Source: Eledone cirrhosa
Lineage: Eukaryota
Assembly (NCBI GenBank): GCA_964016885.1
Contig: OZ024742.1
Location: 316,634,001-316,698,000 of the forward strand
Direction: 5' to 3'
DNA: 64,000 nt
Part shown: positions 1 through 64,000 of the stretch, in pieces
How positions within the stretch are numbered: position 1 is the stretch's first letter
How the letters are laid out: every line of letters begins with the position of its first letter
Translations under genes and position numbers: made by a program
The notes under the pieces: generated by a model
What the model was told of the DNA's origin: nothing
The model's database searches: none
Seen by the model: the letters and a program-made list of their open reading frames with translations, nothing else

Positions 1-211
1 TCACACTCTCCCCATCTTTAGAGATTGATTTTCCAGAAACCAAGTTACGATAAAGATTTCAATTGATAAGACATTGTCTCGGCTTACCACCCATTAAATA
101 TGGTAGACGGCCTTTCGTTATATGCTTTATATGTAAACTGCCATATTATTAGTTTACTGTTATTAACGTGTAAACTATTTTCAAATGAATTACATTATCC
201 GTTGTAAACAT

Positions 212-345
212 TAGCTGCTTGCGCAGTGGTTAAGAATTTCTTTTCACAAACATGGTCTCGAGTTGGATCCCACTGCCTGACATCTGGGGTATGCATTGCT
301 ACCATATCCTCCAGTCGATTTAAGCTTTGTGAGTGAAACTGTGTG
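212..345 (+). mobile_element. Degenerate tRNA-derived SINE (CORE-like)
   Basis: A-box-like TGCGCAGTGG, B-box-like GAGTTGGATCC, then a CORE-like segment (CTGACATCTGGGGTATGCATTGCTACC) and GCTTTGTGAGTG. Confidence 0.45.
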
Positions 346-724
346 GAAGAACGACAAGGGGATTGTACCTGTAATCCCCATAAAAGAAATTCCGTTTCTT
401 TCTCTACTTACTCTTATATATCTTTCTATTTCTTCTACTTCTTATGTTATCTTCCGATGCAGAACTAACCTCTGAAACGTTGAAACTGTTTTCGTAATAC
501 ATCAAGCGTTAAACTAATATATGTGTATATCATACTTGTACTGTGTTATTCTCTAGTGTTGATTTCATTGTTGATGTTTCGCACAGACTCGCAGACACAC
601 ACAAATATACTCATGCACAGAGACACAGACACTCACAAACATACATACATGAAGAGACACAGGCACAAACAGACACACAGACACACCTACACACACACAT
701 ACACACACCTATATGTATATATAT

Positions 725-1299
725 ATATCCTCAGTGTATACTGATTAATGTTCAGAGCCATCCTCAGCATTCTCGTGTAGCACCCATCCACCATCTGAGT
801 GAGTTTCTTGGTCAGTGTCCAAGTCTCAGACCCGTACAGCAGCACAGACTCCACTACAGCAATGAAGAGGCGGATTTGCAGGTCTTTACGAAGGTCCCAC
901 TTCCACACCGATCACAAGCTGTAGCACGCCGCCCAGGCTTTGCTCTTCCTCTCAACCACATCATCCTCCGTATTCCCAATCTTTGCTCCCAAAAAACTCA
1001 GAGCAGGATGAAAAACTCAGAGCTGTATGGGAGCCTCCCAAAAGTCAGCTCAAAAGTGACACAGAGGAGACTGAGGTTAGCTGGACATGCTCACCGACAT
1101 CCAGAGTTGACATTGCACTCAGTGCTCCTGTGGGAGCCCCTACATGGACACACTGGAAGAGGAAGACCAAGGTTAACGTACGTTGATGCCCTAAGGACAG
1201 ACACTGGTCTGTTGGAGACGCAGGACATGGCAGCGATAATGAGGGACAGAAACCGCTGGAGAGAACTCGTCCATGGATCTCGGGAATTTTACCCGCCCT

Positions 1300-1300
<1 letters not shown>
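725..1300 (+). mobile_element. 5'-truncated RTE-clade LINE with 5' inversion (about 725-1000 on -, about 1003-1300 on +)
   Basis: - arm encodes KIGNTEDDVVERKSKAWAAC..VWK..IRLFIAVVESVLLYGSETWTLT; + arm encodes RRLRLAGH..GRGRPRLTYVD..DRNRW; same family as 27018-27500; flanked by (TA)n. Confidence 0.85.
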
Positions 1301-1351
<51 letters not shown>

Positions 1352-2224
1352 ATACTATGACCTATTCATTAAGAAATAGACTGTTATATATAAATTATTA
1401 ACGGCTAGATAGCCAGAGCTTCATATCATGTAGGCATTGCTTACATATATTTAATATATAAGTAACGACTTAAGATATAGATGTCAACAACTGAAAGTCA
1501 TAAACAGATTTCCTATTACGTTCAATGTGATTGTTTTTATTGAGCTGGCTGATATTGTTATTGTGGCTTCTTTTCATTTCTTTTCACAAGTGTGTATCAA
1601 TGTCCAATAACAATTTCAGCAAAGTTTATTTTTCAATGTCTGCAGGATATACATAGGCATGCTCGTTTATACACACACAAATTCGCACACACACACACAA
1701 ATTCTCTCTCACACAGAACCACATGAACACGCTCAAATTTACGCACACGCACATACATTTATATATGAGGGGTGTGAAAGGAAATGTGAGAAAGAATGAG
1801 TTTTCTGACATTTATCAGCAAAATTGAAATAATATTTATTTTCCTGTTATTTATTCAGTTCCAACATATATCTCTCTTCGATTATTAGCTATTGTTTTTA
1901 TTACGCATATATCTACTTTAATTACCATTCGTCGCTTTCTATAGGAAATGGGATTGTTAATGGATATGGTTTCCACGAATATAATCATCAGCATCAATTT
2001 CATTATCATCAAACCAAGAAACTTAATCATCATCGACATTCGCTTCATCATTATGAATTTTTGTTAATATCAACATCAAAAAAAAGCTATTAATGATGCA
2101 GCCAGAAACTCCCAGAATCTTCACCCATTCTGCTTGATATAAAAGAACAGAAAGGGTATAGTAAATATTTAATAGTGGAAAAACACTGCGAGATGATGTT
2201 CACGACTAAAATAGACAATGATGA

Positions 2225-2437
2225 GGTGGTAAACAAGTTAGTGCACTGTTAACCTGTTGAGGGAGGAACTTGTAGAGGGAGGAACTGAATATCTACGTGG
2301 ACACTCTGCTGGAAGAAACAGAGATGGAGACAGTACAGGAGCTCAATACCACAATGGACGACCATGGTGAAAGGAAGTGACGTATGGAATCAGTGGGGCG
2401 TCCCACTGGACGACCGAGGATAGGATAGGATAGGATA
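2225..2437 (+). mobile_element. Old RTE-type LINE 3' end
   Basis: Degenerate YVDTLLEET..ELNTTMDD C-terminus followed by a (GATAG)n tail. Confidence 0.5.
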
Positions 2438-3625
2438 TAATAATGTAGGAATCACATCAAACCCGGGAAAGTAACATGTTATTGATTATGAATTTCCAAT
2501 TCATATATGACCATCATAGACCGCATTAAAAATCTTTCTTGGTTTCAATTCACTCTCTCACAATTTCGAGCATCTCTCCCATTAATACAATAGCATTTGC
2601 TCCCCTGAGCTTGCTGAACACAGGTTGCTTAATCTCACTCATATCTCCTTTCTCACCTCACCTATCTTTTGCAGCAACTTTCACACCCCACAATACATTC
2701 CACAGTAGTTCCTGTCCAAAGCATTGCTCATCTAGAAATCTCCCATTGGTTACATCATTCGCAAATGAATGAAATTGAAACAGTTTAAACAGAACATCAA
2801 AGTCAACGATGTCTCCGTTAAGGGGAACTTCGGAAATGCCATGAGCACTGGCCTCTCATCCAGACCTACTAAATAAAAATCATAATTATTATCTCGATCA
2901 TCATATATAATAACATACAGGGCCGGGCTTTCACATGCTGGGGCCCTGAACTATATGAAATCTGAAGCACTTCTCTAAAAATATTCGGGTGAAAAAATTT
3001 TAAATAATTATACAAGATTATTATTTATTAATGATTACAAAATTAAATTAGTTACAAAATTTTCCTTTTAATTGATTAATTGATTTATTCCATTTGTCGC
3101 ATAGAAAAATAATTACTGCCATTAACAATTAGCAAGTATTCAATAGAAATATTAAAACAAAACTAAATTTAATTATAATCCCCTTTTTATTTAAAACACT
3201 TTCTCTGTGATTTTTCTCTATCAAGATCATAAAGTTTTTCTATGGCAGACATAGTGTTGGCACACGCCCCCCGTCTAGTATCAGATATATACTTTGGAAT
3301 ATTAAATTTCGATTTCAAGAATCCTAACATCACAGCCCATCACTTTTTAGCAGATGAAAATCAAACGTATATTTCTTGAACAACCCTAAAAGGTTTACTA
3401 CATCTAAGCAACAATCTACTGCAGAACGACCAAGATTCAAAGAATTTCCTGCATGAGCAATATATATATATAGCATGTTTGTTTATAGTTAGAAAATGTG
3501 GCATACCTTTCTACTCGCCGGAGATATTTGCTGTATTATCATAAGATATCACCATATCTGCCATACTCTCTCCAGTGTTATTCTTCAATTCTAAGAATGT
3601 TAAAAATCAGTCATCAGGTGAGACA

Positions 3626-3746
3626 TACAACAGCAGTAGTAGTAGCAGTAGTAGCAGCATCAACAGTAGTAGAAGTAGCAGCAACAGTAATGTAGTTGTA
3701 ATAGAAGTAGTAGAAGCAGAAGTATTATTATTATTATTACTAGTAA

Positions 3747-3787
<41 letters not shown>

Positions 3788-3988
3788 ACAGTAGCAGCAA
3801 CAGCTGTAGAAGCGGCAGTAGTAGCAGTAGCAGCAGTAGGAGAAACAACAGCAGTAGTAGTAGTAGTAGCAGTAGTAGCACCAATAGTAGTAGTAGCAGA
3901 GCCGCAGCAGTAGCAGCAGCAACAGCAGCAGCAGAAGTAGTAGTAGTAGTAGTAGCAGCAGTAGTAGTAGTAGCAGAGCAGCAGCAGT

Positions 3989-4019
<31 letters not shown>

Positions 4020-4130
4020 AAATATTTTGTACAGCGCTCAGGTGCACTACAACTCATCAAAAGTGTATGTATAGTACATAGGGTAATGTACAAACGTCAG
4101 GAAAATATAGTAGTAGTAGTAGCAGTATAT

Positions 4131-4165
<35 letters not shown>

Positions 4166-4180
4166 TGTTGTTGTAGTTTC
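3626..4180. repeat. Compound (GTA/GCA/TAA)n trinucleotide microsatellite
   Basis: Directly visible; explains the overlapping poly-V/T/L/Y ORFs. Confidence 0.95.
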
Positions 4181-4221
4181 TAAACTAAGCAGAATGCTAT
4201 TGTTGCTATTATTGACTCTGG

Positions 4222-4430
4222 CAATTTCAAAGGCAAAGTTGACCGCAGTGGGATGTGCACTGAGAACGTAATGGGAGTTAATTGAATAAGTCTACTGAAA
4301 CAATAAAAATGATTTTGAACAGTGGCACAATGCTATGAATTTTGAGGAGCGCTATAGTCGATTTTATCGATCCCGGATGATTGAAAGGCATAAATGACCC
4401 CCAGCGTAATATGAACTTAGAATGCAAAAA
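4222..4430 (-). mobile_element. Two degenerate fragments of the octopus-type tRNA SINE
   Basis: AAAGGCAAAGTTGACC..GGGATGTGCACTGAGAACGTAA and GAAAGGCATAAATGACC..GAACTTAGAATG resemble the reverse complement of the SINE at 35750-35945. Confidence 0.5.
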
Positions 4431-4537
4431 TACTTAATTATTACATATCGTAAAAATTTCTATCATTTCTGTCATACGAAAAGAAAAAAAAAAGAATTAT
4501 AATAATTTTCAATATTATATGAATAAGTAATCGTTAA

Positions 4538-4593
4538 ACACACACACACACACGCACACACGCACACACGCACACACGCACACACACAGACAC

Positions 4594-4656
<63 letters not shown>

Positions 4657-4691
4657 CACACAAACACACATGCACACACACACAGACACAC

Positions 4692-4726
<35 letters not shown>
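4538..4726. repeat. (CA)n microsatellite
   Basis: Directly visible. Confidence 0.95.
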
Positions 4727-4734
<8 letters not shown>

Positions 4735-4806
4735 GGGCCTTCAAGTATGAGATTTGTAGAAATTTGTAGAAAAAAAATTTCTACAAATTTCATACTTGAT
4801 GACCCA

Positions 4807-4849
<43 letters not shown>

Positions 4850-5309
4850 CAGCGAGAATCGTATTTTGGCTGGTAGAAAATGCGAAACGAAACGCAAAAT
4901 CGTAGAAATCCTGGCAAGCGCTCAATAGTTAAAAAACTAGAGCTAAACAATATGTTAAAATGCCATACAAACTGAAAAAGTGGTTAAGAAGGCATTAACC
5001 ACCTAAGCCAAAAAACAAATCAAGCTAAACAGGTCAAACAAAATAAATGATAAAAACCTGGACCCAAATGGAATTGGTGGTAAAATCCAAATGCAGGGTT
5101 TCTATGACAGCTAAATCAATAATACTGTCTGCTTAAAACTATAAGCTTTCAGCATAAAGATCGAACAAGGAATATCACGTTATCAACAGGTAATTTTGCA
5201 CTGTAACCAACTTTGCGAGTGACGCAGAGCCTAGTAAACGCACATGCGTAAGTCACAAGGGGAAATTCCCCATATTTTGGCAAATGAATTCAGTATGTAT
5301 GTGTGTATG

Positions 5310-5552
<243 letters not shown>

Positions 5553-5763
5553 ATGAACTTTTTTTGTTTAATATAAGGAATTGTTTATTCATTATTTGTT
5601 TAATATTTTATCTTGACTCTGTATACCGTTTATCTTTCACCGAAAGTGGATTTTCATTACATCTCTTCTTTCCATGATATCCGGAATACATTGAGTTCTT
5701 CATACGGATTGGACACTACCGTAAACTCTTGGTAGATTTATCTACATATATATGTATATATAA

Positions 5764-5867
<104 letters not shown>

Positions 5868-5868
5868 G

Positions 5869-5909
<41 letters not shown>

Positions 5910-5935
5910 GTATATATATATGTATATATATATAT

Positions 5936-6015
<80 letters not shown>

Positions 6016-6063
6016 GTGTATATAATATATAAGAACAAAAGATGGTTAAAAGAGTTCCATGTA

Positions 6064-6130
6064 TTTTATTATGCGCATTTCAAAAACAAATATCATCATG
6101 CAATAATATTTGTGTTTTCATCAGATAAAA
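6064..6130 (-). ncRNA. Minimal type I HHR of the PLE pLTR
   Basis: Reverse complement of 8661-8727. Confidence 0.8.
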
Positions 6131-6494
6131 CAGGAAGACATGATATGAAGGTGAAAAAACACTTGTGGATAGTGCAGTTTTAAATCAACATATGAAAAGT
6201 AGTTTTAGATTGATGTGTGATATTGGGAAACATATTTATTTTGAGGGGTGGGGGTGGGGTGGAGAGAATGAAATAGAGGAGGAGATGAGAGTAAAAAGTG
6301 GAGAGGGAGGAGTATAATGAGGAAGGATGAGATAGGAGGAGAGATGGGTGATAGAGAGAGATAGCTTTTATAACTGAGAAAGATATATTGTTTTACATAG
6401 AGAGGTTAAAAACCGTTGGAAGATAATGTATAAATTAAAAGAATTTGAAAATTAACGAAGAGAAAAATAATGTAAAGTTAAGGTTTGTATATTG

Positions 6495-6720
6495 AGGGGT
6501 TTAATAATATGTGCGATGAAAAGAAAATGTTAATATGTATTAAGAATAATATTTAAGGGTTTAATAACATGTGCGATGAAAAGAAAATGTTAATATGTAT
6601 TAAGCATAATATTTAAGGGTTTAATAACATGTGCGATGGAAAAGAAAAATTAATATGTATTAAGAATGATATTAAGGGTTTAATATGTGCGATGGAAAGA
6701 AAATGTTGATATGTATTATT
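6495..6720. repeat. About 58-bp tandem repeat x4 in the PLE 3' UTR (mirrored at about 8070-8300)
   Basis: Unit GGGTTTAATAACATGTGCGATGAAAAGAAAATGTTAATATGTATTAAG repeated. Confidence 0.85.
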
Positions 6721-7129
6721 AAAAGGAATAACAGGTAATTTAAGTAAGGATATATTGTGAGATGAGCATGAATGAGTTAGATGAAAGGGAGAAAAAATAA
6801 TGAATTGAGGATGAATAATCTAACGTCAAAAAAATGTTTGTTTACGAAGGATTTTTACAAGGTGATATAGAGTAAGAATGTATTGTATTATGTAATAATT
6901 GATTCTATGTTAGGCAACAGTAAGAAAAGGTACAGATTAGGGGTTAGACATTAAAAGAAAAAAGAGAAGAAAGGGAAGTGATAAATATGATCGATATATA
7001 GAATGAGTAACAAGTATTATAGAATGTATAATAACCTTTGAAATAAGGTAGAAAGATGGGTATATTTTTAAAGAAGTGTATATATATATATGTGCCTTTG
7101 AGAAAAAGATTCTAAATTGATAAAGAATA

Positions 7130-7503
7130 TTAGCTGTATACTTTGTGGAATGTTTTGTGGAATTTATGCAAGCAGATAGAAAACAAGTCAGTGCGTCTAT
7201 TTATTATAGAATCTAAATTAGATATAATGGTAAATTTTTCATTTAGACAGAGATTGCAAATTTTGGATAGAGAACTGTTCAAGTATTGAGACGCAGAAGA
7301 AACCTTCTTCCAAAAGATGCTATATTTAATATTTTTGTCTTTCAAGGACCATATGAGTTCTGAGAGAGCCGTGTTGGTTCTTTTAAGTTTGTATTTAAAA
7401 GACGAATGATGGTTATAAAGACGAGCTTTAAAATAGGTGGAAGTGGAGCCAAAATAGGTGAAGGAATTGGTGTCAGTTATAACTTTACATTGGTAAATTA
7501 AGT
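7130..7503 (-). pseudogene. PLE GIY-YIG endonuclease C-terminal remnant (Hydra-like type)
   Basis: LIYQCKV..TYFGSTST.FKARLYNH..TALSELIWSLKD..W..CNLCLNEK..NRRTDLFSICLHK; same motif set as 14875-16308. Confidence 0.8.
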
Positions 7504-8660
7504 TAAAAAAACTTAATTTGCAATCTCTGTCTAAATGAAAAATTTACCATTATATCTAATTTAGATTCTATAATAAATTAAGTTAAAAAAACTTAATTTA
7601 CGAATGTAAAGTTATAACTGACACCAATTCCACAAAACATTCCAAAAAGTACACAGCTAATATTCTTTATCAATTTAGAATCTTTTTCTCAAAGGCACAT
7701 ATATATATATATACACTTCTTTAAAAATATACCCATCTTTCTACCTTATTTCAAAGGTTATTATACATTCTATAATACTTGTTACTCATTCTATATATCG
7801 ATCATATTTATCACTTCCCTTTCTTCTCTTTTTTCTTTTAATGTCTAACCCCTAATCTGTACCTTTTCTTACTGTTGCCTAACATAGAATCAATTATTAC
7901 ATAATACAATACATTCTTACTCTATATCACCTTGTAAAAATCCTTCGTAAACAAACATTTTTTTGACGTTAGATTATTCATCCTTATTATTTTTTTTCTC
8001 CCTTTCATCTAACTCATTCATGCTCATCTCACAATATATCCTTACTTAAATTACCTGTTATTCCTTTTAATAATACATATCAATATTTTCTTTCCATCGC
8101 ACATATTATTAAACCCTTAATATCATTCTAAATACATATTAACTTTTTCTTTTCCATCGCACATGTTATTAAACCCTTAAATATTATTCTTAATACATAT
8201 TAACATTTTCTTTTCATCGCACATGTTATTAAACCCTTAAATATTATTCTTAATACATATTAACATTTTCTTTTCATCGCACATATTATTAAACCCCTCA
8301 ATATACAAACCTTAACTTTACATTATTTTTCTCTTCGTTAATTTTCAAATTCTTTTAATTTATACATTATCTTCCAACGTTTTCAACCTCTCTATGTAAA
8401 ACAATATATCTTTCTCAGTTATAAAAGCTATCTCTCTCTCTCTCTCTATCACCCATCTCTCCTCCTATCTCATCCTTCCTCATTATACTCCTCCCTCTCC
8501 ACTTTTTACTCTCATCTCCTCCTCTTTTTCATCCTCTCCCCCCCCCTCAAAATAAATATTTTTCCCAATATCACACATCAATCTAAAACTACTTTTCATA
8601 TGTTGATTTAAAACTGCACTATCCACAAGTGTTTTTTAACCTTCATATCATGTCTTCCTG

Positions 8661-8727
8661 TTTTATCTGATGAAAACACAAATATTATTGCATGATAATA
8701 TTTGTTTTTGAAATGCGCATAATAAAA
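8661..8727 (+). ncRNA. Minimal type I HHR of the PLE pLTR
   Basis: Stem I TTTTAT/ATAAAA; CTGATGA 8667-8673; hairpin stem II (CAAATATTAT..ATAATATTTG); GAAA 8710-8713; palindromic ATGCGCAT; ATA triplet. Confidence 0.8.
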
Positions 8728-8854
8728 TACATGGAACTCTTCTAACCATCTTTTGTTCTTATATATTATGTATACTCCAGTCCTACAAACTGTAGAGTGC
8801 TTCTTATCCGATATCTGCATTGCTTTATTGTACTACAATAAAACTCACCTCCTA

Positions 8855-8898
<44 letters not shown>

Positions 8899-8909
8899 GA
8901 GAGAGATAA

Positions 8910-9059
8910 AAGTGGTTACACAATAGTTAGTTCCCCATACCGGGAACAATTGTTCTCCATACCGAGAACAGCGGATCCTCAGTTCGATTACGATCTGGGC
9001 ATCCGCTAAGGTGAAACAATTGATCTCGGTATGGTAAACTAACTGTTGTGTAATCACTT
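8910..9059 (+). repeat. 150-nt imperfect inverted repeat (rod-like hairpin) inside a short insert between (TA)n tracts
   Basis: AAGTGGTTACACAATAGTTAGTT..CCATACCGGGAACAATTGTT pairs with AACAATTGATCTCGGTATGG..AACTAACTGTTGTGTAATCACTT. Confidence 0.8.
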
Positions 9060-9117
9060 CTACCTAACACGTCCCTTGGACTGATTGCTCTACCACTACG
9101 TATATTACCTTCCAGTG

Positions 9118-9157
<40 letters not shown>

Positions 9158-9160
<3 letters not shown>

Positions 9161-9328
9161 AAAATAGCCGTCGAAACGGCTTGAGCTCTGCCGTCGGGGT
9201 TAAACATTTTACTATTACCCACTCTACTAGTCTATGTATTGAGTAGTCTTGTGCGTTATGGTCCATCTATATAAAACGTAGGAAGTGTGGTAAGTAACCA
9301 GGTGGACCATAACGCATCAGAGTACTCG

Positions 9329-9333
<5 letters not shown>
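9158..9333. mobile_element. Short pLTR/tail fragments of an HHR-bearing family, related to 38140-38301
   Basis: Shares GAAACGGCTTGAGCTC.GCCGTCGGGG, CTATTACCCACTCTAC and GGACCATAACGCA.CAGAGTACTC with 38140-38301. Confidence 0.65.
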
Positions 9334-9400
<67 letters not shown>

Positions 9401-9404
<4 letters not shown>

Positions 9405-9852
9405 TAAAAGAGAAAACACAGGTAAGCATTAAGAGAAGGATTTAATCCAGGTATTTACGACCGTTTCATTAGTAAGTGCAACCTTATATTGCTATACTGC
9501 AAATAGCAGCCACTCAATTATAATTGTTGTTCACAGTCCAAAATTTCACAATAGTGAGTTACTCTTGAAATAATTCTTAATATATAGAGAAAAACATTTA
9601 TTTGGAATTGTATTTACTAGTATAGAGAGAGAGGAATCAGGAGGTGAGGGGACAGGCAGCATAGTATAGAGAGAGAGGAGGGGGAGGAGGTAGGAAGTAG
9701 AATGACAAACTGAGGTGGAGGTAGGGGTAGAGGTGGAAGGATTCTTTGGTCAGTTTTGATAGCAGACATCATGTCGTGGAGTGTAGTGAGTTAAAGAGAA
9801 TTAAATAGATAATAGTGGGAGGGATGGATAGAGAGGGGGGAGATATAAAGAG

Positions 9853-9930
<78 letters not shown>

Positions 9931-9967
9931 TACATACACACATATATATATACATCCACATACACAT

Positions 9968-10034
<67 letters not shown>

Positions 10035-11210
10035 CATACACACACACACCACATATATATATACACATATATATACATATATATATAAAAAAATAAAAAT
10101 AAAGATAATAATGACAAAAATAAACGCAAAGAAGGGGGTGAGAAGGAAGAAAAGAAAAGATAGCCAAGAAGGGGGAAGGTAGAAAACGAAGAAATAGAAG
10201 AGGAATGAGGGAGAAGGGGGGATATATGTATTGGTTTTGTGGGTAATTAAAGGGTCTAGATATAAGAGGGTATAAAGTCTAAGTATATGCAGTTTATCAG
10301 TTGGTAGTAAGAGGTTAAGGGTTCGATTTGTAGTGCGAAAATTTCTCTTTGAGTCTATGGTTACAATAAATTGATCTCTCAATTTTATTGTTGAGTAACC
10401 TATTCTTCGAACTTAAGATGTGGAACAGCTCAAGGTCGCATAATCCACAGCTTCTCATACCACTCCGATATGGGGGCGCGTTCGATAATTTTTTCCACTT
10501 CAGGGTGTATTGATAGTTACTTTCCCTCAGTTGCCAGGTCTTGTTTGCAAGGGTAGTTACATAACGGTGCTGGGAATGTTTCATTGCGTAACGGTGTGTA
10601 TACCAACGAGCTTTAAAAGTATTTCCAGTCGCTCCGATATAATACCATTTCTGGTTGTCTGATTCCACTGTGCATTGGTAAACCAGGTTAGACTGCTACA
10701 TTCATTTTGTAATGGACAGGTTTCAGGTAGGTGGCAGTTACATTTCTTGTTATGGGCAACTTTGGCATTATTTGTGGGCTGCGATGCCTGAACAAGTGTG
10801 TTACGTTTTGTTTGCCTATTAGCGGGTGGTTGTGTATTAGATATTATGTTGTGTTCGGTGGTAGTTGTATTGTTATTGTTGTAAATTTGTGTTTTGGTGT
10901 TGTTATGTATCTTTTTAGCGTTAAGCATCTTAATGTGTGCTTCTATATTTGGTGCCGTGGAGTAGGATCGTCTAATAGATTTAGTGTTAAGGATTTTGCT
11001 GTATCTATGTGAATCTGGAAAGTGCCTATTTATTATTCTAAAGAAAGTAGAGGGTAGGTTAGTAGTAATAGAGGTGTTAAATATGGGGTTATACCAAATA
11101 TATTTTCCACTGCGTGACTTGTTTGATTTCGATGTTGTATTTCTATTTGCCGTATACTTTGCAGTTCTATGCGTAAATGTGTGTATGCGTGTGTTTCTGG
11201 AGTTTGTGTT
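9401..11210 (-). mobile_element. 5'-truncated PLE (Hydra-like linker + GIY-YIG, 3' UTR, degenerate HHR remnant near 9455-9470)
   Basis: Coding remnant at 10315-11210; 3' end abuts (TA)n; GAAACGGTC half-site on -. Confidence 0.75.
10315..11210 (-). pseudogene. PLE linker-Zn finger-GIY-YIG endonuclease, one frameshift near 10690
   Basis: IWYNPIFN..HFPDSHRYSKILN..SYS; CNCHLPETCPLQNEC; YYIGATGNTFKARWYTH; CGLCDLE; CNHR. Confidence 0.85.
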
Positions 11211-11220
11211 ATATATATAT

Positions 11221-13155
11221 AAGAGAGTATTGAAGTTTGCTTGAAGCATTGTGGAATAATAAGTAAATATCTTTAAGTCGTTTGGAAGCCTCGACAATGC
11301 AAATGGGTAAATCTCCGGGTAACAAGAATCGGTGGTGGAGAGAGAGATGTAAGTGGGTGTACGTTGAGATGCGTGGTGTGTATAAGATGTGTAAGATGTG
11401 TACAAGAATGAAGGGAAGAGTATAAAGGATAAAATAAAAATAACAACACAGAGAGAGTTACCTTGGGAGAGAATTAATAGTCCCTATATATTTCGGATTC
11501 ACATCCATCAACTGGGGATTTTTTCTGGGTTGGAGGAAAGGTTGTCTGTCGGACAGGTGCGAAACGCGTCCTCCGCTGTTTGTTGTTTTGAATATCTGAG
11601 GTATTCGGCAGAGCGCGCGTGCGCGTGAAATGGGGTCGGTCGGGCAGAGGTCAGCGACCGAATGAGGGAGTGGGGTGGCGCTAGCTGTCAGTCCATTCTC
11701 TGCCTGCTTGTTTAGTGTTACTGTGTGTGTGTGTGGGTGTGTTGTTGTCTCGCTTGAGTGTGTGTGTGTGTGTGCGTGTGTTGTTGCCTTGTTCCTCTGT
11801 ATTGGCGGTGTAGTATGTTCGTATGGTGGAATGCTACTGTGTGTGTGTGCGTGTGTGTGTAGTTGTCTCGTTTGTGTGTGTGTGTATGTGTGTGTGCGTG
11901 TGTTGTGTGTTGCTGCATCGTTTGTTAACTTAAACCAGCCATCTCATTTCGCTTCTCTCTGATCGGTTGTTTATTTGCGGTTGCAGGCGTTTGATAAAAA
12001 GCGCTTCCTTGATAAGTAACGTGCCGACGTTTCTTTCAGTCGCTAGAATTGTGACAATGGGCCTTCCGTCTTTGTTTCCGCATTTGTCTATGTCTTTCCG
12101 GAAAGACGAGGCCCTGGTTTTAGTGTGTTCTTTGATCCGGATGTGCAAAAGTCGGATTGTGCTACCTATGTAGTATTGGTTGCACCTGTCACATTCTATC
12201 TTATACACGACGTATGTGCGTAGGCAACAGTTCGCATGGCGTATCGGGCAGTCTCTGAGGGAGCATGCGTCAGTAGATTTCCCGGGTTTCCTGGAGAGGC
12301 ATCTTCGCAGGGAGGGGCCCGAGTGGGCCAGGTGGATGTCGAGGCCCTCCCTCCATATAGCCTTGCGGATAGCGTTGGTGGTTCTCGCCCAGGTGTGGCA
12401 TTTTAAGGAAGCACTTGCCTTGGGTGCCTCTCTGTCCTTTGTGTCAGGTGTCTCCTATTCTGTCTGTGATCGAGGTAGGGTACTCGTTCGTCTCCAGCAC
12501 CTCGAGGAATCGCTTGGTATGAGTGACACCACTCGCGGGATCGCTGCATTTGTTTTTGATTTGCGCGACCTCGTTCGTGATGTATCCTCTTTTGGCACTG
12601 TTAGGGAGGGCGTACACGCACACACATACAGTAGCATTCCACCATACCAACATCCTACACCGCCAATACAGAGGAACAAGGCAACAACACACGCACACAC
12701 ACACACACACTCAAGCGTGACAACAACACACGCACACACACAGTAACATTTAACAAACAGGCAGAGAATGGACTGACAGCTAGCGCCACCCCACTCCCTC
12801 ATTAGGCCGCTGACCTCTGCCCGACCGACCCCATTTCACGCGCACACGCGCTCTGCCGAATACCTCAGATATTCAAAACAACAAACAGCGGAGGACGCGT
12901 TTCGCACCTGTCCGACAGACAAACTTTCCCCCACCCCGGAAAAAAACCCCATTTGATGGATGTGAATCCGAAATATATAGGGACTATTAAATCTCTCTCA
13001 AGGTAACTCTTTCTTCTGTTGTTATTTTTATTTTATCCTTTATACTCTTCCCTAGATTCTTCTACACATCTTACACATCTTATACACACCACGCATCTCA
13101 ACGTACACCCACTTACATCTCTCTCTCCACCACCGGATCTTGTTACCCGGAGATT

Positions 13156-13212
<57 letters not shown>

Positions 13213-13236
13213 AGTCGTTTGGAAGCCTCGGCAAAT
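11221..13236 (-). mobile_element. 5'-truncated PLE of a second lineage, with an inverted pLTR copy (about 11315-11860 vs 12615-13160)
   Basis: Coding remnant at 11930-12615 (-); long inverted repeat; HHR-like GGATGTGAATCC-GAAATATATAGGG with a degenerate 5' core. Confidence 0.8.
11930..12615 (-). pseudogene. PLE thumb/linker/GIY-YIG remnant
   Basis: ALPNSAKRGYITNEV..LETNEYP; CSLRDCP..CCLRTYVVYKIECDRCNQYYIGSTIRLLHIRIKEH..IKEALFIKRLQPQIN. Confidence 0.85.
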
Positions 13237-13250
13237 ATTATATATATATG

Positions 13251-13281
<31 letters not shown>

Positions 13282-13417
13282 GCAAAGTTTTATTTAAATT
13301 GTTGGGTTACAACGAGTAAATATTTATAACTGATATAAAAGCACTCAACAAGTATTTGGAGTATATTTACGATATTAAATAAATGGAAACTATATTTATA
13401 AAACCATATTTATTTCA

Positions 13418-13472
13418 TTATATATATTTCAGGGATATCATATTAAAAATATGGTATGCCTTCTTCAGACAA
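13418..13472 (-). ncRNA. Minimal type I HHR of the PLE pLTR
   Basis: Reverse complement of 18064-18118. Confidence 0.75.
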
Positions 13473-13732
13473 AATACAATATAAACAGTTTTATAAATAG
13501 ATAGATTTGACATACCTTACAACTTCAACTTCCATTTAAAAAGTTGATTTGGTAGTGAAAAATGTTAGGGACAGTTATAAAAAGAAAGAAAGAAAAAAAG
13601 CGAAGAAAAAGAAGAAATGCATGCAACTAAATAGAGAGAGATAGATATAGAGAGATATATAGAGAGAAGAAATTCATGTAAAGAAACAGAGAGAGATAGA
13701 TAGAGAGAGAAAAAACACAGAGGGAGATAGAT

Positions 13733-13764
<32 letters not shown>

Positions 13765-14874
13765 AAAAAATAGAGAGAGATAGATATGGATAGAGATAGA
13801 GAGAAAGAAAATAGGTAGTTGGGCACCAGTTGAATGACGTATCAATGATATATTTATTTATCTATTTATTTATTTATTTAGTTCTAGTATTAAGGTAGAG
13901 AGAGATATATGTGGTTAGGAGAGAAAACAGCCGTTACATAGAGAGAAAAGAAAAATATCCAGATATAAACGAGGCAGATTTAAAACATTATGTTTCATCA
14001 ATGTAAAAATATCAATTCGTATGAATTAGGTATTATAATGTAAATATCAGTATTCATGAATGAGACACGTATCAATAATGTGTGAAAAATAATGATCATA
14101 TGTCTAGTTTAAAATTGCTAGGTTTATATCAGAGTTGAGTTAAAAAACTGAGATAATAAACTGAGATAAACAACTTTTAAAAAAAATTGAAATACATAAG
14201 TATATATGCACTTTCATGAAAAAAGAAAAAGAAAAAGAAAATAGAAGGTTATCCCAGATTCGATACTATAGACTTCCATGTGAATTTACGTGATCAACTC
14301 TGCAAATTCCTATTTCACATGAAAACATTCTCATTGTGCTATAAAAATTCTAGTATACATATATGTGTACATACACACAAATATATATAGAATCTACATT
14401 AATTTTAACAATACTATTCTTGTCTTTACTCTACATGATTATCGTTCAAGCATAAATAGACAACAGATATCAATATATCAATAAAAATATCAAAAAATTA
14501 AAAAATATTAAAAATAAAACACAGTATGCCTCGCAAATCAACCACAGAGATCAACCCTTCAAAATTAATTGACAATATATTGCCAAGTTCATAATAAGCA
14601 TCAGAATCAAAAGCAAACAAAACCAAAATTATTTACCTAATCCTGTCTAGCAGAAATCATTCCAAAAGTTTAGGATACCCATTTGATTTACAGATGGTCT
14701 TATATTTATTATAGAAGTTTATCTAGTGTAAAATGTATTCGATATATTTGGAGCATCAGCTTTTAGGGTAGTTTAATTATTCATGAAGAATGTTTAAAAA
14801 AAAAAAAAAAAAAAAAAGAAATCGAAAGATTTATCGGCGAGTTTCATAAATAATTATAAATCCAAGTAAATATA

Positions 14875-16308
14875 CTACATTTTAAATTTATATTTATATT
14901 TAAAAGTTGAGTTCAATCTATGTCTGCAGCAACTGAATAAATTTGTCCGTAAATTAAGGGAATTTTTAGATTTTAGTATAAAGAATATCTCCTCCGCGCA
15001 GAGGTCACATGTCTCAGAGGATGAATTAAAAGGAATCCCTCTTGAGACTATATTCCAATCCGTCGAATATCCAACGTTATCATGCTTAAGTTGCCAGAGT
15101 AAGCCTGATAGTGGTGTTGAAGATTTTTTGCTTGGATCTGTGAAAGAATTCTTGTGGTTATTATAGCGAAGTTTAAATTCTGTCGAGGTGGAACCAACAT
15201 AGTTAAAAGAATTTAAGTCCGTTTTAACATTACAGTTGTATATTATATTTTTAACTAAGCAATTGTTATTTAACGGACATTTAGATCTATCTCTACAGTT
15301 ACATTTGTTTACTTGGATATTATTTATGCTATTATCGGTATTTTGGCTAGGTTTTAAATTCCTATTATTTATTCTATTAATATTTTGTGCTAAATTTTTG
15401 GTGGATGAGTAGGTTAATTTTATAGTATGTCTATTGAAAATTGAGTGATACCTATGTGTTCTAGGGAAGCGATTATCAAGAGCATTAAAAAATAGTTTAG
15501 CGATGTGGGTTTTAATGTTTAGTGAGAAAGGGGGGGCAAACCATATTATATTCCTAGTTCTATTTCTTTTTTGGCTTTTGGAATTATTGTAATGCTTTCT
15601 ATTATAGTTGTTAAAGTTGTTGCCGTAATTAAAATTGTTGTTATTTTGGTTAGTTTGTCTATTATTATCTATGTACATAATTTTATCACTATATCCTGCC
15701 CTAGCTAACGCTTCATTGTAATACTGGGCTTTTTCGTCGAAAATCTTTTTATTAGATGAGATTCTAGAGATACGTTTTTGAACAGAGTTCACTATAGTAT
15801 TTTTAACAGATCTGGGGTGGTTAGAGTTAAAACTGACATAGTTTAAGTTTTCATTCAACCTGTGAAATGGATAGTGAAGACATGTGTTGAGATTTAATGT
15901 TACATCTAGGAAATCGACTATTCTATGGTTATTCTCAATTTCTATTTTTAGATTAAAGTAATTAAAAAATTGTGTAATTTGTTTTCTTTTTCTATCTAGT
16001 TCAGAGTTATTATTTTCAATAAGTAAAAGCATGTCATCTCTATATAAACCTCCGGTAGCACCGGGTATTTTCCTATGCAGCGAATTGATTATAAATAGGC
16101 CCACAAGGTCAGTTACCTGAGCTGAGTCGGATGATCCCATAGTAATGTCGAAATTGTTATCTCTATCTGCTCTGGTCCATAGTTGGTCATTAAATTCTAT
16201 CAATGTTTTCCTAGCCGATAATATAATGTGCATTTCATTGCTAGTTAGGTCTGTATGTTTGAATGCGTAATTTAGTGCCTTATTTAGTAGATTAGGGGTA
16301 ATAGATAA
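14875..16308 (-). CDS. 5'-truncated, uninterrupted PLE polyprotein: RT (motifs B-E, thumb), linker Zn finger, GIY-YIG endonuclease; Hydra-like type
   Basis: TMGSSDSAQVTDLVG, GLYRDD, VDFLDVTLNL, SNHP, IIWFAPPFS, CNCRDRSKCPLNNNC, IIY..YVGSTST.FK.RYNNH, CDLCAEE, CRHR; frame stays open upstream of the M up to the inversion point. Confidence 0.9.
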   Translation of the reverse strand, partial: LSITPNLLNKALNYAFKHTDLTSNEMHIILSARKTLIEFNDQLWTRADRDNNFDITMGSSDSAQVTDLVGLFIINSLHRKIPGATGGLYRDDMLLLIENNNSELDRKRKQITQFFNYFNLKIEIENNHRIVDFLDVTLNLNTCLHYPFHRLNENLNYVSFNSNHPRSVKNTIVNSVQKRISRISSNKKIFDEKAQYYNEALARAGYSDKIMYIDNNRQTNQNNNNFNYGNNFNNYNRKHYNNSKSQKRNRTRNIIWFAPPFSLNIKTHIAKLFFNALDNRFPRTHRYHSIFNRHTIKLTYSSTKNLAQNINRINNRNLKPSQNTDNSINNIQVNKCNCRDRSKCPLNNNCLVKNIIYNCNVKTDLNSFNYVGSTSTEFKLRYNNHKNSFTDPSKKSSTPLSGLLWQLKHDNVGYSTDWNIVSRGIPFNSSSETCDLCAEEIFFILKSKNSLNLRTNLFSCCRHRLNSTFKYKYKFKM

Positions 16309-17769
16309 AACGGACTTAAATTCTTTTAACTATGTTGGTTCCACCTCGACAGAATTTAAACTTCGCTATAATAACCACAAGAATTCTTTCACAGATCCAA
16401 GCAAAAAATCTTCAACATCACTATCAGGCTTACTCTGGCAACTTAAGCATGATAACGTTGGATATTCGACGGCTTGGAATATAGTCTCAAGAGGGATTCC
16501 TTTTAATTCATCCTCTGAGACATGTGACCTCTGCGCGCAGGAGATATTCTTTATACTAAAATCTAAAAATTCCCTTAATTTACGGACAAATTTATTCAGT
16601 TGCTGCAGACATAGATTGAACTCAACTTTTAAATATAAATATAAATTTAAAATGTAGTATATTTACTTTGATTTATAATTATTTATGAAACTCGCCGATA
16701 AATCTTTCGATTTCTTTTTATTTTTTTAATTTTTTTTTAAACATTCTTCATGAATAATTAAACTACCCTAAAAGCTGATGCTCCAAATATATCGAATAAA
16801 TTTTACACTAGATAAACTTCTATAATAAATATAAGACCATCTGTAGATCAAATGGGTATCCTAAACTTTTAGAATGATTTCTGCTAGACAGGATTTGGTA
16901 AATAATTTTGGTTTTGTTTGCTTTTGATTCTGATGCTTATTATGAACTTGGCAATATATTGTCAATTAATTTTGAAGGGTTGATCTCTGTGGTTGATTTG
17001 CGGGGCATACTGTTTTTTATTTTTAATATTTTTTAATTTTTTAATATTTTTATTGATATATTGATATCTGTTGTCTATTTATGCTTGAACGATAATCATG
17101 TAGAGTAAAGACAAGAATAGTATTGTTAAAATTAATGTAGATTCTATATATATTTGTGTGTATGTACACATATATGTATACTAAAATTTTTATAGCACAA
17201 TGAGAATGTTTTCATGTGAAATAGGAATTTGCAGAGTTGATCACGTAAATTCACATGGAAGTCTATAGTATCAAATCTGGGATAACCTTCTATTTTCTTT
17301 TTCTTTTTCTTTTTTCATGAAAGTGCATATATACTTATGTATTTCAATTTTTTTTTAAAGTTGTTTATCTCAGTTTTTTATTTCAGTTTTTTAACTCAAC
17401 TCTGATATAAACCTAGCAATTTTAAACTAGACATATGATCATTATTTTTCACACATTATTGATACGTGTCTCATTCATGAATACTGATATTTACATTATA
17501 ATACCTAATTCATACGAATTGATATTTTTACATTGATGAAACATAATGTTTTAAATCTGCCTCGTTTATATCTGGATATTTTTCTTTTCTCTCTATGTAA
17601 CGGCTGTTTTCTCTCCTAACCACATATATCTCTCTCTACCTTAATACTAGAACTAAATAAATAAATAAATAAATAAATAAATATATCATTGATACGTCAT
17701 TCAACTGGTGCCCAACTACCTATTTTCTTTCTCTCTATCTCTATCTATATCTATCTCTCTCTATTTGTT

Positions 17770-17801
<32 letters not shown>

Positions 17802-18063
17802 CTATCTATCTCCCTCTGTGTTTTTTCTCTCTCTATCTATCTCTCTCTGTTTCTTTACATGAATTTCTTCTCTCTATCTATCTCTCTATATCTATCTCTC
17901 TCTATTTAGTTGCATGCATTTCTTCTTTTTCTTCGCTTTTTTTCTTTCTTTCTTTTTATAACTGTCCCTAACATTTTTCACTACCAAATCAACTTTTTAA
18001 ATGGAAGTTGAAGTTGTAAGGTATGTCAAATCTATCTATTTATAAAACTGTTTATATTGTATC

Positions 18064-18118
18064 TTGTCTGAAGAAGGCATACCATATTTTTAATATGATA
18101 TCCCTGAAATATATATAA
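18064..18118 (+). ncRNA. Minimal type I HHR of the PLE pLTR
   Basis: CTGAAGA 18068-18074; stem II AGG.ATA.CATATT/AATATG.TAT.CCT; GAAA 18106-18109; TATA stem III; AATAAA downstream; stem I weak. Confidence 0.75.
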
Positions 18119-18165
18119 TGAAATAAATATGGTTTTATAAATATAGTTTCCATTTATTTGATATC

Positions 18166-18214
<49 letters not shown>

Positions 18215-20136
18215 CAATATTTGCTATCATTGAAATTAGAATTGAAATATGTTCACATGAATGAAAATAAGTCAGATACGTATAAGATACGCAAGAACAC
18301 GCCCAAGGTCAAACGCAATCAGCACATTGAAGTTGATATATTTTGTTATACCAGAATATATATTCTTTATATCATGAAGACATGAGATATCTTTTAAATT
18401 TATGTCTATTGTATGTGAAGCTCAACAACTACGAAGAAAAAAGTTATATTCTGCATACTAAATATGTTAACATTCTATCTTCCCTTGTTCTTTCAATTGC
18501 ACTATTTACTTGTGTAGCTAAGCTTGAATAACATCCGTGAATTGTTGCCTGGTAAAAATTTGGCAGTGGAAATGTGATAGTTTAACTTACTTATAAAATA
18601 TATATGAAAACTATGCAACTCAATAAAACAAATTTATTAGACTGACAGTCTTTTTTCTAATCAATATACAAACACTTTCTTTCGCGTGCAATATATAATG
18701 ACATTTGGTATTATGTATAGGAAGCCGATCTCTCAGACTTTTACGAAGGTCTGAGGGGATAAAGTTGATAGAAAGACTAGTTATTTCGTGCACATAGATG
18801 CTATAAAATAGCTTAGAATAGGGTGAATACCTTTAAATACGAAAAAGTTGTCATCGGGCGTCGTGGGGAATCGAAAGCCATCTCCCAGATACCAGATAGG
18901 CGCTTTAAAGCAGCTTCTTTTTCCATCTTTAAGAGTCGTCATCCTATTTTATAAGCTATTCTATAGCATCTCCCAAATGAGTACACCATTCTTTATATTT
19001 GACATTACTTCATCAATATCCAATATTTTTGTCAGAACAAATAATCTCCATTGCAGAACTGCAACTTTTAGTTATTTTCTGAACTACATCCGACAATAAC
19101 GGGCTGTTCATTTGAGATTTGCGGAAACATTTTTCAAGTTGGACTGGCCATAACGTTTATTTCTTCTTAGTCTCTTCTGTTGAAATAGTGTGTTGTCTTC
19201 TAGTAGCTTTATGATGTTCTTAAATTAATGTATTCTATAGAAAAACATTTCCTAATTTTGTCAAACTAATATTTATTTCACTTGGCTTCTCATTTGAAGA
19301 GAGATAGATAGATAGATAGAGAACGAGAGGGGGAGAGAGAGAGGGTGAGAGGGAGAATAAGAGAGTAAGAGTAAGATTGAGAGAATCAAAGACAGATTGG
19401 ACTATACAGGAGACTGTCTTAGTTTCCAACCCAAAATAACGCTATTTTGATATTTTCGTCTATCATTCCATTTTGTTCCATTGAATAACATTTATTCTTA
19501 ACTGTTCAGTTGCAATTTTCTGCCTTTCTACACGTTGTTGAATTTTTTGTAGTAGTAGCCGGTAGGATTTGGGATGTTTTACGTTCACGGATATTCAGGG
19601 ATTTAGTTTTGTGTCAAATATTGTGAGGATTCGTAGTCAGGATAACTGATATTTGGGTAAAATATATGTTTATTTTTTTCATTTATTGTACACTTGAATG
19701 ATTTAACTTATTAATAATTTTTATGAAGTTCATTACCTGCGCATCACTTAACAAACATGCATTTACAGTCTCGGGGAAATCCCATCAGATATGCAGACAT
19801 ACACCGCTTCACACAAATAGGCATAAATAACATGTACACATGTACTTAAACTGCTTCAGACGCATATATATAAATATATATACAGATGCATGCCTGCACA
19901 CGGGCATACTGAAATATTTACGAGACTGTGTATACATTGATAGACCTCTCAGTGTACACACGCAATCATATATAAACCCCCTGAAAGCACCTAATGCGTT
20001 TATATAAATATATTCATTCACTCTCTCTCGCTCACTCTCTCACACACACACATATAAACACATACATACACACACCACACACACTCAAACTATACGCCTT
20101 GGAATATATAATGTGTATGTATGAATCTATATGCAC

Positions 20137-20239
20137 TTAATTTTGCAGCAGCTGTTTGAAGCAACCTTCATGCGGACGGAAAACGTGCTGAGTGTCAGAA
20201 TATTTGCATGAATCTACTTCAAGTTTTCCTATAGTCTTC
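20137..20239 (-). CDS. Possible terminal coding exon of an unidentified host gene (KTIGKLEVDSCKYSDTQHVFRPHEGCFKQLLQN*)
   Basis: Good acceptor TCTTATTTGTCTCCTTATTTCAG on -, open 33 codons to TAA, non-repetitive sequence; no homology recognised. Confidence 0.25.
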
Positions 20240-20349
20240 CTGAAATAAGGAGACAAATAAGACTGTAATTTTTAGCTTTAATCCTGCATCCTCATTGATG
20301 GATAGTTCATATGACGTGTTTTACTTTTTATAAAGTATAATACATATAA

Positions 20350-20546
20350 TCGTTTCTTATATAGGCATAAGTCCAGCATTTTGGGAGCGGGGTGGGGGTG
20401 AGTCGATCAAATCGACCCCATTGCGTCATTGGTACTTTATTCTATCGATCCCGTGAGGATGAAATGCAAAGTTAACCTCGCGGATTTTGAACTGAGATCA
20501 TAAAGGGCTGTCCGCCCGTCTACCAATACTGCCAATCCACCGCCCT
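20350..20546 (-). mobile_element. Octopus-type tRNA-derived SINE
   Basis: Reverse complement of GGCGGTGGATTGGCAGTAT..CAGTTCAAAATCCGCGAGGTTAACTTTGCATTTCATCC.. Confidence 0.8.
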
Positions 20547-21324
20547 CATAGTACATTTAATGAATGCTGTAAAACTTCGTAGAAGTGACATAGAAGAATC
20601 ATTTAGCCCGCTATTTTGAGAATTGCTATCAGATTTTCCATGCCTGTGGTCAAATTAATTTATTTTGTGGTAGCTATTACATTATATTCATCGATGATTG
20701 TATGTTTTCCATTCAAATTTGCATTGCCGAAAAACCCCTCACGCTACATGTGTTTACGTGCATCAAGGAACTTACTGAAAACATTATTGTATTTGACATT
20801 ATGTGTAAATTGCTTCACTAAATGAACCACATCCTGCAAATGAGAGATTTATTTTGTTATACGTTGTTTCAAATGCAAATCTGTACAACAATTCACGACC
20901 AATCTTTTATGTTTTTTTACATTTCTAGTTTCCTTTATTTTCTCCCTCCCGCGCGTGGATATTAATTCATTTAAAATGCCTATCAATTTCATTCTTAATT
21001 GAAACTTATACTAAGATTGGTTCATTGTATTGATTTGACACCGCTGTAGTTTGTCTTATGAGAATTTCTTTATCACCGAAACTGACATTTCTTGATTGTC
21101 CTTTTCATCCGGGGAATATCTATTTTATATATATATATCAATATAATAATACAAGGACGATTTGTTAAGCCTTCATTACGTTTATTGATTGGTGACGCGT
21201 GTTTCGCTATTGATCAGCTGAAGGCCCTTGTATTATTATATTACACTCTGTCTAGCTCTAAACCTCGCCACTGACGTGAACCTAAACATCGATTGCTTAC
21301 CTACAGTAACTTCACGTTACACCC

Positions 21325-21429
<105 letters not shown>

Positions 21430-21613
21430 CACTCTGACCAGTGGCATTTAAATTTTAGTAATTGTTTCTTCTTTTTAACGCAACGCCACCAATTATCCCA
21501 GTGCAATAATGATTTAATAATACGAACTTAATTGGCTATTGAGTGAGTGGGGAAACGGCCGAAGCTATGTCCATTCTATTCGATAAGCTTCGTATCTTAA
21601 TTATATACATCTG

Positions 21614-21690
<77 letters not shown>

Positions 21691-22228
21691 TTATCTATAA
21701 ATATATATAGCTAGCATTCATTGCTGATATGGTTACAACCGTTTTATTCCATAGCCTTATTACGTAATCAGTGAGCCTCATGGAATAGTTTGAATATCAT
21801 TTCTGAGGCATGTGCGCATACAACACATGCAGACGTACACATACTAACCCCACCCCAACTTTAATGATTCTCTATTGGGTATACTTAATAAGACTGTAAC
21901 CACTATAGAAAAGAAAGAAAAAATATGAGGAGAAAATGAATGAATATTTAGATACCCATTAATATGAAGTATATCTAATTTGAAAAGCTGTCAGATTCAT
22001 CGTCATAATATGATTAATTTGAAACAACAAGTATATCTGCATAATATTGCAGATACCACTCTGCTTCAAAAATATGTATACGTGCTGGATACTGCCCTTG
22101 TGTATTGTTTTTGTGTTTCTGTGCTTGTTCGGATAGGTCTGTGTGTGGGGAAACTAAGCATGCGTTTACGTGTGTGCGCGCGCGCGCGTCTCTGTGTGTA
22201 TATGTGTGTGTTTCTGTGTGTGTCTGAC

Positions 22229-22261
<33 letters not shown>

Positions 22262-22947
22262 CTGTGTGTTGGGGGTTGTGTAAACGTAGGTGAACATGAG
22301 AAAATGATGAATGGAAATCGATATTCAGACGAACAACAGTTTATAGTGAGCATCGATCGCTTCGATGAAGTGGTGTGAAGGACATATTTCTAGTAAAATA
22401 AGTGAGACTAGATATTTTTCTGAAATATGCAGTCTCTTTTGCTCTTCCCCTCTTTCATTCTCTTTCTCTGACCAATCACTTTATCTGCCCATATCTATCT
22501 TTGTCTCCTTCCCTCACCTTCTGGCTACATTCACAACATTGTAACTGCTTATTTAAATATCAAAATAGACACATCTCATTATGCTTTCATCTACCCAACA
22601 ATTTCCACTCTAGAACTCCTATTATAATTCTAATATTAGCAAATTGAGTCAGAATTTTAAAATAAATCAATTGAGCGATTTTTGGAAGAAAATAACTTTT
22701 CTCTTCCTTCATTATTATTATCTGAATGTTCTGAATGTGCCAATGTGGTCTTGAACAACCAGGTTGTAATTGAACATCAAGGTTGTACTAAAGTAGTACT
22801 AATCGATGGAATATTGTACGTCATGTACAATTTTAGTAAGATGGTGGCCAGACCCAAAATTCCCCATATGTACAGTCGTCGATATAGATAAGACCAATTA
22901 TTCAGTCAAGGTACTGGGAAATAACTGAATCGTTCGTGGCTCTAAAA

Positions 22948-23238
22948 CAGGCATGGGCAACCTTTTTCAAGAAGCGGGCCGCATGAGATATGGCTCATCA
23001 TCAGGCGAGCCGCAAGGGCTAATTTACATTCGTGTTTACATTAAAAAAAGCGCGGTAACTGAGGTTGTTTTGATTTGTTTCTTCAGAATTCGCACACCGT
23101 TCTTTTCCACGATCGTAAAAATGATAGAAAGATAAATTACGACTGAAAATTTGTGGTAAAAATATCAGAAAGATTTCACTTAGGTGACTTAGGCGAGCCA
23201 TTCATAGAGCGTCGCGGACCGCAGGTTGCCCATGACTG
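22948..23238. mobile_element. hAT (Charlie-like) MITE, 291 bp
   Basis: TIRs CAGGCATGGGCAACCT / AGGTTGCCCATGACTG and a perfect 8-bp TSD CTCTAAAA (22940-22947, 23239-23246). Confidence 0.9.
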
Positions 23239-23439
23239 CTCTAAAACGTTTCAATGTCTGGATTATCCAATTAGTTAAGTTGTACTTGACGGGTGCCCTT
23301 ATTAATAATAAAGATAAAGATCCCATAACTCCTTGTAGAGTCGTAGAGGCACCGTCATACGGCGTGTCTAGTCACATTTAAACCTGGTGGAGCCCAACCA
23401 TCTCCAGGTTTGAACACAGCCGATGTTTTCTATAGAGGA

Positions 23440-23602
23440 TGAATCGAGCCCAGTACTGGAGTGATACTTTTTTATCGACCGCGAAAGGATGAAAAGCAAA
23501 GTCGACCTCGGTGGGATTTGAACTCAGAGCGCGCAAATAGGTGGGATCAATACCGTAAAGCATTCTATCCGATGTCTTAACGACTCTGCCAATTCGCCGC
23601 CT
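23440..23602 (-). mobile_element. Octopus-type tRNA-derived SINE
   Basis: GGCGGCGAATTGGCAGAGTCGTTA..CTGAGTTCAAATCCCACCGAGGTCGACTTTGCTTTTCATCC on -. Confidence 0.8.
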
Positions 23603-23940
23603 AGATTATGGCAGGAAACTGGTGAGTTTAAGAAAGAAACTAAAAGCCTAATCATAACATCCCAATTACAAGATGTTCTTATTAAAGCGAAAATACACAA
23701 ATCTAAGGTGACGCTTGTACTCTTTCTATACCAAGCAACTACAACCACTTACAAAGTAGACTTGTCCTTCCCATTGCATATTCTGAATTAGTTATTCTTA
23801 ATAGATTTGTGAACTTTCGCTTTAATAAGATTACACTGTAAAGCTTGTAATTGAGAAGTTATGATCAGTCTTTTGTTATTTTTTCTTAAACTCTCCAGTT
23901 GAGTGTCGTAACCAGCATTTCTTTGCTACCCATTCATTGG

Positions 23941-23997
23941 TTTACCTGAAATGCTGTTTATAGGGATTTTGTCCCTATAAACAGCATTTCAGGTAAA
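23941..23997. repeat. Perfect 26-bp inverted repeat with a 5-nt spacer
   Basis: TTTACCTGAAATGCTGTTTATAGGGA / TCCCTATAAACAGCATTTCAGGTAAA. Confidence 0.9.
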
Positions 23998-25584
23998 TTC
24001 TTTCTCCTTACTCTTCTTCTTTTTGCATCTGTTTGCATTTTCAAACGCCACTCCTCAGAACACCTTTACTATAGATATGTTTTTGTGAACGTTTCATCAC
24101 ACATTCCTCAAGTTTACATTCTACTATATCAGCACAATTTCCAATAGATATTAACTCTCATCTCTTTTCCTTGGGAGATATATTTTAACCACACTGTCAC
24201 TTGCCTGAAATGTTCTGTGCATCGTCATAGTCTTTCTTGATATTCTATCAATCTGTTTGAAATGTTTTCCATTGATCAATACAAGATTGCTGGAGAGTAT
24301 TTCAATAACGATACTACCCAGGTGTTAACTGTTGTGGTACTTTACCTCTATTAAGTTTCGAAATTAATACTTTCTTTACTCCCCTAAAATATTCACAGAT
24401 CAGATCGGGTTGCGCAGACATATGACCAAAGACAAATTAACAGTGACTATCCTGCATTCAAATCGGAAACCTTATCTGAAAAGTCCTTTCATGTTTAAGA
24501 CTGCTAGGTGTGATTTGAGTAAGATGTGGCTAATATTTCTAGCTGTAAACTTTCTACTATATCTTTTATTAAGCTAAATAAATCTTCAGTGAGTTCAGTA
24601 ATATCCTTTGCTTCTCTGACAAAAGCAATATATAAATAAACATGAGTTTCTGGAGTAATCTTTTCTTGTTGAATATAACATTATGTTCAGTTTATTAAGT
24701 TTGTGATGTCTAAAACAAATTTAGAAATGGAAACGTCTGAAGAAGATTCTAAAATTGTGAGTTGATGTATGGTACGATAAAGTTAATTTCAAAAAAGTTT
24801 TGTTTTCAATTTACTGTTGTTGCTGTTGTAAACAGTTTTATTTATAAAGATATGTGGTATTGGAATATTAACATTTAGATAAGTCTGAGATGATTGTACA
24901 GTGTTCGGCTGGTCTGTATACATTTGAGTATGTGAGCAAGATAGACGAGTAACGCATTACTTGAGAGTAGTTTAGATATTTTATTCTATCTTATCCCTCG
25001 AGATGTAATGAATTCTCATTTACTGTTCATTTCCTACAATTCAAATCTGTCTGGTACCGCCTACATATAAGAAAATCATTCAACCACTGTTGCAACTAAA
25101 GCTCGTTAAATTTGTTTCTCTACAATTTAGTCAGGGGAAGACCGATAGCGCATAACCTGGTGACATTAATGTAAGTGGTTTACAGTTTGAATTTCTGAAG
25201 TACGAGGCTATTATACAAAATGTAAGCAACACAAAGATTTTCGTGAACAAAGCATTTTAGATTAATTCTTAGAGCATATTTGTGGAGTTGATACACAGTG
25301 CGACGAGAATGACGTACGAATACGATGGATTTATGTGTGTGAGAGACAACGTAATATTTCAGATAGGTACGAACTGATGTAGTAGCGTATATAGAGGATA
25401 AAACTTGTCGGTGTAAAGTGGATGCAGTTTATTATTAGGAAAAAGTAACACAAGCATCGGGTAGAATTTATGCGGTACGTAGTTGAAGAAAGTGAATTGT
25501 TGCAATACCATTTCCTTGGTAAGTGTAGAGTTTGCATCTTTGTACCGTTCAATTAAACCCATTTTTATAGTTATATATATATAC

Positions 25585-25621
<37 letters not shown>

Positions 25622-25631
25622 TATATATATA

Positions 25632-25744
<113 letters not shown>

Positions 25745-25792
25745 ATACATATATATATATACATTATATATATATACATTATATATATATAC

Positions 25793-25851
<59 letters not shown>

Positions 25852-26003
25852 TATATATATATAGATTATATATACATACATTATATATACATACATTATA
25901 TATATATATATTATATATACATACATTATATATACATACATTATATATATATATATATACATTATATATACATTATATATATATATAATATATATATATA
26001 TAT

Positions 26004-26643
26004 AGTTAAAAGAATAGAGGTGTAACACACAAGTTATTATATATTGGTAAACGGAATAGAAAATGCTGACAAATTGTTCACAGTTGAAAAATGGTTTAAT
26101 TAGGAATAAAAGAGTATTAGTGATTGTATGGGTTAGTATTCAGTTGTGGTTTTAAGTTTTTAAGTTTTTACCGGTTGCGCATTTCTAAATGCTTTTCAAA
26201 AATAATTTTGAGATAGAGTGACCGTGTTGTTTGCTCTGATCTGATTAGTTTTGGGAATTCTACCTGTTTTTATGTTAAAAAAGTGGCTCCAGCGTTACTT
26301 TGGTGTTGCAAAAATTCTTGTGGTCAAAACAATTTTGACCTCTACCGACCAATCAAAATTGTTTTGACCACAAGAATTTTTGCAACACAAAAATAACGCT
26401 GGAGCCACTTTTTTAACATAAAAACAGGTAGAATTCCCAAAACTAATCAGATCAGAGCAAACAACACGGACACTCTATCTCAAAATTATTTTTGAAAAGC
26501 ATTTAGAAATGCGCAACCGGTAAAAACTTAAAAACTTAAAACCACAACTGAATACTAACCCATACAATCACTAATACTCTTTTATTCCTAATTAAACCAT
26601 TTTTCAACTGTGAACAATTTGTCAGCATTTTCTATTCCGTTTA

Positions 26644-26650
<7 letters not shown>
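26004..26650. mobile_element. Fold-back solo pLTR related to the Neptune-like PLE pLTR
   Basis: About 300-bp inverted arms; shares GAGCCACTTTTT and TTTTGAAAAGCA..TGCG(C/A)AACCGGTAAA with 32400-32520; (TA)n on both sides. Confidence 0.75.
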
Positions 26651-26713
<63 letters not shown>

Positions 26714-26719
26714 ATATAC

Positions 26720-26831
<112 letters not shown>

Positions 26832-26852
26832 TATATATATATATATATATAC

Positions 26853-26894
<42 letters not shown>

Positions 26895-27017
26895 GAATAT
26901 ATATATATAATGTATATATATATATAATGAATATATATATAATGTATATATATATATAATGTATATATATATATATAATGTATATATATAATGTATATAT
27001 ATAATGTATATATATAA

Positions 27018-27500
27018 TTGAGATCGGTGTGGAAGTCGGACCTTCGTAGAGACCTAAAAATCCGCCTCTTCATTGCTGTAGTGGAGTCTGTGCTGCTGTA
27101 TGGGTCTGAGACTTGGACACTGACCAAGAAACTCACTCAGATGGTGGATGGGTGCTACACGAGAATGCTGAGGATAGCTCTGAACATTAATCAGTATACA
27201 CTTAGGATGAAAAACTCAGAGCTGTATGGGAGCATCCCAAAAGTCAGCTCAAAAGTGACACAGAGGAGACTGAGGTTGGCTGGACATGCTCACCGACATC
27301 CAGAGTTGACATTGCACTCAGTGCTCCTTTGGGAGCCCCTACATGGACACACTAGAAGAGGAAGACCAAGGTTAACATATGTTGATGCCCTAAGGATAGA
27401 CACTGGTCTGTTGGAGATGCAGGATATGGCAGCGATAATGAGGGACAGAGACCACTGGAGAGAACTCGTCCATGGATCTCGGGAATTTTACTCGCCTTAG
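27018..27500 (+). mobile_element. 5'-truncated RTE-clade LINE 3' end
   Basis: VESVLLYGSETWTLT..RRLRLAGH..RRGRPRLTYVD..DRDHW; (TAGA)n tail; inside (TA)n. Confidence 0.9.
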
Positions 27501-27712
27501 ATAGATAGATAGATATATATATAATGTATATATAATGTATATATATATATAATGTATGTATATATAATGTATGTATATATAATGTATATATGTATAATGT
27601 ATGTATATATAATGTATGTATATATAATGTATGTATATATAATGTATATATATATAATGTATATATATATATATATATATAAAATGTATATATATATATA
27701 TATATATATAAT

Positions 27713-27894
27713 TGTTTATACTTTAGGCACAAGGCCAGTAATTACCCAGTTCATTACTGGTACTTTATTTTATCGACCCCGTAAGGATGAAAGGCAAAGT
27801 CAACCTCAGCGGAATTTGAACTCAGATCGTAAAGGGACGTAACTATGCTGGAAATCATGGCGTCCGACCCTCTACTGATACTGCCAATCCACCG

Positions 27895-27897
<3 letters not shown>
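27713..27897 (-). mobile_element. Octopus-type tRNA-derived SINE
   Basis: Close match to 35750-35945 in reverse orientation. Confidence 0.85.
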
Positions 27898-27955
<58 letters not shown>

Positions 27956-27968
27956 GTATATATATAAT

Positions 27969-28052
<84 letters not shown>

Positions 28053-28054
<2 letters not shown>

Positions 28055-31000
28055 GAATATTACTCCAGCATTAACTAAACTAATTGGAACCATTGAAACA
28101 GCAATGCTCCAAAAGCTGGAACAACCATTACAACCCAATCTACGAGATGTTCACTCAGTAAAAAACACCCTAATCAATATATGGACTCAAAAGCTCACAG
28201 CCCACATATTCGCCTTTAGGAATCTCCTAAAAAATAATGGCAAGGCAGACATATATGAAAAGTGGCTAAACTCTACCCCAATCATCCACCCCAAAAAACT
28301 CCAAATAAAACCCATCCGAATGTACCAGAAAATCAACAAAAACTTAGGGAAAAGATGGCGTTAGAAAAGTTTAAAATAGAAATAAAACTGTTGCGGTTAA
28401 AAGCCAACTCCAACGAAGATAAGTTCAAGTCACTTAAACAACAGATGGAAACAGAAATCACAAGGCACTCTGAAGGCCTACTCTATGAAAAAAACTTAAA
28501 ACATTGCAAAGAAAATTGTGTGGATTAAGAACTGACATCCCTCCAGCGATGGGAAAAAAACGCCACCTGGTTCAACAACTACAAAATGGATTTCAAAAAT
28601 GAACAACATACAGGTAACCCATTTTAAAAACAAACTAAAACTCACACACCACATGCAAAACAAATAACAAAAAAAGTAACAAAACGTCCAACATACCCCC
28701 AGCAAAACTATGACGATAATCCCAGAACCCATAGACAAAACTATAACCCTACTAACAAAACCCGAATGTCCCCCAACACAAGACAGGACCCGATCCGCAG
28801 ATCACAACCCACACAAAACCAATTCCAAAACCGTTGACCCCAACCCACACAGAACCTGTTCCAAAATCGTAGATCCCAACCCAAACAAAAGAACAAAATC
28901 TACAACCCGGACTATCAACAAACCTAACCTCAATATGTCCGAAACTTGTATACAAGACCACACAACAACAGAGGAAAAGCCATTAGATATTAAAATACCC
29001 ATGAAAAAAAAATTCAGAAAAATCATTTTTTAGACCAAGGCTACAGGACCCACGACACCCGGTGGCACAAACCGATTTTGAAAAACCGAAAATAATCAAG
29101 CTTTCAAATACAAATTTCTCAGCCCAACAAATTAAAATTCTCTCCAAAGGACTGAAATTCACACCAACACCACAATACTCTAACCACAATGAGATAAATG
29201 ACGATATCTCACACTTCTGTAGAAAATTACGTCTCACAGAGGAATCTTTTGACAAGGAGAATAACGACCAATCAATTGTACGGAATAAAAGCAGCTATAA
29301 TCCAACAAAAGGTAGAAACAGAGTTCTGGACAAATTTTGTGACCACATAGCAACTTTCCCATACCATGAACTACCGCAATCTAAACCCAAACCCAACACG
29401 AGTCGAAGGGAATGGAAAATTATCCATGAAAAAACAATATGGACATAATAATTAAGGAAGCGGACAAGAGAAGTACTGTCGTCATTATGGATGTCGTCAT
29501 TATGGATTCTCTCTTACAAAATACTAACTACCATGAAAGAGTAAAAACTAGAAGCAATAAAAAACGATGACCAGATTAAACACATTCATTTGTCGATATC
29601 AGGGAGATTAACTAAAAGGAACGCGATTATTTGACACATTTTGAATACAAAACCAGCAACCTTTACGGACTCCCGAAGATCCACAAGTGTAAAATAATTA
29701 ACGATGCCTGTAAACGATCCACCTCAACCTGCGTGAACACACAATACCCCACAGACCTTAAATTAAGACCAATTGTAGCGGGCCCACAATGTGAAACACA
29801 CAGACTAAGCAACTTTATAGACATACTACTAAAACCAATTCTGAACCACATACCAAGCCTTGTAAGAGACGATCTGAACCTCTTAAACCACCTCCCAAAA
29901 AATGTCAATAATGACACTATTATTGTGTCTTTCGATGTAGTGAATCTCTACACAACGATCCCACACGAATACGGAGTAGAGACAATAGGATTATGGCTAG
30001 AGATATATCCCAATGAGATACCTGACAGAATAGAAAAAAGCTTCATCAACGAGGGATTAATATTTATTTTACAGAACAACTTTTTTGATTTCGATGGCAG
30101 TACTTGCAAGCAAATATCGGGGACTGCGATGGGTACAAAACCGCTCCAACTTATGCCAACTTAGTCATGGCATACTTGGAAGTCAAGATATATGAACAGT
30201 CCAAATCAAAATACGGATTGAACTTCCACAAATATTTATCAGAGAACTGGAAACGCTACTTGGATGATTGTCTCATTCTTTGGTCTCACACACTCGACCA
30301 ACTAAATGATTTCAAAAATAAAATTAACGGCATCAATAACCACATCCAATTTACAATGGAATACAGCCAAGATTAACTCCCATTTTTTATGGACATCTTA
30401 ATCTTGAAAAAAGACACAAATATTGAAACTGACATGCACTACAAACCAACAGATTCCAAACAATATCTGCTATTCACCGCCAACCATCCAAAGCACACGA
30501 AGACGAACATCCCTTTTAACCTATCTAGAAGAATTTGCACAATTGTCTCCAATTATGAAACGCGAAATAAAAGACTTCAAGAATTAAATGAAATTCTACT
30601 CGAAAGACAGTACCCACCATTACTAATAAATAATGGAATAGAAAGGGCTAAAGCAATAGGCATTAATGAATTACGAAAACAGAAACAAATGCAAGATACG
30701 TCCAATATTCTATCATATATCTCAACACACAACCCAAGAAATGCGGAAGCTTACAACACTATTCACAAGAACATCCCACTATTGAAACAAGACCCAAGAA
30801 TGAAAAAAGCCCTTGAAACACACAAAAATAATCAAAAGCAAAAGACAACCGAATTCACTAAAAACATTACTCACCAATGTCAAATTACCTACCACAAACC
30901 CACAACCAACTGTCAAAAAATGTGGTCGCTCTAATTGTGGAACCTGCACTCACCTCATTGAAGGCAACACGTATACATTTCAATCAGGACAAAATTTTGC

Positions 31001-31316
31001 TGTAAAAAATCACTTCACTTGCTCATCAAAAAATCTACTTGATGCCATTAAAAGTAAAGGATGCAATGAAGATTATATAGGACAAACTAAACTCACACTC
31101 AGAAACAGAATGACAGTTCATCGCCAACAATTACAAGATCCAACCACGAGACAGATGCCACTAAGTGCATATCTAGACATATGCGCAAGTAATAAGAGAC
31201 AAAAATTCCAAGTCTTCCCATTTTATCTTTGCGCTGACAATACAACAGAACAAATACGAATAAATAAGGAAAATATGTTTATTCAAAAATATAGACCAGC
31301 ATTTAATATAGTTTAA
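28053..31316 (+). pseudogene. PLE RT-GIY-YIG polyprotein, multiply frameshifted
   Basis: ILSKGLKFTPTP; KEADK; LYGLPKIHK; RPIVAG; SFDVVNLYTTIPH; GTAMGTK/APTYANL; WKRYLDD; YKPTD..NHP; linker KCGRSNCGTC; YIGQT..RMTVH. Confidence 0.9.
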
Positions 31317-31648
31317 TATACATTATGTCAACACCATAACATGCTAACCATCCAAACAGACACATACATACACACATAACACCTTCTACTTTAGAAAATA
31401 AAAACCAGAACTAAATAAACCTTAACATACATTAATACTCTAACACCTTAACATGCTAACCACACCCCCACACACACATAACTCCCTCCCCCATTTCTAC
31501 TAACGGAATCATTTTCCTACACACACACACAAAATATATATATTCTCTCCATTTTAACATGCTAACCATACCCCCCCCACACACATGACACCCATATACA
31601 CATACATACACAACTCCCTCCCGCATTTCTACTAATAGAATCATCTTC

Positions 31649-31718
<70 letters not shown>

Positions 31719-31799
31719 AAGCACACAAATAAACATACATATCTCTACTTTCTTTATTTCAATAGAAAGTCTGATTTCTGACACCCCAGCGCACTAGCC

Positions 31800-32400
31800 A
31801 TATTCGCTGAACCAGAACAATTCTCCCCATCCCATTTTTCTTGACAATTACCTTTTGTTTGGCACAAAATTCTCTAAAAGGGTACAAAATAAATTCCCCA
31901 ATACGGGCGCGAAATTTAATGTACTTGTTCACGTGACAGTCATAATTTCATTTATAACCAATCAAATTACATTTCAGCACATCAGTCATATTCAGAACAA
32001 CTCTCTCCATCCCATTTTTCTTGACCATTATCTTTTGTTTGGCACAAAATTCTCTAAATGGCTATAAAAAAATTCCAAAATACGGGCGCGAAATGTAATG
32101 TACTTGTTCACGTAACAGTCATAATTTCATTTATAACCAATTAAATTACATTTATACAAAAAAGCCTTCGTGAGCCACTTTTTTAAAGTAAAAAGAAATT
32201 CAAACACAGACTGGCGCGAAAGCTGATGTGCTTATTCACGTGACTGCATCAACCAACCAAACTTCACTAATATATGAAAAAACAACCTGAGCCCCCCCCC
32301 CCCCTTGTTTGAAGAACTTTGTAACGTGAACTGGCACGAAATTTATTATACTTATTCACCAACCAACCAAATTACTTCTCTAAAAACCTGGCATTTCGAG
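31800..32400 (+). promoter_or_regulatory. Four degenerate 120-180-bp repeats in the PLE 3' UTR carrying E2F-like, E-box and CCAAT motifs
   Basis: GGCGCGAAA at 31906, 32085, 32213 (GGCACGAAA at 32333); CACGTGAC at 31930 and 32238; AACCAAT at 31956 and 32135; function inferred only. Confidence 0.45.
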
Positions 32401-32484
32401 CCACTTATTTCCATATAAAACAGAAGTAACATTCAAAGACCAACCAGATGTGAGAAAAACCACAGACCCTCCATCTCAATTCTA

Positions 32485-32520
32485 CTTTTGAAAAGCAGAA
32501 GAACTGCGAAACCGGTAAAG
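32485..32520 (+). ncRNA. Minimal type I HHR, U3-A8 core variant
   Basis: CTT-TTGAAAA-GCAG(AAGAA)CTGC-GAAA-CCGG-TA-AAG; palindromic stem III ACCGGT; expected pLTR position just before AATAAA. Confidence 0.7.
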
Positions 32521-32764
32521 GAACCAAATAAATATATATATTTAAAAAAAAAAGACTCCAGTTGCATTTTCGATTTCATCTTTTTTCCCTATACTTTCAC
32601 TTGTGTAGGATACCTCGGTTATTTTTCATTTTGTAAAATAAACCTCTTTCTAATATATATATAAATATATATATATATGTAATTATGCATACGTACACAC
32701 ATATATATACACACACATATATACAAATACATATTTACATTATATCGAATATTAATAATAATAT

Positions 32765-32915
32765 CTGATTCGGTTGTAAACAAACAGCCGTAACTCGCTC
32801 GGTATGCAAATGAGGCTACTCAGCCATTGTGTACTTAATAAAATACTATATATTTTCAACTGTTCAACATATTTGCAGCGGTATAGAGTCTTGATGAAGG
32901 TGATAGGCACCTTTT
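32765..32915 (+). mobile_element. Relic of the octamer/TATA/HHR retrozyme-like family
   Basis: TAACTCGCTCGGTATGCAAATGAGGCTACTCAGCC..TATATA..TTGATGA-AGGTG(ATAGG)CACCT aligns with 52746-52866; GAAA half is missing. Confidence 0.6.
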
Positions 32916-35349
32916 AGCTTTGGATTCCATTGATACTATCTATATATAAACATTTGTGATTTATATCCTATCGAATCCGGTGCTTCTAGACAACATATGT
33001 TTATTGTTTTCTAGCTTTTCTCTTCATTTCGAAAATTTTTATTAAAATGTTTATTAAACATGCTCTGGCATGAACTATTCGATTGAAGGCTAACTTTCAC
33101 TCTGGCTTAATTAAGGTTCTGTTGTAGATAGTTCCATATTATCGGAATCACGTATCTTGTTTGTAGCGTGTCTTAGCACGTCTTGTCTCTCCAACCCAGT
33201 GTTAAATTGTATCTATCATATTTTCTAAGTCACTAGATGTTTTGACCCACATAGTCGTTTCCTACTTTTATAACTCGGTATACAATGAACTATCATATCA
33301 GCCTAACATAGGCTGATATGATAGTTCATTGTTCCTAGTTTAATGCTACTTTATTCATGTGAGGTCGTTGTATACCTTAGGGATTTTCTCTTTTTTTCTG
33401 TAGTGGACTGTGCTTCATTTGTACTTCACCGTAGTGTGGGTTGTCTTGCACTACTTTGGTATAGCGTTTTACAAAGATTTTTCTCTTAAGTTTGATAATT
33501 GATTTTATGTGATTCATTTGTAAGGTTTAGAAATTCAATTTCCTTGATATACCTGAAGGGTTTAATATGGCAGTAAAGAAACCTTCTATAATATATAATT
33601 ATTCTGCTCTGTCCCTCTTTCTTTTAACATTTTTGTTTCTCTTCTTATTTTGATTTAGTCATACGTGTTGAGATTCTCAGTCGTTATCTGGCTTTGTTTG
33701 GTTAGGTTTCATTACCTAAACATTTCTCTCTTCATATCCTGAATATAAAGATTGTGAATATTGTGTTGCCCTCAATGCATGGTAAACAATAGGTATAGAA
33801 TATTTGGAAAATGTTAATTAATACACAAATGTAAACTAGAAATGTAAAAATCTTCTCATATCCCCAGTAAATATATTTCACGATAAATTCGGATGCCTAG
33901 AATAAAATACGTCATGAGATAAAATTACCATAAATATTAAAACCAAATTTGCTTTTGATTATGAAGAGAATATCATACACAATATTCAGACTAATATTTT
34001 AGTTAATGCAATTTTTGAGAATTTCTTACCATTTTACTTTTAAGTAGTTGAGGAAATAAAAAAAGAAGAAAAAAAGAAAAAACGAAAAAAAACAAAAACA
34101 AATGACATCTCGATCGTTTCTTTAACTCTAGACTTTGCTATTGACATATTCTTGGTTAGCAACTATCTTCGTCAGCCAACTATCGGTGTTCTTCACATGA
34201 TACCATCACTAGTATTCTGGAAAGTATAATCATCTCAATTGTCCTCTCTTTTAAGAGTTATACGATTCAATTAATATCTTAAATGATTTTACTTTTGCTT
34301 CTATAGTTTAATCCAGATGAGATCTAACTGAGAACACCTATGGCCAGATATAGAAGATCGCGCTTTACATAATGAATATCTATTGTATTCATTCCTTCTT
34401 CCTATTAAAGATACAGTACCTCCCTATCATGGGCTCTCAATATAACGTAGACATTATACCAATATGGCAAGACAAGCACCCCACAACTTAGACACTGACA
34501 GTATTTCAATGTAGCACAAATCTACAATGTCCTTTTTTTAATAAAAGCTAGTAGGGTATTAGTAGAAAGAGATATGACTGCTATTTCTAGCTTGTCAACT
34601 AACCACATAGTACCTTCCTTGTTAATCTTTTGATGCTTTGTTTAGGCGTCGTTCCTCCATAGGTGTTGTTAGTTCTTGCGCTATGTTAGTACGTTTAACA
34701 TCATTATAACATTATATATGTAGCCAATCAGAAATCCCTACTATAAGATCCGGTTCCATATCGTATTAGGAGAAAACATTTAAATATATAAAATAGACAA
34801 ACAAAAATAAAACCGTCTATCCGGCCATTAACAAATTATCCTATACTCAGCTACAGAAGAATTTGAAATGAAATATCATACTATAATAACTTAAATGTTG
34901 TGTCCCGGTTGGATGGCTAATGAAGCGTTTCTCACAAATGAGAATTTATGCCGAATTCATGAAAGGGTAAACGTAGTGAAACTAATTGTTTTCACTTCTT
35001 CATGTGATGTAGTTTGTTTGTGATAAGAGTAACAATTCATCCGATAATTTTATTAACATTGCATTTATTAGCATGTATATTAATATATAATCTCAGATTT
35101 TTAACCAGAAAAGTATTGCAGGAATGTAACAGACAATGTTTTGTTTTTATCAACATACATATAGATATTCCACTGAAAAGATAGACTTGTCAGTTCATTG
35201 TCATGGCATTCATCGGTGTTTTATTTTTCTAAAATTAAATAAGAATGTATATAGCCTACACACAGGAAACTGACAAACTTATTTAGAAGAAATATACTTT
35301 TCGGCTGCCATCAATTTGGATGAAGATATGTGATTATATTATATTAGAA

Positions 35350-35945
35350 TAAGAGCATCGGTTAATATGCTCTGTGGCATATAGTCATGTCCCTTTACGT
35401 TCTGAGTCCAAATCCAGTCGGGCTTAGCTGTGCCTTTCATCCTTATGAGTTCGATAAAATAATGCACTGCGGTCGATTTAATGGATTTTGCTCCCCCATA
35501 AAATTGCTGGGCTTATGTCTATAATAGAAATCATTATATTAGAATAAGATAGTCGGACAATATGCTTTGCGGCATATAGTTATATCCCTTTACGTTCTAA
35601 GTTCAACATCTGCCGAAGCTAGCTTTGCTTTTCATCCTTATGAGATCGATGAAATACAGTATCAGTAACGCACTGGGGTCGAGTTAATCGACTTCCCCTC
35701 CCCAAGTGTTTGGCTTTGCGCCCAAGTCAGAAACCATTATATTAGAATTGACGGTGAATTGGCAGTATCGGTAGAGGGTCGGACGCCATGCTTTGAGGCA
35801 TAGAGTTACGGCCCTTGCCAGTCTGAGTTCAAATCCCGCCGAGGTTAACTTTGCCTTTCATCCTTACGGGGTCGATAAAATAAAGTACCAGTAATACACT
35901 GGTGAATTGCTGGCCTTGTGCCAAAAGTAGAAACAATTATATTAG
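35350..35945 (+). mobile_element. Three head-to-tail copies of the octopus-type tRNA SINE
   Basis: Each has TCTGAGTTCAAATC-like B box, GCCTTTCATCCTTA and AGAAA(C/T)(C/A)ATTAT end; separated by ATTAGAAT. Confidence 0.85.
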
Positions 35946-36850
35946 AATTGAGCAAGGACTTGGATAATAAATAGTTAAGCCAACATTGAGCCGAGTTTAA
36001 GTTTAGGTTTTGATTCCAAACTTAAACCATTTCTTTTCCTTTCTTTTCATAGTAATTTGCATTCAATTGTTCAGACAGTAAAACTATTAAACAATTGCAA
36101 ACGCCCACCTTTAAAAAGAAACGTTTGCTTATGCAACAGAACATTATAGCTATTTTTTAAGGAAATAAATCAAATTCTAGCGTAAAGTTCTAGAATAAAA
36201 CGGAAATATGAAACACGATTCACAGTTATTTACTTATTATTTGTAAATTGCAAATCTTTTAAGAAGAATATTTCCTGTTTGTATAAATTCTAAAATGCCA
36301 TATATTTAGAACAATAAGAAATACTTTATTGTTACATGAAAATAACATTTTACAATAGCTGAATAAGAAATTATAATACCAGTTTAATAGAACGTAAACT
36401 GTTTTAGAGGATTTCGATATAAAATGTTCATATTAAATTTTGCTTTTCTAAATTTTAAATGAAATTTCTCCGTAAAAGAAAATTTCAAAATTAAGAGATT
36501 TATATAGCTTCATGATTATAATAGATCTCAAGGAGATTTTAGGGTTAAATGAAATTTCTAAGGCAAAAAGAGACTTCAGAATGAAAGAAAATTTCAGGAA
36601 ATATGAGATTAAAACAGATTAGTTTGCTTTTTAAATCCTAGTAACAAAGGTATAGCTCGTGTGTTGTAAAAACATCATCTAAATTAATATTTCACTAAAA
36701 TTTTAACAATCCGCGTATCTTAGAAATTAGATTTGTTTGCATAAAGGCAAGCACTACTTAAAGTGTTCAAGGAAAAACTCGTCCACATATTTTTGTATGA
36801 ATGTGTAGACAATATATAACATATATGCAAGCATACACAGTCGCATTAAT

Positions 36851-36906
<56 letters not shown>

Positions 36907-36964
36907 CCACACACACACACACACATACATACATACATACATACATACATACATACGTACATAC

Positions 36965-37036
<72 letters not shown>

Positions 37037-37042
<6 letters not shown>

Positions 37043-37238
37043 GTGAGGTTTTTTACAAAATGAAAAATAACCGAGGTGTCCTACACGAGTGAAAGTATAA
37101 TGAAAAAAAGATGAAATCGAAAATGCAACTGGAGTCTTATTTTTAAAAAATATATATATTCATTTGGTTCCTTTACCGGTTTCGCAGTTCTTCTGCTTTT
37201 CAAAAGTAGAGATGAGATGGAGGGTCTGTGGTTTTTCT

Positions 37239-37240
<2 letters not shown>
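37037..37240 (-). mobile_element. Solo pLTR of the Neptune-like PLE, with U3-A8 HHR at 37171-37206
   Basis: Reverse complement of about 32450-32655; in (TA)n. Confidence 0.85.
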
Positions 37241-37274
<34 letters not shown>

Positions 37275-37320
37275 GTGACGAAACATAAGTCAATTGCATG
37301 AACTCATAATCATTTATTTA

Positions 37321-37372
37321 TGCTATATATGTTTCGATGATAGCCATTGAATGGCTATGACCTCATCAGGCA
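37321..37372 (-). ncRNA. Minimal type I HHR in a short insert (about 37274-37440)
   Basis: TGC-CTGATGA-GGTCATAGCCAT(TCA)ATGGCTATCATC-GAAA-CATATA-TA-GCA on -; stem III imperfect. Confidence 0.65.
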
Positions 37373-37447
37373 GTTAGTCAGTTCTTAGATAGGCGAGCTC
37401 TGTGTTTTTGGCGTTGATGGTATCAGAGCCTTGGGACAAATATATAT

Positions 37448-37645
37448 AAGTTTATCCCGAGTTAAATCGGGGGTAACACAGTAAGTAAGGTACTCAATAC
37501 ATTGCAGGCTATAAACATTTAATATAGAAATGGCTTCTACAGGACTAGAACTGTTTCATTCGGGAGAAATCATCAGGGGCTTCCTGCTGATTTCTCCCGA
37601 ATGAAACTGTTCTAGTCCTGTAGAAGCCATTTCTATATTAAATAT
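37448..37645. mobile_element. Short fold-back pLTR fragment centred on an HHR
   Basis: About 60-bp inverted arms; CTGATGA-TTTCTCCCGAAT-GAAACAGTT on -, CTGCTGA variant on +. Confidence 0.65.
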
Positions 37646-37679
37646 ATATATATATATATAGATAGATAGAGACAGAGAA

Positions 37680-37990
37680 TAAAGATAAAACGATGAAGTT
37701 TCGTTTATATGTGTTTAGTTTTTAATTGCGTATCAACTTGTTACGCGCGTTTCGAGAATTGACTCAGGGTCGTCCAGAGAAGTTATGGACCCGAATCCAT
37801 TATCGATCTGATCTTCAGGGAGGCGATCCCAAACACTATATTTCTTGTTTAATCGCCAGTCTGACGATCAGATCGATAATGGAGTCGGGTTTATACTTTC
37901 TGTGGATGACCCTGAACCAATCCTCTGCGAAACAGGTCGCTACATAATAAATAACTAAATACATATAAACGAAACTTTACCGTTTACACA
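37680..37990. mobile_element. Diverged inverted pair of long-stem-II HHR-like motifs
   Basis: - : CTGAAGA (37812-37818)..GAAACGCGCGTA (37742-37753); + : CTGACGA (37861-37867)..GAAACAGGTC (37929-37938); both followed by ACTAAA.ACATATAAACGAAACTT. Confidence 0.6.
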
Positions 37991-38040
37991 GACACACACA
38001 CACATATGTATATATATGTATATATATGTGTGTATATATG

Positions 38041-38301
<261 letters not shown>

Positions 38302-38309
38302 ATATATAT

Positions 38310-38475
<166 letters not shown>

Positions 38476-38503
38476 TACATATGTATATATATATACATAT
38501 ATG

Positions 38504-42660
<4,157 letters not shown>

Positions 42661-42662
<2 letters not shown>

Positions 42663-42995
42663 TAGAAAGTGAGTTTTTTTTACAAAATGAAATATAACCG
42701 AGGTGTCCTACACGAGTGAAAGTATAAAGAAAAGAAGATGAAATCGAAAATGCAACTAGAGTCTTATTTAAAAATATATATATATATTTATTTGGTTCCT
42801 TTACCGGTTTCGCAGTTCTTCTGCTTTTCAAAAGTAGAGTTTAGATGGAGGGTATGTGGTTTTTCTCACATCTTTCTCACATAGTTTTGAAAGCAGAAGA
42901 ACTGCGAAACCGGTAAAGGAACCAAATAAATATATATATATTTTAAAAAATAAGACTTCAGTTGCATTTTCGATTTCGTCTTTTTTTCTTTATAT
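42661..42995. mobile_element. Fold-back solo pLTR of the Neptune-like PLE (U3-A8 HHR at 42799-42834 -); a further tail fragment lies at 43400-43505 +
   Basis: Matches 32450-32655 in both orientations. Confidence 0.8.
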
Positions 42996-43008
42996 ATATA
43001 TATGTGTG

Positions 43009-43039
<31 letters not shown>

Positions 43040-43062
43040 GTATATATGTATATATATGTATA

Positions 43063-43104
<42 letters not shown>

Positions 43105-43294
43105 AGTTAATATAAATTAATATATGATAAACACATAAGTGTTTGTATTGTAGCTAACTTAGTCTTTTACAATACAAACACTTATGTGTTTATCATATAT
43201 TAATTTATATTAACTTGTATTTCACGGCTCAGAAATGCTTCTTTCTTTGAGCTAATTAATTGTAAAGGACTGTTTGAGTTTATAACTCTAAATA

Positions 43295-43369
<75 letters not shown>

Positions 43370-43497
43370 GTATATATGTATATATATGTATATATATATA
43401 AGACTCCAGTTGCATTTTCGATTTCAACTCTTTTTCTTTATACTTTCACTCGTGTAGGACACCTCGGTTATTTTTCATTTTGTAAAAAAAACCTCAC

Positions 43498-43577
<80 letters not shown>

Positions 43578-43581
<4 letters not shown>

Positions 43582-45365
43582 ATAAGAACATCCCCACAAG
43601 AGAGCGCTAACAAGTTTGATTTAGAACGTAGCACAATGGAAAGCATCCAGCAGATAGCTAATTCCAGAGTAAAACTGTAACTATCGACTACCCTTCCAAA
43701 CACCCTAACAATAGACTACATGTATTAGACACGGAAGTCTGGATTAACACTATAGACGAGAGAGCCCAAATTCTCCACTCACACTATGCTAAACCCATGG
43801 GCTCCAAATACCTGATACTCAAAAACTCAGCAATGTATAGTAGTGCGAAGTTTAATATTCTGATCACAGACTTGGTACGAGTAATGAAGAACGTGTCCCG
43901 CATGTGCGACCCAACAGAAATGGAAAGACACATCCAACACTTCATCAACCGCATGCAGTTCTCTGGCTACAACCAAAGAGACAGAATTAGAGTATACGAA
44001 GGAACCATGGAGAAGTATAAGACCCTCATAGAACTGGACATGAAAAGAATTTGCCCATTATACAGGATGAAGAACGGGTCCCGCATGTGCGACCCAACAG
44101 AAATGGAAAGACACATCCAACACTTCATCAACCGCATGCAGTTCTCTGGCTACAACCAAAGAGACAGAATTAGAGTATACGAAGGAACCATGGAGAAGTA
44201 TAAGACCCTCATAGAACTGGACATGAAAAGAATTTGCCCATTATACAGGAGCAAATCATGGAATAGCTTACATAGGGCTAGACATAAGATAGGGAAAGCC
44301 ACCTCATGGTACGACAACCAGAGATACCAGAGTGTCATGTTTGTGGACGCTACCCCTGGATGGAAATTAGCTAACCAGTGTAGAAAGGCCCTGAGAAAGA
44401 CCCACTTAAAGATTAAGGTGGTAGAAAAGCCAGGAACCACGATAACATCCCTGATCAGCAAAACCTACCCTTTTAAGAAAATCCACTGTACTAATAGGAA
44501 ATGTATCATATGTAAAGTAAACCCCCGGATAAACTGTAAAACTAGAAACGTAGTCTATAGCATAAGATGTACAGAGGGTACTTGCAGAAACATGACAACA
44601 ACATACATAGGCGAGGCAGCTCGTAGCATAGGTGAAAGGATAGACTAACACTGGGGGGGGGGGGACTAAAAGGACGAAAAAACGGTTCAGTACTATACGA
44701 ACATTCCAGACACCAACACGACGGTAACATAGACAACATAGAAATTAGAATAATATCTAAACATAGAAATGACCCAGCAGATAGGTAAATCAGAGAGGCC
44801 AGTGAAATAGAACTTAGAAGGCCAAGGCTAAACAGAAAATATAAATGGAATAACAACAACACCCAAACAAACAAGACTGACCTAAGAGAAGTATAAATAA
44901 ATAAATAAATAGATAAATAAATAAATACATACACAAGCACAATAACAACAAACGCATATAAACACATACTAGTAAAGATAGAATACATTAACCAATACAC
45001 AGTCACCCAAACACGAACACACATCAAACAAAACACTATACACACACGCAAACGCGTGCGGAAAGAAGACAAAAAAATAAGAAAATAAATAAATATATAA
45101 ACAGACTAAATAAAGATGGCGTAGACATACAATTCAACGGGAGGAAACAATAGCACCACTGACGATGTTGCAGATGTGCAACGAAAGAACTTTGATAGAC
45201 TATATATATGTTTGTGTCTATATTGTCAATGGCAACATTGAGGACCGAATAAATTAAATTAACCGATATAAAAGACACAGAAGCGAAAACCAACCAAACA
45301 GTGAGTGTGTTCTGTTATTAATTCTGGCAATATTACACAAATATGAGCCTCCCCAAGTATAACAA
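43578..45365 (+). mobile_element. 5'-truncated PLE of another lineage (RT end, thumb, linker, GIY-YIG, 3' UTR, HHR)
   Basis: DYPSKHP..VLDTEVW..HYAKPMGS..SAM; MQFSGY; VMFVDATPG; CTNRKCIIC..CKTRNVVYSIRC..YIGE..RSIGER; stops after 44648. Confidence 0.8.
45155..45196 (+). ncRNA. Minimal type I HHR
   Basis: CTGACGA 45159-45165; T-GTTGCA(GATG)TGCAAC; GAAA 45183-45186; GAAC-TT; weak stem I. Confidence 0.6.
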
Positions 45366-45849
45366 TATATATATATATATATATTTATAGATATAGATAT
45401 ATATGTATATATATAAATATGTGTATACACACACACACACCCATATATATATATATATATATTGTAAAGATTGATTGAAGCCTTTGTGTGGGCTTTTTTT
45501 GCATATGCACTCGTCTAAATACTCGACCTTCACTCATTCTCTCCTTTGAGCCCAATTTCCACTTTTGATTACATATTTATAAATATTTAGAGATTTTTCG
45601 AATTTTCAAAATATGGAATAAAATAAATCGATTCAGGCATCTGTATAATAATATACTGCTATAACTCTGAATCTAGTAGATTCTTTTTATAGCAACTCTA
45701 GTGATATCCATACAACCGAATAAACAACCAACTAAGTAACTCACACGCAAATCAAACATTTTGTGTATTTAGTATACATTAAGGAGGTGAGGCTCTGAAT
45801 GAAATAAAATCTGAAATAGACGCTAAAATATTATCAGTATAACTCCGAA

Positions 45850-47150
45850 GCTACGCCATATTTAAAAATAATGCTACGTGCCTGGTAAATAGATGTTGGG
45901 AGATTTTTGAGTCCAAGTTAGCTGATGAACATTGTGGTTTTTGCTCCGGACGCAGCGTAGCCGACCAAATATTCATACTGCGGTAGGTCTTTGAGAAATC
46001 GTAGGAGTACTTCCAAGAGGTATATTCTTGATTTGTACACCTCAAAAAGAGCATATGTCTGCCTTCGACGGGACCTGCTGTGAAAGGTTCTGCAAGAGTA
46101 TGTGATCAATGGTCAATTTCTTGTTGCTTTAATGACTCTATACGAATTCCAAAGTATTTGTGTTCGGATAAATCGTGCTAAATCGAAAAGATTCAATGTG
46201 GGAGACGAACTCTGCCAAGAGTGCGTACTTCCACATATTTGTTCATCATTTTCATAAACAGGATTGACATGCTCCGCCGGGTTGGAAGTGGTAACACGAC
46301 TGACAGGTGTATAATCCATCGGCTGGAAATTTCAGACAACGTGGCTTCCCTTAAACTCAGACTTGTATTTGATAGGGTTGATACCGAGTGTTGCTGCATA
46401 GCTGGAATGAAAATCAGTGCTGCCAAATCTGAAATTTTTGACCTCTCAAGGAAGCCTGCGTAATGCATTCTAATGCATTCAAGTGAATGGAGCTCCAGTG
46501 TAGCAGGTGGAGAAGTTCAAGTATATTGGGGCCGTGTTCACGAATGGAAGGCAGGAGGCTGAATTAAGTGCAAGAATTGCCTGAGCTTGTGCAGTAATGC
46601 ACCAGCTTCAGCATTTGGAAATCAAAAGAAGGGGTTAGGCGTAAAAGCCAATCTCACTATCTTCAATTCTGTATTCGTGCCAACCTTTACCTATGGTAAT
46701 GAACGAAAGAATACGATCGGAAATACAGGCGGCCGAAATGGAATTCTTCCGAAGCGTATTTGGAGTAGCGTTACTCGATAGAGTGCGTAGCTTAGAGATC
46801 AGAGACTTGCTCGTGGTATAGCTGTTACTTTTCTGAATTGCGAGATCATAGCTACGATACTATGAGCATGTGGTTAGGGCGTATCAGGGAGGAATTGTTG
46901 GACAGATTTTACGGGCAAAACCAACAGGCAGGATATCCAGGGGTAGACCCTAAGCAAAATGGTTGAATAACCTTCATGATCCCTAGCTGGTCTCGCTTGG
47001 GGATCCAGCTGGGTCAGGTGAAAACGTTAGCGAAGAGGAAGAAGAAGAAGAAGAAGAAGAAGAAGAAGAAGAAGAAGAAGAAGAAGAAGAAGAAGAAGAA
47101 GAAGAAGAAGAAGAAGAAGAAGAAGAAGAAGAAGAAGAAGAAGAAGAAGA
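45850..47150 (+). mobile_element. Decayed RTE-type LINE (RT to 3' end) with a (GAA)n tail
   Basis: HCGFCSGRSVADQIFILR; QVEKFKYIG; IFNSVFVPTFTYG; LRYYEHVVR..SRGRP..W; many stops and frameshifts. Confidence 0.8.
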
Positions 47151-48149
47151 CATGCTTTCCTTCCTTGAAAATATATGTATTTCGCAATAATCCATCCGTG
47201 AAGCTTTAACGCGCGATGTGGAGTCACCTTGCACATTGGATGAGAGATGAATCTTAAGTTAGTTAGTCTGAAGATTGAAAATATTCCCAGGAACAAACAT
47301 TTGTGATATTTATTATTCTGAATATAAAAATGATTTTTGAATAATCCCTTTTCCAGAAATAGTTATTTGATAACTTCCAGTATAGATCGTCTGCTATAGA
47401 AAGTTTTCGCTGATGCATACCGTGTTAAGAAAATCTATTTAACCAAACACCCTCCCGAAATTCAACGAGGTGATTATATGAATGAAATTGAAATGTCAAC
47501 TCTATTTATTCAACATAATGATCAAGTTCATAACACTATATGAAAACATCAAACGAGTAAGATGTCATTTAATATTGCTTCATGACATTAAATTAATATT
47601 TCATTTGTTGGAAATAACAAGTATCTTTCAAAAGGCAATTTACTGTGAATTTTGTGATCTGCTAACGATTAAATACATAATACCAGTGTTAATAGACTTT
47701 CATCAAAATTATCTTACAAGACACTCAATTATAGATGAAGAACGAAAAAATAATTATGACTTCTGGGCACTTTTATGAACATGACTACATCACCACACCA
47801 TCTCTAACCAATACTTTTACTTTTTGATCGATAAACCTTTCTGTCGAATAAATTGTACCTGTTTTCAAATATTTATTGAACCTTCCATTTATCCTCATAT
47901 CATGGCTAACGATATTTGCAATGCTCAAATTCGATAAATGACGCAGATTCACATTCTTACTTGTGTTAACGATGTATATTTGAGAGATTAATACACGATG
48001 TATGTCAAACGCACGAAAGACAAAGAAAATAATTGAATGTGCATTTTATTAGTGATAACTAAAGCCATTAGATATTTATAAAAAAACGTTAAAATTCACA
48101 AAACTATGTTTCTCAGTGAAATATGCTTACATTACAACCCCCCCCCCCT

Positions 48150-50661
48150 TATATATATATATATATATATATATAAAGGGAAGACGGACATTGTTTAGTG
48201 TACCGAACTTGCAGGCTACACCGTTCATCCAATTTTCATGAAATCTCACACATATATAAAACTCAACGCGTAGAGTGGAATAGGCTACTTGAAATTTTCG
48301 AAAAATCGATAATCGGGCCCTATGACAGAATATTTTTCGATTCCAATGAAATTTTATGTGAATTCGAACACAATAACTCTTAGTTTACATCTAGCGCAAT
48401 AAAAATAAATTTCATATGCCCATATAAGGACGTGCGTTATTGATTGGACGGCCAGCTGCATGTCTTCCCAGCTGTCTCAGTAAACGACCGACCATTAAAG
48501 AGTTTTTCTTTTCATATTCCACCTTATTCAAGTGGAAATACAGTATTATCCCTATCTGAAAAGGGAACCAAATTTAATGGTGTCTTTTGTGAACCTAAAA
48601 GCTGTGAGTAAATTTACAAACAGTCTTTGAAAAAAAAATTACTAAATAATACCTTGACCAAGTTGTGTTGTACACATACAATACAAGTAAAAAAATTTAC
48701 GTCGTACCAATGTTTTCCTTTTTTTAAACAAAAGATTCTAAAAAATTACTTAATTTATAATACAGTCTTTTGCACAGGAAGTGAGTAAGTTTTCGGGTGT
48801 TTAAACGTAAGTTCACCAGGGTTTGTGTCTTCATTATTAGCCCACCTCTAATGGCATTTTTTGTTCTGCTTACGACTAAATGTTATGAGCGTATTTGCAA
48901 TTAATTGCGCACACGTGCACATCTGCATGCAGATAGACACTGACAGCCAATAAAAAATCGATAACTTGCTTATTAAGATATCGGTCAAAAAGAGGGGATT
49001 GAATGTACTTTAGAACATTTTTTGAATATATTGTTCTTTTTGGCATATGTCAGAAATATAGCTACTATACACTTTGGTTATTTTTTGTAACTAAAAAACG
49101 GTTCCTTTTGGGTGGATACTTAACGAGAAAAATCCTAGGGTTTTGGACAAGTTTGTTTCAGGCGCTGTATAGACGCCTATTTTGTCGCACCTTGGTCATG
49201 AATTCGTATTCATTTTCAATAGATATTTTCCGCCCTATAAGGCTCACCAGGATATAAGGCGTATCATTTAAAATCAGGTCCGCGCAACGGCGTGTAAGGC
49301 CAACCAGAAAATGCTATCTTCTTTACTTTTAGTCTAGATCTATTACTTCTGTTAGAGCGGTGATTGATTACCATTGTATTATTTATACATAAGGCTCACC
49401 GGAGTATAAAGCGCAGAGCTGTTTTTTGATTAAATTTAATTATTTTAAGTGCAATTTATAGACGGGAAAATTCGGTAAGTTATTGTAATCATATTTCCAA
49501 ACCTTCCCATTCACCAGTAACCATGCTAACGAATCTGGTGTCATCTCTCTCTGTATTTAATCACCTCTCTCTAACCTAACAGCTTCGTTACACGTCGTTA
49601 TGCCCACACGGAAACGTTCAAGACTTACCTCCAAAAAAGGTACAGCTATTGCTTTGAGTCAACGAATTAGGCGTTCTCAGGTATGAGTTCATTCACAATT
49701 GATTAATCCTTTATGCAATATTCTCCCTTAATGTTAGCAAGTACTGCGTTTATCCTAACTGTCACCACTTTTAAGCAACTACAACATTCTAATCGTAGTT
49801 ATATTAAATTTATTGTCTTACCTTGATTCCCTTTTGTTCATGTTAGACTTTTCTCATTTACTATTGACACTGCCATTGGCTTAGCTAACCAGTAGAATTA
49901 ATTAATTTTCTCTAGGAAACACCTGCTGAGCGCGAATCTCGACTCGCTGATAGACGTCTTTCCCGGCTGGTTGAGTCACCAACATCACGTACGACAAGAC
50001 TTGCTTATGTTCGCCTTCGTCGCCAACAAGCGCTGACGGAGGAATCACCGACATCCCGTCAGACGAGGCTTGAGGCTGTGGCAAAGGGCAATAACCTTAG
50101 ATACAATTTTGATCAACTTTTTTTCACCTATAGCCAATTTACCGGGACAGGTTTTTAGCTACTCAAATCTACTTCAGAGATCACGCATTGATGTAAAAAA
50201 TCAATAAAACTGAAGCGGGTCTCGACTTTGCGCAAAAAAACAAGGCAAAGTTACATATGGGAAAACTTTTTACAGGAACGTCCTATATTCTTGAAAACTG
50301 TCACAAAAGAGTCGCCATTGTGCCGCGGTTAAGATAAAGGCCTTTATAATTCTTCTTCTGCACATGTGAGCACAAAAATTGTAAAAAAAAAAAACCTGAA
50401 AGTAATCGACATTTTCACCCTGCTTTAAATTAACTGAACATTCAATATCAAGCGATTTTGACTTCCGTCAGTCGTGCAGAGAACAATTTCAACGATACAC
50501 TGTGTAACTACAATTAATAAATTACACACCTGTGTCTACTAACCTATTTTTTTCCATTGAAGTTCGAAGTTTTGAACCTGTGATGCGCGGGAAGTAACTT
50601 TCACACATTCTAACAGACCAAAGGTCGACTTACACCCGGGCAGCGCCGGGTACTTCTGCTA

Positions 50662-50662
<1 letters not shown>
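48150..50662 (+). mobile_element. Non-autonomous Helitron
   Basis: 3' hairpin ACCCGG(GCAGCG)CCGGGT at 50634-50651, then CTAG (50659-50662) and T; 5' end ..TATATAAAGGG; 5' boundary blurred by (TA)n. Confidence 0.7.
49219..49477. mobile_element. Tc1/mariner (pogo-like) MITE nested in the Helitron
   Basis: Imperfect TIRs ATTTTCCGCCCTATAA / TTATAGACGGGAAAATTCGGTA; repeated ATAAGGCTCACC. Confidence 0.5.
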
Positions 50663-50710
<48 letters not shown>

Positions 50711-50886
50711 ATTCGATTTTGAATTTGTTTTGCGAGATTTCTTATCTGAAAACGTGTGTTGAAACACATATTATTACACTTTGGGAGGGTCATGTTGCCA
50801 ATAAAAACATACGCACCTGTTGGTTTTCACTTCAATTTATTATAAGTTTCCGGTTGGTTAGATAACTGAAAGGTTGTATATATATT

Positions 50887-50929
50887 GTCAAAGCTCTTTC
50901 GTCACACATTCTGTGACCTCCTCAGTGAC
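50887..50929 (-). ncRNA. Minimal type I HHR in an old pLTR fragment with inverted tail (about 50765-50845 vs 50998-51075)
   Basis: GTCA-CTGAGGA-G-GTCACA(GAATG)TGTGAC-GAAA-GAGC-TT-TGAC on -. Confidence 0.75.
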
Positions 50930-51514
50930 TAGGTTTTTATTTTGTGTCTCTCCTTTGTTCTGTCCTATACCATCTTGTTTTTGACACAAAAAAAACAAGA
51001 TAATTTGAAGCGAAAATCAACAGGTGCCTGTGTTTTTATTGGCAACATAACACTCCCAAAGTATAACAATATATATATCAATACTTTACAAGAATGTAAA
51101 GTATCAGGAATACTTAGGTCTCTGGGGCTTTGACGACTTACACAACATTTGTAAAAATGTGTTGCCAACAAACATATCCAAACATATAATATTCTACACT
51201 GTATGTATTTAGACTAATCTATTATCACCAAGAAAGTTGGAGGTCAGTATTTCCAGGCGCTTCTGTTGTAAATGTGTGTATGCATGGGTGAGTGGGTGTA
51301 TGTGTGTAGCACACAAATAAAAGTAAAACAAAAATAGTACCATAGAACATACATTAAAAATAACGTGATATTATGATAACATTCCTGAAAGTTCGAAATG
51401 AATCTTAACATTTCAGAGACTAGACCTTTATCCGAAGGTAGATACAGAGTAAAGAGAGGATGTTTTGGAGCCAAGAAAAAGGAAGATAAAACGAATGAGA
51501 AAAAACGAGGGGAA

Positions 51515-51565
<51 letters not shown>

Positions 51566-51620
51566 AGTATGCATGTATACGTACATACATATATGTATAC
51601 AGACGTACAGTAGCATGCAC

Positions 51621-51655
<35 letters not shown>

Positions 51656-52094
51656 TACATATGCATACAGGTACACATACATATATGCACGTATCAGTTT
51701 AGCGGCGCTAACGTCGCTTTGTTCGTTTGTAAACAAACTGAACAGCCTGAATTTATGCCATACGGTGTTAAGGCAACCACGTCACCTTTTTGTTCAACAC
51801 TGACACAGGAACGATGTACTAGTTTCAAGCTTGTTAGCTATCATCAGCACCGTTTACCCATCTGCCAGATAGTTGAACGTTCGAAAGTATATACTTTCCT
51901 TATGAAAATTAACGGCTGAGCAGCCTAATTTGCATATTGAGTGAGTTAAATCGGTTAGGCATACCGAAAACGATAAATTGAAACAAAATGAAAACGAAAT
52001 TTCATTTCTCACTCTTAGTATGGCACTTACTTAAATGTAAGTATGCATGTATACGTACATACATATATGTATACAGACGTACAGTAGCATGCAC

Positions 52095-52129
<35 letters not shown>

Positions 52130-52365
52130 TACATATGCATACAGGTACACATACATATATGCACGTATCAGTTTAGCGGCGCTAACGTCGCTTTGTTCGT
52201 TTGTAAACAAACTGAACAGCCTGAATTTATGCCATACGGTGTTAAGGCAACCACGTCACCTTTTTGTTCAACACTGACACAGGAACGATGTACTAGTTTC
52301 AAGCTTGTTAGCTTTCATAAGGAAAGTATATACTTTCGAACGTTCAACTATCTGGCAGATGGGTA

Positions 52366-52410
52366 AACGGTGCTGATGATAGCTAACAAGCTTGAAACTA
52401 GTACATCGTT
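52366..52410 (+). ncRNA. Minimal type I HHR of the 474-bp unit
   Basis: AACGGTG-CTGATGA-T-AGCT(AACA)AGCT-T-GAAA-CTAG-TA-CATCGTT; 7-bp stem I; palindromic ACTAGT; GTA triplet. Confidence 0.85.
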
Positions 52411-52564
52411 CCTGTGTCAGTGTTGAACAAAAAGGTGACGTGGTTGCCTTAACACCGTATGGCATAAATTCAGGCTGTTCAGTTTGTTTACAAACGAACA
52501 AAGCGACGTTAGCGCCGCTAAACTGATACGTGCATATATGTATGTGTACCTGTATGCATATGTA

Positions 52565-52599
<35 letters not shown>

Positions 52600-52745
52600 G
52601 TGCATGCTACTGTACGTCTGTATACATATATGTATGTACGTATACATGCATACTTACATTTAAGTAAGTGCCATACTAAGAGTGAGAAATGAAATTTCGT
52701 TTTCATTTTGTTTCAATTTATCGTTTTCGGTATGCCTGACCGATT

Positions 52746-52806
52746 TAACTCACTCAATATGCAAATTAGGCTGCTCAGCCGTTAATTTTCATAAGGAAAG
52801 TATATA
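52746..52806 (+). promoter_or_regulatory. Putative octamer + TATA-like promoter of the 474-bp unit
   Basis: ATGCAAAT 52759-52766, TAATTTTCATA, TATATA 52801-52806; conserved in the 467-bp unit and partly in the 32.8-kb relic. Confidence 0.55.
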
Positions 52807-53040
52807 CTTTCGAACGTTCAACTATCTGGCAGATGGGTAAACGGTGCTGATGATAGCTAACAAGCTTGAAACTAGTACATCGTTCCTGTGTCAGTGTTGA
52901 ACAAAAAGGTGACGTGGTTGCCTTAACACCGTATGGCATAAATTCAGGCTGTTCAGTTTGTTTACAAACGAACAAAGCGACGTTAGCGCCGCTAAACTGA
53001 TACGTGCATATATGTATGTGTACCTGTATGCATATGTATA

Positions 53041-53086
<46 letters not shown>

Positions 53087-53199
53087 CATGCTACTGTACG
53101 TCTGTATACATATATGTATGTACGTATACATGCATACTTAAATTTAAGTAAGTGCCATACTAAGAGTGAGAAATGAAATTTCGTTTTCATTTTGTTTCA

Positions 53200-53288
<89 letters not shown>

Positions 53289-53830
53289 ATATCGACCTTA
53301 ATGAGCCGAAACCATAGGGATTTCCAGAGGTTGACTGAGGAGATGGACTGTTGGCCTTTCCGTTGTTTTTTCAATTGTCCTTGTCCTGTGTGCACCAACT
53401 TTGAATTAATATATTAAAGATTTAGTCAAGCGGGCTTTTTTGAAACTAACATTTAATAAACATCACCTGCCTGTTTTCCTCTAATCCCCTTCTAACCTTC
53501 TCTACACATCAGTGCCCTTCTTCTTTGTCGGCACATTGGACTACAGTCCTTCTTTTTCTCTTTTATTTCTCTCTTTTCTATTTCTCTCTTTTCTATATTA
53601 ATTTCTCCCATATTTGTGAAATTTATCTAAAGGCATAACTTATCTCTATCTGATTTGTTATGTTCCTGTGTACAGTAGAATGAATGGTGTCGACGTTAAA
53701 AGCCGAAACCGTAACGATTTCCAGAGGTTGACTGAGTAGTTGTGACTGTTCGTCTTTCTGCTGTTTTTTCGATTGGTTTTGTCTTACGTGCACCTACTTT
53801 AAACACACACAATCACACATACACACACAC

Positions 53831-53954
<124 letters not shown>

Positions 53955-54100
53955 TGCATAGGGTTTATTTTGACGATATTACTTTACCGCTCTAGAGAAA
54001 TGAGAAATTATACATATTCTTCTTCAATGGCCATATCCGATCCAGGTAGGCTGTTTTGGTGTCATCTTGCTAAACTTAATTGAAAGCGTGTGCGCGTACC

Positions 54101-54203
<103 letters not shown>

Positions 54204-55282
54204 CAAAATGTGCTTATGAAGAAGACAGACATAAGCAAAAAAAATTGCTTTTACTCATTAGCATAACTGTACATTTGTTGGCGATGCATATTAATAAAAA
54301 ACCCTGTATTTATGAAATTGGTTTTCACAGAAAGCCCTGTCGTTTAACGAGTCCATTTTCACAGCAATTTCAAATATCCATGTACATTGATTTACAATGT
54401 ATTCACAAACACTCTCTTTCCGAACCTAATTTCATTTCACACATACACCGTAACTAAATAATGCAAATCCTGTTTCTGACGTTCTAGCGATTCTGACAAA
54501 GCACTTCTCTATGGATTCCACATATTGCTAATACTTATTGACATTAGATGAATGAAGAAATTATCAAATCTGATGGGATTTTAATTGACAATGCACTGAG
54601 AAATACTGAATAGCGTTTGATTAAATATGCGAGTCAAATAAATTATCATCTCATACAGATGCCAAATGAATTAAATTCAATATCACACAACTACAGAATG
54701 TGCATGCCTTTTATGTAAGCAGCAATCAGTTGACCAATTCACATTAGGGAAGAAAAGTTAAAAGCTTTGACCCATCACGCAAGCGTAAAATGTATTATAT
54801 TCACCCGGGTATAGAAACATTGAGCAGATACGGACCGCTGAGAATTTACTCAACTGAACGATGCACACGGATTAATATTTCACAGTTATGTCAACAATCT
54901 CCATCACCACAATTCAATTATTTGCATAAATCACATAGAAATCACGCCCTTATAACAAAGACATTATTTTTATGGATTAACATTTTTGATTTCCAAGGAA
55001 TAAACCTCATCGCATTGTCACTAAGAGATAAGTTTTATATAATAATCAGAATGCACCTACGGATGCACGTTTTATGATGCTCCGACAAACACAAACATTT
55101 AAAAACTTGCAAACACGAGTAAACAAGTTTGGGAGACTACAAGGGGAAAACATATTTAGATAACCACACTATTCATATACACCTTTAAGGCACAACCTTT
55201 TTTTTTTATTTTCTTTTGTTGGGTGATTCCAATTCTCCATTTCAGAAACCAGTTAATTTTACTATAATATAGAATAACGAAT

Positions 55283-55495
55283 GCGGTGGATTGGCAGTAT
55301 CGGGAGAAGGCCGGACGCCATGCTTTGCAGTATAGGGGGAGGCCCTTTATGATCTGAGTTCAAATCCCGCCGAGATTAACTTAGCCTTTCATCCTTACGG
55401 CTCGATAAAATAAAGTACCAGTCTCGCACCGGGGTCAATTCAATCGACTTCCCTTCCCCCAAATTTCTGGCCTTGTGCCTCTATAACAAACTGTA
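55283..55495 (+). mobile_element. Octopus-type tRNA-derived SINE
   Basis: GCGGTGGATTGGCAGTATC..CTGAGTTCAAATCCCGCCGAG..CCTTTCATCC..GGCCTTGTGCC. Confidence 0.85.
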
Positions 55496-56006
55496 ATATA
55501 GAACAGCGATACCTAACACATGTTCTCAGTTTTGTCTATTTTTTGCATAACACGCTTATCGACGATCGAATAGGCAGAACTCCAGTGGTCGAATATTTTA
55601 ACTTTTCACCGCTTTCACATATTTCCTTCATGCGAAACCGTTTTGATTTCACACAAAGATTGCAGCCCATAATAATTTTACTCGTCCTAAAATTATTTGT
55701 TTCATGTACTGCGCAAAAGACCATATAACCCCCACCACCACATATACACATTCGAACACACACATATATATAAATATGTAACATCAACAATCTAACATTC
55801 TTAACAATTAGAATATTTTTTATTCTGGACATCCACAGTTAGCTCCCTTACGATTGACCTTGCCCATGTGTATTCGTACGGTTGTTTTTCCTTTTCCGTA
55901 CAACTTCATTCAAACCGAGCTGAAGATGCGCATAAGGTGAAACGTTTATTCTCGCTATAGTGAACTAACAGTTGTGGAACTACTTCTCTCTCTGTCTCTC
56001 TCTCTC

Positions 56007-56064
<58 letters not shown>

Positions 56065-56872
56065 CGGGGTAACAAATAATAGTTATATCCAGTCCCCTTA
56101 GGTGTAGTCCAGTTATGGTATTCCGGGTAGTGGATGATATCAACGCTAGGCTTGGTTTGACTCAACAAGCGTATTCATAGTGATGTTGCGAGTATGCTGT
56201 AATTCCTATGTTGTAAACACTTGGAGTAATAATAAATCAGGAAAGAAGATTGACATTTGCAATACAAAAAAGGTTTTTAATCTCATTGCTGACAATTGTT
56301 TCTCTGAACTGGTAGGTCTAGAGATCGCTATTCGCTTGTTTTCACGTTACTCGATCGCCAATACAAAATTATAACCAGTCAGTTCTTCGGAGCATGCGAG
56401 AATGAAGAGAATATACAGGCATGAATGGAATATACAGGCTACTATATGAAGTAGTAATGGCATTCAGTTAGAACAATAACAACAATTACAAAAATGCTAG
56501 TAATAAATTATTTGAGGAGACCCTGACATTACATTAGGTGGGGGGTATAGTGTATCTAAGATTTCGGCGTGTAAAACTAGCTGACATGAAGCAGAAGTAT
56601 AAGTTTGGCATGTCGTAGGGTGTATTGTATCAATTTTAAAGATAAGCCGGTGTTTATCACCAATATAGGTCAGGTGGCCGTAATGTTCAGTATTTATCTG
56701 ACCGACGAAGTATTTATCATCGAGTAGAATTTGTGTGGTCTACATTAGATGAGAATACAGTCTTTCTTTTCATCTTCAATAACATACATGAATGGGACAA
56801 CATTGTCAAAGCTAAATAGTGGGCGAGTTAATACAGAGGTTAAGGAGGCAATACATATATATATATATATAC

Positions 56873-56904
<32 letters not shown>

Positions 56905-57510
56905 ATATACACACGCATGTGTACATAGACACATACATACACATCAATATACACTCGTACAAAAATATACATACATGCAAAGAGATAAACATGCTGACTG
57001 TAATTATGGCAAAAGGAAGGTAAAGTTACATTGTAGTAGTGATTTGAGAAATTCTTGGATTTAGGATGAAGTGATGGCAGCAGCTGAGAAGAAATAAGTT
57101 TATGGGTTGATGAGGTACTTACAGACATTTGTATGGTAAAGACCTGTGAAGGCTAGAGTGTACTTAATGAGTATATTTCTGTGGTGATTTATGCAGGGTA
57201 GTGGGTATCCTAGTTTACGGCTATGTTGTGTTGGTTCGATTCACGGAGGTTTGAATCTTATGAATTTAGTGGCAATTCTATGTCTGCAGAAGATAGATCT
57301 TTCTAACTTATTGTTAAGCAGCCTTTTTACATTTTTGAGGATATACATTAGTTCTAGATCACATAGCCCGCAGTGGGACGTACCTGTACTATAGGTTTTA
57401 GCAGCCGACAACTTCGACCTGTTAATGCTGTAGTTAGTGCTGCTGTCCTTCAGTTCCCATATTTTTTTGGCGAGGGTTGTGGAACCCATAAGTGCGCGGT
57501 TTTTCATATG
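56065..57510 (-). mobile_element. 5'-truncated Hydra-like PLE (EN C-terminus 57241-57510, 3' UTR, HHR), related to 9401-11210
   Basis: TTLAKKIWELKD..CGLCDLELMYILK..LLNNKLERSIFCRHR; 3' end at (TA)n. Confidence 0.75.
56287..56394 (-). ncRNA. Type I HHR with about 80-nt stem II and a U4C core change
   Basis: TGCT-CCGAAGA-A-CTGA-CTGGT..ACCAG-TTCAG-A-GAAA-CAATTG-TC-AGCA on -. Confidence 0.6.
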
Positions 57511-57708
57511 TATATGTATATAGAGAGAGAAGTATTTCCCAAAACATATGAGGTTATACGTAAGCTGTTTGTTAATGTGATTCGACTTAGAGACCGAGGG
57601 TCTATGTGATCGGCTTAATTCCTTGAAGCATTGTTGTAGTCTACTGACTAGTGAATGAAAGTGGTAAATGATTACATTAATATATACACACACACATATA
57701 TATATATA

Positions 57709-59157
57709 TCGGACAGACTGGACGTCGCCTGGCGGACAGATTTACTGAGCACCTCCGGGATATTCGTCTCGGTGGTAGTTCCCCCATCGCCCGCCACTTT
57801 GGTGCCCCTGGACATTCCGCACGCCACCTCACAGTCTGTGGCCTACTCCAATGCCACGGAACACCCGCCAATCTCCTAAGAGTTGAACAACGAACCATCT
57901 TCATCTTACAGACCCACACTCCCCGCGGCCTGAACTACCCACCCTTATTCCTTTAGCTTTCGACCGCCCCACTCCACCCACACATATCCCCCACTAACAC
58001 CACTAACACACCCCTCCTTTTCACCGCCCACCCCACAACTAACAATACTAACACCTCCACTCCACCCCACATCCGACCACCCTTCCACAACTAACATACT
58101 AACATCCCTCCCTTCTTCTCCCCCCTCCTTATCACACGCACACACCCACCGGCACATATATACACGCGCTCACACTAAACACACACCCTACTACCACCAC
58201 TAACCCTCACCCCCACACATCCACCCCACCACCCCGCAACTAACATCACTAACACCCCCTGACCCCAAGCACACGAACACACACACCCACTTACACCACC
58301 CACCCTACACGCAACTAACATCACTAACACACCCCAACCCTACGCACACGTACACACACACCCTCTTACACCACCCACTCTACACACCCTACCCCCAATC
58401 ACACCCGCATTCAACCCTTTCTCCACCTCCTGTATACTAACACCCACTAACACCCACTTCACCCAACACACACACCAGTACACCACACTCCCTCCATCGA
58501 CCCCCACACCCTTCTCTCCCCGCTCCACCCACACCCTTTCTCAAACACTCACTCATCCCACTAACACCTCTACTAATACACACACACACCTCCTCCACAC
58601 TCCAACTTTCACACCTACGCATCCTCTCCCCCTTACCATTCTACCCTACTGCTGCTATGCCCTCTGACCACCTCCCCGCACACACCGACACACAACACAC
58701 ACTCACCATTTTACCCTACTGCTGCTATGCCCTCTGACCACAGACACACTACACTCCTCCTGCGTTGACCACTTCATGTTGCGCGCGCACCCCACATCTC
58801 CCCTCTTCCGACCAAAAATCTTCACGGATTACACGTATGTGAACCTTGATCCCGGAATCAACCACAATCAAGGATTTTACCAAGCATCGCACCACATCTT
58901 CTTACGGAATCACCTTTATGACTCACCCACACACACACACCCAAAACAAATTTTTTTCCCACACGCCACCTACACCCACAACACGCTTAAACACCACACA
59001 CACACGTGCGTACCACCACATATTTACACATTCAGCCTCCAGATTCCTCTCCCCCCACCCCTCTATCCACACTCGCACACACACTCCGACCTACACCCCA
59101 CTCCACACACACCTCTTCCTGAACATGCAACCCCATTCTTCCCCCAACCCTTGCTTT

Positions 59158-59188
<31 letters not shown>

Positions 59189-59537
59189 GTACACCTACAC
59201 ACACACACCACCTTCAGCCCTCCCCGCTTGGACACCTCGTCTCCCTCTCCCCACTCCACCCGCCACCACCCCTACACGCCCCACACCCTTCCACCACCTG
59301 TTTTACTCCATTATAATTTTATTTTGATCATGCCTTTATTTTTAATTTCATTTGCACCGTTTCCTCTCACTCCCTTTTTGCGATATGTCCCCAACCCCTA
59401 CACACCCTTTGAACTCTCTTCCCACACACTTTTCACCTGAAGAAGGGCTTATGCCCGAAACGTCGTTCCCCACCACCACCCCACTCTCAAGAGCGTGAAA
59501 TTAATAAACATTTGTTGTACTGCCTCTCTGTTTTGTT
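57709..59537 (+). mobile_element. Non-coding C/A-rich element ending in HHR + AATAAA (PLE-type 3' end)
   Basis: CTGAAGA 59437-59443, A-GGGC(TTAT)GCCC, GAAA-CG-TC; AATAAA near 59503; (TA)n on both sides. Confidence 0.6.
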
Positions 59538-59713
59538 ACCGTTCAATTTTTCATTATATATATATATATATATATCCGGTTGACGTCTGAGAGAAAGGAG
59601 TACTCAATACAGAAGTAGAGTCTTAATATTCGTTTATATATGAGGACCCTGTGAAAAACAAGCGAAATTTCAATGTAAGAAGTCTCACCTTAATATAAAT
59701 GAATATATATATA

Positions 59714-59799
<86 letters not shown>

Positions 59800-59819
59800 G
59801 ATATATATATATATGTATG

Positions 59820-59888
<69 letters not shown>

Positions 59889-60001
59889 ATATATATATAT
59901 ACACTTCCTACCTCGAGATTTCCCTCTGCATTGTTGTGGCTTTCTTAACTACGTATTTTACACATTTCACAATGCTTCAAGCAAACTTTAACACCCTCAT
60001 A

Positions 60002-60241
<240 letters not shown>

Positions 60242-60530
60242 CAAATAACGAAACGAAATTAAATTTCGTTTCGTTTGTAACTCACTTTTGTATGACTGAC
60301 GCTTAAACAATTAAGTTAAAGATGTACATCCATATATGTATACTGAAATACTAGTATGTATATGAATACACACACGTATACATATGTAGATGTACCAAGT
60401 TTTTTCACTGGTCACTTTACTGTGAGTGGCCAGCTATTCTGTATGTAAACACACAGACAAACCGGTTTTTAGAGTCATACTGGTTTTTGAGGAAACACCT
60501 TTCCTCTATTCTCCAGAAAGCCAGACAAGG

Positions 60531-60575
60531 AATATTGAACTAGTTTCGTTGTTGTTACAACTCATCAGCAATATT
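60531..60575 (-). ncRNA. Minimal type I HHR of the 467-bp unit (also at 60998, 61465, 61932, 62399, 62866)
   Basis: Reverse complement of 63593-63637. Confidence 0.85.
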
Positions 60576-63425
60576 TACCTATCTTCCGGCCTCTCTAGAG
60601 AATCGTAAAAGCACATATCGTTATATGCTTTTTCTATGAAAATTAGTAGTGGGCAGACTAATTTGCATAGAGTGTGAGTAAGTACCGGTTCAACGGAGAC
60701 GATAAAAACAAATAACGAAACGAAATTAAATTTCGTTTCGTTTGTAACTCACTTTTGTATGACTGACGCTTAAACAATTAAGTTAAAGATGTACATCCAT
60801 ATATGTATACTGAAATACTAGTATGTATATGAATACACACACGTATACATATGTAGATGTACCAAGTTTTTTCACTGGTCACTTTACTGTGAGTGGCCAG
60901 CTATTCTGTATGTAAACACACAGACAAACCGGTTTTTAGAGTCATACTGGTTTTTGAGGAAACACCTTTCCTCTATTCTCCAGAAAGCCAGACAAGGAAT
61001 ATTGAACTAGTTTCGTTGTTGTTACAACTCATCAGCAATATTTACCTATCTTCCGGCCTCTCTAGAGAATCGTAAAAGCACATATCGTTATATGCTTTTT
61101 CTATGAAAATTAGTAGTGGGCAGACTAATTTGCATAGAGTGTGAGTAAGTACCGGTTCAACGGAGACGATAAAAACAAATAACGAAACGAAATTAAATTT
61201 CGTTTCGTTTGTAACTCACTTTTGTATGACTGACGCTTAAACAATTAAGTTAAAGATGTACATCCATATATGTATACTGAAATACTAGTATGTATATGAA
61301 TACACACACGTATACATATGTAGATGTACCAAGTTTTTTCACTGGTCACTTTACTGTGAGTGGCCAGCTATTCTGTATGTAAACACACAGACAAACCGGT
61401 TTTTAGAGTCATACTGGTTTTTGAGGAAACACCTTTCCTCTATTCTCCAGAAAGCCAGACAAGGAATATTGAACTAGTTTCGTTGTTGTTACAACTCATC
61501 AGCAATATTTACCTATCTTCCGGCCTCTCTAGAGAATCGTAAAAGCACATATCGTTATATGCTTTTTCTATGAAAATTAGTAGTGGGCAGACTAATTTGC
61601 ATAGAGTGTGAGTAAGTACCGGTTCAACGGAGACGATAAAAACAAATAACGAAACGAAATTAAATTTCGTTTCGTTTGTAACTCACTTTTGTATGACTGA
61701 CGCTTAAACAATTAAGTTAAAGATGTACATCCATATATGTATACTGAAATACTAGTATGTATATGAATACACACACGTATACATATGTAGATGTACCAAG
61801 TTTTTTCACTGGTCACTTTACTGTGAGTGGCCAGCTATTCTGTATGTAAACACACAGACAAACCGGTTTTTAGAGTCATACTGGTTTTTGAGGAAACACC
61901 TTTCCTCTATTCTCCAGAAAGCCAGACAAGGAATATTGAACTAGTTTCGTTGTTGTTACAACTCATCAGCAATATTTACCTATCTTCCGGCCTCTCTAGA
62001 GAATCGTAAAAGCACATATCGTTATATGCTTTTTCTATGAAAATTAGTAGTGGGCAGACTAATTTGCATAGAGTGTGAGTAAGTACCGGTTCAACGGAGA
62101 CGATAAAAACAAATAACGAAACGAAATTAAATTTCGTTTCGTTTGTAACTCACTTTTGTATGACTGACGCTTAAACAATTAAGTTAAAGATGTACATCCA
62201 TATATGTATACTGAAATACTAGTATGTATATGAATACACACACGTATACATATGTAGATGTACCAAGTTTTTTCACTGGTCACTTTACTGTGAGTGGCCA
62301 GCTATTCTGTATGTAAACACACAGACAAACCGGTTTTTAGAGTCATACTGGTTTTTGAGGAAACACCTTTCCTCTATTCTCCAGAAAGCCAGACAAGGAA
62401 TATTGAACTAGTTTCGTTGTTGTTACAACTCATCAGCAATATTTACCTATCTTCCGGCCTCTCTAGAGAATCGTAAAAGCACATATCGTTATATGCTTTT
62501 TCTATGAAAATTAGTAGTGGGCAGACTAATTTGCATAGAGTGTGAGTAAGTACCGGTTCAACGGAGACGATAAAAACAAATAACGAAACGAAATTAAATT
62601 TCGTTTCGTTTGTAACTCACTTTTGTATGACTGACGCTTAAACAATTAAGTTAAAGATGTACATCCATATATGTATACTGAAATACTAGTATGTATATGA
62701 ATACACACACGTATACATATGTAGATGTACCAAGTTTTTTCACTGGTCACTTTACTGTGAGTGGCCAGCTATTCTGTATGTAAACACACAGACAAACCGG
62801 TTTTTAGAGTCATACTGGTTTTTGAGGAAACACCTTTCCTCTATTCTCCAGAAAGCCAGACAAGGAATATTGAACTAGTTTCGTTGTTGTTACAACTCAT
62901 CAGCAATATTTACCTATCTTCCGGCCTCTCTAGAGAATCGTAAAAGCACATATCGTTATATGCTTTTTCTATGAAAATTAGTAGTGGGCAGACTAATTTG
63001 CATAGAGTGTGAGTAAGTACCGGTTCAACGGAGACGATAAAAACAAATAACGAAACGAAATTAAATTTCGTTTCGTTTGTAACTCACTTTTGTATGACTG
63101 ACGCTTAAACAATTAAGTTAAAGATGTACATCCATATATGTATACTGAAATACTAGTATGTATATGAATACACACACGTATACATATGTAGATGTACCAA
63201 GTTTTTTCACTGGTCACTTTACTGTGAGTGGCCAGCTATTCTGTATGTAAACACACAGACAAACCGGTTTTTAGAGTCATACTGGTTTTTGAGGAAACAC
63301 CTTTCCTCTATTCTCCAGAAAGCCAGACAAGGAATATTGAACTAGTTTCGTATTTCAGTATACATATATGGATGTACATCTTTAACTTAATTGTTTAAGC
63401 GTCAGTCATACAAAAGTGAGTTACA

Positions 63426-63464
63426 AACGAAACGAAATTTAATTTCGTTTCGTTATTTGTTTTT
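63426..63464 (+). terminator. Hairpin + T5, putative Pol III-type 3' end of the 467-bp unit RNA
   Basis: AACGAAACGAAATT-T-AATTTCGTTTCGTT then ATTTGTTTTT; first run of 4 or more T downstream of the HHR. Confidence 0.5.
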
Positions 63465-63486
63465 ATCGTCTCCGTTGAACCGGTAC

Positions 63487-63547
63487 TTACTCACACTCTA
63501 TGCAAATTAGTCTGCCCACTACTAATTTTCATAGAAAAAGCATATAA
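63487..63547 (+). promoter_or_regulatory. Putative octamer + TATA-like promoter of the 467-bp unit
   Basis: ACTCACACTCTATGCAAATTAGTCTGCCCA, TAATTTTCATA, CATATAA 63541-63547. Confidence 0.55.
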
Positions 63548-63592
63548 CGATATGTGCTTTTACGATTCTCTAGAGAGGCCGGAAGATAGGTA

Positions 63593-63637
63593 AATATTGC
63601 TGATGAGTTGTAACAACAACGAAACTAGTTCAATATT
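63593..63637 (+). ncRNA. Minimal type I HHR of the 467-bp unit
   Basis: AATATTG-CTGATGA-GTTG(TAACAA)CAAC-GAAA-CTAG-TT-CAATATT; 7-bp stem I; palindromic AACTAGTT; GTT triplet. Confidence 0.85.
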
Positions 63638-64000
63638 TCTTGTCTGGCTTTCTGGAGAATAGAGGAAAGGTGTTTCCTCAAAAACCAGTATGACTCTAAA
63701 AACCGGTTTGTCTGTGTGTTTACATACAGAATAGCTGGCCACTCACAGTAAAGTGACCAGTGAAAAAACTTGGTACATCTACATATGTATACGTGTGTGT
63801 ATTCATATACATACTAGTATTTCAGTATACATATATGGATGTACATCTTTAACTTAATTGTTTAAGCGTCAGTCATACAAAAGTGAGTTACAAACGAAAC
63901 GAAATTTAATTTCGTTTCGTTATTTGTTTTTATCGTCTCCGTTGAACCGGTACTTACTCACACTCTATGCAAATTAGTCTGCCCACTACTAATTTTCATA

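Follow-up and report, generated by a model that had tools for sequence, protein, structure and literature searches.

A 474-bp hammerhead-bearing unit between (TA)n tracts of the Eledone cirrhosa genome, a probable non-LTR retrozyme with a predicted snRNA-type promoter and a candidate Penelope-like helper

How animal retrozymes are transcribed and what moves them are open questions in the literature, as is the way in which Penelope-like elements (PLEs) form their tail and inverted arm (papers are cited here by accession or DOI). Both questions bear on a short repeat with hammerhead ribozymes (HHRs) in a window of 64,000 nucleotides from E. cirrhosa (contig OZ024742.1, positions 316,634,001 to 316,698,000; coordinates below are those of the window). 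Positions 51561-53205 proved to be a single insertion of a 474-bp non-coding unit, lying between a left (TA)n target tract, read from the sequence at 51523..51560, and a right one at 53206..53255. The left arm, of about 1.6 units, read outward on the minus strand (51561..52313), with its 3' end at site 1 (unit position 256, ending in ACTTACAT) and its 5' end within stem II of an HHR; the right arm, of about 1.9 units, read outward on the plus strand (52313..53205), from unit position 384 to a 3' end at site 2 (unit position 318, ending in CAATTTAT). Since the minus-strand left arm met the plus-strand right arm head-to-head, both 3' ends pointed outward, and both lay in (TA)n. The arms measured 758 and 893 bp, and the inversion junction between them (52313..52318) shared 1 nt exactly and 5/6 nt imperfectly. 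Measured between HHR cuts, the unit was 474 bp long on either arm, and copies within the insertion were a few substitutions apart, plus differences in the length of a TA tract. An earlier note, made from the letters alone, had described near-identical tandem copies of a non-coding unit with one HHR each, a central inversion and (TA)n flanks, and all of this held, with the inversion at 52313 and (TA)n on both sides; the word array was right as to the tandem arrangement, although its extent was just ~3.5 units (1.6 + 1.9).

One full monomer, cut to cut, occupied 52404..52877 on the plus strand and corresponds to the predicted linear monomer or circle. It contained an alternating purine-pyrimidine, TA-rich tract of variable length (52526..52659, plus strand), which was also a minor zone of arm ends, and a tail (52650..52727, plus strand) comprising a hairpin with site 1 in its loop (52659-52662), a second hairpin, site 2 (52721) and three T4 runs. 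No RT or GIY-YIG ORF was found in the unit, whose frames were only low-complexity ones of 101-149 aa crossing the TA tracts; it was short, non-coding and devoid of LTR, PBS and PPT, as is expected of a non-LTR retrozyme.

Type I hammerheads were located at 52366..52410 (plus strand, cut after 52403, with stem I extending to ~52353-52421), at 52840..52884 (plus strand, cut after 52877) and at 51810..51854 (minus strand, cut after 51817). Their CTGATGA cores began at 52373(+), 52847(+) and 51847(-), the right arm thus carrying two in tandem, and a truncated fourth HHR lay at the junction. The cut predicted in the earlier note, after GUA at 52403, coincided with ours, and its 7-bp stem I was recovered as AACGGTG/CATCGTT, with one G.U among the seven pairs, as was stem III, the palindrome ACTAGT. 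Stem II did pair as proposed (AGCT/AGCT, loop AACA), but in this family (family A) a U.U mismatch occupied its base; for this reason, and since the HHR scores below the Rfam cut-offs, cleavage may be weak; eight of nine predicted Xenopus retrozymes failed to cleave in vitro (10.64898/2026.07.22.740005).

Searches of the window with Rfam gave 0 matches at the gathering score and, at a loose E-value, just TA-driven miRNA noise and Hammerhead_HH9 at 18.5 bits (cut-off 52). A chance resemblance to the hammerhead was nevertheless excluded by 10,198 exact genome matches to a 39-nt family A core, against 0 for the control, together with the covariation of the stems. For the latter, 16 natural copies of families A, B, C and E were compared, three rows of family D being omitted because they were misaligned. 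The core was invariant in these copies, and 86.7% of 240 cells were paired, against 63.8+-2.0 in shuffled sets and 23-43% when partners were slid, in agreement with the covariation claimed between the two units in the earlier note; these counts are inflated by the relatedness of the copies. Both sides had changed in 10 of the 15 stem pairs, a measure that alone did not exceed the shuffles (96/500). Stem III varied among families and stayed palindromic (ACTAGT, ATGCAT, ACATGT and ACAGCTGT), which fits cleavage as a dimer, as was demonstrated for axolotl retrozymes (PMC7229834).

The unit was neither unique nor isolated. Exact-pattern matches were counted over the 3.0-Gb assembly: besides the family A core, the core of family B had 5,123 matches, and the octamer box described below, followed 55-85 nt later by an HHR core, had 20,523 matches against 29 in the control, a variant box, ATG(C/G)(A/T)AATGAG, adding a further 1,759 from families C, D and E. 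Family B, with a unit of 467 bp, was present in the window as a two-arm insertion at 60235..64000, with its junction near 63351; the array runs ~4.6 kb beyond the window, and 16 complete units of it were read. The two units aligned end to end in 310 of 508 columns (61%), with a score of 341 against 143+-13 after shuffling; the first 122 nt alone scored 73 (best of 300 shuffles, 54), and body and tail each aligned above all 300 shuffles. The 474- and 467-bp units are accordingly read from this alignment as diverged sisters, homologous over their whole length and beyond a shared order of modules, so that the earlier view of a sister array stands; the homology of the two bodies had been missed in it. 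Family C, the third, was represented at 32804..32920 (plus strand) by a degenerate copy in which the same module of promoter boxes recurred. Elsewhere, family C relics recurred at ~50-105-kb steps (G000:C1:143.3-143.8 Mb; L225, L226), which is probably a segmental tandem duplication.

In order to see how the copies end, 67 stretches were mapped by k-mers; they were the first listed places, in the first 70 Mb of contig C1, and had been picked for an intact core or promoter. The 3' flank was readable for 132 arm segments, of which 60 ended at site 2 (unit positions 299-320, mostly 318), and 46 at site 1 (246-262, mostly 256-259); a further 15 lay in the internal TA tract and the remaining 11 at other positions. 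The two sites were ~60 nt apart and neither was at the HHR cut, and 102 of the 106 site-1 and site-2 ends abutted TA repeats, which bore out the expectation of dispersed copies with (TA)n junctions. The 5' ends, in turn, were scattered over the unit (1/126 near the cut site and 3/126 near the predicted transcription start). A head-to-head junction was present in 44 of the 67 stretches, with overlaps mostly of 1-8 nt. Among 45 junctions, 30 joined a site-1 arm to a site-2 arm, none joined two site-1 or two site-2 arms, 9 involved the TA tract and 6 had an unresolved or other end; were the two sites chosen freely, the chance of 30:0 would be about one in a billion. The rule was kept in 8 of 8 resolved two-arm loci of family B, whose sites were at 228-234 and 303 (10 further two-arm loci were unresolved, none with two site-2 ends), and site 1 sat in a hairpin loop in both families.

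Partial tandems, an inverted 5'-truncated arm and a one-sided tail, the traits of elements mobilised by PLEs, were thus all found, and the pairing of site 1 with site 2 is the Penelope-like 'tail' as a strict rule. It is likely that the two fixed arm ends arise because the cut strands of the DNA both serve a Penelope-type enzyme in copying one RNA. Tandem arrays, inverted arms and microsatellite flanks would also be produced by a satellite, fold-back or rolling-circle element propagated as DNA, with the hammerhead as a passenger; that explanation is largely refuted by the fixed 3' ends, scattered 5' ends and strict site pairing, and conflicts as well with the conserved polarity of ribozyme and promoter and with the PLE fusions described below, and we regard it as very improbable.

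The nature of the copied RNA was approached through the cut site. The 32 nt just past the cut had 13,326 exact copies, and 12,650 of these (95%) continued 9 nt across the cut, which indicates that the template was a circle or an uncleaved RNA and rules out the cleaved linear monomer. Units of one array had a median difference of 1, against 14 between arrays; in 17 of 26 loci no arm was closer than the partner arm; and long family B arrays had private variants fixed on both arms and polymorphisms common to none (two variants in all 19 units of L212/213 and two in all 6 of L209). Within-array uniformity, closeness of the partner arm and private variants on both arms together favour a circle. Variant patterns of period 3 and period 2 were also seen in family B arrays (L212:1261-5464 and L214:1293-2700), the period-3 pattern of L212 on just one arm, and both arms of L067 contained a variant unit with a 458-bp unit next after it. 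These periodic patterns misfit a single monomer circle and may reflect multimeric circles or a subsequent higher-order duplication; together with the position-shared variant of L067 they speak for templates that were multimeric or for unequal exchange at a later time.

The same element with a PLE helper may alternatively have been copied from a long uncleaved read-through multimer, the HHR being weak or acting late and the arrays lengthening by unequal exchange. Such a template equally predicts the continuity over the cut site, and it agrees with the patterns of L067 and L212, with the U.U at the base of stem II and with the finding that HHR cleavage is not needed for PLE insertion in vitro, where HHR mutants still insert (PMC11167929). 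It explains less simply than a circle the private variants that are fixed array-wide and never shared between arrays, and against it also speak the invariant core, the stems that covary across families and the longer arrays, among the matches listed, of family B, where stem II has a canonical G-C. We consider the uncleaved multimer unlikely and retain the circle as the preferred template.

Transcription of the unit was addressed by comparison with snRNA genes of the host, which were extracted and confirmed by Rfam. The earlier note had pointed to octamer and TATA-like boxes in both units, and these boxes do match host snRNA promoters. The octamer box ATGCAAATTAG lay at 52759..52769 (plus strand), and corresponds to a box that U6, U6atac and MRP genes of the host have at -76 to -78; a PSE-like TCAGCC followed at 52775..52780 (plus strand), resembling the TCAGT that the U1 and U2 genes have at -56 to -58; and a TATA-like box was placed 26 nt past the start of the PSE (52801..52806, plus strand), predicting an initiation at 52831. 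This putative start, TATA+30, falls on GC|A, the beginning of the 5' arm of the HHR. A second complete octamer-PSE-TATA module was found on the minus strand at 51888..51935.

In the host, the 11-mer ATG(C/G)(A/T)AAT(T/G)AG at -76 to -78, with a TATA box at -30, was present in 6 of 9 distinct U6 upstream regions, in 1 of 8 U6atac loci, the other 7 of which look like retrocopies, and in the sole MRP gene. The upstream regions of U1 (11) and U2 (6) lacked the 11-mer proximally and had, in its stead, TCAG at -56 to -58 together with a TATA-like box close to -30. The host U1, U2 and U6 genes were arranged in tandem arrays (snRNA loci L071-L090, L091-L102, L143-L155 and L193). Thirteen retrozyme rows from five families, selected for the 11-mer and not independent since the families share ancestry, were set against these genes. 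A (T/C)CA(G/C)(C/T) motif stood 16 nt past the 11-mer in 10 of the 13, and the boxes were kept while the spacer between them had diverged among families. The distance from octamer to TATA was 40-45 nt (42-43 in 11 of 13), against 46-48 in the host Pol III genes, so that the type 3 Pol III box was present without its spacing; the distance from PSE to TATA was 26-27 nt, the spacing of host U1 and U2, to which a proximal octamer is foreign. The PSE-TATA spacing differs by 4 bp between snRNA genes of the Pol II class and those of the Pol III class. As judged from these boxes, the predicted promoter is a hybrid that is kept in five families: its octamer is that of Pol III genes, and its PSE and the distance from there to the TATA box are of the Pol II kind. 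It matches neither host class fully. The unit is likely to be transcribed from this snRNA-type promoter of its own.

The choice of polymerase appeared almost balanced, with a slight inclination to Pol II. Pol II would pass T4 runs, and the arrays require such read-through; on the other side, the first sense-strand T4 run was at unit position 297 in both A and B, and the lack of any before it speaks for Pol III. In insects, the sequence of the PSE helps to set the choice (PMC1761439). If the promoter were of type 3 Pol III, the main product would be an RNA of ~370 nt ending at the T runs by site 2, and arrays would come from leaky read-through. This reading is suited by the octamer box, which is that of host U6, U6atac and MRP, by its position 16 nt ahead of the PSE, likewise theirs, and by the T4-free stretch; however, the PSE sequence and its distance to the TATA box are those of U1 and U2, read-through would have to pass four T4 runs and yet most copies keep promoter and HHR joined, and the 5' ends were not piled up at the predicted start. 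We rate this Pol III scheme as possible, though doubtful.

With regard to the enzyme, four of the 67 stretches joined a family A arm to Hydra-type PLE sequence without a TA spacer, colinearly in L031 and L034 (the latter with 4-nt microhomology) and head-to-head in L138 and L064. The partners in L031, L034 and L138 carried a CxCX5C linker, which defines the Hydra clade, all described families of which insert into (TA)n (10.1101/2021.04.23.441226); in L064 the partner was a 3' end that bore a hammerhead and was 79% like the corresponding end of the Hydra element in the window. Template switching explains the fusions, as could later deletions between neighbours. Three further joins involved short TA-targeted elements (L022, L046, L024), and two short, abundant, TA-flanked fold-back elements, X and Y (38220-38320 and ~43380-43526), formed head-to-head hybrids with the retrozyme in these loci. 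In L167:1-1630 (minus strand), a relic of family E directly abutted a Poseidon-like RT truncated at its 5' end; this was a single case and was not used as evidence.

The window held PLE insertions of its own. A Hydra-clade one at 13281-18167 had two arms head-to-head in (TA)n, the same build as the retrozyme, with a 484-aa RT/EN fragment bearing CxCX5C, hammerheads at 13468- and 18068+ and a tail ~100 nt longer on one arm. A second Hydra-type family (6030-8760, hammerheads at 6124- and 8667+) had the same two-arm build; this family was the fusion partner in L031 and L034. Pfam recognised GIY-YIG in 2 of 8 PLE fragments of the window and nothing in the 484-aa Hydra-like fragment, which Atlas grouped with RT/GIY-YIG clusters. 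Other PLE-like ORF fragments lay at 11930-12454, 29005-31316 and 43662-44648 (GIY-YIG matches in two), presumably of the clades Poseidon, Neptune and Nematis. A TA-flanked two-arm element at 38650-42602, in which no ORF of at least 100 aa was found, had hammerheads at 38894-, 41799- and 42497+ and a stem III palindrome ATGATCAT.

These data make a Hydra-clade PLE the rather probable helper, as far as fusions and target can tell. The helper may otherwise be another (TA)n-targeting retroelement, either a Naiad, Neptune or Nematis PLE or a LINE. The 102 of 106 site ends at TA repeats suit Hydra and Naiad clades alike, Naiads also preferring (TA)n (10.1101/2021.04.23.441226), and several PLE clades were present in the window; moreover, no blastn similarity was found between the 474-bp unit and the PLE ends of the window, no sequence was shared with Hydra tails, and folding revealed no common tail structure, the two tails folding differently. 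Against such a helper, all four family A fusions with coding-element sequence were of Hydra type, and (TA)n is the target of every Hydra family described. We consider another helper improbable.

Taken together, the insertion is probably a non-autonomous non-LTR retrozyme with an snRNA-type promoter of its own, a predicted self-cleavage and circle, and insertion into (TA)n by a PLE. Transcription would start at about TATA+30 and read through into the next unit; two hammerheads, probably dimerised via the palindromic stem III, would excise a monomer carrying the next promoter, which a host ligase would close (PMC7229834). A PLE endonuclease would then nick both (TA)n strands, one 3' end priming at site 2 and the other at site 1, each by AT microhomology; arm ends at both sites were observed. 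Both cDNAs would go past cut site and promoter again and again, about ten times at most as seen in the copies, before ending at scattered points, and short microhomology would link them head-to-head, as the junctions show; the new array would again hold the promoter and tandem HHRs. The fuller picture, of a genome-encoded RNA circle with a hybrid snRNA promoter copied from two sites at once by a dimeric Hydra-clade Penelope enzyme, with one site for each nicked DNA strand and both copies running around the circle, is offered tentatively, its parts together being less probable than not. If it is true, the tail and the inverted arm of PLEs would in general stem from this strict pairing of site 1 with site 2, and thousands of insertions would record it. 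With a 474-nt substrate, two mapped priming sites, a candidate enzyme and a predicted start base, each step is directly testable, and the promoter grammar of the host snRNA genes, a by-product, supplies U6 promoters for this lineage.

The element class itself is already known. Relative to the portions of the literature compared, what is new is the strict one-site-per-arm rule, the predicted hybrid promoter in five families and the fusions naming a Hydra-clade helper. No earlier description of the hybrid promoter or of the site-pairing rule was found in the titles, abstracts and text passages searched, and the text of PMC6962438 and PMC5680766 adds nothing on promoter or site pairing. Newt satellite 2 (Coats, in 1994), an HHR repeat, is a precedent for the promoter, and the schistosome Sm-alpha (Ferbeyre, in 1998), another HHR repeat, is likewise among the closest systems.

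By its sequence features, the element at 51561-53205 has every character of a non-LTR retrozyme (PMC7229834; 10.64898/2026.07.22.740005): like those described in animals, it is a non-coding tandem unit with one type I HHR, dispersed in thousands of copies and co-occurring with PLEs, with a weak stem III that implies dimer cleavage; its 474 bp fall within the 51-972 bp range of retrozymes (10.64898/2026.07.22.740005), and it has the U.U at the base of stem II in common with axolotl HHR_Amex2. Unlike in the available descriptions of animal retrozymes, a predicted promoter, fixed priming sites and an inverted two-arm build were recognised here. Retrozymes have been proposed to derive from the pseudo-LTR of PLEs, and 24 of 57 Xenopus families match Repbase elements (10.64898/2026.07.22.740005), whereas here no match to a PLE pLTR was found among the PLE ends of the window.

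Rfam found no tRNA-like part in the unit, which sets it apart in the comparison with Sm-alpha and newt satellite 2. Both of these reportedly carry their own internal promoter, and the present unit, with its predicted one, resembles them in this. For newt satellite 2 the promoter is described as a Pol II one of snRNA type (PMC2220036); unlike it, the one predicted here combines features of the host's Pol III snRNA genes with those of its Pol II ones and extends to at least five HHR families.

Published accounts of PLEs describe copies in partial tandem, one that is inverted and truncated at its 5' end, a tail at a single end and insertion into (TA)n (10.1101/2021.04.23.441226). In vitro, a PLE protein for which a dimer is predicted cuts both strands and initiates at two neighbouring positions inside the RNA (PMC11167929). 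The unit shares the former set with Hydra-clade PLEs and, with these and the Poseidon PAc (PMC11167929), an HHR upstream of two initiation sites, the first in a stem-loop. It differs from the PLEs so described in lacking an ORF, in a tail of ~60-75 nt instead of 30-40, in priming by AT microhomology and in the strict pairing of one site per arm, counted here. In L1 twin priming, two target ends prime and the products join head-to-head with microhomology. The build of the present insertions is similar in both respects; unlike in twin priming, however, the two arms cover the same sequence, for up to many units, and the second priming site is fixed.
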